Virus record (IMG/VR): IMGVR_UViG_3300025009_000051
Coordinates: 96,001 to 160,000 of that record
DNA: 64,000 bases
Reading direction: 5' to 3' (one strand)
DNA from: a virus
The notes under the pieces were generated by a model. It was given only the letters and a program-made list of their open reading frames with translations, was not told where the DNA came from and ran no database searches. Every line of letters starts with the position of its first letter. Within the stretch, counting starts at the first letter, position 1. Shown one piece after another: positions 1 through 64,000 of this stretch. The position numbers and the translations under genes were made by a program.

Positions 1-2
1 AT

Positions 3-296
3 GTTAGGGGAATGTATAAAATCATAAATCATTCTACTCCAGACGATTTTGTAATTAGTACAATGCAAACTCATTCAGTCAGAGATTTTTGTGAAATAGC
101 ATTTAAAAGTTTAGATTTAGATTATAAAGATTATGTTGTTCAAAATCCAAAGTATATGAGAGCTGAAGAATTACCCTATTTAAGAGGAGATTCAACAAAA
201 GCAAGAACAGTATTAGGATGGAAGCCAGAATATACTTTTGAAACAATGATACAGGAAATGGTCAATCATTGGCTACATATTTTGCAGAAAAATTAA
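3..296 (+). CDS. gmd: GDP-mannose 4,6-dehydratase, C-terminal part (gene starts before the window)
   Basis: Frame open to the window edge; VRGMY..PDDFVI...THSVRDFCEIAF and LRGDSTKARTVLGWKP match the Gmd C-terminus. Confidence 0.85.
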   Translation, partial: VRGMYKIINHSTPDDFVISTMQTHSVRDFCEIAFKSLDLDYKDYVVQNPKYMRAEELPYLRGDSTKARTVLGWKPEYTFETMIQEMVNHWLHILQKN

Positions 297-315
297 AGAT
301 TTTTTAAAAAATTTT

Positions 316-324
316 ATATTTATT
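316..324 (+). promoter_or_regulatory. Putative late-type promoter ATATTTATT
   Basis: Same 9-mer or a 1-nt variant precedes several operons: 20569, 36679, 44612, 55141 on +; 15324, 16878, 24920 on -. Confidence 0.5.
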
Positions 325-345
325 GTAAATATAAACAATAATCAA

Positions 346-900
346 ATGGCGTATCAACTATATTTAGATAAATCCAAACTATTCGAATGCGACATTAAAT
401 TAAATGGCGCTTCCATAAAAAATACCACTGCAAGACTTGTATTAGAAAATTCTGATTATAATATCATGTTCTATGGTAAAGTAGATTCAGAGGGAAAATG
501 TTCTATCCCAATCAAAAAATTAAAGACTTTAATTGAAGAAAAGGAAACAGGAAATATAAAATTAGAAGTAATTGCAGAAGAAACTTATTTCATTCCTTGG
601 CAAGATACATTTGAAGTATTAACCAGTAAATCCGTTCAAGTAGAAATAAAAAATATTGAAAAACCAGTTGTAGAAGAAAAGAAAGTATCGGTTCAAGTAA
701 AAGATGATTATAAAATAGATTATATAAGTTTGTTATCTGAAAAGATTACTTCTATGGGATTAAATTATAAAATGATTTCTGAGAATAAAAAACCTGTGTA
801 TAATATCATGAAACAATATTTTGATTCGTTGAATATATCTGTTAATTTGAAAAAAGAATTCAATGAATTAATGAGAAATTTGAAAAGTCATAAAAAATAA
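346..900 (+). CDS. Hypothetical protein (late-type promoter upstream)
   Basis: 184-aa ORF; no motif recognised. Confidence 0.7.
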   Translation: MAYQLYLDKSKLFECDIKLNGASIKNTTARLVLENSDYNIMFYGKVDSEGKCSIPIKKLKTLIEEKETGNIKLEVIAEETYFIPWQDTFEVLTSKSVQVEIKNIEKPVVEEKKVSVQVKDDYKIDYISLLSEKITSMGLNYKMISENKKPVYNIMKQYFDSLNISVNLKKEFNELMRNLKSHKK

Positions 901-942
901 GTTTGATTTTCATATATTCCCCAGAATGAGATATTTTGGGCC

Positions 943-972
943 AGTCCTTTAGAAATAGAGGACTTTTTGTTT
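943..972 (+). terminator. Intrinsic terminator
   Basis: AGTCCT/AGGACT stem followed by TTTTTGTTTT. Confidence 0.6.
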
Positions 973-1123
973 TATATGTTGATCCATATAATCTGCTTCG
1001 TTTGAATTATTTTATATGTTCATACATACACTCCTTAAAAATTAATTAAAAAATAAATTAATTAATTCTTTGTTTATTCAAAAAAAATCACTATATTTGT
1101 TTATAAATTTTAAAAAAATAATT

Positions 1124-1705
1124 ATGAAAACACTAAAAAAGATTAAATTTATTCTTATATTTTTGTTTCTTTTTCCGCTATATATTCACCAAACTCCAGT
1201 TTTTTCTGAAAGTGTATATAAATATAATGTGCTAAAAGATCGTTTAAAATATGAGTTTATATATAACAGAATAATACAAAAAATCAAGGAACATGAGACC
1301 TTTAGTGGAGTAAGATATCATACTGGCATAGATACAGATGGTTGGACAATTGGATATGGACACAAAATAAAAGCTACAGATAATATTCCAGATACAATAT
1401 CAGAGGAATATGCAGATAGTTTATTAATAAAAGATTTTGAAGGTGCTATAAGAATGGTAAAATTTTATACTCCAATTTTAAATAAAGAAGAAAATAAATA
1501 TAAGATGTTAGCAATGAGTCATTTTGTATTTGCTAAAGGAATTGGAAATTTTAATAAGAGTAAATTGAAACAATTAGTAGAAGAGGAAAAACCAATAGAT
1601 AAAGAAATACTGAAATGGATAGTGGTTAGAAAAGATGGAGTTATTAAATATAATCAAAGAATGTTAAAGAATAGATTATTAGAAATAGAAATTTATAACT
1701 TATAG
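1124..1705 (+). CDS. Phage lysozyme (GH24-like) with N-terminal hydrophobic anchor
   Basis: IKEHE...WTIGYGHKI...EEYADSLLIKDF motifs; start taken at ATG 1124 after TATATTTG at 1092-1099. Confidence 0.75.
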   Translation: MKTLKKIKFILIFLFLFPLYIHQTPVFSESVYKYNVLKDRLKYEFIYNRIIQKIKEHETFSGVRYHTGIDTDGWTIGYGHKIKATDNIPDTISEEYADSLLIKDFEGAIRMVKFYTPILNKEENKYKMLAMSHFVFAKGIGNFNKSKLKQLVEEEKPIDKEILKWIVVRKDGVIKYNQRMLKNRLLEIEIYNL

Positions 1706-1768
1706 TAAAAATATTTTTTTATTTCAAAAAATCTACATATATTTGTATAAACTTTAAATATTAAAATT

Positions 1769-1945
1769 ATGTTTGAATATGAATTTTTCTTTAAAAGGAG
1801 TAGTTTCAAAGAAACAAATAAAGTAAAATCTGCAAAAGATTATATTGCAAGGAAAAAAGCTAAGTGTGCAAATCAAACTCATAAAGGTGTAAAAAAAGAA
1901 CATAAATTTGATTTTTTACCTGGAGGGGTATTACATTGTAATTAA
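1769..1945 (+). CDS. Small basic hypothetical protein (58 aa), not in the ORF track
   Basis: ATG to TAA read by hand, just downstream of TATATTTG at 1738-1745. Confidence 0.55.
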   Translation: MFEYEFFFKRSSFKETNKVKSAKDYIARKKAKCANQTHKGVKKEHKFDFLPGGVLHCN

Positions 1946-1963
1946 TCATTAAAAATTAAGAAT

Positions 1964-3619
1964 ATGATACAAGTTAATAGGTATGAAGTGCAACTCGTTG
2001 AAGTGTTCAACAAAAAAGGAAATTCTCTTGGATTTTTAAACGAACATGAATTTAATGATTTAAGATGTCAAATTGCAGAACAAAATGCAATTGGATATTA
2101 TTTAATGTTCGACGGTTCAAAAATAGAAATTGAATCTAATGGAAGAATTAAAAATTGGCCATATGATTTATATAGCATTAATGAACAATTGCTTGCGAGA
2201 TTATTCAAAGCACAATTAATGAAAAAAAACATATACCCGAAAATACCAGTAGAAGAATTTTTAGAAGCGCAGAAACAGTTATTAAACATACCAAATGATA
2301 TTCAGCAAAGTAATCAATTATATTGCAGTGTGGTAGGAGCAGGATTATGTCCATATGAATATGAGAATGGCAAATGTAATTTAGAAAGTAAATGTACAAA
2401 TCAGATCACAAAAGATATAAAATAATAAAAATAAAAAATAAATATTATGGGAGTCATGTCATGTTCAAGAAAAGATTGTGGTAACATAATGTGTGATACC
2501 TATATTCAATCTATAGGTTATATCTGTTCCTATTGCATATCAGAATTTAAAGATTATTTGGAAAAAAATGAATTAAATCCAAAGACAGAAGGGCAGATAA
2601 TTAATGAATTAGAAAAGTTTATGCAAATTTCTAAAGACAATACAAGCAAAAAAGAAATGTCTGTAAATGAATTTTTTGATATCCATTCAAGATAAAGATA
2701 TTTACAAATTAAAAAATAAAAATCAAATATAATAAAATTATGAAATCACCGGAAGAAAGATTAACAAGAGGCACAAACGCTTTTATTAATTGTACAGATT
2801 ATGATGAGGCCATCAAAGCAATGAAAGAATATGCAATTGAATATCATGCTCAGCAAATAAAAGAATTGGAATATTCAATTAATGAAAATGTAATAGAATT
2901 AAATGAATTAAAAGAAGCAGTGAGAAGAAATCTCATTAAAAATGATATATCAATAGTGAATATAATTGCTGTTGGGCACAATCTCATAAGAGCATATGAA
3001 AGCAAAGATTGGAGTAGAGTTCATAAAAAAATTGTAGATTTTATTGATTCTTACAATTATTTAATAACAGAAATGAATAAAAAAGAAACTCCATTTGAAG
3101 ACAGAATATTAGAATTAGAAGCAAAAATTGAATTATTAAAAAAAATAAATTAATATGAAAATGTATTCAACAAAACAAATTCGAGAGTTTCTTGAAACTC
3201 AATTCATCTATTATTCAGAAGAATTTATTGAAGAAACCATGCAAGAAATTCAAGACAAAAAAATAGAATATTTAAAAATTCATCAAAGATGTTATTTTGT
3301 AGACGAACAAATTGAAGGTGATTTTGAGTATGTGGTATCAAATGATAGAATAAAAGAAAACACGAATACCGTTTCAGAAGGATTGAATGGAGATTGGTGT
3401 TTTAATACTATTCATAAGACAATCTTTCAAGTAGGAGATATTACTAATTATGATTGGAAGATTATTGCAACAAATAATCCAAAATTAAAGTTACCGAAAA
3501 TACCTAAGAATGTTTATGCAATATCAGAATTTTGGAAAGAAATTATAGTAGAATATGAATTTGTAGATAATGAATGGAAACCAAAAATAAATGGAGATAA
3601 TGAAATAATTTTAATTTAA
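1964..3619 (+). CDS. Run of four hypothetical ORFs: 1964-2425, 2447-2695, 2740-3153, 3155-3619
   Basis: Tightly packed co-oriented ORFs; 2447-2695 has CxxxxC and CxxC motifs. Confidence 0.65.
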
Positions 3620-3620
3620 A

Positions 3621-3652
3621 TTTGTTTGTTTCATTTTAATATTGTATATTTG
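3621..3652 (+). promoter_or_regulatory. Bacteroidota-type sigma70 promoter TTTG-N20-TATATTTG
   Basis: Matches the established Bacteroidota -33/-7 consensus; TAnnTTTG also at 15404 (+) and 36640, 42001, 44561, 51560, 62978 (-). Confidence 0.7.
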
Positions 3653-3677
3653 TTTATGAAATTAAAACAAAAAAGAT

Positions 3678-4016
3678 ATGAAAAAAATTAACTTATTATT
3701 CAAAATTATTTTGTGTTCAATATTGATTTTTGGTTTTGCTTCTTGTAATGAAGATGCAGGAATAACCACAAAACGATTAAATGGAGACGAACAATATTTA
3801 CCAGAAGAATTAAAAGGTTTGAAGATATATTCGGTAGCACTCGATCAAGGTGGTTATGTTAAAGTAGCTGTTCTGGATAATAAAATAAATTCAACAACTT
3901 ATCGCGTGAGGAAGGCAGATGAATCAGTAATTATATTGAATAGACAAACCAATAAATTAATTGAAGTAAAAGAAATTTTGGTAGAAAACGATAGCATTAT
4001 TGTATGTAGAAAATAA
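3678..4016 (+). CDS. Putative lipoprotein
   Basis: Basic N-terminus, hydrophobic stretch, lipobox FASC. Confidence 0.65.
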   Translation: MKKINLLFKIILCSILIFGFASCNEDAGITTKRLNGDEQYLPEELKGLKIYSVALDQGGYVKVAVLDNKINSTTYRVRKADESVIILNRQTNKLIEVKEILVENDSIIVCRK

Positions 4017-4046
4017 TCTATTAGATTTAAATATAAAAAACAAGAA

Positions 4047-4721
4047 ATGAAAACAGAAAACGAAAAATGGTATTGCCCAGTATGTAAATCAGAAGTGGTT
4101 TATGAAAAGCACAGAAATTGTCAAACATTAGATGAGCACGTTTGCGATCCAAATGGAACTCCTTCATCAAAACCAACTTATCATTGTAGCAATCCAAAAT
4201 GTATTTGTAATAAGCAAAAAGTTTTTTGGGATTGGTATGGTGACATGTACGGGGGGTTTAAAATTCCAGACACTACCTTTATAAATGGTAATGATTCTCC
4301 TTTTGGTTCTCACTCAAGAAAACAAAATGTTGAAATTTACAAGAAAGGCTTACCGAGACAAAAATATTTATCTCCTTGGTGGACTCTTAAACTTTGGCAA
4401 CCAATGATTGAATATCATTATAAATCCAATACAGATGGGGAAGTATTAAAGAAATGGACAAAGATTGAATTCCTCAAAAAAACTGCTGGATTCGATAATA
4501 AATATTGTACTCATGTTTCTTTGTGGAGTCACACTTTAAATTTCTTATTGAAGAATGCAAAAAGACATTACAGAACAAACCAAATTGAAAGGCTATTCAA
4601 AAAATCAAACAATCGTGATTTTATATATAGGTTTGCAGAAAAGCTTGTTATACTTCTTTATTTACGAACTTATTTAAAGGAAGGAAAAAAATTGGATAAT
4701 AAACCAGATTTTCGTTGGTAA
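4047..4721 (+). CDS. Hypothetical protein with N-terminal Zn-ribbon motifs
   Basis: CPVC and CSNPKCIC motifs. Confidence 0.65.
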   Translation: MKTENEKWYCPVCKSEVVYEKHRNCQTLDEHVCDPNGTPSSKPTYHCSNPKCICNKQKVFWDWYGDMYGGFKIPDTTFINGNDSPFGSHSRKQNVEIYKKGLPRQKYLSPWWTLKLWQPMIEYHYKSNTDGEVLKKWTKIEFLKKTAGFDNKYCTHVSLWSHTLNFLLKNAKRHYRTNQIERLFKKSNNRDFIYRFAEKLVILLYLRTYLKEGKKLDNKPDFRW

Positions 4722-4730
4722 AAATAAATT

Positions 4731-4758
4731 TTGTAATCTTAATTTTTTTAGTTATAAT
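4731..4758 (+). promoter_or_regulatory. Promoter TTGTAA-N16-TATAAT in front of orphan omegaRNA copy B
   Basis: Same TTGTWW-N16-TATAAT geometry at 17865-17892, 47989-48016 and 55085-55112 (all on -). Confidence 0.6.
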
Positions 4759-4779
4759 TCTTGCATATAAAACAAAATA

Positions 4780-4877
4780 GGGCCGAGTAGGTCCGAATTA
4801 ACGCCTTTGGAGAGTAACTCGTTGGAGCCTCATTGAATTAGGAAAAATGAATATAAAGAAATTTATATGAAATTTAA
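4780..4877 (+). ncRNA. Orphan TnpB omegaRNA (reRNA) scaffold, copy B
   Basis: ~83% identical to the tnpB 3' end at 19120-19218 and 96/98 identical to 51445-51542; no tnpB upstream. Confidence 0.8.
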
Positions 4878-4903
4878 TATTATGTTTTCGTTAAACTAAT
4901 AAA

Positions 4904-5966
4904 ATGAAACACAAAATCAATTCAGGTAAACTTCCTTTCTATATCGAATCTTTCGAAGTAGAAAAATCTTCTGTTCATATTTCATTTGAAACCTATACTT
5001 GTAAATGGTTAATAGATGGAATTAAAACAGAATATAATATCTTTGAATATCGCATTACTTCTTTATTTGATCTTACTGAAATCGAAGCAATGGATTTAGT
5101 TCAACCAATTATGATTGAGAAAGGAGAAATTATAGACGATGTGACAGGTGAACAATTAAAAGAAGATATGCTCATTGGATTTGAAAATTATATGAAAAAA
5201 CCTAAGCATGCGAATATTATGCATTTTAATTCTGCAATAGATTCTCTAAAATCTTTAATTCAATATGAATATTCAGAATATGATGATTCAAAAAATTATT
5301 TATTGATTATACCAAAACAGTTTAAAAATGGAAATTCTACCACATGAACTCACAACGACTAAAAAAATGAAGCAATCCTTTTATAAAAAATATTTAGAGT
5401 ATTCTTGGTTAGATGCTTTCTATTCTTTCTTTCGTTATGAATTAACCAATCTATTTAAAAATATTTGGTTATTCAGAAAAGATTTATGGAAATTTCGTTG
5501 GTATGATTATGGATATACTCTTAATATTCTACAGACATCTTTAGAAGCTATGGAAAAAGGAATGCATAATGGATATGAAGTACCTGAATCAAGAAATAAA
5601 AAAATTGCTAAAATGCAAAGATCAATTCAAATTTTAAATAATATTAAAACAAATAATTATTATGAATTGGCAGAAAATGAATTACATTTAAAATATACTT
5701 ATGTGCCTTTTGATTTTGAGCCATTAAAAAATAACCCAGAATATTTTAAATTAGTGTCTAAAGAATCTAAAGAAGTTAAAGAAACAAATCGTAAAATTAG
5801 TGATAGAGCGAGAGAAATAGAACAATCGGAATGGAATGAATTATGGGATATTTTTAAAGGTCGGGATATTAACGAATACATAAAATTAAGAAAAGAAAAT
5901 GAGAAAGATAATGGATTATACGATAATTGGTTTGACGGATCTGGAATGTTAGGTTGGTGGGATTAA
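4904..5966 (+). CDS. Two hypothetical ORFs: 4904-5347, 5328-5966
   Basis: Overlapping co-oriented ORFs; no motif recognised. Confidence 0.65.
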
Positions 5967-6153
5967 AAGATTTTTTACTATAAAAATAAATCAAATGAAA
6001 ATAAAAATCGATAGAATATTGTGTCAATTTTATGTAATTCCTTTCGTTAAAATAACCTATGATAAATGGTTAAATGGAAATTACGAATTAATAATTGGAT
6101 GGCTGAATAGAGAGATTATAATATCTATTCAAGTAATACCGTAAAATAAACAT

Positions 6154-6381
6154 ATGGCAAAAAATAATAAAATGAATAAAGAAATTATTTCAAAATTTAG
6201 AATTGGAAATAAAGCAAGTAAATTAAAAGGTTATAAATTTCCTTGTACCATTGTATCTGTTTTTAAAACCCTGAAAGGTGAAACAAGAGTGGTTGGCGAA
6301 ATGGATGAATATGGATTATTACATATATTCAATGAAGATCAATTAGAAAAAAATATTGATGCTGAGGAATTACCGTTTTAA
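6154..6381 (+). CDS. Small SH3/KOW-like protein, possible distant DfrB (R67-type DHFR) homologue
   Basis: FRIGNKASKLKGYKFPCTIVSVF...RVVGE...LLHIFNEDQLE parallels the R67 layout; identified by eye only. Confidence 0.35.
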   Translation: MAKNNKMNKEIISKFRIGNKASKLKGYKFPCTIVSVFKTLKGETRVVGEMDEYGLLHIFNEDQLEKNIDAEELPF

Positions 6382-6822
6382 CAAAATTAATATGAATGAA
6401 TATTTAATAAAATTATTTGTAAAACTATTAGAATTGCAAGGTTTAAATCGAATAATTAATTTTAATATAACCTCTTCTATAGAACCTACTTCAATAGATA
6501 CAAAAGGAAATGTGAATAATACAATGTATATTGATATAAAATGTCAATCAAAGCAAGATACTCAATATATAAATACTGAATTCGTTATTACTAAAAAAGG
6601 AATTGAATTTAAATAAAATATATGAATGAAGAATTAAAAACATCTGAAGAATGGCAAAAAATACATTCTCAAATTACTATATTTGATCCAGATGGATGGG
6701 ATAGACAAAATTTTCAATATTCTTGGCATGAAGAATTAATTACAGAAGCAGAGTTTCAAAAAAGAGTATTTAGCTCTACTTGTCTCGGTGCAAGCAGTTT
6801 ATTTCAAACAAAAATAAGATGA
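6356..6822 (+). CDS. Two hypothetical ORFs: 6356-6616, 6622-6822
   Basis: Co-oriented ORFs; no motif recognised. Confidence 0.6.
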
Positions 6823-7451
6823 CATTAAATGATATAAAAGCAATTTTTTATGCCGAGTGTCTTAAACATACTTCAGACATTCCAAAAATAAATGAATTGT
6901 ATCATACAATAGAACAAGCATACAAAGATAGATATTTTCACAATCTTTATCATTTAAAAAATATGTTTGAAAAATTACTTGAAGTAAAAGGGCACATTCA
7001 AGATTGGAATTCTATAGTTTTTTCTGTATTCTATCATGATATCATTTATGATCCTACTTCATTAATTAATGAAGAAAATAGTGCTTTTTTAGCTGTAGAA
7101 GAATTAAAGAAAATAGGAGTTCAAGAAGAACAATTAAATAAAATTAAACAACAAATTTTATCTACCGGATCACATACCAACCCAACTTCATTATCGGATA
7201 TAGATTATTTAATAGATGCTGATTTTTGTTTGTTGGGATCACCTTGGATAATATATGATAGCAATGGATATCTGATTAGACAAGAATTTGAGTTGTTATC
7301 AGATATAGATTGGAGTAAAGGTAGAAAGAAATTTTTAAAAGGATTATTGAATAGAGATTCAATTTTCTTAACTAAACATTTTATGAACAATTATGAGAAT
7401 AAAGCTATAGAAAATATTACCAGAGACTTAACTAATTTAATGAAAATATGA
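6819..7451 (+). CDS. HD-superfamily metal-dependent phosphohydrolase
   Basis: YFHNLYH, FYHDIIYDP, NEENSA and IDADFCLLG motifs. Confidence 0.75.
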   Translation: MTLNDIKAIFYAECLKHTSDIPKINELYHTIEQAYKDRYFHNLYHLKNMFEKLLEVKGHIQDWNSIVFSVFYHDIIYDPTSLINEENSAFLAVEELKKIGVQEEQLNKIKQQILSTGSHTNPTSLSDIDYLIDADFCLLGSPWIIYDSNGYLIRQEFELLSDIDWSKGRKKFLKGLLNRDSIFLTKHFMNNYENKAIENITRDLTNLMKI

Positions 7452-8604
7452 AAAAATATAATATTATTGTGATGTATCCTGGAATGAATAGTTTAAGATA
7501 TACAATTACAGGTAACTTTTTGGGGTCTGATTTTGGTTCTAGGGCATACGTATTCGAATTAGAAAATAAGAAAAGAATGTATTTTCCTGTAAATTTAACT
7601 ATAATAGAAGAACAATGAGACGAGATATCATTACCAAATTATTAGAATCAATTCCATTAGAAACAAGAATAAAAGTTTCTATAGAATGTGCATTTATTAC
7701 TTTAATAACTGAATTGGGATATCGAGAATCAAAAATGTGGACAGATGAAGAACAACCTATATTAGATAAACTGATGAAATTAGCAAAGGAAGAAACAGAT
7801 AGTATTTTAAAGGAAATAGAAGAATGGAAGAAAGGTCAAGATATAAACGAATACATGGAGTTAAGGAAAATAAATGAGAAAGATTCTTGGAAGTATGAAT
7901 GACGTACTACAGAATTAAATAATAATTAACTAAAAAAATATGGAAGGATTTCATTATAAAGATGGATTATTTTTTAAACGAAATAAAGATAATTCAGTTA
8001 CAATAACACAATTAAAAGAAAACAACATTAATTGCACAGAATCTATTTTTGAAGTTATGATAGATGAAAATGGTTGGGCTTCAATTGTTTCTTCAGTTAG
8101 TAATAAAGGAGAGGAAGATAATAGATTTTGGAGAGCATTACAATTTCACAATGAATAAATTTAATAATTATGGAAAATGATTGGCTTAATAAATATATGA
8201 GTTTGCAGCAAGCAATAGAAGCAATGTCAGAAGAAAATGAAAAATCTTGGGATGAATATGTTGATAAAATAATACACCAAGATAAAATATTACAAACACA
8301 ATTAGAAAGATTCCATATAAAATATTCAAATAATTTTTCTGAGATTGTTGAAAAAATAAAAGAAAAATATCAAAGTGATAAATATAGAAGTCATTGGTAT
8401 AATCAAGGAATTGAACCACCTGAACCCCTATATGATTTTTTATTCGATTATGCAACAATATATGGAAGAGAATGCCACGAAGAAGAGTGGAAAAGATTGG
8501 GAGGAATATTCACAACTCAGATATATTTTGTGAATGATTATTATTTTTGTCTGCAACAAGGTCAAGGTGCATATATAAGCATACATAAAAAATTACTTAA
8601 CTAA
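7448..8604 (+). CDS. Four hypothetical ORFs: 7448-7618, 7615-7902, 7940-8158, 8170-8604
   Basis: Co-oriented, with ATGA stop/start overlaps. Confidence 0.6.
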
Positions 8605-8614
8605 AAAATATAAT

Positions 8615-9775
8615 ATGAATATAGATCATCAATACATTGAATTATTAAAAGATATTTTAGAAAATGGAATTAAAAAAGAAGTTAGAACCGGAGTAGGTAC
8701 TCTTTCTGTTTTTGGTAGACAACTCCGACATGATATGAAAGAAGGGTTCCCATTAATTACAACTAAAAAAATGTATTGGGGAGGAATTGTAACTGAATTA
8801 CTTTGGTTCTTGAGAGGAGACACAGATATCAGGTATTTATGGAAAAATAATTGTCATATTTGGGATGGAGATTGGTATAAAGCATATTCTAAATCTTGTT
8901 CTACTCCTTATTCATTAAAAGAAATGATTGAATTTGGATTAGAATGGGAAACAAATACAAGATTTTTTCATAAATCTGTTTGGGAGCTCGGTCCAATTTA
9001 TGGGAAGCAATGGCGGAGTTGGAGTAAGCCGGATCTACTATCAATAGACCAAATCCAACATTTAATCAATACCCTTAAAACAAATCCGGATTCTAGAAGA
9101 TTAATGGTTAATGCTTGGAATGTAGGAGAATTAGATGAAATGGTTCTTCCACCCTGCCATTATGGATTTCAAGTTTATACAAGAGAATTGAGTATAGTTG
9201 AAATGATACGAATTGCCAAATATAAGGATGAACAAATTCTAATAAATCAACGAAAAGAAAGAATAAATGAAATTAGTGAACAACTATTAAAAGATAATAT
9301 TCCAACACGAGCAATCTCTTTAATGTGGAATCAAAGATCGGTAGATACATTTTTAAGACTTCCTTTCAATATTGCTTCATATGGTTTATTACTTGAGATT
9401 ATTGCTAAAGAAGTGAACATGATTCCAGATCAATTAATTGGAAATTTAGGAGATACACATTTATATTTAAATCATATTGAACAAGCTAAAGAACAAATTG
9501 GTCGAGAATTAAGTTGGCCAGAAAGAATTGATAAAATGTATGAAATAAATAAAGACATGGCTAAAAATATATCAGACCAATGGGCGCTAAATCATGCATT
9601 CCTAGATGATTTAAATATTCCTAAAAGAACAAGAGAACCACTTCCATTACCTAAATTAGATAAGTTACCAGAATATTTCCTTAGGGGTTCAGATTGGAGC
9701 TGCTATGAACCAAAAGATATTAAATTATTAAATTACAAATCTCATCCTGAAATTAAAGCACCATTAAATAATTAA
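8615..9775 (+). CDS. thyA: Thymidylate synthase
   Basis: RTGVGTLSVFG, ELLWFLRGDT, LGPIYGKQWR, LPPCHY, NQRSVD, GDTHLYLNH motifs; contains insertions. Confidence 0.95.
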   Translation: MNIDHQYIELLKDILENGIKKEVRTGVGTLSVFGRQLRHDMKEGFPLITTKKMYWGGIVTELLWFLRGDTDIRYLWKNNCHIWDGDWYKAYSKSCSTPYSLKEMIEFGLEWETNTRFFHKSVWELGPIYGKQWRSWSKPDLLSIDQIQHLINTLKTNPDSRRLMVNAWNVGELDEMVLPPCHYGFQVYTRELSIVEMIRIAKYKDEQILINQRKERINEISEQLLKDNIPTRAISLMWNQRSVDTFLRLPFNIASYGLLLEIIAKEVNMIPDQLIGNLGDTHLYLNHIEQAKEQIGRELSWPERIDKMYEINKDMAKNISDQWALNHAFLDDLNIPKRTREPLPLPKLDKLPEYFLRGSDWSCYEPKDIKLLNYKSHPEIKAPLNN

Positions 9776-9800
9776 TTTTTAAATATAAACTCAAACAAAA

Positions 9801-10094
9801 ATGAAAAAAACAAATTATCATTTATTCTTCTTCTTTGCACTCGTTATTATATTATTAATATTATTATCAGGTTGTGCAGATGTGACAAATGTTCAATCTT
9901 GTGCAACAACTGATGCCGCAGGATTTTTGAGCGGATTATGGCACGGATTTATATGCTGGGTAAGTTTCTTTGGCAGTTTATTTAGTGATAATATTGCCAT
10001 GTACGAAGTAAATAATACAGGAGGTTGGTACGATTTTGGATTTGTTCTTGGATCAGGAATTTTATTAGGAGGAGTAGGTAGATCATCTAAATAA
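9801..10094 (+). CDS. Small membrane lipoprotein
   Basis: Lipobox LSGC, then hydrophobic GLWHGF and GWYDFGFVLG segments. Confidence 0.65.
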   Translation: MKKTNYHLFFFFALVIILLILLSGCADVTNVQSCATTDAAGFLSGLWHGFICWVSFFGSLFSDNIAMYEVNNTGGWYDFGFVLGSGILLGGVGRSSK

Positions 10095-10100
10095 AAAATT

Positions 10101-10574
10101 ATGAGAACAAAGTATGATGGAATAGAATACCACTTCTTTTGGAATGGACCATTTAGTAATTGGTATTTTTCTGAATTTGTAATTGATAATATAAAATTTA
10201 TCGGTGGTGAACAATATATGATGTATCAGAAAGCTATTGTTTTTAATGATACTGACACTGCAGAAAAAATTATGGAAGAAATATTCCCAAATAAACAAAA
10301 ATCATTAGGAAGATTAGTTAAGAATTATGATGATAAAGTATGGGCAGAAAAAAGATATGAATTAGTTAAAAAAGGATTGAGAGAAAAATTTAATCAAAAT
10401 CAATCTTTAAAAAATAAATTAAAATCATATCAAGGTTGTATCTTTGTCGAAGCATCTCCTTATGATAGAATTTGGGGTATTGGATTTTATGATGATGTAG
10501 CTTTACAACATATAGATGAATGGGGGCAAAATTTACTTGGTAAAATATTGACAGAACTGTCAAATGAATTATAG
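10101..10574 (+). CDS. NADAR (YbiA-like) family protein
   Basis: PFSNWY, EQYMMYQKA, QKSLGR and VEASPYDRIWGIG motifs. Confidence 0.9.
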   Translation: MRTKYDGIEYHFFWNGPFSNWYFSEFVIDNIKFIGGEQYMMYQKAIVFNDTDTAEKIMEEIFPNKQKSLGRLVKNYDDKVWAEKRYELVKKGLREKFNQNQSLKNKLKSYQGCIFVEASPYDRIWGIGFYDDVALQHIDEWGQNLLGKILTELSNEL

Positions 10575-12257
10575 ATTGCAGATTACTTCATATTTTAAAC
10601 TACCACAATCCCAAATTCTATCATAACCTAAATTTATCATATTTTCCCATTCTGATAAATCTTTATTTCCATTGTATTTATTAACAATTTGATATTTGGT
10701 AAAATTAAATCTATGTTTTCTTTCCGAATAATTTAATAAATACCAATAATTTGGAGTTCCTTTATCTATTAATTTAAATCCTAATTTTTCATATAAAGTT
10801 GTATTAAGAGTAGAAGACCACCTTCTATCAGCATAACTATGAATTTTATTTGGTTTATATTTAGATATAAAATAATTTAATAGTTTGCCGGCAGTTCCAA
10901 TTGCAATATAATTTTCATTTGCAGCATATCTTATTAATTCATAATCATTTTCTGAATTTTCTTTTTTGCCATATATAATTCTTTTTTTACTAAATGTCAT
11001 AATTGCTATAATTTCATTATTAAAAAAAGCTCCTAATTTAATACTACTTTTATCCTTTCCTTGTATGTGATATTTTTCTAAAAATATATCTTTTTCTTGA
11101 CTCGATATTTCTTTGATAATTGTATTTCTGCCATAAATTCTTTCTTTATTAGTATTTAATTTTAAAATATATTTTAATTTATTTTTTATTAATTCTTTTT
11201 TATTGCACCATTCATCATCAAAAATGTGAATTAATTGAATTCCTTTTTCTTCACATAATTTTGTTTTTGTAATGTGATAATCTTTTAATTTTCCATTCAA
11301 TTCGGAATGCCAGTATAATCCATTAAATTCAATGGCAAGATTAAAATCTGGAAGATAAATATCTATTTCAAATGGATTAATAATAGATTTTGAATGTATT
11401 ACAATATTTTCTATATTTAATGTTTGTAGATATTCTTTAATCTCTATTTCTGGTTTTGATTGAAAAGAAGGAGAATAATTTCCTAATCCTAAAACATAAT
11501 TTTCTGATAATTTATTTTGTGTATTTTTAGATACTATTTCTCCATATTTTTGCTTGTATTCTTTTTGAGAAATATTGTGCAATTTTAAATGACTATTTGT
11601 TAAATATTTTAATTTTTGATTGCATATTTTACATTCGATATAATTTTCAATATTATCAGTTAAAAATTTTTTTCTTTCTAATATATAATGATATTGTTTC
11701 CATAAATAATTATATTCTGGATATTGTTCTAAAAATAAAGATATAGAAACTTTATGTTCTTTTAATAAATGTTGAGTAAACCAACCAGATTTATTTTCTA
11801 TATCAATTGTATTCCAATCACAATATGGGCATTGAAGAATTGGAGAAGTTTCTCTTTCTTCTAGAATATAATATTCTTTAAAATTTTTATCCGAAATATT
11901 GTGTTCATTTCTTAAATGCCTTGTTAATGCACCACTTGCATTTATTGAATCATAAAATATTTTATTGCATATTTTACATTTTAATTGCTTTGTTTTGTCT
12001 CCTTTATCTTTTCTTGCTCTTTTTTGATTTAATTCTACATCTGAATGTTTGCATGTGTTTGAACAATAAACCTTATCTATTGGTGTTTCTCTCTTTCCAC
12101 AAATTTTGCATTTATATAAATTTTCTTCAATTAAAAATTTCTTCTTATATTCATGTTTATCTAATCCATGAATTTTTATATGGTTATAGAAAGAACTCGA
12201 ATTTTGTATTGGTTTATTGCAATATGGACAATAATATAAATATTTTATTTTGATCAT
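10569..12257 (-). CDS. Hef-like homing endonuclease: Zn-finger repeats, PD-(D/E)XK domain, C-terminal GNAT-like domain
   Basis: Repeated CxxC...H motifs; EIDIYLPDFNLAIEFNGLYWH; ELIRYA...SYADRRWS; lies directly downstream of the capsid gene. Confidence 0.75.
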   Translation of the reverse strand: MIKIKYLYYCPYCNKPIQNSSSFYNHIKIHGLDKHEYKKKFLIEENLYKCKICGKRETPIDKVYCSNTCKHSDVELNQKRARKDKGDKTKQLKCKICNKIFYDSINASGALTRHLRNEHNISDKNFKEYYILEERETSPILQCPYCDWNTIDIENKSGWFTQHLLKEHKVSISLFLEQYPEYNYLWKQYHYILERKKFLTDNIENYIECKICNQKLKYLTNSHLKLHNISQKEYKQKYGEIVSKNTQNKLSENYVLGLGNYSPSFQSKPEIEIKEYLQTLNIENIVIHSKSIINPFEIDIYLPDFNLAIEFNGLYWHSELNGKLKDYHITKTKLCEEKGIQLIHIFDDEWCNKKELIKNKLKYILKLNTNKERIYGRNTIIKEISSQEKDIFLEKYHIQGKDKSSIKLGAFFNNEIIAIMTFSKKRIIYGKKENSENDYELIRYAANENYIAIGTAGKLLNYFISKYKPNKIHSYADRRWSSTLNTTLYEKLGFKLIDKGTPNYWYLLNYSERKHRFNFTKYQIVNKYNGNKDLSEWENMINLGYDRIWDCGSLKYEVICNL

Positions 12258-12289
12258 ATAGAAATATAATAAATTTTTTTATATAAAAC

Positions 12290-12320
12290 AAAAAAAGCTA
12301 CTGTTTTAGAGTAGCTTTTT
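12290..12320 (-). terminator. Terminator after the major capsid gene
   Basis: AAAAAGCTACT/AGTAGCTTTTT inverted repeat with T-run on the - strand. Confidence 0.7.
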
Positions 12321-12341
12321 CATTAAATATTTAATTATTGA

Positions 12342-13955
12342 TTAAACGTAGTTCAAATCTGCAACGTAGATTTTAGCATAAAATTCAGGTCTTGTTATCA
12401 CCTTAGCGTAGCGTGTCATTACACCCTTTCTTGGAGTCAAGTTATCAGGATCTAAAACAGTAGGAGTCATAATCAAAGGAATATAAGGACAATAAGCGGC
12501 CCCCGTTTCAAGGAATTGTGTTCCTCTAAATCCTTCTAAAATTACATTACTGTTCCAATAAGGAACTTTATAGATGTTGTATCTATTGTTCATCATACCA
12601 ACTTTTTGAACACCCATTGCGAACGAAGTAGTTCCCCAAGCAGTACCATCAGTATCTGCACTAAAACCAGGCATACTTTCCATTACCGTAGCAACGTCAG
12701 GAGAAGTAACTGCGAAGTTTGCTCCACCTCTCATAGTTTTTGTATGAATTTTATTAGAAACTTTTTGCATTTTTGTTCCCAAAGTTTGGAACCAAGTAGG
12801 TTGAGTATAAGCTAAAGCCGAACCTTGATCTGCATCTTGAGTTGTGAATGCACTACCATTCCAAATTGTATTAACTTTTGCTGACCATACATCAGCTGTC
12901 AAAGCGCTAACTGTCAACATTTCTAAAATTTCCAAATCAATTTCCATTGAAACATATTCGCTCATCATACTTGTCAATTCACTTTCAGCGTCAATTGAGT
13001 GATATGCATTTAAATCTTGACTTAATTCTGGAGTCCAAATAGCTTTCAATTTTCTTGTTTTAGCAACAATCGGAATTGATGAATAATCTACTTGTAATTC
13101 AGGAATGTGTAAAGCATTAGTACCCGACCATGCTGGATCACCCTGAGCTTCAAAATCACCTCTTTGATAATCTAACGGTTGTTTATGATAATAAACGGTA
13201 ACAGGAGTAGGAACAGTACCAGCTACAATAAAAGTAATCTTAGTTGTGCTTGCTGTACCATTTTCGTCTACTGCTTTAGTATGTGCGTTATAAACAGTTG
13301 TAATACCAGAACCAGAAACTAAAAATGCATTAATACCAGTAAAATCCGCACTTAACCCAGTCAAATCTACAGTTACCTTTGATAATGAACCAGTTGAAGC
13401 AGCTAATGTAGCATCATAATCAATTTCTGCATAAGTTGTTACTGAACCAGAAGTTGGAGCAATACTTGATGAATAATCGTTAATTGTGTATCCAAATTTA
13501 CCTGAACCGTATAACCCACCAGAAGCATCTGCAGAAGTTTTAGTTACACCAAAAATAGAGTTATCTTGATCAGTTGTTCCTTCACTTGAAGTAAAACCGG
13601 GTTGAGATGTACCATATTTAAAGTCCATATAAAATACCAACCCCGAAGGTAAAGTCATAGGTTGAACACTTACGAAATCTTTTGCAGCTATTTCAGCAAA
13701 AATTCTTCTAACCAACGGCAATGCAATACTTGACCATTCTTCAGCGTTTTGTCCGCCAGTTTTTGAAATTTCGTCAATTAATTGTCTTGCTTGGTTTTCC
13801 AACATAATAGCCATATTATGTTTCTCATATTTTTTGTTCAGTCCTTCTAAAAGTCCTGTTTTCCCCCATTTATTAACCAAACGCTTTGTTTCGTTAATTT
13901 GGCGTCTATAATGGGATTTAGTATCGTTTTGAACGATTTGTAATACTCTTGACAT
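12342..13955 (-). CDS. Major capsid protein (T4 gp23-like)
   Basis: VQPMTLPSGLVF, AKTRKLKAIWTPELSQDL, EIDLEIL, YCPYIPL and PRKGVMTRYA motifs. Confidence 0.95.
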   Translation of the reverse strand: MSRVLQIVQNDTKSHYRRQINETKRLVNKWGKTGLLEGLNKKYEKHNMAIMLENQARQLIDEISKTGGQNAEEWSSIALPLVRRIFAEIAAKDFVSVQPMTLPSGLVFYMDFKYGTSQPGFTSSEGTTDQDNSIFGVTKTSADASGGLYGSGKFGYTINDYSSSIAPTSGSVTTYAEIDYDATLAASTGSLSKVTVDLTGLSADFTGINAFLVSGSGITTVYNAHTKAVDENGTASTTKITFIVAGTVPTPVTVYYHKQPLDYQRGDFEAQGDPAWSGTNALHIPELQVDYSSIPIVAKTRKLKAIWTPELSQDLNAYHSIDAESELTSMMSEYVSMEIDLEILEMLTVSALTADVWSAKVNTIWNGSAFTTQDADQGSALAYTQPTWFQTLGTKMQKVSNKIHTKTMRGGANFAVTSPDVATVMESMPGFSADTDGTAWGTTSFAMGVQKVGMMNNRYNIYKVPYWNSNVILEGFRGTQFLETGAAYCPYIPLIMTPTVLDPDNLTPRKGVMTRYAKVITRPEFYAKIYVADLNYV

Positions 13956-13978
13956 ATGTTTATATTATTTATTAATTA

Positions 13979-15088
13979 TTAATTTTTTGATTTTTTTATT
14001 CCTGCTAATTCTTGTAAGCGTCTTACTTGAGGATCTACATTAGAAACAATCTTTTTCATTGTCGGTTTAATATTTCTTGAACTTAATCCTTCTTGTAATT
14101 TTTTCTTCAAAGGACTGTTTACTTTTTTAGCAGCAACAACTTGTTTTTTATTAGCTAAATTTTCATTTAAAATTCTAAATACCAATTTAACTTCTTTAAC
14201 GGTGTCAGCTTTATCGAATGATTCAACCAATTTTAATTTTTGATCTTTATTCAAATCAAAGTTTTTAAATAATTTGTTCAAGTACAATAATTTTGAATTT
14301 AATAAATTAACTTCTGATAATGTGCTTTTCATTTCTCTAATTACTTTGTAAGCTTCACCTAATTTAGTACGTAATTCAGCAACCGGTTCTTCATCTTCAA
14401 CTTCTTCTTCGTCATCTTCTAATGCTTTTAAAATTTCTGAAATATCTTCATCTTCTTCAGGTTCATCTTCAGTAGTTTCATCTTCTTCAGTTATTTCTTC
14501 TTCATCTTCTTCAGTTCCATCTTCAAGATTTTTTAATATTTCATCTAATTCATCTTCACTAAATTCGTCGGTTTCATCTTCTTCAGTTACTTCTTCATCT
14601 TCGGAATTAAAGTCTTCGTCGTCAGATATGTCTAAATCTTCATCTCCGGTATCTTCAATATCTTCTAAATCTTCGTCTTCAATTTCTTCGATTTCATCTT
14701 CTTCTCCATCTAACATTTCTTCTAAATCATCATCTGATATATCGAAATCATCTTCGTCTTCCATGTTTTCATCTTCTTCAGTTACTTCTTCGTCATCCAT
14801 GTATTCGTCTTCGTCAAAGTTTTCATCTTCTTCAGTTACTTCTTCGTCATCCATGTATTCGTCATCTTCGATTTCGTCTTCTTCTGTGATTTCTTCATCA
14901 TCTGTAATTTCATCTTCAAAGTCATCTTCCATTTCTTGTTTTAAGTTCTTTTTAAATAAACTTTGCAATTGTGGAGTAAATGCTTCTTCTAATTGTGCTT
15001 TAGCGTTGGTTAATGCAGCTTGTTTAATTTGACGAGCATCTGCAATTGCTTCTTCTAACAGCGTTTTTTGCTTAATTTCTTTAGCCAT
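13979..15088 (-). CDS. Prohead core/scaffold protein with long acidic repeat region
   Basis: EAIADA N-terminus, D/E-rich EEVTEEDE repeats, EVNLLNSKLLY C-terminal block; immediately upstream of the capsid gene. Confidence 0.8.
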   Translation of the reverse strand: MAKEIKQKTLLEEAIADARQIKQAALTNAKAQLEEAFTPQLQSLFKKNLKQEMEDDFEDEITDDEEITEEDEIEDDEYMDDEEVTEEDENFDEDEYMDDEEVTEEDENMEDEDDFDISDDDLEEMLDGEEDEIEEIEDEDLEDIEDTGDEDLDISDDEDFNSEDEEVTEEDETDEFSEDELDEILKNLEDGTEEDEEEITEEDETTEDEPEEDEDISEILKALEDDEEEVEDEEPVAELRTKLGEAYKVIREMKSTLSEVNLLNSKLLYLNKLFKNFDLNKDQKLKLVESFDKADTVKEVKLVFRILNENLANKKQVVAAKKVNSPLKKKLQEGLSSRNIKPTMKKIVSNVDPQVRRLQELAGIKKSKN

Positions 15089-15215
15089 TTTAATTTGTGA
15101 TTTTCTATAGTTACTATGAAACTATAATTCGGATTTTTTGTTTTCGGTTTACTCTATATATGAATAAAGTATTTTTTTCGATAAAGGTATTGAAAACCTT
15201 TAATGTAGTTTTGTT

Positions 15216-15290
15216 TTGAACTTCTACAACCTAAAGGATGTAAATTCCTATTCTAGACAGGCACAATCCGTAGTTCCTACGGCGATATTT
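15216..15290 (-). ncRNA. Compact omegaRNA-like IS200/IS605 right end (second family) in the scaffold/capsid operon leader
   Basis: On -: CCGTAG-GAA-CTACGG stem, CCTGT/ATAGG pairing, TACATCC-TTTA-GGTTGTA end hairpin, then GAAGTTCAA terminus. Confidence 0.6.
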
Positions 15291-15323
15291 TTTATTTAGT
15301 AGGATTATAATTCCTTCTTTAAT

Positions 15324-15332
15324 ATAAGTATA
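15324..15332 (-). promoter_or_regulatory. Putative late-type promoter ATACTTATA for the scaffold/capsid operon
   Basis: Variant of the recurring ATATTTAT(A/T) motif. Confidence 0.5.
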
Positions 15333-15431
15333 AAATAAAAAAAAAGAACTTAATTTTTTTAATTAATTTTAAAGAAATATTTGTTTATTTCATATTTTCA
15401 ATGTATATTTGTGTGTATAAAAACAAAAATA

Positions 15432-15737
15432 ATGGAAAAAACATTAGAAGAAATTAAAAATATTTTAGCAATTTCTCGAAAATTTAATATTTGGGACAAT
15501 CCAAAAAGACCAAATGAAGTTCAAGAAGGTTGCTGTGAATATTGTGGAAAGAAACATGGTAAAACTCCATTCATGGTTCATGTTACTATTTTAGGAACTT
15601 GCGTACCAAATAATATAACAGAAGAAGATCTTTCCAGAGTAAATGAAGAATCACAAGGAGGTTGGGCAATTGGATCTACATGTGCTAAAAAATTGTTTGG
15701 AGAAAAAATTTTAGAATATTGTACAAAACAGAAATAA
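15432..15737 (+). CDS. Hypothetical Zn-binding protein
   Basis: CEYC and GSTC motifs; behind TTTG-N20-TATATTTG at 15380-15411. Confidence 0.65.
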   Translation: MEKTLEEIKNILAISRKFNIWDNPKRPNEVQEGCCEYCGKKHGKTPFMVHVTILGTCVPNNITEEDLSRVNEESQGGWAIGSTCAKKLFGEKILEYCTKQK

Positions 15738-15744
15738 ATTAAAA

Positions 15745-16158
15745 ATGATAGTCAAAGAACAAATATCCAATAGAAAAAGAATTAATCATATAATTCTAAC
15801 TCCTACTCCACATATTAAATCTTACGCTGCATTAATATCTTTGAATGATTATTACAGTTCGTTAGATAGGGAAATTTTAGAAGAAATGGATTGGAGATAT
15901 CTTTTTATATTTAAACGTACATGGCTTAGACATAGAAAGGATGATAACGGTAATCATACTTGTGAATATTGTGGAAGAACGGATTTAAAAATTGGACCAA
16001 GGAAGTCTCATCCAGGTAAAAACCAAAAATCTTATATTACCCTCGATCATATAATGCCATTATCTAAAGGTGGAGGAAAATTTGATACTAATAATTTTGC
16101 CAAAGCATGTTTTAATTGCAATACTAAAAAAGGTGATACAATTATAAATTTAAAATAA
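15745..16158 (+). CDS. HNH endonuclease
   Basis: CEYCG...TLDHIMPLSKGG...NFAKACFNCNTKKG. Confidence 0.9.
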   Translation: MIVKEQISNRKRINHIILTPTPHIKSYAALISLNDYYSSLDREILEEMDWRYLFIFKRTWLRHRKDDNGNHTCEYCGRTDLKIGPRKSHPGKNQKSYITLDHIMPLSKGGGKFDTNNFAKACFNCNTKKGDTIINLK

Positions 16159-16164
16159 ATTAAA

Positions 16165-16586
16165 ATGATTACAAATTTTTATGTCGCTGAATTTAGATTA
16201 GAAGAATTAAAATTGTTTATTCGGTCTAATCTACCAACTGCAAGATTTATTGATAATCCGTATAAAGTAGGAAATAAATATTCTATATCTCTTGAAATGG
16301 AAATAAAAGATGCAAATAAATTAAATTTGCTGCAAAATAAATGGTATGATGAAGACAATGCAATTAACTCTCCATCGAAAAATATATTTAGAAAAATATT
16401 TAAAAAGTAAATTAAATGAATACAAGAATAGCAACTAAAGAAGATTTTAAGGTTGGAACAACTCTTATAGATTCAGAAGGAAATGAATTTACTCTAAGAA
16501 GAAAATATTGTGATGGTATTTGGGAATGCAACCACAGAGTTCATATGGAAGATGAAGCAAGATTTTATAAAATAAAAATTACATAA
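16165..16586 (+). CDS. Two small hypothetical ORFs: 16165-16410, 16416-16586
   Basis: Second ORF (56 aa) read by hand. Confidence 0.55.
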
Positions 16587-16604
16587 CTTTTCTAAAAAAG
16601 AAGA

Positions 16605-16862
16605 TTAAACTTCCATATCTTTTATTTTCTTGTACATATAGGTAAATTCTTCAATACTTATATCTAATCCTTTTAAAATATTATAGATAATAGCGATTTG
16701 TTGGTTTTTATTTAAATTAATCTTCTTAACTGTATCTGTAAATTTTTCTAAAAACTTTGTAAGATTTCCAGGTATTCTAACTTCTGCATAATCTACTTCT
16801 TTTAATTGTTGCTTTAATTCTTCTCGAATTATTTGTCTGAGCTTGATTTCGTTTTTATCCAT
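16605..16862 (-). CDS. Hypothetical protein, possibly virion-associated
   Basis: LRQIIREELK motif; late-type promoter at 16878-16886. Confidence 0.6.
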   Translation of the reverse strand: MDKNEIKLRQIIREELKQQLKEVDYAEVRIPGNLTKFLEKFTDTVKKINLNKNQQIAIIYNILKGLDISIEEFTYMYKKIKDMEV

Positions 16863-16903
16863 TGTTTTATTTTTAATAATAAATATAAAAATAATTTTTT
16901 TAT

Positions 16904-17782
16904 TTACTTTCTTACTCCTGAACTTCTTCCACTATTTGAATTACCGGAATTACTTCTATTATTATTGGTATTCGTGTTTATATTAAAATTAGAATTATTA
17001 TTTGAATTAGTATTTCTATTATAATTTGTAGAAGAATTTGTATTGGTAGAATAGTTAGAATTTGAATTACTGTAATTTGGTTTTACATTTGTCGTCCTAT
17101 TTGAATTAGAGTAATTATAATTTGGTTTTGTTGTATTGTTTGGTCTGACATAATTATTTTGATTATTCTGATTTGTGTTGGTATTTATTCTATTTTGGTT
17201 TGTAGTATTATTTGTTGATATTCTATTATGATTATTGTTTGTCGTTATATTATTTGAGTTTGTTCTAATCACATTATTTCTATTATCTGAATTAACTGTT
17301 TTATATTCGTGATTTGGTCTGATTGCATCATTTCTAACAATATTATTTCTTTCTCCTACATTTGTTCTATATCTATTTCCATAAGAAGAATAATTCTGAT
17401 AATAATTGTGATAATTGTAATTATAATAACCATTATAATATCCATTCCAATAACCATTATAATATCCATTCCAATAATTTTCATAATAATACCAATTGTA
17501 ATAAGAATATGAATAATAGTAAGAAGGATAATAATAAGTTGGATAATACCAATAATCATAAAAATAATAATCAAAATAAATATAATCTCTATGAAATCTA
17601 TCTATTCTTGAATTATAAGAAGAATAATTATAAATGTAAATGTCTACATCAGATTGATTTGTTTCTACATATATTGTGTCATTATGTTCTGGATAAGAAT
17701 CATCATAATATTGAACTACTTGAGTGGTCATACAAGAACTCAGAATAAATATTATACTGAGTAATAAGAATAATTTTTTCAT
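16904..17782 (-). CDS. Lipoprotein with Tyr-rich middle and Asn/Ser/Thr/Arg low-complexity tail
   Basis: MKK plus hydrophobic stretch and LSSC lipobox; YYNGY repeats; N-rich tail. Confidence 0.75.
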   Translation of the reverse strand: MKKLFLLLSIIFILSSCMTTQVVQYYDDSYPEHNDTIYVETNQSDVDIYIYNYSSYNSRIDRFHRDYIYFDYYFYDYWYYPTYYYPSYYYSYSYYNWYYYENYWNGYYNGYWNGYYNGYYNYNYHNYYQNYSSYGNRYRTNVGERNNIVRNDAIRPNHEYKTVNSDNRNNVIRTNSNNITTNNNHNRISTNNTTNQNRINTNTNQNNQNNYVRPNNTTKPNYNYSNSNRTTNVKPNYSNSNSNYSTNTNSSTNYNRNTNSNNNSNFNINTNTNNNRSNSGNSNSGRSSGVRK

Positions 17783-17821
17783 TTGATTTAATTTTAATTG
17801 GTTATAATATTATATAAACAA

Positions 17822-17854
17822 AAAACGTACAAATATTTATTCTTTGTACGTTTT
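17822..17854 (-). terminator. Perfect 12-bp hairpin with T-run on - (terminator/attenuator, or IS left-end hairpin)
   Basis: AAAACGTACAAA / TTTGTACGTTTT. Confidence 0.45.
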
Positions 17855-17982
17855 ATTCATTTGTATTATATTAATTTAACGAAATTATACAAAAATATAT
17901 TGATTTATATAAATTTATTGTTTGAAAAAAATTAGGTTCTTTTTTTATTTTTTATAGTTATATGTATAAAAAGAATGTATAA

Positions 17983-19176
17983 ATGTTAAAAGCAATTAAA
18001 ATAAGAATATATCCAAATCAAGAACAAATGAATTATATAAATAATTTATTAGGATCTGCAAGATTTGTTTATAACAACTGCTTGGCATTTAAGATTGATT
18101 CTTATAACAACGAAAAGAAAAATGTTGGATTCGCTGAATTAGGTAGATATTTGACTGAATTGAAACAGAAAGAAGAATTTATTTGGTTAAAAGATGTACA
18201 TGCTAAGGTCTTGCAGCAATCTCTAATTAATCTAAATCAAGCTTATTCTAATTTTTTTAAAAATGGATTTGGATTTCCTAATTTCAAGAGTAGGAAAAGC
18301 TACAAGCAATCTTGTAGATTTCCGAAAGATGCAATTGGTAAGATTGAAGAAAATAAAATAACTTTGATTAAACAATTAAAAAATATTCCATTTAGATGCT
18401 CTGAAAGAGATAAAAATTATTTGAACTCTCATCAAGAAAATATTCATTCTGCGACACTCTTAAAAACTAAAACAAATAAATATTATCTTTCAATTTTAAT
18501 TGATTTTGAGTTAAATAAAAAATTAAAAGAAACAGAAAAAATCATTGGAATTGATCTTGGAATTAAAAATTTTATTGTAACTTCTGAGAATGAAAAAATT
18601 GAAAATATTAAAATTATTAGAAACAATCAAGAAAAATTAAAAAAATTACATCAAAATTTATCAAAGAAGAAAAACGGATCAAAAAATAAAGAGAAAGCAA
18701 GGATCAAATTGGCCAGATTCAACGAAAAATTAAACAACAAAAAAGAGTTTTATTTGCATCAAATATCAAATCAATTATTAGATGAAAACCAAGTCATAAT
18801 AATGGAAGATTTAGATATTAAGAGCATGCTTCAAAATCATCAATTAGCTCGAAGTATCCAAGAATTGTCTTTATATACATTTAAATCAATCTTGAAATAC
18901 AAAGCTAAATGGTATAATAGAGACATCATTGAAATCAATAAATTCTTTCCTTCGTCAAAATTATGTTCTTCTTGTGGTTACAAGAAAGATGATTTAGAAT
19001 TAAAAGACAGAAATTGGACCTGTCCAGAATGTGGAGCAGAACATGAAAGAGATTTAAATGCAGCTAAAAATATTTTGAAAGAAGGAAAGAGAATATTAGA
19101 AATAAAAGAAAACAAAATAGGGCTGAGTAGGCCCGAATCAACGCTTGTGGAGAGCAACTCATTAGAGTCTCGTTGA
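17983..19176 (+). mobile_element. tnpB: IS200/IS605-family RNA-guided endonuclease TnpB; no tnpA adjacent
   Basis: N-terminal KAIKIRIYPN...ARFVYN; RuvC I IGIDLG, RuvC II IMEDL, RuvC III RDLNAAKNI; CSSCG/CPECG zinc finger. Confidence 0.95.
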
Positions 19177-19218
19177 AACAAGAAAAAATTCATATAAAGA
19201 TTTTTATATGAAATTTAA
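19120..19218 (+). ncRNA. omegaRNA scaffold overlapping the tnpB 3' end (copy A); guide position follows from about 19219
   Basis: GGGCT/GGCCC stem, TCAACG/CGTTGA stem, CTTG/CAAG pseudoknot, perfect 10-bp TTCATATAAA/TTTATATGAA hairpin then ATTTAA. Confidence 0.85.
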
Positions 19219-19280
19219 TACTATATTGACTATAATCTCTAATCTGACTCAAAAGATGTGTGGCACGATCGCCAAATTGT

Positions 19281-19740
19281 CTAATACAGATATAAATCTA
19301 AAACTTCGTCTGAACAAGGTACACATTTTAAAATATTTTCTTTTGAAATTAATTTATCTCCAGAATTTCTAACATATTCTTCATTAAACTTGGACCAGTG
19401 GCAATAAATTGCCCAATCATTTCCATATCCCTTTACCGCAACCCATCTTAATTCTCCCCCAGCTCGTGTCATAAATAATCCTTCTGGACTATTTGGTAAA
19501 ACTCCTGTTCCTATTTCTTCTCCAGGTAAAATTTTATTAAATTCTTCTAAGGTTAATTGTTTCATGTCTTTATTATTCATATTTTATTCCTCTCCTTTTT
19601 AATTCATCTATTCCTTCATTCATTAATTTAAAAGAATTGCTACGATATTCCTCTAATTCAGGCTTTCCAGTGCACAAACTGAATACTTCTTTAAGCTTAA
19701 CTGTAAGATCAATTAAACTCGATGTTGGTAATGTTTCCAT
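19281..19740 (-). CDS. Two hypothetical ORFs: 19281-19580, 19573-19740
   Basis: Co-oriented overlapping ORFs. Confidence 0.6.
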
Positions 19741-19985
19741 GTCTTTATTATTTAATGTTCGTTTTACAAATATATAGATAATAAATGAAAGAAACAAATA
19801 ATTTTATTGATCTTCTTCGGTTAATATGTTTAAATCTGTTAAAAAATTTTCCACCTTCTCACATGATTCGCCAAGCAAGAAAAGGTAGGTGGCATCATAA
19901 ATTAAAGTTTTCATTTGTTCGCTTGTTGCACTACTAAATGCTGTTTCTAATTGTTTTGTATCAATTTTCATAACTAATATATTAG

Positions 19986-20554
19986 GTTAATAAATATATT
20001 GAATTATAGTAAAAATCTTTGAAAAAACCGAATAATTATCCGCCTATTTTTTAATTAAAATTTGTAAATCAATTAGAAAATTTCTATTGCTTTCTGAGGC
20101 GTCTCCAGATAAATAATTATTTACAGCATTGTAAATTAAAGTTTTCAGATGCTCACTTTTTTCAATTTCAAATATTGTTCGTAATAATGTGGTATTAATT
20201 TTCATAATTCTTATTTTTTAGTTATTAAACAGACTTTTGCAACACTAACCAACTTTCTGGTAAGAACTGACGTATATTGTCAGCATCATACATATAAAAC
20301 CCTTCTTCGTTATAATATGCTTTGGTACTGAAATGAGCGAAAGTTGCTTCTCCGTCTGGAATTAAAAAATAAGCACGTTTCATAACATCGGATATATCTA
20401 ATTCCGATACGTGTCCTAATAAAGTGTTTTCGTTTTCTGGCATTTTTCTATTTATTTAAGTTTATAGTAATTAAAAAATCTGAACTAAAATATATCCAAG
20501 AACAGTTAATAAATATATTGAATTATAGTAAAAATTTTTGAAAAAAACAAATAA
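19986..20554. repeat. ~50-bp direct repeat at 19986-20035 and 20505-20554 flanking two small - strand ORFs (incl. 20225-20443)
   Basis: GTTAATAAATATATTGAATTATAGTAAAAAT(C/T)TTTGAAAAAA(C/A)C(G/A)AATAA present twice. Confidence 0.85.
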
Positions 20555-20592
20555 AAAATAAAAAAATTATATTTATTTAAAACACTATAAAA

Positions 20593-20889
20593 ATGGCAAA
20601 AACAAAATTAAAATTCAGTGATTGGAGAATATTTGAATTCTTAAAAGAAGATAATGGTAGATTTAGCTCTGCAAGATTATTTGCTTTTTTTATAATATTT
20701 AATGCTATTCTTGAATGGCAAAATGCTATTTGGAAAAGTATAGCTTGGACTCCTTCTTGGGAAGAAATATCATTGATTGCAGGTGTATTAGGATTTAAAA
20801 TAGTTCAAAAATCATTTGAAGAAAAGAAAAGTAACAATAATATTCCTACTAAAGAGGATAAAGAAGAAGCTGAAGAAGTTAAAATCTAA
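20593..20889 (+). CDS. Putative holin
   Basis: Two hydrophobic segments, charged C-tail; first gene of the block containing the amidase. Confidence 0.55.
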   Translation: MAKTKLKFSDWRIFEFLKEDNGRFSSARLFAFFIIFNAILEWQNAIWKSIAWTPSWEEISLIAGVLGFKIVQKSFEEKKSNNNIPTKEDKEEAEEVKI

Positions 20890-20924
20890 AAAATAAACAT
20901 AAATAAACATAAATAATTATAGCT

Positions 20925-21491
20925 ATGGAAAACAAAAAAATCGTTCACTTTTATTATATTTTTAAAAATAATAATAAAATAAATTACATGGTGTCGTTTG
21001 AAGAAAATTCAGAAGATATAAAAGAAAAAATTTCAGATTGGGGCAAAAAAAATGGATTGACAATTTTAAAAATAGAAATTGTTGGATATTCTAATGGATT
21101 TAAAGAAGACACAGGCAATGCAAAAAAATTAGATAATTTAGCGCATAGAGAAGGAAAAAAAGAAGTAGAGAATTATAGAAAGAAAGACATGAATGAGCAA
21201 AAAATAAAAATCATGAAACCAGAATTAAAACTCAAATTACAAAAAATAATCAAAGAAGAATATCAAAAACTTCTTGCTGAAGATGATAGATGGATTCAAA
21301 AAGCAACTAAAGATTCTTCTAAAGGGAATTTACATAAAGCATTAGGAATACCAGTAGATGAGAAAATTGGTATTACAAGAATGAATAAAGAACTTGCTGC
21401 ATTGAAAAAGAAATATCCAGACGGGGGTTATTCTAAAGGAGATTTAAAATTACAACGAATGCTGCAGGCAGCCATAAATATGCAATCATAA
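20925..21491 (+). CDS. Hypothetical protein, possibly virion-associated
   Basis: LQKIIKEE and WIQKA...KGNLHKALG motifs. Confidence 0.6.
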   Translation: MENKKIVHFYYIFKNNNKINYMVSFEENSEDIKEKISDWGKKNGLTILKIEIVGYSNGFKEDTGNAKKLDNLAHREGKKEVENYRKKDMNEQKIKIMKPELKLKLQKIIKEEYQKLLAEDDRWIQKATKDSSKGNLHKALGIPVDEKIGITRMNKELAALKKKYPDGGYSKGDLKLQRMLQAAINMQS

Positions 21492-21514
21492 ATAAAAAAT
21501 AAAATAAAAAAGTC

Positions 21515-22165
21515 ATGAGCACAATCACAACTAAATCAATCGTGCAAATAAATTTTCCCGAGTCACAGTTCAAAAAAGTTATCACGGATAAGAATCAAAT
21601 CACACTTCACCATACAGTCAGTGGAGATAACGCACAAGGAGTTGCAGACTGGTGGAAATCAAATCCGGAGCGGGTGGCAACTTGTATTATCATTGAAAAA
21701 TCTGGTGTTCCATTCCAATGCTATAGCTCCCAATATTATGGGTATCATTTGGGCGTGAAAGCAGCTACCTTTAAAAAATATAATTTAGAATATAAATTGC
21801 TCGACATGTATTCGATAGGAGTCGAACTATGCTCTTGGGGAGGATTAGTTAAAAGAGGAGATAAATTTTATAATGCCTATGCTGGGGAAGTTAAAGCTAA
21901 AGATGTTATAGAAATGGATTATAGAGGATATAAATACTTTGATAAATATTCAGATGCACAAATAAATACCTTAAAGGAATTATTAATTTATTGGGGCAAA
22001 ACCTATGATATACCTTTAGACTATTCTGAAGATATGTGGGAATTTAATTTAGATGCCTTGAAGGGAGTTCCTGGAATTTATAGCCATACGAGTTATCGTG
22101 AAGATAAGAGTGATTTGTATCCAGATCCACGAATTATTGAAATGTTAAAATCGTTGAAAAAATAA
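21515..22165 (+). CDS. N-acetylmuramoyl-L-alanine amidase (endolysin)
   Basis: ITLHHT, SIGVELCSWG, YSDAQI and YSHT...DKSD amidase_2 motifs. Confidence 0.85.
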   Translation: MSTITTKSIVQINFPESQFKKVITDKNQITLHHTVSGDNAQGVADWWKSNPERVATCIIIEKSGVPFQCYSSQYYGYHLGVKAATFKKYNLEYKLLDMYSIGVELCSWGGLVKRGDKFYNAYAGEVKAKDVIEMDYRGYKYFDKYSDAQINTLKELLIYWGKTYDIPLDYSEDMWEFNLDALKGVPGIYSHTSYREDKSDLYPDPRIIEMLKSLKK

Positions 22166-22175
22166 TTATGGTTGT

Positions 22176-22694
22176 ATGATTAAATTAAAATCATTATTAA
22201 AATTAAATGAAGTCGGCGATGCTTCGGCTCAAGCTTATCCTGTAAAAAATTTAGACCAGGTAATAGAATTGTTTAAAAATTCGGTTAAGATTAAATATGG
22301 AACTCACGATGAAATATTTTTTAAGACGAATTCAAATGACAGATACATTATAGATTTGAACATTACTCTGGAAAATAATAATAATTTTAATTTAGATATT
22401 TCATTTAGTACTTCAAATTCAATAGAAACCGGTTCCTACGATTATTCCTTAACAAATAAACCCAAAGAATTATTTAAGGTTATGTCAACCATTACAACTA
22501 TAATAAAAAAGATTGCAGAAGCAATCCCAGAAATAACTACAATATCATTTGAACCCGCTAAGAAGGAAAGTGAACAAGATACTTCCGCATTAAGAACAGA
22601 TAGGGCTAAACTATATATGGCATTTATTAAGAAGGCAGTTCCAAATGCAAGGGTAATGACTAATGGTTCTGAAATTACTATTAAGATAAGGTAG
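22176..22694 (+). CDS. Hypothetical protein with MIKLKSLL N-terminus
   Basis: N-terminus shared with the 45414-46172 product. Confidence 0.65.
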   Translation: MIKLKSLLKLNEVGDASAQAYPVKNLDQVIELFKNSVKIKYGTHDEIFFKTNSNDRYIIDLNITLENNNNFNLDISFSTSNSIETGSYDYSLTNKPKELFKVMSTITTIIKKIAEAIPEITTISFEPAKKESEQDTSALRTDRAKLYMAFIKKAVPNARVMTNGSEITIKIR

Positions 22695-22726
22695 AATAAA
22701 TTTGATTAAATTTTTAAATAAAAATT

Positions 22727-23635
22727 ATGATAATATATAAAACAATCAATTTAATTAACGGTAAATTTTATATAGGAAAAGATTCAAAAAATAATCCCGA
22801 TTATTTTGGATCAGGAATAATTCTAAAAAAAGCTATTAAAAAATATGGTAAAGAAAATTTTAAAAAAGAAATTCTAGAATATTGTAATTCTGAAAAGGAA
22901 TTAGATCAAAAAGAAATATTTTGGATTAAAAAATTAAATTCCATTGAGAACGGATATAATATTGCTTTGGGAGGAACTGGAGGAGATACATTTACAAATA
23001 ATCCAAATAAAGAAAAAATTATTCAAAATTTAAGTCAAAAATTAACCGGAGGAAAGTTATCAGAAAAAACAAGAAAAAATATGAGTAATGGTAGAAAGGG
23101 AATGAAATTTTCAGAAGAACATAAACAAAATATAAGTAAAGCTCAAATAGGAATAAAATTTATATATAATATTAAAACAAGACAGATAAGAAAAGTAAAA
23201 AAGAACGAATTAGAAGAATTTTTATTAAATAATTCTGATTGGAAATTAGGAAAAGGAATTACATTAACTAAAGAACATAAAGAAAAATTAAATAACTCAA
23301 GAAGAGGCATAAAATCATCTAATGAGACAAAGCAAAAAATAAGTCAATCAAAAAAAGGAATCAAATTAACAGAAAAGCATAAACAAAATATAAGTATAGC
23401 CCTAACAGGTATAAAATTGTCAAATGAACACAGAAAAAATATGAGTATTTCTCATCAAGGAAAGAAAAGAAAACCTTTTAGCGAAGAAACAAAGAAAAAA
23501 ATGAGTAAAGCAGCTAAAAATAGGCCGGACGTTTCAGATGAAACTAAACAGAAATTAAGTGAAGCTAATAAAGGTAGAATACCTTGGAATAAAGGAATTC
23601 ATTATTCTAAAAATATTAAAGAAAATGAATTATAA
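22727..23635 (+). CDS. GIY-YIG homing endonuclease with NUMOD3-like repeats
   Basis: IIYKTINLINGKFYIGK...YFGSG; repeated SEEHKQNISKA-type motifs. Confidence 0.9.
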   Translation: MIIYKTINLINGKFYIGKDSKNNPDYFGSGIILKKAIKKYGKENFKKEILEYCNSEKELDQKEIFWIKKLNSIENGYNIALGGTGGDTFTNNPNKEKIIQNLSQKLTGGKLSEKTRKNMSNGRKGMKFSEEHKQNISKAQIGIKFIYNIKTRQIRKVKKNELEEFLLNNSDWKLGKGITLTKEHKEKLNNSRRGIKSSNETKQKISQSKKGIKLTEKHKQNISIALTGIKLSNEHRKNMSISHQGKKRKPFSEETKKKMSKAAKNRPDVSDETKQKLSEANKGRIPWNKGIHYSKNIKENEL

Positions 23636-23797
23636 TTGATTTTTGTGTTTTCGGTCTCGATATAACTTCTTTCTTTGACTTTGATGCGGTCCACCTTTAA
23701 TAAGTCCCACATCAATATTTGATTTATTTAACACTTGAAATTGAGTGAGAGCAATATCATTTTTAGTTATCTTATTTTTTGTTTTAGTTCGTTTCAT
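23630..23797 (-). CDS. Small basic hypothetical protein (55 aa), not in the ORF track
   Basis: MKRTKTKNK...GGPHQSQRKKLYRDRKHKNQL read by hand. Confidence 0.55.
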   Translation of the reverse strand: MKRTKTKNKITKNDIALTQFQVLNKSNIDVGLIKGGPHQSQRKKLYRDRKHKNQL

Positions 23798-23800
23798 ATC

Positions 23801-24907
23801 TTAAACAAATTCAATTTTATCAATACTAAAATGAAAGTTATTAAAATATTTCTTATACACTCTAAACACATCTTCAAGAGTCATAGTATCTAAATAATTT
23901 TCTACGTACCATTCTTTATCCATAAAATATTTTCCAACATTTGAAAATCTATTAATATTATCTTTAGCAAATTCAATTCTATTCAATTGTTTAAATATTC
24001 TAAATCTTTCTTCAGTCAAATATTTTTCTGGATTATCTAAAACATAGTTCAATATCTTTTCTATTTTATTAGCTGATTTAATATCATCTGTAAGAGTTTG
24101 AAAATACAATACTCCTTCTTTATTTGTAATTGGTTCTATCAGCATTGATAAATTATAAACCAATCCATATTTTTCTCGAATTAACTTATATAATGGACTA
24201 TTCAATCCTTCACTTAACATTCCAGATATAAAATCTACAATTGCATAATCATCTTTAATAATATTCTTACTTATAGAAATAATAGATACTTTATTAAAAT
24301 GATTCTTATCTTGTGGTTTATAGGTTGGATTATCTTTAAATTCTATTTCTTTATAATCTTTCCTTGGTAAATATTTTATTTGTTCTTTAAATGGATATGA
24401 TTGAGAAACATTTATAATAGCAGTAGGAGCAGAAAAATATTTAGAATAAAATTCATTTGCTTTTTCATATGTCAAACTTTTTAAATCTTTTATACACCCG
24501 ATTGGTCCATAAAAATTTAAATACTTTCTGAATAAATGTTCATGATGGAAAAACGGTTGTTGATCAAAATAATCGGAATATTCTTGTAGAATTATGCTTT
24601 TTTCATTTAAGAATGTTTTTTTATCTACATTAAATGAAGAAATATTTTCTAGAAATTTATATTTAAATCTATCTATTAATTTATCTAATCCTGTAATATG
24701 AAATGCTATTTCAGTGTTGGTCGTAAAAGCATTATTGGAAATTGCGAATTCATCAAATTTATTATATAAATGCTTATTTTGACCGTGCAGCAAATGCTCC
24801 ATTAAATGACTAACTCCTCTAAATCCTATTTCTTCATTTTGAGTGGCACCATTATAAAGTATATAGAATCCAGCTAATTGAGTTTGTGACGAAATATTAT
24901 ATATCAT
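23801..24907 (-). CDS. M16-family (insulinase-like) zinc peptidase
   Basis: HLMEH inverted zinc motif, NAFT, EKSIILQE, SPLYKLIREKYGLVY. Confidence 0.85.
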   Translation of the reverse strand: MIYNISSQTQLAGFYILYNGATQNEEIGFRGVSHLMEHLLHGQNKHLYNKFDEFAISNNAFTTNTEIAFHITGLDKLIDRFKYKFLENISSFNVDKKTFLNEKSIILQEYSDYFDQQPFFHHEHLFRKYLNFYGPIGCIKDLKSLTYEKANEFYSKYFSAPTAIINVSQSYPFKEQIKYLPRKDYKEIEFKDNPTYKPQDKNHFNKVSIISISKNIIKDDYAIVDFISGMLSEGLNSPLYKLIREKYGLVYNLSMLIEPITNKEGVLYFQTLTDDIKSANKIEKILNYVLDNPEKYLTEERFRIFKQLNRIEFAKDNINRFSNVGKYFMDKEWYVENYLDTMTLEDVFRVYKKYFNNFHFSIDKIEFV

Positions 24908-24932
24908 TTTATTTTTATTAATAAATATAAAA

Positions 24933-25940
24933 TTAATTTAAAATTTTAATTCTTTTAGCTAAATACCAAATTCCACCTTGCTTCTCAGGTCTATTCATTA
25001 CAATTGGATTATCTTCAATTTCTACTTTCATCCAAACTCTATTTTTCATAGATAAATGCGGAGCATTCGGTGAACCAGTACAATGCCAATAAGGTCTTAT
25101 TTTAAAATTTTTAGTTGGAATATTTTCTGCTTCTAACCATTCATTTACAGGTAATCTTCTTGTATTATTGATGAATAAAGAAGTGATGTTTCCATCTTTT
25201 AATTTTCTAAATAATTTATATGCAATCATCTTCTCATCATTTTTTTAATTGCCTCTTTAGATTGTATAGATGTTTTGACATCTATAAATTTTTGTTTTTC
25301 TTTTTTAGTTAATATTTTTTTAAAATTTTTAGAGATTGGATTAATACCAATTATTGATCTTTGCCCCGTTTCAATATTCGTCCAATTTATTGGATTAGAA
25401 TCAGTCGGAAAATTTTCATAAAGAAATTGTTCCAATTTGCATGCTTCATCAAAAGAATATAACCCTCCGATATGTTTGTTTAAAAATTGTAATTTTGATT
25501 CTATGATTACCATTACAAACAAATTTTAAATAACTCAATATATTTAATTGTTTTATCTAGACATTCGGCTATTTTCAAAGTATCTTCTTGTTCTTTAGGT
25601 TTATGCCACATTAATTGACCCGTATTTTGTAATATATTCCTTTCATCATTTAACCATTTCAATAGGTCTATTGCGAGCATATTAGAATTGTTTTCTTGTT
25701 TTGTTGACATAATTTTATTATTTATTCTAAAAGATGATTTGTCAATAATAAATAAGTATTTTTAAGATCCTCTAATGAAGTCAATCTTTTAATTGGAAAA
25801 GTTTCTCCTGTCACTTCATCATACTCTGAAAATACCCATCCTTTTCCATCGTGTTCTATACAATAGTCATTATCATAAAATAAGACATCTGATTCTTTAT
25901 TAAAATAGTTTAATGATTCTATTTCTTTTTTAGTTAGCAT
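24933..25940 (-). CDS. Four small hypothetical ORFs: 24933-25229, 25226-25522, 25513-25710, 25722-25940
   Basis: Co-oriented overlapping ORFs. Confidence 0.6.
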
Positions 25941-27689
25941 TTATTTGATTAATTGATTGATTATGTCTTTAAAAATTGATTGTTTTTTATTTCCAATATA
26001 TTTTGCTTCATATTTTATTCCAGCATTTATTGCATTTGTTATTACCATTTTATCTTCTAATACATCATACATATTAATATCAAATGTATCTGCTCCGAGA
26101 AGGTAATATATGTTTGCAACATTTTCTTGGCCCATCCTATGAATTCTATCCTCCAGCTGCAAAAGATCGTCTGGCATCCAGCTTAATTCTACAACTGCTA
26201 AATTTGAAGCGGCTGTTAGATTAAATCCAACTTTACCACTATCTATATTTAAAACGATTAATTTTTCATTTGGATCATCTTGAAATTTTTGTACATATTC
26301 TTGTCTTTGTTCAACAGGTGTACCACCATAAATTCTATTACATTTAAAATGATCTGCTATTGAATCCAAGATCGCCACATGATAAGCGAAACAAACCAGC
26401 TTTTGCCCACTTTGCAAAAAAGTATATATCCATTCAATAACATTGTTTAATTTTCCATGGGCGGTTAATTGTCTTAAATAATTTGCTCGAATTAATGCTT
26501 CATATTTTGATACTTTATTAATTGCTTCTATCTTCTCTAATTTAGAATTTAAAGCATTTAGAACTGTAGGTATTTCATCATCATTTATATCTTCATTTAC
26601 TACTTTATTTTTTAAAATAAAATTAACCAAATCTCTTTTAGCTAATTCATATTCTTTTCTATTATCAATGTCTAAATATACAATAGAACGAACTTTATCA
26701 GGTAATTCTTTTAATACATCTTTTTTATTTCTTCTGATATAACAAACTTGTCGTAATTTTTCGTGTAATTCTTCAAGATTACTTGCTCCATATTCCCACC
26801 CATAATATCCTTCTTTAGCATCGCAGTATCTTAATTTAAAATTTTGAGAACCTCCAAAATCTTGTAATCTATCTAATATTTTTAATTGATGTACCAAATC
26901 TAAAGGAGCATCTCCCGTAGGAGTTCCTGTCAATAACATTTTATATTCTACTTTTCTGGATAGTGTGAATACAGCTTTAGATCTTTGTGATTTATGTGAT
27001 TTGACGAAATGTGATTCATCTACTATCAATAATTTTATTTTTTTCTTTTCTAATATTTTTAAATACTTTGTCAAAGCTTGATAATGAATGATGATTATAT
27101 CTGCTTCAAAATTATCTTTTTTATTATTTCGTATAACAGATATTCTTTCTTTATCAATATCAATCCATTTTAATATTTCATAATACCAATTTAATTTTAA
27201 ACTATTTGGACATATAATGGTAATAGGATATTTACCTAATGTAAAAAAAGAAGCAATTGCTTGAGGAGTTTTACCTAATCCTTGTTCATCGCCTAATAAT
27301 ACTCTTTTATTTTTAAGAATGTATTGAACCCCAGCAGCTTGAAAAGGTCTTAAGGTTAGTTTTAAATTTGGTATTATAAAATCAGTAGATTCGGCAGCAC
27401 TTAAAATTTTATTTTCTTTGTTCAGTTCTTTTAATTGTTCTACAAATACCTTAAATTCTAAAGGAGTTTCAAAATTATAATAAGAACAAAAAGCATCTAG
27501 ATATTCAAGAGTAGTTTTATTTAAAGGAACTTCCCAAAAATATTCATTCCAATTAAATTTTCTACCGGGTATTTTTTTAATATTTTCTTTTAATTCAGCA
27601 GACATTTCATCATTAAAGAAATGAGGATAATGAATGGTAACATAATGTTTTTTTCTTCTTTCAATTAATTTTATATGATAATCGCTCAT
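25941..27689 (-). CDS. SNF2-family helicase/ATPase (HARP/SMARCAL1-like)
   Basis: LGDEQGLGKT, DESH, LTGTP, GFNLTAA and QLEDRIHRMGQ motifs. Confidence 0.9.
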   Translation of the reverse strand: MSDYHIKLIERRKKHYVTIHYPHFFNDEMSAELKENIKKIPGRKFNWNEYFWEVPLNKTTLEYLDAFCSYYNFETPLEFKVFVEQLKELNKENKILSAAESTDFIIPNLKLTLRPFQAAGVQYILKNKRVLLGDEQGLGKTPQAIASFFTLGKYPITIICPNSLKLNWYYEILKWIDIDKERISVIRNNKKDNFEADIIIIHYQALTKYLKILEKKKIKLLIVDESHFVKSHKSQRSKAVFTLSRKVEYKMLLTGTPTGDAPLDLVHQLKILDRLQDFGGSQNFKLRYCDAKEGYYGWEYGASNLEELHEKLRQVCYIRRNKKDVLKELPDKVRSIVYLDIDNRKEYELAKRDLVNFILKNKVVNEDINDDEIPTVLNALNSKLEKIEAINKVSKYEALIRANYLRQLTAHGKLNNVIEWIYTFLQSGQKLVCFAYHVAILDSIADHFKCNRIYGGTPVEQRQEYVQKFQDDPNEKLIVLNIDSGKVGFNLTAASNLAVVELSWMPDDLLQLEDRIHRMGQENVANIYYLLGADTFDINMYDVLEDKMVITNAINAGIKYEAKYIGNKKQSIFKDIINQLIK

Positions 27690-29602
27690 TTAATCTTTTT
27701 CTTAAATTTTTCTGGTAAGTAATCAAAATATGCGTCTTTAGATTTTACTTCTGATAATTCTGTTTCATATCCATTTTCTTGTAAAATATTAATCACATCT
27801 TCAGATAAAAGTAGAGTATTTTCAAATAATTTTTCTGCTATTAATTCTACTAACTGTTTATAATCTTTAATGAGTTTTTCAGTTTCTTTGGAACATTCTT
27901 TTATTATTTTTCTTATCTCTTTATTCTGTTCTTTGATAGAAGAATAAGCATATTCAGATTCTTGTTTATTTTGAACATAAATTAAATCATCATTTAATCC
28001 GTGCTTATAAATTAATGCAGCCAAATTTGTAGCAGAAGAAATATCGGACGCAGTTCCAGTTGAAATGTTTTCACTCCCAAAAAATATTTTCTCTGATATT
28101 GGTCCAGCTAAATAACATTTTATTTTTGATAATATTAATTTTTTGTTTGATTCATGATCCGGATATTCAGTAAAAGTTAATCCAAGACTATCTGCATCTT
28201 TATCTTGTAATGCGATATATTTTGGAATTAATTTGGTATCAATAATATTTACTACCGCGTGCGCGGCCTCATGTATAGAAGTAATGTATTTAATATTTTT
28301 ATCAATTGAAATCGAATCAGAAATATATGGTTTTATAATCCATTGATCATTTTTAAACAAAAGAATATTATTATTCTCTTTGTCATAATCTAAGCTTGAA
28401 GAAGTTGTATTTTCTTCTAATAATTCACTGATAATTAATTCTTCAACATACTGTTTTATATTTTTCTTTATTCTCATTCCTTGAGTAGGAAATACAAATT
28501 TGTCATATAAAAAATCTACAAAATTATCACTATATTTAAATTCAATTAATTTTATTTCTGATAAGAGTTTTTTAATTACTTTGATATAATCTTCTCTTTT
28601 AAATGAATAATAAATAATATGATTGTGACCTAATCTCGCAATGTGTTCTGGATTAAAATATGTTAATAACGCATCTTTAATATTTTTAATAGTGATTTTA
28701 GAAGTAATATCATACAACATATCCGCGGGTATCTTTTCAAATTCAAAACTCATGGTATATAATTGATCCAAATTACCAATCACAAATATCAAACTTTTTC
28801 TTAAATCATATACTTTTGGTTTTAAATCTAGAATAGCATGTTTAGTTAAAATATCAATTATTTCTTTGATAGAGTATTCTTTTTTTCTATTTTCTAATAA
28901 CTTTCTATATTCTAATCTATGATGAATTTTTATTTGCCTTAAAAATTCATCATATATAAAAGATTTTCTTTTTTCTTTTAGTGAAATTGTTTTTCGTTTA
29001 GTAATATTAATGTTAGATCCATAATCATATTCAAGTAATAAATCAAAATATTCAGAATAATTTTCTTCAGGTATTATATTTTTATTTAATTCAATTCCTC
29101 TATTTTGTATTTCTTCTAAAAATTTAATAAATTCTTTAATGCTCGAATGTGAACTATTATACATTGAAACAGTTTCTCCGGTATCTATAAACTTCCAAAT
29201 AAAACTTTTATTTGAATTGCTTTCGATATTATATTGATTTCTTATTGCCGCATATTGAATGTCATCAAATACTATTATTGGAGTATTTGTGTCATACATA
29301 TAACTCATCTTATCAAACTTATAATATAAAGTACCATCGTCTTCATGATAAGAAGGAGCCATATCAAAAGAAGAATATAAATGAGATAAATCCAATTTTT
29401 TAACTAAAGAAGATATCAACTCACTTTTACCTACCCCTGTCATTCCCCATAAATTTATAATGGTAGGAAATGTTTGCTTATCTCGATATAGAAACCAAGG
29501 TTTAATGAAATTAATTAATTGATCAATTTGATAATCAATTCCGACAAATTCTTCTTTTAATTCTTTTTTGACTGTTTCTAATAAAATTATTTTTTCTTGC
29601 AT
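27686..29602 (-). CDS. AAA+ ATPase fused to a C-terminal M41 (FtsH-like) peptidase domain, no TM segment
   Basis: GMTGVGKS Walker A, FDDIQ Walker B, PEHIARLG; HEAAH zinc motif, LAGPISE...TGTASDI. Confidence 0.75.
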   Translation of the reverse strand: MQEKIILLETVKKELKEEFVGIDYQIDQLINFIKPWFLYRDKQTFPTIINLWGMTGVGKSELISSLVKKLDLSHLYSSFDMAPSYHEDDGTLYYKFDKMSYMYDTNTPIIVFDDIQYAAIRNQYNIESNSNKSFIWKFIDTGETVSMYNSSHSSIKEFIKFLEEIQNRGIELNKNIIPEENYSEYFDLLLEYDYGSNINITKRKTISLKEKRKSFIYDEFLRQIKIHHRLEYRKLLENRKKEYSIKEIIDILTKHAILDLKPKVYDLRKSLIFVIGNLDQLYTMSFEFEKIPADMLYDITSKITIKNIKDALLTYFNPEHIARLGHNHIIYYSFKREDYIKVIKKLLSEIKLIEFKYSDNFVDFLYDKFVFPTQGMRIKKNIKQYVEELIISELLEENTTSSSLDYDKENNNILLFKNDQWIIKPYISDSISIDKNIKYITSIHEAAHAVVNIIDTKLIPKYIALQDKDADSLGLTFTEYPDHESNKKLILSKIKCYLAGPISEKIFFGSENISTGTASDISSATNLAALIYKHGLNDDLIYVQNKQESEYAYSSIKEQNKEIRKIIKECSKETEKLIKDYKQLVELIAEKLFENTLLLSEDVINILQENGYETELSEVKSKDAYFDYLPEKFKKKIK

Positions 29603-29615
29603 TGTTTAAATTTAA

Positions 29616-30908
29616 TTAAAAATGTGTTGGTATATCATCAATCGTAATTATTTCTGCAGCTTTAAGAAATCCAATATCAGTTTTTACCTTGCCTACCATC
29701 TTGCTATTTTGTTTAGAATACTCAGGAAGTTTATCAAAAATTTCTGTCATTATTTTTACTGTTTCGGCTAAAATTTCGAGAGTTATATCTTTTTGATTTG
29801 CCACTGCATATGAAAGAGAAGCGTTTACTAATTCTCGAATTTGTGCTCCTGTCAAATTATTAACTATACTTATAATTAATTTTTCTTTCTGTAAATCTTC
29901 ATTTGAATATATTCCTTTAGCATACAATTTAAAACAATTATAAGCATACTCGCCTGTCAACGACCCCATGTGTATTATTTTATCAATTCTTCCAGGACGC
30001 TTTAAAATTCTATTTTCTATTACTTCTGGATAATTTGTTGACATTAATATATATGCTCCTTCTACCATTCTTGGTTGGTCCATACCATCTAATACATTTA
30101 ATAAGGTAGATCCTCCTTCATTTAATATATATTCCGCATCTTCAAAAATAAGTAGAGTGGATACTTTATACTTCTTGCACAGTTGTAAATGACCAACAAC
30201 CACTCGCATATTATTTGCATAAATTACACATTTTTCTTTGGCATATTTTTGAGCTAATTTTATTCCTGTAATTGTTTTACCTGTTCCGGGTTCTCCAATA
30301 ATTAATCCTTTTCTAATTCCGGGCATATTAAATCTTGTAAATAATTCAACATTGTTGAAATAAAAATCAATATCCTTTTCTATTATACTAAAATTTTGAT
30401 GAATTACTTCGTTGCTAAACAGTTTATCTTTTTTGGTATATATCAATTGGCCGGTTCCTGTCATTTGAAGATCATATATTCCTACTTTTGGTTTTTGCGA
30501 AAGTCGAAACACTTGTTCAGACATTTTTAAATATTTCATCCAAGTTTCTTTTTCTCCAACCACAAGTGATTCAACTCCTCCTGTTTTCTTTAGTCCTGAC
30601 CACCAGTATGAAAACAATAAAAATGAATCATCAGAAAAAACAACTTTAAAAATTCCAGTCTTATCTGTGGCTGAAATTGCTTTCTTTTTATTTAATTTTA
30701 CATTAATCGAAAAACATGGAATCACTTGAGAAGAAATTGGAATTATGTCTTTAACATATAATTTTTTCCGTTTAGAAAATATTTTAAGATTTTCTAATTC
30801 TGAATACCCCATTCTATAAGAATAATCCGCAATCAGAAAATCTTTAGTTGGTTTAATACTTCTATACAATTCCATTAATTCTTTATTTACACTCTGCAAC
30901 TTTGTCAT
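29616..30908 (-). CDS. AAA+ ATPase
   Basis: GEPGTGKT, IFEDAE, LLNVLDG, STNYPE, RPGRID. Confidence 0.85.
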   Translation of the reverse strand: MTKLQSVNKELMELYRSIKPTKDFLIADYSYRMGYSELENLKIFSKRKKLYVKDIIPISSQVIPCFSINVKLNKKKAISATDKTGIFKVVFSDDSFLLFSYWWSGLKKTGGVESLVVGEKETWMKYLKMSEQVFRLSQKPKVGIYDLQMTGTGQLIYTKKDKLFSNEVIHQNFSIIEKDIDFYFNNVELFTRFNMPGIRKGLIIGEPGTGKTITGIKLAQKYAKEKCVIYANNMRVVVGHLQLCKKYKVSTLLIFEDAEYILNEGGSTLLNVLDGMDQPRMVEGAYILMSTNYPEVIENRILKRPGRIDKIIHMGSLTGEYAYNCFKLYAKGIYSNEDLQKEKLIISIVNNLTGAQIRELVNASLSYAVANQKDITLEILAETVKIMTEIFDKLPEYSKQNSKMVGKVKTDIGFLKAAEIITIDDIPTHF

Positions 30909-32126
30909 AATTTCTTATTATTTCAGTTTTTAATTTTAATTCTCCTAATTCAGTTAAATTATATATAATTTCATCCTTTATTTTATTACAGGTATATTTT
31001 CCTCCAAATGATCCGACAGAGTTAGTAATGGTAAGAAAAAATCTATGATACACAATGTGTTCTGACTTCATAAGAATATACAATCCTAATTCAAAAATAC
31101 CGTTACAAATTAAAGAATTTAAAAGAAGAGTATCTTTAGAATTAGAAGTGTATATTTCTACATATGGAGATCTTTCAGAATAACTTATTTTCTTTATTGA
31201 TAGAATTTGAAAAGGTATTTTATTCTTTTCTATTTTTACAATAAAGACAGATGGAATTTCATTTATTGTCATATGATTCTTCTACCATCTTTTATTTTTG
31301 AGTGGCATGGTACGATATGCTTCCCAAACTCGACTTCTTAAATTCTTATCAGAAGTGTAAAGTTGCAATGCTCTTGATAAAGATATTTTTCTTCCTTTAT
31401 CTTTTACTCGAGTGTCATCTACACTACATTGAGCGGAAGCGGCTACGATTAATTCATTGGCTTCATAAATTCTACAATAAGTGATTCGGTCTTCATATGA
31501 CCACTTAATTTTTAAATTTTCGATTTTTAACATAACAGTATATTTTTAAATTGTGAATTTAATATTCGGAATTTATAAGAAATTCTTCAACATCCTTTAC
31601 ACTAAAACATCTTGCGAATTTACCTGTATTTTCATTTAATACTATCACAAAATCAAGTGCACCGTAATTAAACGCCAATTTAGCTGCTTCAATATCAAAT
31701 ACACATAAAGCATTATATTTTGGCATTACTGGCTGGCAATCTGAATATTTTTCATCTAGAATTCTTAACATGACAGTATATTTTTAAATTGCGAATTGCG
31801 AATTGTGAATTCTTTTACAAATGTAAATAATTTTTTTGATATTAACAAATTGAATTTGCGATTGCACTATCGTTTGCATAGAAATTCTTTGCTAATTGTA
31901 TTTCTTGTAATTTTATTTTATAAGATTCTTTTATTTGATCAATAACTTCATCAAAATGTTTGCTTGCATTTGCATCAAAGGTAGCCTCTGTAGGATGATC
32001 ATAATTTCCTTTAAATTCCACTTCAAACCCATTTTCTCGTAAAAAATTCTTTAATAATAATATCATTCTAGATTTGCCAGAATTATATTGGCCAGATACT
32101 GTAATAATTAAATCTTTCTTTTCCAT
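30883..32126 (-). CDS. Four hypothetical ORFs: 30883-31272, 31282-31533, 31559-31771, 31842-32126
   Basis: Co-oriented ORFs; 31842-32126 has a P-loop-like SGQYNSGKS. Confidence 0.6.
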
Positions 32127-32144
32127 TTCTTAATTTTTTATTAT

Positions 32145-32510
32145 TTATAATATACGATTTCCATGCAGAATAACAAAATATAATTTATCTGGTTCTGCTC
32201 CCCATTCTGGATTTCCCGTTCTTATTTCAATTCCCCTATGTTCATATTTTAAAATTCTTTCTAAATCAGTTGATTTTGGGTAGCCTAACGTCATTGTGTT
32301 ACAATCAAATGTTTTTGGATTTATGCTACCTTTATTCAAAACTTCTTTGAGTTCGTTTAGTTGTAATGGGTATTTGTTCATATCCCAAGAAAAATCTTTT
32401 GTAAGTCGTTTAATCCAGTATGTATTTATCTCTCTATAATCTTCAGTTTTAATTCCTGATTTTGTCAATTCAAACCATTTAGTTTTTAATGCTAATTGTA
32501 GATTTTTCAT
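32145..32510 (-). CDS. ASCH-domain protein
   Basis: LQLALKTKWFELTKSGIKTEDYRE...YWIKRL. Confidence 0.75.
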   Translation of the reverse strand: MKNLQLALKTKWFELTKSGIKTEDYREINTYWIKRLTKDFSWDMNKYPLQLNELKEVLNKGSINPKTFDCNTMTLGYPKSTDLERILKYEHRGIEIRTGNPEWGAEPDKLYFVILHGNRIL

Positions 32511-34876
32511 AATTTATTTATTACTTTCCTGCAAGTTTCTATTTCAGTTAAAACCACATATGCCATATTATCGTTTCCCAATATAACTTCTGATCTGTAA
32601 TGCTGGTTTGCATATGATCTTGTTTCAACAATTATTTTTTCAATATTATTCAATTCAGCAGTTACTTTGTCGATTGCATATTTTTCCATAGCTTTTAATA
32701 CATCAGAATATTGGAAATAAAAATTTTCAACATTATCAAGATCCGCATCCTCACTTATCGTGCAACAAGTAATTCCATCTAAAATTTCTTCTTTAGTCAT
32801 ATAATTTTATTTTTTCTTAATTTTAAAATCTTCCCAATTTAAAGGAGTATTTTTTTCTGCAATAAATTTTAAATGTGATATAACTTCATCTTCAAGAGGA
32901 TATATCAATTTAAATTCTCCTTCTGCAAAAGTACCATACAATAATTCATACTCCGGATTTAATTCAAGAAATTCATCTAAACTTTTAGAATATAACAATC
33001 CAGTAGATTTAAGAGTTAAGATAGAATATCTAATTGCCATAAACCAATCTCGAACAACATCATTAGAAGAAAATGATTTGTCAGTATGGCAATTATCTGT
33101 TAAAACATCTACTCCTGTATAAATCTTTTCTTCAAAATTTACTCTTATTATAATCATAACCGTTATTAATTTTCACACAAATATTCCAGAAGTTAAATCA
33201 ACCTGCATTTTAAATAGTGGAGCTCTACCAGATAACTTACAAATAATATCTATTGCTTTTTTTAATTCAGTAGAAATACTTTTTTTATTATTCATCATAT
33301 CTTGAAATGTTTTAAATCCAAACTCTCTCGCCAAATCACTATAAAATACATTTAATTTAATGGTATTGTCGTATTCTTTCATCGTTGTATTTTTTATATG
33401 TTTTATGTTTATAAATATAAAAAATATTTTTTTAAAATAATGAATTATAAACAATTTTATTGATATTTCAAAATTATCTTATAGATAATGACCATCTCTT
33501 TGCAGTTGGAAATTTCTTTTTGTACATTGCTTTTACTCTAAGTCTAACGAGTTCTTGAATTTGTCTATCATTCATCCATTTGTATTTTTCTTCGGCTCTG
33601 GTATTACAAATAATGTCTACTTCTTCATCTAATAGAAATTCATGTCCGTGTTTAAAATAATAAAACCATTCTTTTAATCGTTTAGTTTTAATGGCAAATA
33701 ATAAATTATTCCGATCTCTTTGCTTTCTCATAATACTATTTATTAATTTTTGTTTTCCATTTTTTAAATTCTTTCACTGACATATTTTTAACAGCACGAA
33801 GAGTTGAAACAAGATACTCAGATTTTTTATTTAATTCATCTAAATTCGCTCTAACTTTTTCTGATGTGCGTTTATATAGCAAAAATTCATCTTCTATTTT
33901 GTGTAGCATTTCATCTCTGGTAATATACTTGATATTTGTTCCAATAATATTCTTTTCAATGCAAATAGAATTATTTTTTTCGATTTCTTCTTTGAATTTT
34001 CTTAATTCGTCATATTCTGTAAGACTGATTGTGACTTGTGGTTCCATATTGTTTTTTTATTTTTTAATTAATTTATTTTTTTCCCATTTAAATTCTCCAA
34101 GTATCGTACCATTTTCAATAGTATTTTCTTGAACAATATCTAGAAATTGATCTAAATATATTTCGACGGTAAATCCTTCAGGATGGATTAATATCGCCCA
34201 ATTTTGACTCATTCCAAATCTCCAAGAAAATAATTTCCAACCACTTCTATAAATTTCTTTAAATATATAAATTTTAAGATGATCTACCTCTCTCCAAGAA
34301 ACAAAATTCTTTGGAAGTTCTCCTTTCAAGGTTAATTTTGTTAGAAACCCAGTTGGGGGATATTTTTTAGTTATTTTACCATCGATTTTTAGAAGATATT
34401 CATCTTCTTGTAACATATAACCTTCTTTATATTTTTCCATTTTCTATTTCCTTTATTATTTGTTCCTTTGTAAATTTATAATTATATGGTACATTTCCAT
34501 GACTTGAATAAGAAGTACCAATTAACCATTCTTTAAAACTACTTCCTTTTATATTGCCATTTTTTGCCATAAATACAATTTCTTCTAATTCTAATTTATC
34601 ACCGTAATTTTGAAAATAATCAATAAAAATTCCAGTATAAATTCTTCCATCATTGTAAGTATCTTTATCACGATGCACAATTTCAAAATATTCTGCAATC
34701 TTTGGCAAATATTCAATGTCAACTTTGGTCAAAAATTCACCGTACATATTATTATATCGATCTATTTCAAAAAGTCTAAATCGGTATTTTTTGTCAAATG
34801 TAAATATATTTTTATTTATATCCAAAGATTCAAATTTAAATAACTTCACAATTGCGTCTCTGGTTTGTTGATCCAT
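32507..34876 (-). CDS. Seven hypothetical ORFs: 32507-32800, 32807-33157, 33173-33382, 33474-33731, 33736-34047, 34057-34440, 34427-34876
   Basis: Co-oriented, tightly packed ORFs. Confidence 0.6.
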
Positions 34877-34996
34877 TTGTTTTTTTTACTTCTTCAATTT
34901 TCTTATCTAATTCTTTTTCTTTTTTAATAAAAGATTTTTCAAGTTCTAATAGTTTTGTTTCCATGATATGTTTTTTTATTTATTATTTAAATTTTA

Positions 34997-35127
34997 AAAA
35001 ATTGAAGATTCACACATATTGCCTGATATTGCTCTTGGGTACTCTCACGCCCTCAGGAGTATCAATTACGATTTCGGACATCTATTATGAATATATGTGT
35101 AACCGCTATTTTTCATCTTCAATTTTT
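34997..35127. ncRNA. Candidate structured RNA (long nested hairpin) or MITE-like element
   Basis: 13-bp terminal inverted repeat, inner ACACATAT/ATATGTGT stem and a GC-richer apical hairpin in an intergenic gap. Confidence 0.5.
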
Positions 35128-35282
35128 ATTTAGTTTTGTTATTAAAATAAAATCCCCAAAATAACCATCTATAAATCTTTTTATCATTGCTACCTAATTT
35201 ATAAGAAATAGAATTCAAACAAGTTGGTTTCCAATATTTATACCATGCTCTTGGGGCGTGCTTATATATCCAAATTTTCATA

Positions 35283-35927
35283 TTATTTAGTTTTTAAGGT
35301 AAAATATTTTATCGTATTATTTTCATAGATGTAAGTTTGTAATCCGAATAACCAAGCAAATTCAAGATATTCTTTTTCATTGTCTGCATAAAACACATAA
35401 TCATATTTTTTATTTAATTCAATTAATTGTCTTATCTTCTTTATCTTACCTTTATTCGCATAAATTTTATTTGGCAAAGAATATTCTCTTTTGGTAAACC
35501 AATCTTCAGTTATGGTTGGATTAGCTGAACATATTATTGTCTTATTTCTTAAAAGACATAATTCATATAATGGTTTAAATGATTTTTCTGTAACAACCCC
35601 ATCAAAATCTAAAGCAATCACGACGTTTAATCCTCTATATAATTTTAAATTAGGAAAAAATCTATCTCTACATTTTACAATTGCATCTGGTTTATTAATA
35701 TATTCTCTCGAAAAATGATGAACTAATCTTAATCTATTAGTCATATATTCCATATAATCAAATAAAGACATTTCTAATAAATTAAGATATTTTTCAATAT
35801 CAATTTTTCTTCGAATAAATATTTCAGTGAATATATGTTTTATGTGAATTACTTCTCTTCTAACTAAAAGAGTTTTACATAAACCATATTCAGAAATTGA
35901 TTGGGGTATGTTTGTTAGATATTCCAC
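35283..35927 (-). CDS. HAD-like hydrolase domain protein (GTG start)
   Basis: VIALDFDGVV motif I; FYADNE. Confidence 0.55.
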   Translation of the reverse strand: MEYLTNIPQSISEYGLCKTLLVRREVIHIKHIFTEIFIRRKIDIEKYLNLLEMSLFDYMEYMTNRLRLVHHFSREYINKPDAIVKCRDRFFPNLKLYRGLNVVIALDFDGVVTEKSFKPLYELCLLRNKTIICSANPTITEDWFTKREYSLPNKIYANKGKIKKIRQLIELNKKYDYVFYADNEKEYLEFAWLFGLQTYIYENNTIKYFTLKTK

Positions 35928-35930
35928 AAT

Positions 35931-36619
35931 CTAACCTTTTATTTTAGGTATGTTTTTATTGAACTCTTTACAGATATTAGCCATTGCTTCAAATATATCT
36001 GATAAAGGTTGATTAGTTGAACTAATTGGAGAATCATCTTTATATTCATTTTCTTTATCTCTTCCAGGTACTTCTTCAATAAATTCATAAGTAAAATCAT
36101 TGTGCTTGCACCAATCTATAATTTGATCTTTTGTAGCATTACTAAAAAAGCAATCTTCAAATTGTTCTTGATTTCCTTCAAACACATCTCCGTTGTCAAT
36201 TAATATTTTCATGTTCTTTTGTTTTTATTACTACAAATTTACAAATAAAATTTGATATAAAAAAATATTATTTAAAATAAATTTTAAGTTTGATAATCAG
36301 GATCTTTTGGTGGAGCAAAGTCCATCATAATTGCGGTTAGAGTTTTAAATAAATGTTTTGTGCTCCACATCGCTAATATGTGTTTTTCACTCCAAATCAT
36401 ATATTCTGCGTCTACTTTATAATATCCGCCGTCGTCTGTTACAATAATCCAATTTTTGGTTGTTTGTGGATCATTACCTTTATAATACGCAAAACAATGT
36501 TTCCAATTTCGATTGTTATGTGGTAATAACTTTGATTTAATAAACTCTTGAGCAGAATCTGGTAATGTGTCTCCTTCAAATTCTTTCCAACCATTACAAT
36601 TAAAATTTATCTTTTTCAT
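35931..36619 (-). CDS. Two hypothetical ORFs: 35931-36212, 36284-36619, each behind a TAnnTTTG promoter
   Basis: ORF track plus promoter motifs. Confidence 0.6.
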
Positions 36620-36705
36620 GTTATTTGTTTTTTATACTACAAATATAAACTAAAAAAATGATTTAAAAAAATAATTTTATATTTATTTTAAAAATATTTT
36701 ACGTC

Positions 36706-37152
36706 ATGCCAATAAAACCGAGATCCGCGAAGAACAAGGGCTACTCCTTCCAAAAACAGATTGCCTCCGAATTATTAGAATTATTCCCAGAATTAAAACC
36801 TGAGGAGATTGTATCTGCGCCAAGTAGTATTGCGGGTGAAGATATAATGCTTTCTGAGAATGCTCGGAAAAAATTATCAAATACTAATTTTGAATTGAAG
36901 AGACAAGAAACCGCCAGCATATGGGCGTGGTTAGAACAGGCCGAAGCGGAGAGTAGAAAATTAAAAACAAATCCAATTCTAATATTCAAACGAAATCATT
37001 CTAAGGCGTATGCTACTATAGAATTTGATTTCTTAAAAGAACTTTTATATAACAATATGAGATATCAGGAGATATTAGAACTGCAAACAGTAGATTTAAC
37101 CAAGCTAAAGAAAATATTCACTGAAAAGTTTCTTGAAGAAAATTTATTATGA
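36706..37152 (+). CDS. PD-(D/E)XK nuclease, Holliday-junction-resolvase-like
   Basis: SAKNKGYSFQ, GEDI, FELKRQE, EQAE...PILIFKRN. Confidence 0.7.
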   Translation: MPIKPRSAKNKGYSFQKQIASELLELFPELKPEEIVSAPSSIAGEDIMLSENARKKLSNTNFELKRQETASIWAWLEQAEAESRKLKTNPILIFKRNHSKAYATIEFDFLKELLYNNMRYQEILELQTVDLTKLKKIFTEKFLEENLL

Positions 37153-37160
37153 AATATTTT

Positions 37161-37615
37161 TTAATGTTCATCATTGAAAGAAGCAAAAAAAGTTGATATT
37201 AATAATCCAATTGCTAACACTCTGCCCCACCAAGTTGTAAATAATAACCAGTGCAAAGGATTATAATCAAATGCAATAAATGCACCTAATAAATACCATA
37301 AAGCTAAAGTAGCAACAAAAATAAAAAGTTTAGTTGGTATTGAATTTCTCATATTATTTTTTTTAATTTTGTTCCGCAATAGCCACATTCTATATATCCA
37401 TCTTTTTCAATATTTTCTCTTGCTCCACAAACATCACATTTTATAATGTCTACAATTTCTTTTTTTACTAAAGAACCCGATAAATAATTCTCATCTTTTT
37501 TTGATAAAGAACCTGATAAATAATTTTCAGTTGGTTCTGAATAACACATATTTCCCATATTTTTATTTTGTAAATAATTATTATTTTGTCTTATTGTAGG
37601 AATTGTTCTTCCCAT
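37161..37615 (-). CDS. Two small ORFs: 37161-37388 (membrane) and 37349-37615 (Zn ribbon)
   Basis: Hydrophobic segments; CDVCG/CGYCG. Confidence 0.55.
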
Positions 37616-37620
37616 TGTTT

Positions 37621-39114
37621 TTATTTTAAATTATCTAATAATTTTGTTCTAATTTCTGATAATGTAAAGTCTTGAATTAATTCACCATTTTCAAAAACAG
37701 TTTCTAATAATCCTTGATTTTCTTCTTCATGAGTACATTGATCTTTTAATTTTAATTTTCCTTCTTCTTCATATACTTGTAATAAACCTTTAGCAGATTT
37801 TTTAAATCCAGAATCAGTTTTAGGATTTTTATAAATATCTCTTTCTTCTCCATTTACCATTCCCCAAGTTGCTTTCATTGCAAATCCAAAAGTATCTCGA
37901 GTAACATATTCATATGTAAATGAACCAATACCTAATACAAGATTACTTGCTGAAAAACCTTTTTGTTCTAATAAAGTTAAAATTTCATCTTGTCTTCTTA
38001 AAGTAATAGAATCTCCATATATCAATCCGATTTTTGGATTTAATTCTTTATAACCTTTTTCATTAACAGTTCCTCCAAATACATCCCATAAAATTTCATA
38101 GGCTCCTTTTCTTTGACTTTCGGTAATCATTGAATAAGGTGATTCATTATCTCCACAAATAATTTTTACTGGATCTCCACTATCTGGACGAATAACTAAT
38201 CTACCATCTCTATTTAAAATTTCTTCTTTTAAGGTAGGTAAATATTCATTTAATACTTTCCAGAAATCAAAAGTATCTGATACGATACTCACAATTCCAT
38301 TTGGATATAATTCAGTAATTAATCTTTTAAATGTGCTAATTTCATCAATATCATCATTAATATATTTTGCCGATAAACTCATTACGCTATGCTCCGTTGC
38401 AGGAACCGATCCACCAACTAATTTTTTTGTAGCGTCTGCATTATAAAACATTTCTAAAAAATCTATGGCAGGTATTGAATCTGTACCAGTAAAAGAAATA
38501 AGATGTCCAGCAGCACTTTGTAATGCATCTTCTATTCCACTCATTCCTCTAAAACTAAAATCGTGTCCTTGCCATTGAATAAATGCCCTATCATATCCAG
38601 TTTTTGCTGCATGTTCTTCAAATCTTTTTCTATAAAGAAATGCTGTTGTTGCTGAAGTTATTGGTTTCCATAAAATATTACTCATTAAAGTTTCCAAATA
38701 ATTTGTTAACCAAAAGAATTTTGGAATTGTATTTATAATGGTTAGTACAGGAATTCCAATTGGAACCAATGTTCCTTCTTTAATAGCTTTTATTTTTATG
38801 GGTAAATATCCAAGATCATATAAATCAGAAATGTGTTCCACTGATATTGCATCTTTACCTAAATAATTATCCATTCTTTCTTTATACTTTCTAAGTAATT
38901 CTTCTTTTGGTCGATTGAAGAAATCTTCATTCCATTTGTTAATTAAATATTCTTTAATGAAATATTGTAAGCCAAAAAATACAATTTCATTTACACCTTC
39001 TATTCTACTCATTCTTGGAGTAAAATTTGAATATACATATTCTGTTCCTTCAGGGTACTGGCGCCTGTGATCTGCTTTATACCCATCAATTAAATGCATT
39101 GGATTAATTTTCAT
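37621..39114 (-). CDS. Nicotinamide phosphoribosyltransferase homologue (NAMPT; Namat-like)
   Basis: DGYKADH, HDFSFRG, SVPATEHSVM, SIVSDTFD, VIRPDSGDP, YGDSIT, KKSAKG. Confidence 0.95.
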   Translation of the reverse strand: MKINPMHLIDGYKADHRRQYPEGTEYVYSNFTPRMSRIEGVNEIVFFGLQYFIKEYLINKWNEDFFNRPKEELLRKYKERMDNYLGKDAISVEHISDLYDLGYLPIKIKAIKEGTLVPIGIPVLTIINTIPKFFWLTNYLETLMSNILWKPITSATTAFLYRKRFEEHAAKTGYDRAFIQWQGHDFSFRGMSGIEDALQSAAGHLISFTGTDSIPAIDFLEMFYNADATKKLVGGSVPATEHSVMSLSAKYINDDIDEISTFKRLITELYPNGIVSIVSDTFDFWKVLNEYLPTLKEEILNRDGRLVIRPDSGDPVKIICGDNESPYSMITESQRKGAYEILWDVFGGTVNEKGYKELNPKIGLIYGDSITLRRQDEILTLLEQKGFSASNLVLGIGSFTYEYVTRDTFGFAMKATWGMVNGEERDIYKNPKTDSGFKKSAKGLLQVYEEEGKLKLKDQCTHEEENQGLLETVFENGELIQDFTLSEIRTKLLDNLK

Positions 39115-39139
39115 AACTTGTTTTTTTTAATTTATTCTA

Positions 39140-40012
39140 TTAAATTTGTATGTCAAATTGAGTTATATTTTTATCTTTTATTGTCGAAAAAGAATTAGTA
39201 CAATAAATTCCTTTAAAATATTTTTTTAATTCTTTGGTTCCTTTAGAAAAAATTCCATGAGTAACAAACAAATATAAATTACCAGCATTTTTCTTTTTTA
39301 ATTCTTCTGCTATTCCTATAAATGTTCCTCCCCCATCACAAATATCATCTACAATTAAACAAGGTGAGTTTTTTAAATTTTGAGTCAATACCATAAAATT
39401 TGATAGTTTACCTGTATTCACATCTCTTGTTTTAGTACATTGAATGACACCTTTAAAATAATGTATAGAACTCAAAATTTTATCAATTTTTTTACTTGAA
39501 CCTACATCCGGTGCAACCAATAAAAGTTCTTGTTCTTCATCTAATCTCTTTTTTTCTATATCATTAATTTTTTGAAATGTTTTTAAGATATAAGAATGAT
39601 TAGATAAATTAATACAGTTATTTAATAATGCTGGAGTTACATCTGAATGAGCGTCTAGAATATAAACAGCATTAAAATTTTGTGAATTAATTAAATTAGT
39701 AAATACTTTCAATGTAAATGATTCACCGTCTACACAATATCTATCTTGCCTCGCATATGGAAGGTAAGGAATAACTAAATCAAAATTCTTTACTCCTTTT
39801 AATTCTAACGCATTTTTTGCAATTAAAATTTTCATTATATCATTTCCATTTCTTATCCTATGTGTGATAACTACAGAATCAATAATAGAATAATCTATGT
39901 TGGTATTTAATTTAATGTGCAATTCTCCACCATTGAATTCAATAAAATTAAATTCTATTTCGGGAGCCGGTAGAGAAATAAACATTCCATCTAAATTTAA
40001 ACTTCGTAACAT
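39140..40012 (-). CDS. Ribose-phosphate pyrophosphokinase homologue (Prs; Adps-like)
   Basis: PYLPYARQDR, DAHS, VAPDVG and IVDDICDGGGTF motifs. Confidence 0.9.
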   Translation of the reverse strand: MLRSLNLDGMFISLPAPEIEFNFIEFNGGELHIKLNTNIDYSIIDSVVITHRIRNGNDIMKILIAKNALELKGVKNFDLVIPYLPYARQDRYCVDGESFTLKVFTNLINSQNFNAVYILDAHSDVTPALLNNCINLSNHSYILKTFQKINDIEKKRLDEEQELLLVAPDVGSSKKIDKILSSIHYFKGVIQCTKTRDVNTGKLSNFMVLTQNLKNSPCLIVDDICDGGGTFIGIAEELKKKNAGNLYLFVTHGIFSKGTKELKKYFKGIYCTNSFSTIKDKNITQFDIQI

Positions 40013-40261
40013 ATTTATATTTTAAATTTGATTATTCATCTTGTTAAAATTATTAGCCCACCAAAAATAATAAAATATCCTATTAATCCGGCTATACCGG
40101 TTATCATTTCATTTTCTACATTTGTAGAAAATAATACGGAAATAATAATTAATGGTATCCCAATTAAAAACATAATTAAAATGATAATATCATCGTTCGT
40201 ATTTTTTTTCATAAAATTTCTTTTAATTCTTTGATGTCATCTATTAAAAATTTAAAATGAT

Positions 40262-40971
40262 TTATCCATTTTTCCAAATAAAAAAAGTTGTTTGATAGTC
40301 CACATATATTAATCTTTCTCCTACATCTAAAATTGTTTTTGAATCAAAATAAGGTGCAACAACAATTCCAACGATATTTTCAGAATTTTCATACTGTGAA
40401 TTTAATTTTACCATTACAACCTCATTTAATTCTACTGAATGTTCTTTTTCTACCCACATAAGTCTAAAATGGATTAATATTTCCTGCTTTCATAAGTTTT
40501 ACATCAATTTCTCTATACCATAATTCACACGAAATTACAGTTATCGGTTTTGATATCCGGTCTCCTAAAATATTCATCGTTTCTGTTTTTTCTTTCCAGG
40601 TGATCCCCACCACCTCTAACTCAATTGGTAATTTCTTTTCTCTAAAATAAGAAACAAAAGATTCTTTTACTTGGACCATGTCTCCTTTTCTTGGAGGTTC
40701 AACAAAATATTCTGGAAATTTAGATCCTTGATATTGATCTAAATTAGTTCTAAAAATTACTTTAACATCGTTCATAATTATTTATTTTTTATTCATGTAC
40801 AATTTCAAAATTTGAAGTAATATCTTCGACTTCAACTACATTGTCAAAAACATAAAAGAATTTAACACTACCAAGATCTACACAAATGTATCCATAAATA
40901 CCGTTTCTTTTTGTATAGAATGCACCGTTGTATTCTATAGTTTTTCCGTTCAGCTTATCAATTAATTTCAT
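40262..40971 (-). CDS. Three small hypothetical ORFs: 40262-40459, 40464-40775, 40789-40971
   Basis: Co-oriented ORFs. Confidence 0.55.
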
Positions 40972-40975
40972 AGCT

Positions 40976-41479
40976 TTATTCTCTAAAATTATCCCATTTA
41001 TTTAAACAACATTTTTTATATTTCTTACCTGAACCACATCCACATAAATCATTTCTTCCAAGCTTCTTAAATTTTTGAAATTCTTTAACCTTGATTTCGT
41101 GCTCTTCTTGACGTTTATTTTCTTTTTCTGTTCTTATTCGTTTTTCTTCTTCATCTATTGCTGCTTGACCAGCATCATCTTCTTTAATATTCACAAAATC
41201 ATTTTCATCATATTCTTTAAACATTTCAAGTAAAGGATTTGGAGGAGTAAGAAGATAACTAAACATAGTTTCCCAATCTTTCTTTTGTTTTTCTTTATAT
41301 CGTAATCGTTGTTCGAATATTTTTTCTTCTGGTATTTCATTCAATGGAGTTGGAGAATAAATCGTTCCACAGATTCTACAAGTTTTTTCTCCAGAAGCAT
41401 CAAAATGCTTTTCATCATGTAAGGTATAATCTTCACAAGTTTTACAATATTTTCTATATCTAAAAATTGTCGGCGCCAT
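40976..41479 (-). CDS. SEC-C motif protein
   Basis: [20 protein letters not shown]; N-terminal CxxC pairs. Confidence 0.8.
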
Positions 41480-41482
41480 AAA

Positions 41483-41980
41483 TTATAGATTATTGAATTG
41501 AATAAATAAATTTTCCATTTTAATATCTTTAACGATATATTCAATATTGTATAATTCATCGAAAAATTCTTTCTTTTCTTTTTGATACATCTTATATTTT
41601 TCTGAACTGAATATTGCAGAGTGTTCCATGTTTGCAATTCTATCACAAAGTTTTACAATGATTGCATCTGGATTAGATTTTATTTTTGGATACGTCTTTG
41701 CTTTTCTTTCCTTTCTATTTCTTCCATATTCATCTGTAACTGCAAAAACAATTTCTGCTATTTCTTCTCCAAATATTTCTTTAATGTTACCATATGAAAT
41801 ATGTCCATCTTCTATACTATCGTGCAAAATGCAACCAACAATAATTTTTTCTGGAAATTCGTATTTTGCTGCTATATTTGCAACACTTTTGATATGATAC
41901 ATATAAGGAAATATATCATAACTTTGATTGGAGTGAACTCGTTCTGCGATTAAATACGCCATTTCTATTTTACTTAACAT
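41483..41980 (-). CDS. HD-domain protein, RelA/SpoT hydrolase-like (small alarmone hydrolase / Mesh1-like)
   Basis: H..Q.Y...PY..H, LHDSIED, VFAVTD, VKLCDRIAN. Confidence 0.8.
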   Translation of the reverse strand: MLSKIEMAYLIAERVHSNQSYDIFPYMYHIKSVANIAAKYEFPEKIIVGCILHDSIEDGHISYGNIKEIFGEEIAEIVFAVTDEYGRNRKERKAKTYPKIKSNPDAIIVKLCDRIANMEHSAIFSSEKYKMYQKEKKEFFDELYNIEYIVKDIKMENLFIQFNNL

Positions 41981-42038
41981 CTTCTTTTGTTTTTATATTA
42001 CAAATATACAACGAATAAATGACAATAAAAAATTATTT

Positions 42039-44541
42039 TTAATTTATTTTTTTAAAACAATCACAAGATTTACAATATTCTTCTGATATTTTTGTTCTTA
42101 AATTTGTTTCTCCTAAATCCGTCAATGTCCAGCATCCCATTCGACCGTTCAATGCTTCCGGGTAATCGCACCATTTAGGTTGTTTAAAATTTTCCAAAAT
42201 ATAACCGATAGTTCGTTTTTCTTCAATTAATTGATCTATCTCTTCTTGAGTCAATTCGTGAAAATATTTCTTGTTGGGATTTGTGATATTAATCGGTGTT
42301 TCTGATTCAATTATTATTTTCATTTTCTTCATTTATTTTTGTAATTTTAAATCCTGCATTCTTTAATTGATTTTCAAAATCTACACAAATATTTCTATAT
42401 TTTTGAATTCCCCCGTCACATCTGGATAGGAATAAAAACAAGTCTACACCTTCATCATTTAATACCCAATCAAATCCTTTTGTAAAAACTTGTATAGTTG
42501 CATTTACAACATACAATCTTTTCTTTTTTGTCATTGTTTCGACATTTCGAATACAAAATAAATTTGAATGTCTACCAATTAGTAGGTTATCCAGATTATT
42601 GTTAATCTCATCAAGTGTTTCTTGATTAATTCTTATTTTCATATTTTTTTATTTAATTAAAAGAAAACTGCATCGTTTAGGTTGTAGAAGTCCAATTTAC
42701 AAAGATAAAATTCCTACTGCACAAACAATAAGGATTAAAACAAAAATTGTTTTTTGACTTAAAGTCATTTGATCAAAATCTTTTTCTAATAAAAACATAT
42801 CTTTTTAATTTTAAATTTATATTACAAAGTTAAACGAATTTATTGAATAATCAAATTATTTTATATGTTTTTTTATTTCAATAAATATCTTGCAAGATAT
42901 ATAAATTCCTGTGAAAATATAAAATATAAAAAAAATAATATTTTCATCTTTAGTTGAAGTAGGAACATAATGTTCTGCAATGGTGCATAAGAAAACAAAA
43001 CCTAGAGTAAGTAATATACCCAATGCAGCATTTTTAAAAATAATTATTGGTATCATAGCTTTTATTTTTATAGTAATTCTGAATGATAAAATTTAACGAA
43101 CGGATCAACTTTAAATAACCATACAAATTTATATTGGTCTTCTTTTGGAATAGAATCTAAAATTTTTCTGATTTGAGGTGTGTTTGTAATGAGGAATCCT
43201 CCTGTCATGTGTTCTTCTCCATTTCGTGTAATTACAGCGAATTCATTTGTCTTACTAAAGTTATTAGCAACCAATTCAACTTCTTCATATCCGTTTGTTT
43301 CGGAAGTAATGTGTAAGATTTTCATAATTGTTTAGTTTTAATTAAAAATAAAAAATATAATATATAAGAGTAAACCTATTGACATAAATAATAAATATGC
43401 CCCAGACAATTGAAATTTTTCATCTATTTTATTTTTTGTCTTTTCTTTATTATATGCTAAATTTCCAAAAATAGCAAATAAGAAATACAACAAAGAAATT
43501 ATTTTTAATACAAAGAATAAAAAAGAACTTTCAGCATACATTTCAGCAGTAAAACACGCTGCTCCAATAAGAACAACCATCATACTACACACAAACGATA
43601 TCCAACTAATAGTAAAATAAAATTTTGATTCATATTTTAAAAATTGAATTGTATCTTCTATTCCGGTTCTATATTTATTAAAAATTCTATTCTTTTCAGA
43701 TTTCTTCTTTTTATTTTCTTTTAAATTTCTTTCTTGCCGTAATATTTGTAGACAAAAGGAGAAATCTTCTTCTGATACATCTGTTCCCATTGTTTCCATT
43801 TCAATTAAATATCCTAATTGAATTTTTGCATCTTGAATATCTTTTTTAATTAATGAAAAAGTATCATGATATTCTCGATATGATTTTTCAGTTATCATAA
43901 AAGATTTTTTTCCACATACCAATTCTTTTGTATTGTAATATGGATCGATTTCTTTAGGTCGTTTTGGTAATTCCATAATATTTTAGTGAAGGTATAAATA
44001 AACATTTACAAATAATCTTAATGCATTAATTGCAGTCGAATCTGCTCTTTGAATTGCTCCTTGTAAATCATTATTACAAATTGCTTGAACAAAACTTCCT
44101 CCTCTCATTACATTATCTCGAGTATTAACAATGCTCATACAAAGATTAGTTATGTGATCAAGTTCAACTAAACTTGTACAATTATTTGAAATTAAACTAA
44201 TATTTTTTTCAACATATTGTTGAACAGCTTCTCGTTCCATATTAATTATTTTAAATTACTTCGTTTATTAAACACCTCATATCTTCTTCAAATCTTTCAA
44301 AATATGCAAACAAGTCGTCTACATTCTCCAAAGGAATTGTATATAACAATTCATCTTTAAACCAGTGCGGATAATTTTTAACATCTTCTTGAAAAGAATC
44401 TGGATATGTATTTTCATATTCTTTTTTATCCGTTCCCTTCAAATATATCTTAATGAATTTTCCATCTTTAACTGCCTTATGAGTATCATTTTGTTTAATA
44501 ATACTGTTGACTTTCTTTGTTTTTAATGCTTCTAATTCCAT
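42039..44541 (-). CDS. Run of hypothetical ORFs: 42039-42332, 42307-42642, 42856-43056, 43068-43325, 43338-43976, 43983-44240, 44251-44541
   Basis: Co-oriented ORFs, several hydrophobic, behind TAnnTTTG promoters. Confidence 0.6.
42661..42695 (+). mobile_element. Solo IS200/IS605-type end-hairpin remnant
   Basis: 42671-42691 matches the reverse complement of 15220-15240 at 20/21 nt; ends AAGTCCAA. Confidence 0.5.
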
Positions 44542-44635
44542 TTCGTTTGTTTTTATACTACAAATATACAACGAATAAATGAAACAAAAAAATAATTTTG
44601 AATAATTTTTTATATTTATTGTAAATGAATTTAGT

Positions 44636-45421
44636 ATGTCTGAAAAAATTAATTTACAAACTCTAATACAATCTGAATTATCATTATTATCAAATAATTC
44701 TTATACTCATTCTATTATTGATATCGATTTAGTAGAACAAGAATGTAAAGAATTCAAATCATTTATAAATAAAAATTACAATTCAATTCTTACAGAACAA
44801 TTTCAAATAAATGAATTGACTGGTTGGTTAAAAGATAGAATGGCATTTATAAAAGGTATTGCAGAATCATTAAAATTAAAAATAGCCGATTTAATTAAAT
44901 TATTTACAAATTCAAAAGTCTATAAATTCTTTGCACACATAGGATGGAATTTAACTAAATTATTTGATTTAATAAAAACAGGATTTAAATATTATAGATT
45001 ATTATTAGATAAGATTGCTGAATTTATGTCTAAAAATAAAGTAGCTAAATGGACCGAAGAAAAATTAAAACAATTAGATCAATTCTTAAGTGAAAATCCA
45101 ATGTTAAGAAAAATAGCAGGAGTGGGTGTAGCTGCATTATTAGTCTATATTTGGTTCAATATGGCATTCACAGGAGATGTTTCTTATGATTTTGATATGT
45201 CAACTGTTTTAGGAGCATTGGCAGGTAAATTTACTCTTCATACTTTATTTGCAGGAAAAGAAGGAACTAAATTATTACTTCTATTGACTACTGGATTATT
45301 AGGATTATCATTTCCGTGGCCGGGGCCTTCTTCAATTAAATTTATAAGTTCAATGATCATTGCATTGGCTAAAGCAGTTAAAAATAAAATACAAGGAGCA
45401 AAAATTCAGAAACATGATTAA
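44636..45421 (+). CDS. Hypothetical membrane protein (late-type promoter at 44612)
   Basis: Hydrophobic C-terminal helices. Confidence 0.65.
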   Translation: MSEKINLQTLIQSELSLLSNNSYTHSIIDIDLVEQECKEFKSFINKNYNSILTEQFQINELTGWLKDRMAFIKGIAESLKLKIADLIKLFTNSKVYKFFAHIGWNLTKLFDLIKTGFKYYRLLLDKIAEFMSKNKVAKWTEEKLKQLDQFLSENPMLRKIAGVGVAALLVYIWFNMAFTGDVSYDFDMSTVLGALAGKFTLHTLFAGKEGTKLLLLLTTGLLGLSFPWPGPSSIKFISSMIIALAKAVKNKIQGAKIQKHD

Positions 45422-46172
45422 ATTAAAATCTCTTATCTTTGAAGAAGACTTCAAACTATCTATTCCATATATATCTCATCAATATGATTATTGGAATAAA
45501 AAATTATTTAATAATGAATTACCAACTCTTCCATTTAAAATAGAACATAATAAAAGTCGAGGAGGAGCAGTTTTATATTCTGTGCTGTTAAAAACAAAAG
45601 GAAATAGAAGAAAAGCAATATTTAAGGAATTTGACCATCTTGCAATTTCAGATTTCTTTATCCACACTCAAGAAAGATTCCTTGGTATTTTAGTTCATGA
45701 AATGATTCATGTATTTCTTCTAAAGAATAATATTGTTTATACCACAGGAGGAGATAGAATGCACGGTAGAGAATTTATGGAAAAATTAAAAGAGTTACAA
45801 CCAAAAGTAGATTTTAAAATACCTGTTTCAGAAAATACTGAAGATTTACAATTGAACGCAGATAAACTAAAAGAAAAAATAATTAATGTTTTATTGATGA
45901 AACAAAAAGACAAAAATTATATTGCATTAATATCAAATACTAAACCTTTAAATAAAGAACAAATCGCAATTAGATTTAATACTTATCTAACAATTTCAAA
46001 AGACGAATTATTGTGGTTTAAGAGTAAAGATAAAAATTTACAAGTATTTTCAATGATTCGCGATTTAGGAGCAAAAGCTAAATTTTATGAAATAAAAGAT
46101 GAGTTCAAACAGGAGTTATTGAAAACAGCAGCTGATATTCAAAAAATAGAACCATTTAAATGGAAACAATAA
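45414..46172 (+). CDS. SprT-like zinc metalloprotease
   Basis: LVHEMIH...HGREF; WNKKLFNNELP; start at MIKLKSLI. Confidence 0.75.
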   Translation: MIKLKSLIFEEDFKLSIPYISHQYDYWNKKLFNNELPTLPFKIEHNKSRGGAVLYSVLLKTKGNRRKAIFKEFDHLAISDFFIHTQERFLGILVHEMIHVFLLKNNIVYTTGGDRMHGREFMEKLKELQPKVDFKIPVSENTEDLQLNADKLKEKIINVLLMKQKDKNYIALISNTKPLNKEQIAIRFNTYLTISKDELLWFKSKDKNLQVFSMIRDLGAKAKFYEIKDEFKQELLKTAADIQKIEPFKWKQ

Positions 46173-46362
46173 ATCAATAAATTTCTTCATCTGGTAATTT
46201 ATCTAACTTATATCCCATAGCATTTATTAAATCCAAAAATTCTTCTATTCTTTCCCTTTCTAATAATGCTCCAGAATAATTTATAAATTTTATTCTGGTT
46301 ATTAAAACTCCCAATTGTTCTAATTCATAATCTGAATATTGATCTATTTTCATTTGTATTTT

Positions 46363-46686
46363 TTAGGTTTGATTCAACATTTTATTAATTATACTATCTG
46401 TAATTTTATGAGGACTAAATCTTTTATCATTTACATGAAGAATTTTATTCACTGATAAATATTCAAGAGTATTCTTCCAAGCTCCAAATACAGAATCATT
46501 ATTTTTTATATTTCCTTCATCTGGAATAATTTTATAACCTTCTTTAGTTACTACATAATACCGATTAAATATATCCATTTTAGTCTGAGCGTCGGGGTAT
46601 AGTTTTGTAACCTTCCTTTTAATTTCAGCAAAAATTTCCTTTTTAGTTTTTTCTTTCTTTTGTTTTTGATTACTAAAATTTATCAT
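46363..46686 (-). CDS. Hypothetical protein
   Basis: ORF track; no motif recognised. Confidence 0.6.
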   Translation of the reverse strand: MINFSNQKQKKEKTKKEIFAEIKRKVTKLYPDAQTKMDIFNRYYVVTKEGYKIIPDEGNIKNNDSVFGAWKNTLEYLSVNKILHVNDKRFSPHKITDSIINKMLNQT

Positions 46687-46693
46687 ATTATCT

Positions 46694-47962
46694 TCATTTT
46701 AAAGTTATTAAATTAAGAACGTCTCGCATTTTATTTTTATTTACTATTATTTCAAAGATATCAAATATTGATTTGACATCAAAATTAAATTCTACAGATT
46801 GTTTATTAATTTGAGATTGAATAACTGTTTGAATATTTTCAGATAAATCTTCTTTATTCATTTCTCGCCATTCCAATACAATATTATAAAATTCTTCTGA
46901 ATATTTTACTTTTATTAATCGATAATTTTCTATTATTTCTAATTGGTTATGATAAACTAAATTATTTTCTGATACTAATTCATTAAATATAAGTTGAGGT
47001 AATACAATTTCAAAGATTCTTTTTTCTTCTAATAATTCTTTAGATTTTATTTGAGATAAGTTTTCTAATAATTTTTGTATTAATTTTGTTGAATTTAATA
47101 ATATATCAGCATTTCGAAATAGTTTTTTAATGACTTCTTTTTTAAAGGAAAGTTTATTGTGTTTTAATTTTGTACTGATAGAATGATTTTCTGAATTTTC
47201 TGAAGTGAATTTGAATTTGTCAACTATTTTTGTGGTAATGTTAGAATCTTTAAAAATGAATCCTTCTGGAGTGTATGAAGTATAATGGCTAAAATAACTG
47301 GAGTGGAAATTTTGTAATATAATTTCTTTAATCTCATCTTTTAAATTGTTCAATTGATCTCTTATTAATTGTTTTAATTCTTTATCTTTATTTTTTCTAC
47401 TTTTTAAAATTGGTAAATTATCAGAGTAAAGTAATTTAAAATATTCTAATTTATCTTGAATGTCAGGTTTAATTTTTTCTTTGTAAATATGTTTATTTAA
47501 AATTACAAAATTTGGTAATAGGTTTGAAATAAATACATGCATTGGATGATCTAATGTATATTGCTCAACTTCATCTATAAAAAAAGAAATCGGCATTAGA
47601 GCCGGCACATTAATTTTATTATAATCGATATTATTGACTTGATTGGTATAAAGTAATTCACAAAAGAATTGAACATTATGATTTGAATATATATCCAATA
47701 ATACTTCTTGATCAATATCATAATGTGCTACTTTAAATTGCTTCATATATTCTATATTGTTATAGAACGAAGAATCAAATACCATTGGAGAAGTTTTTGA
47801 TTTAGTGAAAAATCTTCCATCTTGAATTCCAAAAGAAAAATTTTCTCCATCTAATTTTTCAGATAACTCATATCCTTCACCTTTGTGAATCTTATCACAA
47901 ACATATATAAATTTATCATACGGTAACTCATCTAAATGAGTTATTTTCTCCATGTGTCTCAT
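46694..47962 (-). CDS. Ligase-like nucleotidyltransferase (KxDG motif I), possibly RNA-ligase-related
   Basis: SEKLDGENFSFG, FFCELL, PEGFIF...KIV. Confidence 0.5.
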   Translation of the reverse strand: MRHMEKITHLDELPYDKFIYVCDKIHKGEGYELSEKLDGENFSFGIQDGRFFTKSKTSPMVFDSSFYNNIEYMKQFKVAHYDIDQEVLLDIYSNHNVQFFCELLYTNQVNNIDYNKINVPALMPISFFIDEVEQYTLDHPMHVFISNLLPNFVILNKHIYKEKIKPDIQDKLEYFKLLYSDNLPILKSRKNKDKELKQLIRDQLNNLKDEIKEIILQNFHSSYFSHYTSYTPEGFIFKDSNITTKIVDKFKFTSENSENHSISTKLKHNKLSFKKEVIKKLFRNADILLNSTKLIQKLLENLSQIKSKELLEEKRIFEIVLPQLIFNELVSENNLVYHNQLEIIENYRLIKVKYSEEFYNIVLEWREMNKEDLSENIQTVIQSQINKQSVEFNFDVKSIFDIFEIIVNKNKMRDVLNLITLK

Positions 47963-48049
47963 ATTCTTTTTTCTTTAATATTTTTAGAATTATAAACTAT
48001 TTTTTGATATAAACAAAGAAAATATTAAGTTTTTTCATCTAAACACCAA

Positions 48050-49140
48050 TTAAATATCGGTTGCCTCTAAATCTAAATTCAAAAGTTCAACAAGCTTCTG
48101 TTCTTCGTGTTTGGTAGTTGGTATTAATTCTATTTCATCCCATTTTTCATACAGTGTTTTTTCTGGAAGAGTTGTGGGCGAAAAGAATTTGTGTTCTACT
48201 CCAATTTTATCGATCACATCAATAATAGTAGTTCCACCGTCTCTGTATCTTGTAACATTTTTAATATCAAATTGTGTTGCAATTTCATCTTCAATTACAA
48301 AAAAACGAAAATTATCATATTTGAAATTATAAGCGGGATAATCTACCAAAAAATATTTAGGTGTTTTATCTTTGGTTTTATAGCAATATTCAATTTTTCT
48401 TACGCTTTCAGGTATTTTCAAATATTTCATTGAAAGTGCTTTTTCAATTTCTTTAAAATTTACAAAAGTTTCATTTGGATAAGGATTGTTGAATGGATTT
48501 CCTTTATCATACTTTGCAACTCTTGTCATAAAATTAAACTCGGGAGTCCAATCAATTCGTCCAATTAATAATATCAAGTTGTTATTATGAGAATAAATTG
48601 TAAATGGAGATTTATGTGTATCTTCCCATACATTTTTACCTCTTGCAGTTTGCATATCTCCTCTACCCGAACCAAACCCTCCATTAACCATTTCTACAAA
48701 ATAATCAGTATTTGGAAATCTAACATATAATTGATGATCTCCGCCGTCTGATCCGAATCGCAATATTTCAAAGAATGCTTTTGCCGCTTTTCTATCATTA
48801 TATTCTACATTTGTAAAATAAATTGCTGTTTCGTTTTGGTCTGAACTTCTAAAAAGTTCTACATTTCTTTTTTTAAATTTGGATAATTCACAAAATTGTT
48901 TTTCTGATTTCATTTTATTATTTTTATAATTTAATTTTCGTGACTGCATAAACAAGTATAATGAGATCTCCAGCATATAGCACAAATAAATCCTTCATGA
49001 ACGCGCATTAAAGTTTCATCTGGCTCATTCCATTCAAAACCATTATGTTTATTTATTTTTCGTTCTTGTGGAATTGCATTTATAATTTCCTCATCTACTT
49101 TCAATTTTTCGACTTCTGATAATGTTCTATAATCTGTCAT
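48050..49140 (-). CDS. Two hypothetical ORFs: 48050-48913, 48931-49140
   Basis: ORF track; no motif recognised. Confidence 0.6.
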
Positions 49141-49141
49141 A

Positions 49142-49906
49142 TTAAATTTTATTAAAATAATTTTCTAAATCTATTATTAATTTTTGTAAATCTGCATCAT
49201 AAAATCCTGCACAATTAATACATCCACATTCTATTATTTTATAACCATTATTTGTGTTGGCTATATCCATTACAAAAGCATCTGCTAATTGGAAAATATT
49301 TATCATTTTTTCACAAAATTTAATAGCATTTTCATCTACCAAATTATTCTTATAATTTACAAATCCACCTATTCTATATGTAGAATATGTTGATATTTTT
49401 CCACCCACTATCCAAAATCTGCTTTCATTATATATTTGTTTTACTTTGGATACTTGGATTTTTACATTTTTGTTCACAAACTTATTCTTAAGACACGATT
49501 GCCTCTTTTCATCCCACTCATATTTATCAAATACAGCACCAGTAAATGTTTTTGTATCCAATGTAGGTCGGATGAACTTTCTTTTTGTAAAATCAATTTC
49601 ATCATTAATGCCACAAATAATCGAATCATAATTTAATAAATTGTCTTTATAATAGTCTTTATAAATTTCATAATTATGATTTTCATTTGCTAAACTACCA
49701 GGATAAAAATTAAAATTTTTACCTATTCTGGCTAATTTAAGGCTACCAAATAAAAATACATTTGTTTCTTTTGTTTTAAATTTTAAATTTTCTGTAAAAG
49801 GTAGAACTTTAACTATTTCATAATTAAGATTCAATCTTTCCAATGAATTTATGATATTATCATAATTCTGTTCTCTGAATGTATTTTCTTGAATTATATA
49901 ATGCAT
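49142..49906 (-). CDS. ATP-grasp domain protein (R2K-like)
   Basis: FIRP...KTFTG, ESRFWIVGG, FVMDIA...KIIECGCIN.AGFY. Confidence 0.75.
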   Translation of the reverse strand: MHYIIQENTFREQNYDNIINSLERLNLNYEIVKVLPFTENLKFKTKETNVFLFGSLKLARIGKNFNFYPGSLANENHNYEIYKDYYKDNLLNYDSIICGINDEIDFTKRKFIRPTLDTKTFTGAVFDKYEWDEKRQSCLKNKFVNKNVKIQVSKVKQIYNESRFWIVGGKISTYSTYRIGGFVNYKNNLVDENAIKFCEKMINIFQLADAFVMDIANTNNGYKIIECGCINCAGFYDADLQKLIIDLENYFNKI

Positions 49907-49923
49907 GATATTTAAATTTATAT

Positions 49924-51411
49924 TTATGAGTTTCTTATATCGCAAGCCGGTCTCCAGAATGAATTGTTATACCATCTAAGTCTTAAATTAGTCAACAATT
50001 CATTTAAATGAGTTTTATCTATTGATTCTGGTAAATCACAGTTATCATAAATCTCATCAATAATTTTAATTTCATTTTTAGCTTGATCAATAATAGTTTG
50101 TAAATCTACTTTACCTTTTCTAATATCAATTAATTTATCTGCATCTGGACGTTTTAAAATCATTCCTTTCCCTTCAGCAATTTCACGACTCATACTTAAT
50201 AATCTAACACAATGCATTAAATTTTTTCCGTCTATTTGTTGCTTATGTGATTCAACATCTACCCATCTATTTAAATTTCTTTCCTTTAACCAAGTTTGAT
50301 AATTTTGATATTCTTTACAATGAGTAGAATAAGAATTTAAATCATATAAAATAAAAGCTTTTATTCTTTCATTTTTTGGTATTGAAGACAATCTAATTTC
50401 ATTACTAACTATTTCATCTTCTTGATTCATTTTTATAATACCATTGTATTTTATTTCCGGTTTATCTTCATAAAACAATCCAAATACCATAATATATTTG
50501 TAAGCATCTTTAGGTTGAAGTTTACTTGATTTATATAAAGGTTCTAATAAATGTTTATAAGCGTTTGATAAATCTAATACATCTTGGTATTGAATGTTTG
50601 AATTGTGTTTCATGACATCCAATTTAGCATTCAGATTATTAATTTTTACAAGTAGACTATCTGAAAAACCATTTACGTCTAATACTCCATATTTAGATAA
50701 GATTTGAAGTTGTTTAGATAAATGAAATGATAATAATTGCCAATCATTTATATCAGCATGATGTTTAATAAATTCAATTAATTTATCATAGGTGTGAGGA
50801 ATAGGAACCAATCCACATTTAGCTTGATCTAAATCATTTTGTTTTAACCAATCTATAATTGGAATTGTTTCTTTTTCTTGAATGACCGAAATAAAATCAA
50901 GTGGAGTTTTTCTTTTTGTTTTTGCTTTATTCCAATTCTGAAATTTATTTTGTCCTTGACTTTTTTGTATTTGTGCCGAAGCATATCCACCTACTGAATA
51001 TTTGCATTGCTTTGTTAGAAATTTTGTTCTCTCGCATATTAATTCATGTAGAATTGGATGACGGTAAATTAAATTTTCATCATCTAAAAATAGCAATTCC
51101 AGAACCCCCGGATTTGAACTTAACAACAATTCAATATATCTTCCAATTTCAAAAAATACATTGTCGCCTTTAGGATTACCTTTTGAATCAAGTTCTCCGA
51201 ATGCTAATTGAGGATAATAAGTAGAGCCCAATCCAAATAGATATTTTTCCGGTATGATATAAATGCCTTTAAAATCTTCATCACTTCCTTCTGAATTAGT
51301 ACCATATAAATGACTACCAACTCTTGCAAGCAATAAAATCTCAAATTCTAAAATATCATCAGAATAAGTAGAGTCTAAATTTCTCTCTTTTAAAAAATCC
51401 TTTATTAACAT
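49924..51411 (-). CDS. Pol-beta superfamily nucleotidyltransferase (RlaP/YcgL-like)
   Basis: GSHLYGTN...SDEDFKGIY; NPGVLELLF; KNLMHCVRLL. Confidence 0.8.
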   Translation of the reverse strand: MLIKDFLKERNLDSTYSDDILEFEILLLARVGSHLYGTNSEGSDEDFKGIYIIPEKYLFGLGSTYYPQLAFGELDSKGNPKGDNVFFEIGRYIELLLSSNPGVLELLFLDDENLIYRHPILHELICERTKFLTKQCKYSVGGYASAQIQKSQGQNKFQNWNKAKTKRKTPLDFISVIQEKETIPIIDWLKQNDLDQAKCGLVPIPHTYDKLIEFIKHHADINDWQLLSFHLSKQLQILSKYGVLDVNGFSDSLLVKINNLNAKLDVMKHNSNIQYQDVLDLSNAYKHLLEPLYKSSKLQPKDAYKYIMVFGLFYEDKPEIKYNGIIKMNQEDEIVSNEIRLSSIPKNERIKAFILYDLNSYSTHCKEYQNYQTWLKERNLNRWVDVESHKQQIDGKNLMHCVRLLSMSREIAEGKGMILKRPDADKLIDIRKGKVDLQTIIDQAKNEIKIIDEIYDNCDLPESIDKTHLNELLTNLRLRWYNNSFWRPACDIRNS

Positions 51412-51444
51412 AACTTCAATTTATTTTTGTATTTCGTTATAGTA

Positions 51445-51542
51445 TTAAATTTCATATAAATTTCTTTATATTCATTTTTCCTAATTCAATGAGTCTCCAA
51501 TGAGTTACTCTCCAAAGGCGTTAATTCGGACCTACTCGGCCC
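51445..51542 (-). ncRNA. Orphan TnpB omegaRNA scaffold, copy C
   Basis: Reverse complement is 96/98 identical to 4780-4877; no tnpB upstream. Confidence 0.8.
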
Positions 51543-51559
51543 TATTTTCTTTTATAATA

Positions 51560-51590
51560 CAAATTTAAATATTTTTTTGATATAAACAAA
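51560..51590 (-). promoter_or_regulatory. Bacteroidota-type promoter TTTG-N19-TAAATTTG directly upstream of omegaRNA copy C
   Basis: Exact consensus match and spacing. Confidence 0.7.
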
Positions 51591-51598
51591 ATTTATTT

Positions 51599-51805
51599 TT
51601 AAGGTTCTAATTTTAATCCCCGTTTATAGAGCCAATTCAGAACTTCCACTAAATCTGTGCTTTTGATTAAATCATCATTTTCGATTTTATAAACAATCTT
51701 TAACTCTTCTCCTGAATCTGAATGGTAGGCGTATTCAACCTTTTTCTCTTCTTTAAACTTATCTGTAGCAAATTCTGACATCATTTGATTGTTGTATCTC
51801 TTCAT
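51599..51805 (-). CDS. Hypothetical protein
   Basis: ORF track. Confidence 0.55.
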   Translation of the reverse strand: MKRYNNQMMSEFATDKFKEEKKVEYAYHSDSGEELKIVYKIENDDLIKSTDLVEVLNWLYKRGLKLEP

Positions 51806-51845
51806 CTATTTGAAATAAGTTAGTAATATAAAAATAAATATAACT

Positions 51846-54800
51846 TTATTTTAAATTTTTAAGAAGTTCATGTAGATCTTCAATATAAATATCGACTGGT
51901 TCTTTCTTATTTATTTCTTCATAATTATCTTCTAATTGTTTTTTCTTTTTCTTATACTCTTCAGTAGTTTCTTTTGATAATGTATGAACAGGTAAATTTA
52001 ATAAATAATTGTATGAGTCATCTATCTTATCAAATTTAAACTTTTCTAATTGAGTTATGATTTCAGTTTTAGGTGTATCATTTATTTTAAGTTTGTTCTC
52101 GAAAATTTTTATAGAGAACAAGATCTTGTTAGATAATATTTTTATGTCCTTAGATATACTATCGAGTAAGAACGTCTTTCTTTTCGTTATATAAGGTAGT
52201 CTAAAATGTAAAAAATGAGTGATGATATCATAAATATTTTCAAACTGTTTTAATTTTCCAAATTCATCTAATACATTCAAATTTTCAGATTCATATGAAG
52301 TCAATTTTAATAATTTCATAATATCCTCTTTGGTAAAATCGGCTAAATCAGATCTTGAAAATTTAATTATGTATTCAATATTTTCTTTACTGTTATTTTC
52401 ATAATCTACAATTTTTCTTTTATCTATTAATTCATTCAAATATATTTCATAATCTTCAAACTCCCAATTTGGAGGAAGTTCTGTAATCTTAATTGTATTG
52501 GTATTTATCCTTTCATATGTTCCACTGAATATCCATCTTTTATTTGTTTCATCGAAAAAAGTATTTTCATTATTTGTAAAATCTGGATAATAGGGTTTAA
52601 TTATTTTATTTTTTATTTTCTTACCTTTTAAAATATCAATACAAATATTAATAATTTCTTGAGGATTTCTATTTAAAATATTTGTGGCAAATCCAACAGC
52701 AATACCAGAAGAACCATTTATTAATACCATTGGAATAATAGGTAGAAAATATTTTGGTTCTATTTCTACTCCCTCATCGAATGTAGGAGTTAATAAATTA
52801 TTATCTTTATAAAGATATTCGAAATTTGGTGAAATTTTTGTACTTACATATCTTGCAGCACCTGCTTCTCTATCTCTAAAAGAACCATATTGTCCAATAT
52901 CCAATAATAAAGGTAAATTATTTTTAAAGGTTTGTGCCATATTAATAATGGCTCCTTCTAAGCTTACATTTCCATGATGATAGTGTTGAGTGTCTGCAAT
53001 TCTACCTGCACATTGAAATACTTTAGTTTCTTTGGTTATTTTTCTTGCTTCATTTATAATTTTCCTTTGTGTTGGTTTAAATCCATCTATTGCACTTGGT
53101 ATTGCTCTTTGTTCAATCACATGATAAGCATATGACAAATATTCTTCATTTAAATATTGTGAAATAGTTTTTACATCTTTTGTATATAATATCTCTTCAA
53201 CTAAATTTTCTACAATTATTTTCTTTCTTAAATCTGTTTCTCTACCAAACCATATTTCCAATAATTCTTTTGAATTTTCGTCTAATTTAAATTGAATTAA
53301 TTTTGGAGATTGAATAATCTTTTTATACTCTTCATTTTCTAAAGCAGCTAACCCCTTTTTATAACTTATGTCCCATTTCTTTAATTCTGTTTCTTTTAAT
53401 TTATGTAACCAATGATTATATTCTGTTTCTGAATAAAATTCTAAAACTTCTTTATTGTGCTTTGCTACAACAACCGGAGTTAATATTCTAAATACTTTTC
53501 CTTGCTCATATAATTCTGGCCAAAAAGTGTAAAAGAAATTAATTAATAAACCTGCAATTGCGTCTCCGTCAGTATCAGAGTCACTCATGATTCGAATTTC
53601 ATTATATCTTAAATCTGTAGCTTTTTCTCCAATTTTTAATCCTACAGCCGCCATCAAATCTTTTAACTCTTTATTTTTATATACATCAAGAGATTCAATT
53701 TTCGAAACATTCTTAACCTTGCCTCTCAATGGAAATAAACCATGAATTTTATTATCCATATATTTTCTGGCGCCGCTTTTGGCCGAATCCCCTTCAGTAA
53801 TTAAAAGTATGCAACCAGATCTATCTGTATTTTTAGCATCTATTAATTTATCTACAATGACTTTATGAATTTTTCTATTTTCTATTCTTAAATCTCTTTC
53901 CTTTGCTTCTTCTTCTTTCTTTTTTGCCCAATCAATTATACTTGCACATATTTCACTATTAAATAATTTATTTAGAAATTTTTCACTTACAATATGTTCT
54001 GTTCCAAAATCAACTGGTTTAGTAGACAATTTTTGTTTTGTTTGACTTCCAAAAGCAGGATTGATAATTGTAGAATTAATAAATAAAAATAAATGTTGCT
54101 TAATACCATATGGAGTGATATTAACCTTATATTTCTTTTTTATTTTTTCTCTTAACCAATCTGTAATTTGATTTGCTATGTATTCTACATGCTCTCCGCC
54201 TTCTGGAACAGATAAACTATTTACAAAACTAATATGATTAAATCCTTTTGTTGACAATTTAATTGCTATCGACCAATCTTTACTTTCTTCAAATATTATA
54301 TCTTCGGCCGCACTTTCAAATAAATCACTAAATTCTTTAAATGATTTATATTGATATTTTTCTTTTACTCCGTCTACATCTAATACAATTTTTAATCCAG
54401 AATTACAGGCCGCGACATTAATAATTTTAAATCTTATCCAGTCAATTAAATCTTTATCTATAATTGTATAATCAAATCTTTTGTAATCGGGTGTGAACTT
54501 TATTTCTGTATAATGTTCTTTTGAATTTTCTATTTTAAAATCTTCAAATACAGATAAATTATCTCGATAGGTTCTTTGAAATTGTTTTTTTCCATCTGCA
54601 CTTTTTATTGTGAATTTTTTGGAGAAAATATTAGTTATACTACTACCTACTCCATTTCTACCTGCCACAATTCTATTTTCTGTATCATCAAAATTGCTAC
54701 CCGACCTTAATTTACTCACGATTAAATCTGGAATATATAGATTATATTCTGAGTGCATAATTATTGGAATTCCACCGTTGTCCCAAACTGATATTTCACC

Positions 54801-55067
54801 TGTCTTGGTGTTTAGCTTAACTTTAATAGCATCTATAACATTATTTCTTAAATGCTCGTCTACACTATTAGAAATAATTTCGTTGAATATTTGAAATAAT
54901 CCGGGAGAAGCATTAATTTGCGTTGAAACCAATTTATTATTTTTTAAGCTATAAATTTCAACTGCTTGCCTTGATGTAGATCCGATCATAATTTCGGGTC
55001 TTTTTAAAATATACTCTACTTCATCTTGAATCCATTGATATTTTTGTTCTAAAGTTTTTTGTTGCAT
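51846..55067 (-). CDS. Type IIA DNA topoisomerase, B (ATPase/TOPRIM) and A subunits in one polypeptide
   Basis: EIISNSVDE, GRNGVG, TEGDSA, PLRGK, MSDSDTDG; then RAIPSAIDGFKPTQRK, YHHG and catalytic AARY. Confidence 0.93.
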   Translation of the reverse strand: MQQKTLEQKYQWIQDEVEYILKRPEIMIGSTSRQAVEIYSLKNNKLVSTQINASPGLFQIFNEIISNSVDEHLRNNVIDAIKVKLNTKTGEISVWDNGGIPIIMHSEYNLYIPDLIVSKLRSGSNFDDTENRIVAGRNGVGSSITNIFSKKFTIKSADGKKQFQRTYRDNLSVFEDFKIENSKEHYTEIKFTPDYKRFDYTIIDKDLIDWIRFKIINVAACNSGLKIVLDVDGVKEKYQYKSFKEFSDLFESAAEDIIFEESKDWSIAIKLSTKGFNHISFVNSLSVPEGGEHVEYIANQITDWLREKIKKKYKVNITPYGIKQHLFLFINSTIINPAFGSQTKQKLSTKPVDFGTEHIVSEKFLNKLFNSEICASIIDWAKKKEEEAKERDLRIENRKIHKVIVDKLIDAKNTDRSGCILLITEGDSAKSGARKYMDNKIHGLFPLRGKVKNVSKIESLDVYKNKELKDLMAAVGLKIGEKATDLRYNEIRIMSDSDTDGDAIAGLLINFFYTFWPELYEQGKVFRILTPVVVAKHNKEVLEFYSETEYNHWLHKLKETELKKWDISYKKGLAALENEEYKKIIQSPKLIQFKLDENSKELLEIWFGRETDLRKKIIVENLVEEILYTKDVKTISQYLNEEYLSYAYHVIEQRAIPSAIDGFKPTQRKIINEARKITKETKVFQCAGRIADTQHYHHGNVSLEGAIINMAQTFKNNLPLLLDIGQYGSFRDREAGAARYVSTKISPNFEYLYKDNNLLTPTFDEGVEIEPKYFLPIIPMVLINGSSGIAVGFATNILNRNPQEIINICIDILKGKKIKNKIIKPYYPDFTNNENTFFDETNKRWIFSGTYERINTNTIKITELPPNWEFEDYEIYLNELIDKRKIVDYENNSKENIEYIIKFSRSDLADFTKEDIMKLLKLTSYESENLNVLDEFGKLKQFENIYDIITHFLHFRLPYITKRKTFLLDSISKDIKILSNKILFSIKIFENKLKINDTPKTEIITQLEKFKFDKIDDSYNYLLNLPVHTLSKETTEEYKKKKKQLEDNYEEINKKEPVDIYIEDLHELLKNLK

Positions 55068-55170
55068 AAAAATTTATTTTAAGAATTATAATAATAATAA
55101 CTATAATAACAAAATTTTTCTATTTTTATTTTTGTTTGTTATATTTATAAATACACATTAAAAACAAAAT

Positions 55171-55311
55171 ATGAAAACAAAACAAAATATTCAATTAACA
55201 TTAGATATTGAATTAATAGATTGGTTAAAACAAAATTGCATAAAAAAATCAGAATTAGTAAATAAATTATTATTAGAATATAAAAAAAATAAAGAGCATG
55301 CTAAAATTTAA
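55171..55311 (+). CDS. Small ribbon-helix-helix-like protein (46 aa), not in the ORF track
   Basis: IQLTLDIELIDWLKQNCIKKSELVNKLL; late-type promoter at 55141. Confidence 0.55.
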   Translation: MKTKQNIQLTLDIELIDWLKQNCIKKSELVNKLLLEYKKNKEHAKI

Positions 55312-56419
55312 TACTAAATATTATTGTGTATGTGGATTTTCACATAAAAGTAAATTATCTTTAGGTCAACACAGAAGCAGATGTGAAATATTTAAAAATT
55401 ATCTTTTATCAATATCAAATGAAATTGTTTTTGAAAAATATCTAAAACAAGGAATAGCAATCTCCAGGTTGGCACAAGAATATCAAATTGATAGAAGTAT
55501 AATAGAAAAAATAATTAAACAACATAAAATTCCAATTAGAACAGGAAAAGAATCTCAAAATTTGAATTCTGTAAAACAAAAAAGAATAAATACTCAATTA
55601 GCAAAGTTCGGTGTAGAAAATTGCATGCAAAATAAAGACATTTATAAAAAATTTAAAGAAACATGCATTAAAAAATATGGTGTAGAATATCCAATGCAAT
55701 CAAACGAAATAAAAGAAAAATTAAAAAAAATAATATTATAAAAATATGGTGTAGAAAATACATTTCAAAATGAATTAATAAAAGAAAAATCGAAAAAAAC
55801 AATGTTAGAAAAATATGGAGTAGACCATAATACAAAATTTTTAAATTGGGAAGAAAACACAAAAAAAAGAAATTTAAAAAAATATGGTTGTGAATGGCCA
55901 ATGCAATCACAAATAATAAAAAATAAAGCTAAACAAACAAAAAAAGAAATATATGGAAATGAATATTATACCAATCCTACTAAAGCATTAAAAACAAAAA
56001 TAAAAAATAATATAACTCAAAATAAATCATACATTCCATCAATATATTCTCAAAATTTATTTTGGAAAATTTATGAGCAATTAGAAAATAAAGAACACAT
56101 TTATTTTGCCAAATTAAATAAAGAATTTGGAAAATATAATTCAATAAATAATAAATATTATTTTTATGATTTTGTAGATACAAAAAATAAAAAGATAATT
56201 GAATTTAATGGAGATTATTGGCATATGAATCCAAATAAATTTAAATCTGCAGATATACATCCAACTTCAAAATTATTAGCAGAAGAAATATGGTATAAAG
56301 ATCAACAAAAAATAAATTTTATTACATCAATTGGTTTTAAAGTTTTAATTATTTGGGAGGCAGAAGCTAAACAAAATGAAAGTATAATTATTAATAAGTG
56401 CATTAATTTTTTAAAATAA
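55298..56419 (+). pseudogene. Homing endonuclease (KYGV repeats plus Vsr/PD-(D/E)XK domain) split by an in-frame TAA at 55739-55741
   Basis: ORFs 55298-55741 and 55802-56419 are in the same frame and the linker reads IIL*KYGVENT; C-terminus has YDF...IIEFNGDYWH...GFKVLIIWE. Confidence 0.75.
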
Positions 56420-56422
56420 AAT

Positions 56423-56454
56423 AGGGATTACACCCATATTTGATATAATCCCTC
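56423..56454. terminator. Hairpin between convergent genes
   Basis: AGGGATTA/TAATCCCT inverted repeat. Confidence 0.45.
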
Positions 56455-56497
56455 TAAAAAACCTACACATATGTAATATATAATTAATAATTATTTT

Positions 56498-56884
56498 TTA
56501 ATTTATATTAATCTCTATTTCTTTAAACTCTTCTTTTTTAATTAAATTAACATATAAAATTCCATTATCATATTTGGAGTTTATTCTTGTAGAGTCTATG
56601 TCGTCTGGTAGTTTAAATGATATATCTATTTCTTCAGGACTAAATTGTTTTCTTATAAAATTAATTTTACTTTTTTCTTCTTTTTTATTTTTAGTTTTTA
56701 TTGACAATATATCCTTATTTACTTTTAATGATATATCTGTTTCATCTCTACTTATTCCAGGCAATGCAACTTGTAATTGATATTCATCTTCTTTTTCAAT
56801 TACATTATATTTTGTAGAATTAACTTTTGATTCCCATAATGAATCAAATAAATTTGTGTTAAAAAAATAACTGCTGTTATACAT
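56498..56884 (-). CDS. Small heat-shock protein (Hsp20)
   Basis: YQLQVALPGISRD, FKLPDDID...SKYDNGILYVNL. Confidence 0.85.
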   Translation of the reverse strand: MYNSSYFFNTNLFDSLWESKVNSTKYNVIEKEDEYQLQVALPGISRDETDISLKVNKDILSIKTKNKKEEKSKINFIRKQFSPEEIDISFKLPDDIDSTRINSKYDNGILYVNLIKKEEFKEIEININ

Positions 56885-57002
56885 AATTTTTAGATTTAAA
56901 GGTTAATAATTTATTCTATCAATTATGTATATAACAAAAAAAATACAATTTGTTATTTTGAATAAAATTTTATATACTTTCTATATATTCTAATTAAATT
57001 TT

Positions 57003-57314
57003 ATGAAACGATTATATACCTTTAAATTTGATACAGAAATAAATGATTGGTTAGAGTCACAGTCTAAATCTAATCATATGTCTAAAACTCAATATCTTGT
57101 CAATTTAATTTTAGAAGATAAAGAATTACAAGAAAAAACACCTAAGACAAATCTAAATTGGGATAATAATATTTCCGATCATATTCTTTATGTTCTGAAT
57201 AATAGTAGGAATTTAATTGATTGTGCAAATAAATTAAGAATATCAAATTATGAATTATCAAAATATATTGAACAATACAATATTAAAAAGAAAGAAGGAA
57301 TTTATCTAATATAA
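57003..57314 (+). CDS. Putative DNA-binding protein (RHH-like N-terminus, HTH-like C-terminus)
   Basis: YTFKFDTEINDWLESQSKSNHMSKTQYLVNLI. Confidence 0.5.
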   Translation: MKRLYTFKFDTEINDWLESQSKSNHMSKTQYLVNLILEDKELQEKTPKTNLNWDNNISDHILYVLNNSRNLIDCANKLRISNYELSKYIEQYNIKKKEGIYLI

Positions 57315-58311
57315 TTTATTTAGCTCAATTAAAATCTCTTCCATTTCTAAATCATTTAATTTTCTACCTGGTTGAAATCCTATTACTTTTATTATAATAT
57401 TTATATTTTCAGAAATAGAGACAGCATTTAAAATTTTAAAAACAAAATTTTCTTTTAATTTATTTAAATATCCTTCTACTTCTACCGGAGTCATTGTTTT
57501 ACAAATATATTTTTCCATTTTTTTATTTTTTATAGCAGCTCTGCCGCCTCGTTAATTAATTGTTCAAAATATTTTTGAAATTTTTCTTTTTCTTCAATTG
57601 TCTTAAAACATAAAAATTCGACCGCTCTGCTACTGTTAGGTTGTTTAATACAATAACCTTTTCTACTTTGAGTGTAATGATAACCATCATAATGATCTCT
57701 TAATAGTTCAAGTTTTCTAAGAGCTTTATATTTATCTGGGATTATTCGATACAGCCAATCTTGTTGAAGATTACATCTCTTCTCTAATTCTTCCCAAGAT
57801 TTACATTTTTGATTTTCAAAGTCTATGTCAGAAAATAACTCTATTAAAATTTTTTTAGTTTCTTCATGTCTTGCAGAAAGGTATAGATCCACAATTCTTT
57901 CTTCATTAATTTTTTGTGATAACTTCATATTTTTTAAATTAAAATTTATTATTATGTTTTATTTGATAACATTGAAATTCCAGTAAGCAGTCCAATAAAC
58001 AATAAAGGAAATCCCCAATTTAGAAAATGAATATCATTTCCTACAAACCCACCTAAAATCATACATGCCCCAGCAATACCCGAAACAATTTGAAAAAATC
58101 CCATTAGATTTAAAAACTTTATATATTCTTCTGCATCATCCGCCCAATACAATATTAATGAAAGCAATGTTAAACCATAAAAGATTAGTGGTAATAAAGA
58201 ATAACCAATTTGTGGTACATCTTGTTTTACAAATCCATCGACGACAAATAGAAGTGAAGTCACAACGATTAATAAATTAATTCCTGCCATTATGCCCAAT
58301 AGTGTTTTCAT
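57306..58311 (-). CDS. Three hypothetical ORFs: 57306-57518, 57530-57928, 57952-58311 (membrane)
   Basis: Co-oriented ORFs. Confidence 0.6.
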
Positions 58312-58314
58312 ACT

Positions 58315-58770
58315 TTAATTTTTTAAGTTTTTAATAAAATAATATAAATCATTTAAAATGTTTTCTAATTTGTGTGCTTCTTCTTGTGATATTTCATTAA
58401 AAGTTACTAAATTACTTATGATTTCTGAAATATCACAAGTATGAGTCGGACTATTAATATCATTTGTAGTCTGCCAAAAATTAGCTTGAGATTCAATTAA
58501 TTTAGCTATTGCAATTTGTTTTCTATTTGGTTTATGTGTATCAGCTAAAATATCGGAAATAATAAATTCTATTGCTTTTTCTGATAAATTTGTAATAGAT
58601 ATAATTTTTGATATTGTAGAAAATATCTCTTTACTGTCGACCGTGGTATGTAAAGTTGCTAAATAATTTGCGGCTATTTCAAATGCTTTTGCAATTTCTA
58701 ATTTTCTATATTCTGGAATATCTTCTAATAATCCAGTTTGACTCCATTTTTTAATTAATTTTTCATTCAT
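58315..58770 (-). CDS. Hypothetical protein whose N-terminus resembles the major capsid protein N-terminus
   Basis: LIKKWSQTGLLEDI versus capsid LVNKWGKTGLLEGL. Confidence 0.6.
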   Translation of the reverse strand: MNEKLIKKWSQTGLLEDIPEYRKLEIAKAFEIAANYLATLHTTVDSKEIFSTISKIISITNLSEKAIEFIISDILADTHKPNRKQIAIAKLIESQANFWQTTNDINSPTHTCDISEIISNLVTFNEISQEEAHKLENILNDLYYFIKNLKN

Positions 58771-59219
58771 TGGTTTTGTCTTAATAAATTAATAGCTATA
58801 TCAGAGTTAATAATTTCTTTTTTATATCTACTAGATTTTTTTTGTGTTTGTAATCTAGAAGATATTCTTTCAAATAAAATATTTCTAATTCTTTCAATTT
58901 CAATATTTGTTGGATTCCAATCTTTAAAATGATACTCTTTCCAGACAGTAGAATTAAATGTAGATATCACATTAAATCCTCTTTTCAATGCTTCATATTT
59001 TAATTGTTCAAATCTATTAGAAAGATATTTTCCTCTTTTATAAAAGAATTTTACATGACCAGAATTAAGAGTAAATTGTTCTGGAATGTTATTTATTCCA
59101 TTCTTACTGGTTAAAGATTTTCTGTAAGATCCGCATAGCTGATTTATTTCTTTTATCTCAGCTATCAAATGTGCATCTGTTAAATTTTCAGGTGGAATAA
59201 ACGCATTTATTCGAGTCAT
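58767..59219 (-). CDS. denV: Pyrimidine-dimer DNA glycosylase (T4 endonuclease V-like)
   Basis: MTRIN...LTDAHLIAE...FTLNSGHVKFFY. Confidence 0.9.
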   Translation of the reverse strand: MTRINAFIPPENLTDAHLIAEIKEINQLCGSYRKSLTSKNGINNIPEQFTLNSGHVKFFYKRGKYLSNRFEQLKYEALKRGFNVISTFNSTVWKEYHFKDWNPTNIEIERIRNILFERISSRLQTQKKSSRYKKEIINSDIAINLLRQNQ

Positions 59220-59438
59220 AACTTATTTTTTTTTAAATCTACTACAAAGTTAAATAAATAAAATGAAATAAACAATTATTTTTTCTTATTTACTATATCT
59301 TTTCTTGAGTATAGCATAGATAAAAACAAAGCGATTATAGCAACTAATATCCTCATCCAAATTTCAAAATCTTTATCATTTTCAATATCCCACGCAACGA
59401 CAAGAAAAACTAAAAACCAAAAGTATTTCATAACAATT

Positions 59439-60553
59439 TTATTTTAAGATGTGTGAATACATCAATTCAAAAACAGTAAAATAGACAGTCAAATAAATTG
59501 AGAAATTCCAATACCATTCGATATTTAAAATCATTAAATTCATATCAACATAAAATGGTAATATAAAAATTAATCCCATACTCATAATTATTAACATCTT
59601 ACAAAAATGATAAATGTCAGTTAAGAATACCAAAAAAGTTGTACTTCCAATAAATTTTGGACCTTGAATAGGATCTCCATTTTTATATTTATTTTTCCAA
59701 CTATCTGGATAGAACCATTTATACCATTTAGATTCTTTTGGTAGGGTAGAAAAAATTGATATTGAGAAATGAAATTGTTTTGTTTCCATGACTGCAAAAG
59801 AAACGGAAATTAATATTGTCAGAAAAAGTATTATCATATTTTTGATCTCCAATTAGTTGAATTTGTTTTAAGTTTTCTAATGTTATTTAAATCGTATGGT
59901 TTTCTTTCTTCATACTGATGCATCTTTAGTCGGTTAATTTTTAATTCTTCTTTTACTCTCTGAAGTTCTTGCTTAAATTCTTCAAATCGCTTATCTAATT
60001 CTTTCGTTAAATCTTTATAATCCATAAAATTTTTATTTAATGTATAAATTTTCAATAATATCTTTAGCTTCTTCTAAAGCCACATCTACATCAATACCTA
60101 AATTTTTATAAAAGTTTTTACTTCTTTCAGAAACTAACCCTTCATATGCTATTTGTAATATTCTTTGATCTTCTTTATCTATATGTAACTTAAATCCTTT
60201 AAATATTTTTAAAGCTTCTTTTATCTTTCCTGAATTATATAGATTGATTGCTTGTTGAGTCTTTGTATCTGGCATATTTTTTTAAAATAAATATAAATAA
60301 AGTACAAAATTTACTTTTCTAATTCTTCAACCAATAATTCATGTATCGTTGTACCATTACTTAAAGTATAATTTTCATCAAAAATTGAATAATCAATGAT
60401 TATTGAAGTATCCTTTAATATGATCACTGTATCTCCAAGATGTTGCCGCATAGCTAAATCTGCAGAATCAATTATTTTATCCAATTTGTTTAAATCGCCA
60501 ATACATCCAGAAAATAATATGACAGCAAGAATTACTAAGATTATTTTTTTCAT
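59439..60553 (-). CDS. Four ORFs: 59439-59852 (membrane), 59834-60025, 60033-60275, 60311-60553 (lipoprotein, FSGC)
   Basis: ORF track; lipobox in the last. Confidence 0.6.
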
Positions 60554-60564
60554 ATTTTTATTTT

Positions 60565-60927
60565 TTATTTACCACAACAATTTTTATATTTTTTACCGCT
60601 ACCACAAGGGCAACTCATATTTCTACCTATTTTAGGATCTTTTTTTGAATTTCTTATAGGTAATATCTCAGCATTTTTTTCTTTATTGGTTAATTCCATA
60701 TATTGTATATCTTCTATATGAGCCATTACTTCCGGTGAAATTGGATTTTTATAAAGATAAGTCAAATCATCTTTAGGAAATAAATAAGTTAGTTCATCTG
60801 TATTTTCTTTATTGATAAAAACTACATTTTCATGATCGTGTAAGATCTCAATAGCTTTTTTAGATATTTCTTCTTTCATATTATTATTTCCAATGACAAT
60901 TATTTTTTTCTTGTTTTTATCTTCCAT
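60565..60927 (-). CDS. SEC-C motif protein
   Basis: [20 protein letters not shown]. Confidence 0.8.
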
Positions 60928-60934
60928 AATTTTT

Positions 60935-62956
60935 TTATTTGTAATTAATTAATTTTTTAAAATCATTTATTTCAATACAAATAATTCCCATTTTAGTAGC
61001 TTTAACTTCTTTTGAACTTCCACTACCAATTTGTTTCATTATTAAATGTGTTACATTTTTATTTATTCCATCAGAAACAATTCCACCGTTTTCTACAATG
61101 AAATTTTCTAATCCTTTATCTCGAATTCCTGTAAAAACGGTATTATATGATTTTAATGAATCTGATAATATTTCTTGTTTCTTTTCTTCTTCTTTAAATT
61201 TTATATGTTTTAAAATTGATTGTTCAAATTCGTCATATAATTTAATATTATCATAATAATCAAATGCTAATTCTGCACCTATTCCAGGAATTAATAAAAA
61301 ATTATGATGAAATTGTGGATTATCTAAAATCAATTTTAATTGTTTACTTCCCAATTTTTTAAAACAAGAACTCGCGTGCATTAATTTAGCTTTATCACAA
61401 TTTTGTAATTTAGAATGAATGTTGGTATAAACAATTTCGGCTTTTCTTTCTCCAAATCTTTCTAACTTTAATAAATCCTCTTTAGTCAAATCTAATATTT
61501 TTTGAATTGAATTATATCCATTTTCAATAAATAATTTTATTGTGGGTTCACCTAATTCATCTACAGATAAAATATTAAAGAATGCAAATATTTTTTGTAT
61601 TACTTGTTCAAAACAATTTGGATTTTTACAAACCAGATTTACATAATTATCATCCCAATCTAGATCTCCTCCACAAGCTGGACAATACATATTTAAAGAT
61701 TTATCTTGACTCTCCATTTCTCGAATTTCCATTAAATCTTCTTTGGCTTTTTGATACTCTTTTGAATTATTGAACATATACACAAATGGAATTGGATGAT
61801 TATTAACTGCAATTATTTTTGGAATAACTCCTCCACTTCTTATAATTGTGATTTTTTCTCCTTCGAATAATTTAAATTTATCAATATAACTTGCATTGTT
61901 TAATGTTACACTTGAAATATTTACTCCTTCAATATTGACCGGTTTAATTTTTGCGACATAACTCATATCACCAAATTTACCTATTGATTCAAGTATTGAT
62001 TTAATTTCTGTTTCTGCTCTTACTTCAAAATTACCTTTATATGCTCTTGCATAATTTGGATTCTGTGAGGATTTATTTCTTCCAATTTTAGCTCTTAATT
62101 CTTTATCATTTACTTCAATGACTAATCCATCAATTTCATAATCTGTCTTCCAATTATTATAAAGATTCAATAAAAATTCTTCATTAAGATCTTTAAAATA
62201 ACTTAAACCATACGGTACTTTATAAATATTAAGTGTATTACAATATTCAATTTGGACCGCTTTGTCTTCTTCTATTCCATTTATCACTGCTCCAAACATT
62301 ATATAATCTGCATATTTTAATTCTTCTAGAATGTCATCTGCATTTATTAACCCAGAAACAGAATTTCGTGCATTTGAAGGTTCTTCTTTTCCTTTTTTGA
62401 TTTGTTCTTGTTTAAATATCTCAAAATTCTTTCTTGATATTATGCATTCTCCAATGAGATATACATCTTCTGTTTCTGATTTATTTAAGTTATGATTAAT
62501 CAATTTAAAATGTTCCTTAGAATTTCTTCCATAATCTTTATCTCCTCTTGTCCATACATTCAGTATTTTCTTTTCGTTTAACAATGCAAGGCCATCTAAT
62601 TTTGGAGAAATACAAAGTAAAGTATTTTCAGGAATGCCTTGAAGTCTCATCCAATTTTTTATTTCAATTAAAGATTTAACTTTAGTCATTGAAGCCATTA
62701 CAATCGGAAGCTTTTCTTTTCTTGGATCATTATCATCCATTTCAAAACCAACTTTGTTTAATAAACTTGATTCAGGATAATTTTCTTCTAAATATTCCAC
62801 GATTGTATCATAAACAAAATCAGAAACAATAGCGTTTGATAATCTATATTCCTGATTCATTTTTGATATTAACTCTTCCAATTCTTTTTGTGATAAAGAA
62901 GAAATAATATTTACTATTTCGTCTTTTGTAGTGGTAATTTTTAATTTATTTATCAT
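60935..62956 (-). CDS. ligA: NAD+-dependent DNA ligase
   Basis: SPKLDG, RNSVSG, EIDGLVI, AYK, C4 zinc finger, C-terminal BRCT (VFTG...GG). Confidence 0.93.
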
Positions 62957-63046
62957 ATTCTTTTTATTTTCTATATACAAATATACAGTTATTAAATGAA
63001 GTAAACAAATTTATTTTAATTCAAATTTTTCTTTTTTAATACTTAA

Positions 63047-63217
63047 ATTCCAAGTGAAGAAGGATATATTTTAGATGGACATCATAGAATGGGGCAAGCT
63101 ATTTTAGCTAATCCAAAATTAAAAATAAATTCTTTATGGATTCCTTTAGATATAGAAACTTTAATACTTATTGGAAGAACATATGGAAACGCAATTGGAA
63201 ATGAACAAAGAAAATAA
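63047..63217 (+). pseudogene. Start-less C-terminal fragment of a ParB/Srx-like protein
   Basis: Frame reads IPSEEGYILDGHHRMGQAILANP...; preceded by an in-frame TAA and no start codon before the motif. Confidence 0.5.
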
Positions 63218-63218
63218 A

Positions 63219-63668
63219 TTAAAAATTGAATAATCTTAAAGTTCCTTCATTTGCTTGTCTACAATGATTAATTACCTGTTTACATTGTTCAACATTAAAG
63301 AAACCTATATGACATTCTTCTATAGGAATATTCATTTTTTCTGATAACCATTTATAAGTTTCATTTCTAATAGTATTCTTTTTTTCTAAAGGATTTTTAT
63401 CTAACTTTTTCTGCCAAATAGGATCAAAATAAAAATGAGCTCTTTTCTTCCAATATCTTAAATTTTTATTTGCCATTCTACCTAAAGGATAATTTGTTCC
63501 TTTATGCACTCCAACAGAAGCATCACATAATGGATAATTATTGCATAGATACATCATCCCATAAGATTTTCTGAATATCTTGATACTATCTATATAAATT
63601 ACAGAAGAACCACAATATGGACAAGATTCTACAAATTTTAAATTATTTTTGTGAACTTCTAAATTCAT
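63219..63668 (-). CDS. Zinc-finger protein (DUF3268-like)
   Basis: CPYCG...MYLC...CDASVGVH...PLGRMAN...H..FDPIW. Confidence 0.75.
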   Translation of the reverse strand: MNLEVHKNNLKFVESCPYCGSSVIYIDSIKIFRKSYGMMYLCNNYPLCDASVGVHKGTNYPLGRMANKNLRYWKKRAHFYFDPIWQKKLDKNPLEKKNTIRNETYKWLSEKMNIPIEECHIGFFNVEQCKQVINHCRQANEGTLRLFNF

Positions 63669-63850
63669 CCCCCTTCAGAGTTAATAAACTTGTATAATTC
63701 AATTAATAATAAAGCTGCTTCTGGTTTGTTAAGAACCATTTTACCTTTTAAATTAATTAAATTATGAATAATTAATTTTTCTTCTCCATTTGGACAATAA
63801 TTACTTATACTGACAATGGGGGCTTCTATATATTTTATTTGCTGACTCAT
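63665..63850 (-). CDS. Hypothetical protein
   Basis: ORF track. Confidence 0.55.
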   Translation of the reverse strand: MSQQIKYIEAPIVSISNYCPNGEEKLIIHNLINLKGKMVLNKPEAALLLIELYKFINSEGG

Positions 63851-64000
63851 ATTTAATATTTTATCGGGTTACTATTTTATCTATATCTTTATTTAAAACA
63901 TTTTTGATAAATTCCCAAGCCTGCATGACATCTCTATCAAAGCAAGTTTCTTTATCTTTAGATTTTAAATATTTTACTGCATTCCTTAAAGCATCCTCAA

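Follow-up and report, generated by a model that had tools for sequence, protein, structure and literature searches.

A structurally intact omegaRNA scaffold without tnpB in a huge phage genome: probable internal-deletion origin and a candidate guide-only locus

The omegaRNAs of ISDra2-type TnpB nucleases arise from the tnpB 3′ end and the right end of the element, form a multi-helix scaffold that stops at the element boundary and take their guide from the adjoining sequence; in established TnpB biology, the guide is the flank adjacent to the element end (PMC10055086). The locus described here, copy B, shares this organization and has an ISDra2-like partner protein (PDB 8bf8, E = 2e-64), but it has no tnpB in cis, and its scaffold lies right behind promoter-like DNA rather than within a coding region. 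Gene-less, PATE-like derivatives of IS605 elements that encode omegaRNAs for TnpBs located elsewhere have already been discussed (Meers et al. 2023, PMC10055086); the phage setting here is unusual. Like a PATE, copy B has no protein gene, has kept the right-end omegaRNA and would need TnpB from another element in trans. PATEs, however, keep both end hairpins and are mobilised by TnpA, whereas copy B and its twin, copy C, have lost the left-end hairpin by deletion, retaining only its 5′ arm, and no Y1 transposase is found in the record, which is 79% complete. There are also only two such copies here, behind phage-type promoters in a huge phage of lytic type.

Two phage systems provide further comparisons. 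The free-standing homing endonucleases of T4-like phages (Seg and Mob), together with the TnpA-independent, non-restorative homing between co-infecting phages set out in PMC13565253, share with copy B an intergenic position between phage genes and a proposed mode of spread, in which a co-infecting genome that lacks the insertion suffers a double-strand break and is repaired by recombination; here, in contrast, an RNA guide would provide the recognition, the nuclease would be encoded elsewhere and the mobile unit would be the guide alone. TldR proteins, which are TnpB-derived RNA-guided transcription factors of phages (PMC10705468), are likewise phage-borne TnpB relatives with a guide RNA that serves beyond transposon maintenance, but they lack RuvC catalysis and have their guide adjacent to the gene, whereas here the nuclease appears intact and the extra guides are dispersed. 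The scaffolds do not form a CRISPR-like array, as they lie 13–47 kb apart on both strands, with no tandem units.

The window that we analysed is a stretch of 64,000 nucleotides, positions 96,001–160,000 of the 183.7-kb record IMGVR_UViG_3300025009_000051, and feature coordinates refer to it. The phage genome has a GC content of 26% and carries T4-like genes, including those for a Gp23 capsid protein, a fused type II topoisomerase and thymidylate synthase; sister assemblies of ~292 kb come from groundwater metagenomes. Copy B (4769–4890) matches 19109–19227 at 83% identity (E = 4e-30) and copy C (51439–51553, minus strand) at 97%. An earlier reading of this DNA, made from the letters alone (the sequence-only reading), had described 4780–4877 as reproducing the tnpB 3′ end at ~83% without a tnpB open reading frame (ORF). 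Re-measurement gave the same 83%, and neither the ORF list nor a domain search yielded a tnpB ORF, domain or remnant beside copies B and C. BLAST and a covariance model identified only three scaffold copies in the 183.7-kb record, namely the tnpB-linked copy A and the tnpB-less copies B and C. The model scan had been proposed in the same reading; run with the model R1 described below, it returned A, B and C alone in this record and a single, tnpB-linked copy in the other related phage record searched whole (G001).

Searches further afield returned little. No Rfam family matched at gathering thresholds anywhere in the window, blastn of 4000–6000 against a phage GenBank collection gave zero matches and the scaffold pattern had zero matches in viral_contigs. 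In metagenome_contigs, the pattern matched 64 times; 63 of these are chance matches, and the single real one (L053) is a 93.5% relative of copy A that is cut at the start of its contig. Other repeats in this genome include two in-frame series, of 51 nt at 22727–23635 and of 69 nt (a 23-residue period) at 55586–55956; the ORF that contains the 51-nt series has a sister-assembly counterpart with faint GIY-YIG and NUMOD3 matches. A ~90-nt repeat with four copies in the genome (82–90% identical) occurs at 16796–16875 of the window and at three sites around 67.1–69.4 kb of the whole record (G000), and also in an unrelated context on the L053 contig (1568–1660).

Copy B is preceded by a spacer (4719–4768, plus strand) that holds the stop codon of the ORF at 4047–4721, a 16-mer, promoter-like hexamers and a left-end stub. 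The scaffold itself (4769–4884, plus strand) comprises four conserved helices and a 7-bp terminal hairpin and ends in ATTATG. The predicted guide is the 20-nt stretch that follows the element on its right (4885–4904, plus strand); it doubles as the 5′ leader of the downstream gene and reaches the A of that gene's ATG. That gene (4904–5347, plus strand, 147 aa) would be co-transcribed downstream of scaffold B. The tnpB gene (17983–19176, plus strand) encodes a 397-aa ISDra2-like protein and follows a left-end/promoter region (17944–17982, plus strand) with T6-AT-AGTTATA and TGTATAAAAAG boxes homologous to the spacer of B. Its cognate scaffold, copy A (19109–19225, plus strand), covers the last 68 nt of tnpB, ends in ACTATA and has its predicted guide at 19226–19245. 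Copy C (51438–51553, minus strand; predicted guide 51437–51418) stands behind a phage-type promoter (51550–51601, minus strand) that reads TTTG-N19-TAAATTTG and then TATTATAAAA.

An alignment of ten sequences, built with omegaRNA regions from eight tnpB-linked loci, was folded with RNAalifold; the consensus has 12 pairs distributed over four helices, and 7 of these pairs show double changes. Across the alignment, 99.2% of cells are paired, against at most 51% in slid-partner controls; none of 500 shuffles reached the observed values on four of five measures, and one did so on the fifth. Copies B and C each form all 12 consensus pairs. The covariance model R1 scores B at 114.3 bits over 4773–4884, C at 114.5, A at 122.4 and the linked relatives at 74–122; because B and C belonged to its training set, their scores show consistency, not independent detection.

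The differences between A and B that the sequence-only reading had listed are real as letters, and several of them require a different interpretation. Stem 1 reads GGGCT/GGCCC in A and GGGCC/GGTCC in B with pairing kept, but this is no joint change: it consists of two separate one-sided changes (U·G to C–G and G–C to G·U). The second helix, CTTG/CAAG in A and CCT/AGG in B, had been called a pseudoknot, whereas it is a nested helix in the consensus fold, with two pairs fewer in B than in A. The replacement of the terminal loop GATT of A by GAAA in B holds, and the terminal stem has 10 bp in A and 7 bp in B. Copy B combines homology to the tnpB 3′ end and right end, a covarying structure and a scaffold that ends at the element boundary, in a genome with one D/E/D and zinc-ribbon TnpB. 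We conclude that it is, as predicted from its sequence, an omegaRNA scaffold that lacks tnpB but is structurally intact, and that its guide position differs from those of A and C.

The right end of the element is set by the flanks. Similarity is lost after A(C/T)TAT(A/G) in four independent right flanks (A/L083, L053, B and C), and beyond this motif the flanks of A, B, C and L053 are unrelated; in the more distant relatives (the L174–L187 loci), the right end reads ACTATT. Because the four flanks diverge at this point, we place the right end of B at 4884 and therefore infer that its guide would occupy 4885–4904. The 20-mer suggested earlier begins ~7 nt too early, as the end defined by the four flanks lies 6–7 nt further on. 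A guide search, also suggested earlier, produced chance matches only: the 18-mers of B and C have 1 and 8 exact matches in viral_contigs, respectively, all of which stop at the edge of the 18-mer and have unrelated flanks.

The TnpB at 17983–19176, 13 kb from B, is the only full-length TnpB gene product of the record. Pfam detects PF12323, PF01385 and PF07282, and the alignment to ISDra2 TnpB (PDB 8bf8) places its GIDLG, MEDL and ERD motifs. Both the RuvC D/E/D residues and the CxxC...CxxC zinc ribbon are present, and the protein is predicted to be catalytically intact; we assume that it is the cognate nuclease for the B-type scaffold and would accept it, although helix 2 and the terminal hairpin of B and C are not those of A. 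Y1 TnpA (PF01797) has zero matches in the 184-kb record (79% complete), with control genomes positive. The TnpBs of the eight linked relatives are 63–93% identical to that of the phage, and the closest genomic TnpB relatives are in Bacteroidales. Those with 63–66% identity (L174–L187) come mostly from phage contexts, on contigs of 200–340 kb and beside sheath, gp32 and RecA/UvsX-like genes, a distribution suggestive of a TnpB clade that resides in phages. Outside the window, at G000:C1:73995-74204 (minus strand), an open frame of 248 aa gives a second OrfB_IS605 match, weaker at 43.8 bits; it has no zinc-ribbon domain match and may be a truncated or divergent TnpB relative. One sister contig (L083) differs from window positions 17951–19050 by ~10% over the tnpB body (its positions 10030–11130), is unrelated upstream of ~17925, and is 100% identical to 19051–20550 and ~99% identical beyond. 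Its tnpB is by these comparisons a mosaic allele, with a right edge ~60 nt before the omegaRNA scaffold.

Several features point to the loss of a tnpB gene from copies B and C. Homology to the tnpB 3′ end begins at the same point in both (AAAA-C/G-AAAATAGGG), and in both the old tnpB frame is still open to the same stop, with a tail nearer the family consensus than the tail of A. Upstream of B, T7-AGTTATA (4743–4756) is followed by a TGCATATAAAAC box (4762–4773); upstream of tnpB, T6-AT-AGTTATA is followed by TGTATAAAAAG, a TG(C/T)ATA..AAAA box as upstream of B. Counting both strands of the 184-kb genome (367 kb), T6-N1-2-AGTTATA is confined to 4743 and 17948. When the spacers preceding B and C were aligned locally to the sequence preceding tnpB, the result was not significant relative to shuffled sequences, and for B only, this rare-motif test took the place of the alignment; upstream of C, a left-end stub and a native phage promoter are not separable by sequence. 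Because the rare motif upstream of B matches the left end of the tnpB element, we consider it very probable that B is an internal-deletion derivative composed of a left-end/promoter stub, the full scaffold and the right end. The parent of B and C would be a sister lineage of A whose tnpB is unsampled.

A plausible route to such a deletion lies in the 5′ edge of the scaffold. Sister-assembly tnpB alleles (P0243 and P0245; 19056–19118) carry tandem duplications exactly at this edge, either 39 nt long and in frame or out of frame with a truncated tail, and we therefore regard it as a slippage hot spot. Deletion of the tnpB body by slippage in A-rich repeats would fuse the stub to the 5′ edge, leaving the whole scaffold and right end in place. 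The start of the L053 contig also coincides with the tnpB duplication point at this edge.

At their left ends, relatives have an AGTATT-TATGTATAA box and then a short TGTATA...TATACA hairpin just before the tnpB ATG; it is the 5′ arm of this hairpin that B and C retain. The left-boundary motifs differ among loci (AGTATT in four relatives, TAGTTA in A and B, ATATT in C) and yielded no defined TAM. A perfect A7/T7 inverted repeat with an 8-nt loop lies upstream of tnpB at 17925–17946, where the high identity with the sister assembly stops on the left side; at the corresponding places, B has only the T-run and C only the A-run. An empty, insertion-free site was found neither in population contigs nor in sequencing-run contigs. 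The spacers are identical in all population contigs (L084–L091), with no polymorphism. In the sequencing-run contigs, the only signals were cross-matches from copies A and C, and no joint bridged B; among the runs listed for this DNA, none is recorded as RNA. In viral_contigs, the flanking proteins of B and C gave no relatives. The ORF downstream of B has none at all, and those of the RlaP-like gene downstream of C, at most 57% identical, not syntenic and without the spacer, supply no empty site.

Expression of the two scaffolds is plausible to different degrees. The hexamers from which the sequence-only reading had deduced an own promoter for B (TTGTAA-N16-TATAAT, 4731–4758) exist in the spacer, but equally good matches are about as frequent as chance predicts, with 12 in 1.6 kb where 10.7 are expected. 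The simplest view of this 'own promoter' is that it represents the left-end/promoter stub of the parent element. A 16-mer at 4719–4734, which includes a −33-like TTTG, has an exact match upstream of C and is assigned on its sequence to the −33 part of a phage promoter family. Members of this family, which we take to be of the Bacteroidota type, have a TTTG box, a spacer of ~19 nt and TAnnTTTG-TAnTATAAAA, with the start codon ~10 nt further on. A perfect 18-mer of the family (TATTATAAAA) immediately precedes copy C and is one of four perfect copies in the window, the other three of which precede genes; the version of the phage −7 box at copy B is degenerate. Predicted transcription from the 5′ edge of the scaffold is therefore well supported by sequence for C and plausible for B. 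Promoter-like repeats also occur on the minus strand at 19748–19820, 36215–36287, 36621–36693, 41982–42054, 44542–44614 and 62959–63031, with an A/T-rich TTTG box, a spacer of ~16–19 nt, TAnnTTTG-TAnTATAAAA and an ATG ~10 nt later. Their Bacteroidota −33/−7 look hints at the host phylum.

We polarised the 12 fixed differences between A and B/C in 77 alignable columns with six outgroup omegaRNAs. Seven of the 12 are changes on the tnpB-linked A/L053 lineage, including the T>C/A>G pair of helix 2, for which the CCT...AGG of B and C is the common family state (L174, L186 and L187). This pair had been cited as a pairing-preserving change in B; it arose on the A lineage, and B and C keep the family consensus. 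The terminal hairpin base of B had similarly been described as broken (TTCA>TGAA), whereas TGAA is the family consensus (GAAT in L174, L186 and L004) and the extra pairing in A is derived. The claim built on these changes, that B was selected as an RNA rather than as a mobile DNA end, is not supported: seven of the 12 changes lie on the A lineage, and two B/C sites that bear on the question are suggestive only.

These two sites are among the five differences specific to B and C. Columns 12 and 20 are invariant in all eight linked copies and lie in codons for I-G-L-S-x-P, a motif conserved in the TnpB tail; these codons are broken in B and C (L to P and P to S), and stem 1 is still paired (U·G to C–G and G–C to G·U). 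With two sites, this pattern is suggestive of relaxed coding constraint with retained RNA constraint. Between copies B and C there are five differences, none at a paired position, an outcome with a probability of ~0.13 by chance. Departures from well-conserved columns number two in B/C, fewer than in most linked copies, and in these comparisons we see no sign of decay in either copy. The reading of B as a trans-acting guide locus is thus supported in part, by the intact scaffold, its own guide position and a predicted intact TnpB 13 kb away, and not by the RNA-selection argument.

We place at about even the proposition that B, with its twin C, is an internally deleted, tnpB-less derivative of an IS605-family, TnpB-only element, like the one still intact at 17.9–19.2 kb, and acts as a guide-only locus in trans, in homing into or exclusion of insertion-free relatives. 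It must be weighed above all against the possibility, which we rate as appreciable and well below even, that B and C are young, functionless fossils of one or more tnpB elements that lost their gene by slippage deletion, the element having inserted at each locus or at one locus and then been copied by recombination. The polarised differences agree with a fossil, as most of them, helix-2 pair included, arose in the tnpB-linked lineage. With only five B/C-specific changes and five differences between B and C, there has been little time for decay; the intactness of the structure may reflect a recent deletion, and the avoidance of paired positions is within reach of chance (~0.13). The promoter of B is not better than chance, and orphan copies are absent from G001, the only other related record searched whole, and so are not a regular family feature. 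Less easily reconciled with inert remnants are the two independent loci that keep a complete scaffold from the exact 5′ edge to the right end, the promoter-like sequence that differs between the loci and is a perfect match to the phage motif at C, the preservation of the helix by both B/C-specific changes at invariant columns and the fixation of the loci, which do not vary among the sampled contigs. Read as a fossil, the locus is only a tidy record of the decay of a tnpB element via slippage at the 5′ edge of the scaffold.

Two further explanations assign the scaffolds a role in this genome itself. Each of the two elements has promoter-like sequence on one side and, on the other, a start codon 20–27 nt past its right end, TnpB processes its own transcript into omegaRNA (PMC10278001) and relatives of the RlaP-like gene have no such spacer; the scaffold might therefore be a structured 5′ leader acting in cis, where binding or processing by TnpB tunes the downstream mRNA (that of 4904–5347, or of the RlaP-like gene for C) with no DNA guiding. 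We consider this improbable, as the two downstream genes have no functional link, any insertion into a leader gives the same arrangement and a terminator or attenuator feature is absent. The other explanation starts from the likeness of the right flanks of B and C to a segment upstream of tnpB (17866–17903). In reverse orientation, 17867–17886 agrees with the B flank at 18 of 20 positions, the only match of at least 17 in the genome, and the best genome-wide gapped match of the C flank is 17877–17903 (direct, 24/27, with a 3-nt gap). In DNA this rich in AT, either match by itself would be marginal, but the two overlap, which is unlikely by chance (roughly 0.001–0.005). The guides could then aim at this segment, where TnpB would bind without cutting for self-regulation or protection. 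We regard such self-targeting as very improbable: the gap in the C match follows position 7, guide position 1 is mismatched in the B match, the 5′-adjoining bases at the two sites are unlike each other and unlike the family left-flank motifs, and TnpB is catalytically intact by prediction, unlike known TnpB-derived regulators. The resemblance is more simply, and more probably, due to shared ancestry of the flanks, in the form of a permuted copy or of a paralogous module between genes, although neither form fits both orientations cleanly. We also considered C as a right-end/left-end circle junction and rejected it, as this explains the C flank and not the inverted B flank.

If B is instead a guide-only element acting in trans, the stub, or read-through from the upstream gene, would transcribe the scaffold together with the next ~16–20 nt (4885–4904), and the single phage TnpB would bind this RNA in trans. 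The complex would cut co-infecting relatives that have the same locus without the insertion, and recombinational repair would copy the mini-element in, or the rival allele would be excluded, in a TnpA-independent, non-restorative form of homing. In the carrier, the element would separate the adjacent motif from the target, and the carrier genome would thus be spared. That B actually functions in trans in this way is, in our estimate, slightly less than an even prospect. The lack of a Y1 transposase match and the loss of the left hairpin exclude classical peel-and-paste transposition, and the spread of B and C would therefore depend wholly on the proposed homing route. The features that RNA-guided homing calls for are still in place: a scaffold with a locus-specific guide, a nuclease in trans and a self-interrupting element. 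A fuller version, a dispersed multi-guide system in which one TnpB is served by promoter-driven guide-only loci that are fixed in the population, are directed against insertion-free rival alleles and spread by homing alone, is doubtful on present indications.

Should the RNAs of B and C be made and loaded, a single TnpB would be re-aimed by separate guide-only loci, and the phage would offer a natural example of trans-supplied omegaRNAs ~116 nt long. A guide-only mini-element may then persist and spread in a virus by RNA-guided homing. Dispersed guide loci of this kind would form a natural halfway stage from transposon nucleases with a single guide to CRISPR-like effectors with many, which bears on the evolution towards multi-guide systems and on the competition of huge phages in co-infection.

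Follow-up and report, generated by a model that had tools for sequence, protein, structure and literature searches.

TnpB genes and solo omega-RNA scaffolds in the genome of a huge phage: candidate homing-type OMEGA elements

Introduction

In TnpB elements generally, the guide is the DNA next to the right end of the element. TldR proteins are nuclease-dead, TnpB-derived transcription factors of temperate phages. Another group of phage proteins with which such elements can be compared are the free-standing homing endonucleases of the Seg and Mob types, selfish nucleases known for intronless homing and marker exclusion.

The closest described system is ISDra2 of the IS200/IS605 group, with its TnpB nuclease and omega-RNA, also called reRNA (PDB 8EXA, 8BF8 and 8H1J). 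TnpB cuts the element-free site, which consists of a TAM and the flank copied in the guide, after which the element is restored or spread through homologous repair (PMC10055086; PMC13565253). TnpB also processes its own mRNA (PMC10278001). The IS607 elements end in GG and have a RAGATH-18-type guide RNA (PMC13565253). Stand-alone omega-RNAs of OMEGA systems work in trans (PMC10691335), a use that was shown in bacteria by Altae-Tran 2021, as summarised in PMC10691335, and the PATEs encode omega-RNAs that require TnpB in trans (PMC10055086). Co-infecting phages have also been discussed as a setting for homing (PMC13565253).

Here we describe a phage with such elements. The stretch of DNA analysed, called the window below, is 64,000 nucleotides long and comprises bases 96001-160000 of a 183,716-bp IMG/VR virus record; its G+C content is ~25%. 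The same phage is present in groundwater metagenome assemblies, among them a 292,100-bp NCBI contig and a 291,900-bp ENA contig. Its genome of ~292 kb contains two tnpB genes (tnpB1 and tnpB2) and four scaffolds (A, B, C and D).

The locus is similar to ISDra2 in the D-E-D triad, the zinc finger and the full-length alignment of its TnpB, as well as in the location of the guide RNA gene, which reaches from the 3' part of the ORF into the right end, with the flank as guide. In contrast to ISDra2, there is no Y1 TnpA in the 184-kb record, some relatives have a serine recombinase, and the carrier is a phage. The IS607 tnpA-tnpB arrangement is matched by family members with a Resolvase-domain ORF overlapping the tnpB start, but the recombinase was not found in the phage record, the right end is ACTAT rather than GG, and RAGATH-18 gives no match. 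Scaffolds without a protein, with effector loci in the same genome, are shared with PATE (PMC10055086) and with the stand-alone omega-RNAs of Altae-Tran 2021 as these are summarised in PMC10691335. Several features set the scaffolds B and C apart from the published stand-alone omega-RNAs and PATE: their carrier is a huge phage, they lack a left end, they share their predicted promoters with phage genes, and the cis scaffolds differ from them by 16-19%. PATEs have both a left and a right end, and the deletion derivatives of the family keep left ends. Like Seg and Mob, the locus is a selfish nuclease in a variable region near HNH and GIY-YIG genes, with a presumed action on co-infecting relatives; unlike theirs, its specificity would be RNA-derived. 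A phage-borne TnpB relative with a guide RNA beside genes also recalls TldR, an identity that is ruled out by the intact RuvC motifs. The arrangement is known in bacteria, and the present case is a phage example with solo guide-RNA genes.

Results

The TnpB nuclease of the window

The following features belong to the gene and its upstream region (all coordinates without a contig name are positions in the window).

17983..19176, + strand: tnpB ORF, 397 aa, catalytically intact by motif
17863..17982, + strand: upstream region of tnpB2, probable left end; starts with GTATT like the left ends of the family (alignment with L157; inverted repeat I14)

The 397-aa product matches the Pfam domains HTH_OrfB_IS605, OrfB_IS605 and Cas12f1-like_TNB (PF12323, PF01385 and PF07282, in that order) and aligns end to end with the ISDra2 TnpB (8EXA/8BF8, E 2e-64). 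The RuvC triad D-E-D is kept (GIDLG, MEDL and ERD, corresponding to D191, E278 and D361 of ISDra2), and so are both CxxC pairs; a preliminary description of this DNA, which had credited the protein with all RuvC acidic residues and a zinc finger, is borne out by this alignment. It was also right that no tnpA adjoins the gene, the neighbors of the ORF being unrelated genes. Neither a Y1 transposase (PF01797) nor a serine recombinase (PF00239) was detected in the 183,716-bp record. Overall, the search for a transposase covered the 292-kb genome except for ~70 kb, and none of the best 120 relatives of the family TnpA, a serine recombinase, is located on the 292-kb contigs.

The motif ATATGTATA upstream of tnpB had been taken for a late-like signal. 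The motif is present, but its extended box TTTTWTATASTTATAT, the only form used in the enrichment scan, has 6 matches against 5 expected, and the assignment is not upheld. The extended box as it stands at tnpB recurs at one other site only, 15322-15360; the promoter-like box at 17925-17975 upstream of tnpB2 is common to tnpB1 and to this site. On the minus strand of 15100-15360, the segment 15322-15360 is a 90% match to the tnpB promoter-like box, and it is followed by a leader of ~230 nt with G+C-rich hairpins and then by a 369-aa gene with acidic repeats.

The tnpB region is flanked by an HNH endonuclease gene (15745-16158) and a SegE-like GIY-YIG/NUMOD3 gene (22727-23635). The latter carries 51-nt repeats at 23043-23582.

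Omega-RNA scaffolds

Scaffolds were scored with a covariance model, R1, that was built from 51 cis scaffolds of other loci, the copies of the window being left out. The window contains three scaffolds.

19109..19224, + strand: omega-RNA scaffold A, cis right end of tnpB1; R1 88.7 bits at 19110-19207; right boundary from L099
4766..4883, + strand: solo omega-RNA scaffold B; R1 84.7 bits at 4770-4866; the upstream ORF ends at 4721
51439..51556, - strand: solo omega-RNA scaffold C; R1 85.2 bits at 51456-51552; 97% identical to B

The structured omega-RNA spans the 3' end of tnpB and the right end of the element (R1 79-89 bits for A, B, C and D), and scaffold A overlaps the final 68 nt of the ORF. 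Among the 51 cis scaffolds, covariation supports four helices: 97.5% of cells are paired, compared to 33-53% in slid controls, and 56 cells change on both sides, compared to 13 in shuffles. Helix 2 is formed by CCU/AGG in B, C and the family consensus and by CUU/AAG in A, a compensatory change of U-A to C-G. As judged by eye, the few differences between B and C (in the hairpin loop, at one unpaired base, and in the terminal ACTAT/ATTAT) lie outside the modelled pairs. Given their R1 scores, B and C are therefore structurally intact omega-RNA scaffolds and not decayed copies.

The resemblance among A, B and C is far above the chance expectation. The elements are 115-118 nt long; over 118 nt the likeness of B to C is 97%, and that of A to B is 84%, in line with the earlier statement that B and C are nearer to each other than to A. 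Equally confirmed is the picture of three related scaffolds with three different tails, each 12-nt tail being found once. No fourth copy was detected in the 184-kb record by BLAST or the covariance model. The prediction of a second tnpB elsewhere came true in the full genome, but the cis scaffold of this gene (scaffold D, 79.2 bits with R1) is A-like (91%) and not B- or C-like (81-82%). A tnpB with a scaffold of the B/C type was found nowhere. The scaffolds match no Rfam family, RAGATH-18 included; an E-value search of the sister locus gave one tRNA only.

The scaffolds end with ...A(C/T)TAT at 19224, 4883 and 51439, and the right end of the family is AACTAT. The copy L099, which lies in another context, is 93.5% identical to A up to 19224 and unrelated beyond, and because the homology stops there we place the scaffold end after ...ACTAT. 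The tails thus begin 1 to 6 bases later than had been written. Their first seven bases had been suspected to extend the scaffold, and this holds for six of the seven, while the seventh is the first base of the guide.

Promoters and leaders of the solo units

Both solo units lie behind promoter-like sites of the Bacteroidota type.

4730..4760, + strand: promoter-like site upstream of B, TTTG-N19-TATAATTC, imperfect match to the Bacteroidota type
51560..51590, - strand: promoter upstream of C, TTTG-N19-TAAATTTG, perfect match to the Bacteroidota type

The pattern TTTG-N19-TAnnTTTG is enriched in the window (14 found, 3.6 expected). As had been proposed, the orphans occupy gene leaders, B and C each being located between a predicted promoter and a phage ATG, which follows 21 nt (B) and 27 nt (C) past the scaffold with no terminator in between. 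The gene downstream of B codes for an unknown protein of 147 aa (ATG at 4904), and that downstream of C for an RlaP-family nucleotidyltransferase (ATG at 51411, minus strand). With C removed, ~31 nt would separate the -7 box from the ATG; the one ordinary leader that was measured (3621-3652, ATG at 3678) has 26 nt.

B and C both start at the 5' end of the scaffold and stop at the right-end boundary. Upstream of them, beyond the 16-nt promoter box, neither a left end nor a tnpB remnant was found. They share 97% of the scaffold and the 16-nt box at the -33 element, whereas the 38 nt between these are only roughly half alike by eye. This contrast indicates that the scaffold unit itself was copied or homogenised recently. 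The difference from the two cis scaffolds amounts to 16-19%.

Guides and their targets

The segments in guide position, whose length of 20 nt was inferred from known TnpB guides, are as follows.

19225..19244, + strand: guide-position segment A, ATTGACTATAATCTCTAATC, follows the right-end boundary
4884..4903, + strand: guide-position segment B, GTTTTCGTTAAACTAATAAA, runs up to the ATG at 4904
51419..51438, - strand: guide-position segment C, AACGAAATACAAAAATAAAT, in the leader of the nucleotidyltransferase gene

A second match to any of the guides was found neither in the 184-kb record nor in ~1 Mb of related loci. The search for a TAM gave none, and no IMG/VR relative is close enough to provide an uninterrupted B or C site. 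Among the nearest homologues of the nucleotidyltransferase, identity does not exceed 57%, and the one examined lacks an insert in its leader. B and C are identical in other assemblies of the phage, with four guides in all and no variation. These are single dispersed scaffold-guide units; a repeat-spacer array with variable spacers was not observed.

The flanks of the solo units show some likeness to the presumed left end of tnpB2. Read in reverse, the first 20 nt past B agree with 17865-17884 at 18 of 20 bases; the 25 nt that follow C align with 17878-17905, with a single gap of 3 nt. More broadly, the flanks of B (inverted, 4884-4905) and of C (direct, 51412-51438) resemble 17863-17905, including the octamer TAACGAAA, three of whose 11 occurrences in 184 kb are at the B flank, the C flank and the tnpB2 left end. 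The likeness falls into the top 0.1-0.3% of genome windows, with equal scores at unrelated places. B and C may be nested insertions into older left ends, but the flanks were not accepted as marks of nested insertions or of circle junctions, since equal-scoring matches occur elsewhere.

Two tnpB paralogues and a hybrid ORF

In the 292-kb assemblies tnpB1 and tnpB2 are inverted, ~132 kb apart (about 77.8-79 kb and 210.9-212.1 kb on the 292,100-bp contig), and each has its own cis scaffold. Their proteins are 92% identical; with dS 0.39 and dN/dS 0.11 between the genes, both paralogues are maintained by purifying selection.

The ORF of the window corresponds to neither of the two over its whole length. 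On the 292,100-bp contig, a 409-aa TnpB lies beside the scaffold copy L099, and its other flank is formed by the genes found left of the ORF in the window, while the second TnpB adjoins the genes found right of it. Mismatch profiles against L163 and L157 show that 17701-19079, left flank included, is identical to tnpB2, and that the sequence from 19021 rightwards is identical to tnpB1. The two identities overlap in one segment.

19021..19154, + strand: stretch of 134 nt identical between tnpB1 and tnpB2, with the hybrid junction within 19021-19079

The tnpB of the window hence consists of the 5' part of tnpB2 and the 3' end of tnpB1, joined across this identical stretch. MEGAHIT k127 contigs from both tnpB loci end at 19028, and the hybrid protein is encoded by no other assembly of the phage. 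An assembly chimera produced by a mis-join seems somewhat the likelier origin, a real inversion isomer that arose by recombination between the inverted copies being the other candidate. Users of the public record should be warned that its tnpB gene may be an assembly hybrid of two paralogues.

The NCBI contig has peculiarities of its own. In tnpB2 (L163:12433-13662), a 39-nt tandem duplication that repeats 13 aa is located just upstream of the scaffold start; in tnpB1 (L167:4503-5675), a difference of ~56 nt shifts the frame of the last residues. Both are absent from the other assemblies, and they reflect either a rearrangement hot spot or an assembly artefact.

The scaffold family in other viruses and metagenomes

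A search with a pattern taken from the conserved core of the scaffold yielded 23 viral and 105 metagenome loci, and a single hit among 185,579 genomes that represent bacterial and archaeal species. In the family loci the scaffold lies over the 3' end of tnpB, and the TnpB is 53-66% identical to the query. The left ends of the family begin with GTATT. Some relatives (L127 and others) have an ORF for an IS607-type serine recombinase with a Resolvase domain that overlaps the tnpB start. About two dozen loci are without tnpB: in roughly half of them an internal deletion has spared the left end and fragments of the ORF, and the remaining ones are solo units which, as with B and C, start at the first stem. 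R1 gives 92-98 bits for eight solo copies located on viral records of 17-330 kb; seven of these eight records, which are incomplete, carry no tnpB. A related 168-kb phage record (TnpB 65%) has its own cis scaffold only and no solo copy.

The IS607-type serine recombinase of the relatives points to a transposon-borne origin of the scaffold family, and the copies with a serine transposase, together with the tnpB-deleted copies that have left ends, indicate that it behaves as a family of mobile elements.

The solo scaffold L042 lies between the copies of a perfect 43-nt direct repeat. Flanking direct repeats were rejected as a general signature of the family, L042 being the only member that has them. 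The L075 contig carries two solo scaffolds, separated by 368 nt. A close relative of the family serine transposase, P0338, is annotated in a genome of Candidatus Paceibacterota (CPR); the phage promoters are of the Bacteroidota type.

Discussion

Because stand-alone omega-RNAs act in trans (PMC10691335), we read the locus, with slightly more confidence than doubt, as selfish OMEGA (TnpB plus omega-RNA) elements of a homing type that have taken up residence in the genome of a huge phage; in this reading B and C are minimal guide genes that depend on TnpB in trans. The full genome harbors two tnpB elements, intact and, in the parts searched, transposase-less, and two solo right ends, B and C, which are reduced to exactly the guide-RNA scaffold and are probably transcribed from the predicted promoters that also serve the downstream phage genes. 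TnpB would load all four RNAs, B and C in trans, provided that they are compatible with TnpB1 and TnpB2, as we assume. The complex could cut the uninterrupted site in a co-infecting relative, where a TAM and not the scaffold would precede the flank that matches the guide. Repair from the carrier genome would copy the insert along with neighboring markers, which would amount to RNA-guided homing or marker exclusion, and through B and C the cutting could reach two additional loci in such relatives.

Should the solo RNAs be in use, a single small nuclease would guard several phage loci during co-infection. Such a system would mirror, with RNA as the guide, the protein homing endonucleases that are numerous in large phages, and it could plausibly be a step from transposon guides towards multi-guide systems. 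For practical use, the family is a source of compact pairs of nuclease and guide, with scaffolds that vary naturally. We speculate further, on a scenario that is rather doubtful as a whole, that a TnpB clade, mostly from viral and unbinned metagenome contigs, spreads between huge phages by RNA-guided homing and sheds minimal, promoter-riding solo guides that exclude co-infecting relatives at additional loci through the nuclease in trans, and that the inverted tnpB pair flips a 132-kb segment.

Several other explanations compete with that of homing-type elements. B and C could be inert relics, solo right ends that were left after deletion of tnpB and the left end, lie passively in the leaders and are not used by TnpB. 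The failure to find a target, a left end or a cognate tnpB for them agrees with such a fate, as do the many family members that are plain deletion derivatives. We nevertheless find it unlikely, given that B and C have scores equal to or above those of the cis scaffolds, begin at the same 5' boundary as each other, are 97% alike although the promoter spacers are only roughly half alike by eye, and show their visible differences outside the modelled pairs. It also seems improbable that they are ordinary non-autonomous insertion sequences moved by a transposase that acts in trans, either from the host or from the rest of the phage genome, with TnpB serving in donor-site restoration only. No Y1 or serine transposase was found in the 184 kb, none of the best 120 family TnpA relatives is on the 292-kb contigs, and a left end could not be recognised at B or C; these observations outweigh the IS607-type serine recombinase that overlaps tnpB in relatives such as L127, the existence of deletion derivatives with left ends, and the occurrence of an A-type right end in two contexts of one genome. 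The scenario in which an active tnpA mobilises ordinary elements with left ends, which the preliminary description had named as the one opposed to its own proposal, holds only by half: the search for an active tnpA gave none, and both B and C are without a left end.

That proposal itself, a domesticated CRISPR-like weapon or regulator with a repertoire of guides directed against the host or unrelated competitors, has in our judgment only a slim chance of being correct. It could draw on intact nucleases under selection and on solo guide genes behind host-type promoters, but the guides equal the adjacent phage DNA and match nothing elsewhere, there are only four of them in no array and with no variation between assemblies, and the family has the features of mobile elements. 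Slimmer still is the chance that B and C are cis-regulatory leaders, in which binding or processing of the scaffold in the 5' UTR by TnpB would tune the 4904 gene and the nucleotidyltransferase gene. The position of both orphans between promoter and ATG, 21 and 27 nt from the start and with no terminator, would suit this role, and TnpB does process its own mRNA (PMC10278001); a neutral insertion, however, would look alike, a relative with the same nucleotidyltransferase gene is without such a leader, and nothing links the two genes.

Other features of the phage genome

In a sister assembly, the interval between a tRNA-Asp gene and tnpB1 (L157:4670-5960) is a 1.3-kb ORF-free stretch with 31-40% G+C, compared to ~25% for the genome. 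It has no match in Rfam and could be a large structured RNA. An array of ten tRNA genes is located farther to the left. In a related 174-kb phage contig (L161:7963-10235), a 517-aa TnpB/Cas12-like gene lies between genes for an N-terminal and a C-terminal fragment of DnaJ, which suggests that dnaJ was split by its insertion.

Within the window, a single gene of 1073 aa on the minus strand (51846-55067) is a fusion of a GyrB-like and a GyrA-like part of a type II topoisomerase. Five tandem units of 69 nt are found inside a gene at 55586-55956 and encode a repeated 23-aa motif of the KYGVE..MQ type.

What the first reader, a model, noticed from the sequence alone, without database searches (positions are those of the whole stretch)
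51412..51590. Orphan TnpB omegaRNA copy C behind a perfect host-type promoter
Seen: on -, TTTG-N19-TAAATTTG is followed 17 nt later by a 98-nt scaffold that is 96/98 identical to copy B, 47 kb away and inverted. It is followed by a different tail (TACTATAACGAAATACAAAA) and then the nucleotidyltransferase ATG. No left end or tnpB remnant precedes it. B and C use different promoter classes, so the two guides could be made at different infection stages (inference).
Basis: partly seen in the sequence, partly recalled or inferred. Interest (0 to 1): 0.85.

Follow-up and report, generated by a model that had tools for sequence, protein, structure and literature searches.

The report
Nuclease-less TnpB guide-RNA cassette in phage
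A large phage carries, between a promoter and a nucleotidyltransferase gene, a complete copy of the guide-RNA scaffold of its transposon nuclease TnpB without the nuclease gene; it is a leftover of a jumping element that could still arm the phage's TnpB, and elements of this kind are already known.

Summary
On the minus strand a TTTG-N19-TAAATTTG promoter (51590-51560) is followed 17 nt later by a scaffold that is 96/98 identical to copy B. A different tail and the nucleotidyltransferase (NTase) ATG (51411) come next.

Copy C is a solo guide-RNA cassette. It keeps the whole 115-nt core of the omegaRNA that ends the one cognate, catalytically intact tnpB (17983-19176).

The scaffold family has covariation-supported helices, and its centre resembles RAGATH-18. 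Relatives carry a serine-recombinase tnpA, so the family is IS607-type. In environmental contigs, 12 of 36 copies lack tnpB. One is a clean deletion of the ORF and one an in-frame internal deletion. A Lak megaphage also has a solo copy.

C lies between a canonical phage promoter and the gene start, so it is transcribed as the gene's leader, and its "guide" is native leader sequence.

I found no host or phage target above chance. I found no support for stage-specific promoter classes.

Most likely it is a selfish, non-autonomous element that TnpB could use in trans to cut alleles lacking the insert. It may instead be an inert young relic.

This scan has met the same kind of element in at least 15 other genomes. 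It is a new member of a known kind.

The parts
51560..51590 (-). Promoter of the Bacteroidota -33/-7 type: TTTG at 51590-51587, a 19-nt spacer, TAAATTTG at 51567-51560
   Evidence: The motif is about 4-fold enriched in the window. By my count of the rows printed, this copy shares about 25 of 31 letters with another phage promoter at 31818-31849 (-) that has no scaffold behind it.
51557..51560 (-). Left junction GTAT. It overlaps the last G of the -7 box and is a candidate target-adjacent motif or minimal left boundary.
   Evidence: The same GTAT is present at eight mapped left junctions of family members with unrelated flanks. Its role as a TAM is inference by analogy with IS607 (10.1101/2023.11.20.567912).
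51439..51553 (-). OmegaRNA scaffold copy C, 115 nt, ending in CTAT
   Evidence: Score is 103.7 bits with family model R1. All four covarying helices are intact. There is a sub-threshold RAGATH-18 match at 51478-51518.
51419..51438 (-). Guide position: the first 16-20 nt after the scaffold, which are the native leader of the downstream gene
   Evidence: All 43 distinct family scaffolds diverge immediately after the terminal TAT. This stretch is unpaired in the predicted fold.
49924..51411 (-). RlaP-type nucleotidyltransferase gene, whose mRNA leader contains copy C
   Evidence: Pfam PF10127, E 2.5e-15. No terminator or second promoter lies between scaffold and ATG.
17983..19176 (+). Cognate intact tnpB (397 aa), the only candidate partner protein in the record
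   Evidence: Pfam HTH_OrfB_IS605, OrfB_IS605 and Cas12f1-like TNB. E 2e-64 to ISDra2 TnpB, with the D-E-D triad aligned. It is the only hit for PF07282 in the record.
19109..19224 (+). OmegaRNA scaffold copy A, overlapping the last 68 nt of tnpB
4769..4883 (+). Solo scaffold copy B, 97% identical to C, inverted, 20 nt upstream of the ATG of ORF 4904-5347

Best explanation
Copy C is a transposase-less and nuclease-less derivative of an IS607-type TnpB insertion sequence. Only the roughly 115-nt TnpB-binding core of the omegaRNA (reRNA) survives. It sits between a canonical phage promoter and the start of an RlaP-type nucleotidyltransferase gene. Shown: the scaffold is complete and conforms to a family whose structure is supported by covariation. 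tnpB-less copies of the family are frequent, and two of them are visibly internal deletions. Inferred: the promoter, or read-through from the topoisomerase operon, transcribes the scaffold as the first part of the gene's mRNA. The start lies about where the functional core begins, so no 5' processing is needed. The TnpB made from 17983-19176 binds this RNA in trans, and the 16-20 nt of native leader that follow the scaffold become its guide. The only DNA carrying that sequence next to a permissive motif (candidate GTAT, instead of the scaffold's own CTAT) would be the same locus in a related, co-infecting phage that lacks the insert. Cutting it would copy the cassette in by recombination (non-restorative homing) or exclude the rival allele. 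The cassette is thus a selfish passenger using the phage's TnpB, not a host-directed weapon.
For: Anatomy and identity. Only three copies and one cognate tnpB in the record. TnpB intact. Structured RNA family: 38 scaffolds from the window and 35 environmental loci have 7 pairs with changes on both sides, against 3.0 +/- 1.1 in shuffles and 0-4 with slid partners (28 such cells against 4.9); C keeps all helices. A, B and C score alike with the family model (103-105 bits) and fall within the range of tnpB-linked copies (56-123 bits), although they were in the training set. The A/B/C homology spans 116 nt. This equals the part of the ISDra2 omegaRNA (-116 to -1) that is ordered on TnpB and sufficient for cleavage (PMC10097598). 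Origin by deletion: L045 shares 171 nt of left end with full-length L055 but lacks the ORF, and L048 fuses the first ~20 and last ~12 tnpB codons. 12 of 36 loci with at least 300 nt upstream lack tnpB. A solo copy exists in Prevotella phage Lak-B8. IS607 type: a resolvase-domain tnpA overlaps tnpB in L059, and there is a RAGATH-18 sub-threshold match. Insertion into a leader: other phage promoters lie about 20-27 nt from their ATG, by my count of the rows, which matches the tails of B (20 nt) and C (27 nt). No terminator follows the scaffold. Literature: gene-less elements encoding omegaRNAs that TnpB must use in trans (10.1101/2023.03.14.532601); 36% of RAGATH-18 RNAs are not next to a TnpB (PMC11061315); homing between co-infecting phages is foreseen (PMC13565253).
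Against: No RNA, RNP or cleavage data exist. The TAM is not established. No allele without the insert could be retrieved. C differs from the tnpB-linked scaffold A at 16% of positions, so cross-use is assumed, not shown. B and C differ at only 4 of 115 positions, which a recent neutral copy explains as well as selection does. No tnpA is present in the (79% complete) record, so present-day mobility is doubtful. The census of tnpB-less copies is biased, because the search pattern required an intact 38-nt core.
Confidence: 0.55

Rival explanations
1. Inert young relic. C is debris from a decayed element. It is transcribed only because it lies in a leader, is not used by TnpB, and is kept only because too little time has passed for it to decay.
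For: B and C differ at 4 of 115 positions, compatible with a recent copy. No transposase is present in the record. No target was found other than the cassette's own locus. Deletion end points differ among family members, as expected for random decay.
Against: The cassette retains the core from the position equivalent to -116 through to the right end. Solo copies with complete scaffolds recur in many contigs and in a Lak megaphage. The A versus B/C differences include a compensatory double change in the enclosing helix (columns 32/70). By my reading of the alignment against the helices, the two B-C differences inside the helical core fall at unpaired positions.
Confidence: 0.3
2. Cis-acting leader. 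TnpB binding to, or processing of, the scaffold in the 5' UTR tunes expression of the nucleotidyltransferase/ATP-grasp genes, whatever the DNA targeting.
For: The scaffold is obligatorily part of the mRNA, 27 nt from the ATG, with no terminator. About a third of family copies (9 of 29 distinct right flanks) lie within 40 nt of a same-strand gene start, against 17% of random positions (within 60 nt).
Against: The enrichment is weak. B and C precede unrelated genes. The position is also what selection against gene disruption in a dense phage genome would give.
Confidence: 0.08
3. Domesticated multi-guide system. B and C are guide genes expressed at different stages and aimed at the host or at competing phages, as a CRISPR-like weapon.
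For: One intact nuclease plus two separately promoted scaffolds with different tails.
Against: The tails are ordinary gene leaders of typical length. The guide-C search with the candidate motif gave 4 hits in 596 Gb of species genomes and 1 in IMG/VR. All are in-frame coding chance matches that stop at 16 nt. No near match with a suitable flank occurs in the phage itself. No difference in promoter class was demonstrable. No repeats or array are present.
Confidence: 0.07

Closest known systems
Protein-less (PATE-like) IS200/IS605 derivatives that encode omegaRNAs, Geobacillus stearothermophilus (Meers et al. 2023, 10.1101/2023.03.14.532601)
   Same: There is no protein gene. An omegaRNA with a flank-derived guide is retained and must be served in trans by a TnpB encoded elsewhere in the same genome.
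   Different: Those elements keep both palindromic ends and are mobilised by a Y1 TnpA. Here the family is IS607-type, almost nothing of the left end remains, no transposase is present, and the carrier is a large phage.
IS607 TnpB with RAGATH-18-derived reRNA (ISFba1, PMC11061315) and CboIStron IS607 TnpB (10.1101/2023.11.20.567912)
   Same: Relatives have a serine-recombinase tnpA overlapping tnpB. The central helices match the RAGATH-18 consensus. The scaffold end and the left-junction motif share their last letters (CTAT and GTAT here, TCGG and TGGG in Cbo).
   Different: The RAGATH-18 score is below the Rfam threshold (26 against 44.9 bits). The described TAMs are G-rich, whereas the candidate here is AT-rich. 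The scaffold overlaps the tnpB 3' end, and the protein is closer to ISDra2 TnpB than to 8IAZ.
ISDra2 TnpB-omegaRNA (PDB 8EXA, 8BF8, 8H1J; PMC10097598)
   Same: It is the closest solved protein (E 2e-64) with the D-E-D triad kept. The functional RNA core is about 116 nt, followed by a 16-nt guide.
   Different: ISDra2 is an IS200/IS605 element with a Y1 TnpA and a TTGAT TAM. Its RNA sequence is not alignable to this family.
TldR (nuclease-dead TnpB-like repressors) and TranC / type V CRISPR
   Same: A TnpB-family protein uses a guide encoded apart from a mobile context.
   Different: The TnpB here has an intact RuvC triad, there are no CRISPR repeats, and the guide equals its own flank rather than a distant promoter or an acquired spacer.

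Membership tests
TnpB omegaRNA/reRNA scaffold family defined here (model R1) | Conserved sequence with covarying helices | tested here: met
   C scores 103.7 bits and all four helices are formed. C was in the training alignment.
TnpB omegaRNA/reRNA scaffold family defined here (model R1) | Scaffold ends at the element's right boundary and is followed by unrelated flank (the guide) | tested here: met
   43 distinct scaffolds diverge right after the terminal TAT. A, B and C have three different tails.
TnpB omegaRNA/reRNA scaffold family defined here (model R1) | Lies at or over the 3' end of a tnpB gene | tested here: not met
   No tnpB remnant lies upstream of C. It is met for copy A.
TnpB omegaRNA/reRNA scaffold family defined here (model R1) | RNA is made and bound by TnpB and directs TAM-dependent DNA cleavage | not testable with these tools
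There is no biochemical tool.
RAGATH-18 (Rfam RF03064) | Score at or above the curated gathering threshold | tested here: not met
   26.0 bits against 44.9, E 0.005 on 241 nt. No match at gathering threshold. The resemblance covers the outer helices and the GGAG/UGAA internal loop.
IS607-family insertion sequence | Serine-recombinase tnpA with tnpB | tested here: inconclusive
   Present in relatives carrying the same scaffold (L059, PF00239, E 2e-19). Absent from this phage record.
PATE-like non-autonomous IS200/IS605 element | Both transposon ends with subterminal palindromes and no protein gene | tested here: not met
   There is no protein gene, but no left end beyond a 4-9-nt junction motif. 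Similarity of the upstream DNA to A's left end is not above genome background.
TldR | Inactivated RuvC triad | tested here: not met
   D, E and D are aligned with ISDra2 D191, E278 and D361.
CRISPR array / TranC | Direct repeats flanking spacers | tested here: not met
   No such repeats around any copy.

The most novel reading that the evidence does not exclude
In large phages of Bacteroidota, IS607-type TnpB elements insert at a GTAT motif. That motif is created where a -7 promoter box (TAnnTTTG) meets the transcribed leader, so the elements become fused to promoters. After tnpB is lost they persist as promoter-driven solo guide genes. One TnpB with several such guides then acts as a multi-locus gene drive or marker-exclusion system between co-infecting phages.
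Probability: 0.15. Interest if true: 0.6.

Novelty: new member of a known kind. Interest (0 to 1): 0.35.

Why it matters
If TnpB really uses solo cassettes in trans during co-infection, each cassette marks a locus that is preferentially inherited. That would be a guide-RNA-based counterpart of the free-standing homing endonucleases of T-even phages. It would also show how a one-guide transposon nuclease comes to serve several separately encoded guides, a step on the path to CRISPR-like systems. The concept is already in the literature and has been seen repeatedly in this scan, so the present locus mainly adds a clean, well-delimited example. It also adds a family-level data set: covariance model R1, alignment A3 and 12 tnpB-less copies.

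Tried and rejected
1. Tails of B and C resembling the DNA just upstream of tnpB (17870-17904). The matches exist. Genome-wide Smith-Waterman ranking shows equal or better hits elsewhere. The shared part is largely the common gene-start context. Joining C's two flanks does not lift the match above background (47 against 46). Rejected as evidence of targeting or nested insertion.

2. TTGAT at 17900-17904 as the TAM, by analogy with ISDra2. Dropped once relatives placed the left junction further upstream, at GTAT.

3. The 16-nt block shared upstream of B and C as a left end. It is exact only at these two sites, but it matches the upstream consensus of the phage's own promoter family. Undecided.

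4. Empty-site search among all fetched loci: none found.

5. Relatives of the phage. The nearest topoisomerase is 46-48% identical, and the NTase has no relative in IMG/VR. G001 and G002 share only the TnpB.

8. Scaffold pattern in 185,579 species genomes: 0 hits. BLAST of C against published phages: no match.

9. A gene start close behind the scaffold as a family rule: only a weak enrichment.

Full report
**Observation.** The window is bases 96001-160000 of a 183.7-kb IMG/VR phage record that is 79% complete.
- TTTG-N19-TAAATTTG lies at 51590-51560.
- A 17-nt gap follows, then 98 nt that are 96/98 identical to copy B.
- A divergent tail follows, and the ATG of ORF 49924-51411 is at 51411.

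The repeat finder gives a 118-nt inverted pair, 97% complementary, at 4766-4883 and 51439-51556. BLAST and a covariance model each find three copies in the whole record and no more:
- A, 19109-19224 (+), overlapping the end of a 397-aa ORF.
- B, 4769-4883 (+).
- C, 51439-51553 (-).

B and C are 111/115 identical. A and C are 98/116 identical.

**The partner protein.** ORF 17983-19176 has the three Pfam domains of TnpB. It aligns over its whole length with ISDra2 TnpB (E 2e-64), with the RuvC residues D, E and D in place. It is the only Zn-ribbon TnpB in the record. A second, unrelated OrfB-like ORF lies outside the window. No serine recombinase is present.

**The RNA family.**
- A degenerate 38-nt pattern from the conserved core found nothing in 185,579 species genomes. 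It found 6 IMG/VR contigs and 44 metagenome contigs.
- All scaffolds start with ATAGGG and end with (A)CTAT, after which the sequences are unrelated. The guide therefore begins right after TAT.
- On an alignment of 38 scaffolds, four helices are supported by covariation. Seven pairs changed on both sides, against 3.0 +/- 1.1 in shuffles and 0-4 when partners are slid. There are 28 such cells against 4.9.
- C forms all four helices, and the single-sequence fold leaves the guide region unpaired.
- The central helices give a sub-threshold match to RAGATH-18 (26 bits, E 0.005). RAGATH-18 is the motif from which the reRNAs of IS607 TnpBs derive (PMC11061315).
- In several relatives a resolvase-domain tnpA overlaps the tnpB start (L059). 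The family is therefore IS607-type, not a Y1 IS200/IS605 element.
- The nearest TnpBs among published phages are those of Prevotella Lak megaphages (48-49%). The topoisomerase next to C is nearest to uncultured huge phages and a Chryseobacterium phage. This fits the Bacteroidota-type promoters.

**What C retains.** The homology of B and C with A spans 116 nt up to the guide. In ISDra2, nucleotides -116 to -1 are the part ordered on the protein, and the 5' region upstream can be deleted without loss of cleavage (PMC10097598). C therefore lacks nothing known to be needed. A, B and C score 103-105 bits with the family model, within the range of tnpB-linked copies, although they were in the training set.

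**How solo copies arise.** Of 36 loci with at least 300 nt upstream of the scaffold, 12 have no tnpB. That is 12 of 31 distinct scaffolds.
- L045 shares 171 nt of left end with full-length L055, but the ORF is missing from 11 nt before its ATG to 2 nt before the scaffold.
- L048 fuses the first ~20 and last ~12 codons of tnpB in frame.
- L025 keeps about 50 nt of the gene's end.

Solo copies are therefore internal-deletion derivatives with various end points. The census is biased towards intact cores by the search pattern. In Prevotella phage Lak-B8 the model finds three scaffolds. Two are tnpB-linked, and one has no tnpB within 1.5 kb and starts right after a stop codon.

**Context of C.**
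- The promoter motif is enriched about four-fold in the window (14 against 3.6 +/- 1.8). By my count of the printed rows, C's copy shares about 25 of 31 letters with a promoter at 31818-31849 that has no scaffold.
- By my count of the rows, other promoters of this type lie about 20-27 nt from the ATG they serve. The tails of B and C are 20 and 27 nt.
- C therefore reads as an insertion between a native promoter and its gene. The "guide" is the native leader.
- No terminator or second promoter separates the scaffold from the ATG. The scaffold must then be transcribed with the NTase and ATP-grasp genes, or by read-through from the topoisomerase operon upstream.
- The expected start, a few bases after the -7 box, coincides with the start of the A/B/C homology. 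This is inference.

**Left junction.** Where two family members with unrelated flanks could be compared, homology starts at GTAT (L045/L055, L033/L063/L066, L059, L062, L068). A and C read TTTGTAT and B reads CTTGCAT. The scaffold itself ends CTAT. In the IS607 element of C. botulinum, the TAM (TGGG) and the scaffold end (TCGG) likewise share their last letters, and self is told from non-self at the differing position. I therefore propose GTAT as the candidate TAM. A -7 box ending in TTTG followed by TAT creates it, which would explain why all three copies sit behind -7-like boxes. This is inference. One lineage (L039/L044) does not fit, and no empty site was found to prove it.

**Targets.**
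- Within the phage, the C guide has no match with two or fewer mismatches behind a suitable motif.
- GTAT plus 16 nt of guide C hits four contigs in 596 Gb of species genomes. TAT plus guide hits one IMG/VR contig.
- By my translation of the flanks printed, all five are in-frame coding matches (Y-N-E-I-Q-K). Two are the same gene, which looks like an OmpH/Skp chaperone gene, though I ran no family search on it. None extends beyond 16 nt.
- This is the chance expectation for an AT-rich 20-mer.

B has the same 16-nt -33 block and the same 19-nt spacer as C, with a -7 box that deviates at two positions. The "late" motif TATAnTTATA is not enriched. No difference in class can be shown.

**Interpretation.** What C is seems secure: a protein-less remnant of an IS607-type TnpB element, reduced to a complete guide-RNA cassette in a gene leader. 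What it does is inferred.
- Most likely, TnpB loads it in trans. The complex can cut only the homologous locus of a co-infecting relative that lacks the insert, giving homing or marker exclusion. This follows the logic shown for TnpB elements and foreseen for phages.
- The main rival is an inert, recently copied relic.
- A cis-regulatory role for the leader is possible but unsupported.
- A host-directed or phage-directed multi-guide weapon is also possible but unsupported.

**Novelty.** Gene-less elements encoding omegaRNAs that need TnpB in trans are described, and 36% of RAGATH-18 RNAs are not next to a TnpB. Earlier notes of this scan reached the same reading for copies A and B of this genome, and for solo scaffolds in at least 15 other genomes, mostly large phages. 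Copy C is a new member of a known kind.

Noticed in passing
L085 (Prevotella phage Lak-B8, MK250027.1 186814-186965, minus): A tnpB-less copy of the same scaffold family in a published megaphage genome. It is visibly similar to the tnpB-linked copy in L084 (identity not computed) and starts directly after the stop codon of the upstream gene.
   Followed up: partly
window 4766-4883 and 51439-51556: B and C form a 118-nt, 97% inverted repeat 46.5 kb apart. Recombination between them would invert the segment that holds tnpB and much of the replication module.
   Followed up: no
window 19748-19820, 36215-36287, 36621-36693, 41982-42054, 44542-44614, 62959-63031: A six-member family of about 73-nt intergenic repeats. 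Read on the other strand, they are promoters of the TTTG-N19/20-TATATTTG type with a conserved transcribed start.
   Followed up: partly
window 14445-14927 (inside minus-strand ORF 13979-15088): A dense run of 15-24-nt periodic repeats. On the coding strand they would, by my reading of the repeat units, encode an extremely acidic D/E-rich stretch (not translated here).
   Followed up: no
window 49142-51411 (minus): An RlaP-type nucleotidyltransferase is followed, with overlapping stop and start, by an R2K-clade ATP-grasp protein. This gene pair of unknown role lies downstream of C.
   Followed up: no
window 51846-55067 (minus): A single 1073-aa type IIA topoisomerase with GyrB-like and GyrA-like parts fused. 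In the T4-like and Xanthomonas phages hit, these are separate subunits.
   Followed up: partly
G000:C1:73995-74204 (minus), about 22 kb before the window: A second OrfB_IS605-type ORF (248 aa open frame, 43.8 bits) with no scaffold of family R1 next to it. Earlier notes mention further solo TnpB genes in the genome that my Pfam scans did not pick up.
   Followed up: no
L052 4955-5118 and 7661-7824 (minus): Two tnpB-scaffold units of a divergent branch of the family lie about 2.7 kb apart on one metagenome contig.
   Followed up: no
window 17820-17854: A 12-bp hairpin followed by a T run lies just upstream of the inferred left junction of element A. It may be a terminator of unknown ownership or part of the left end.
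   Followed up: no
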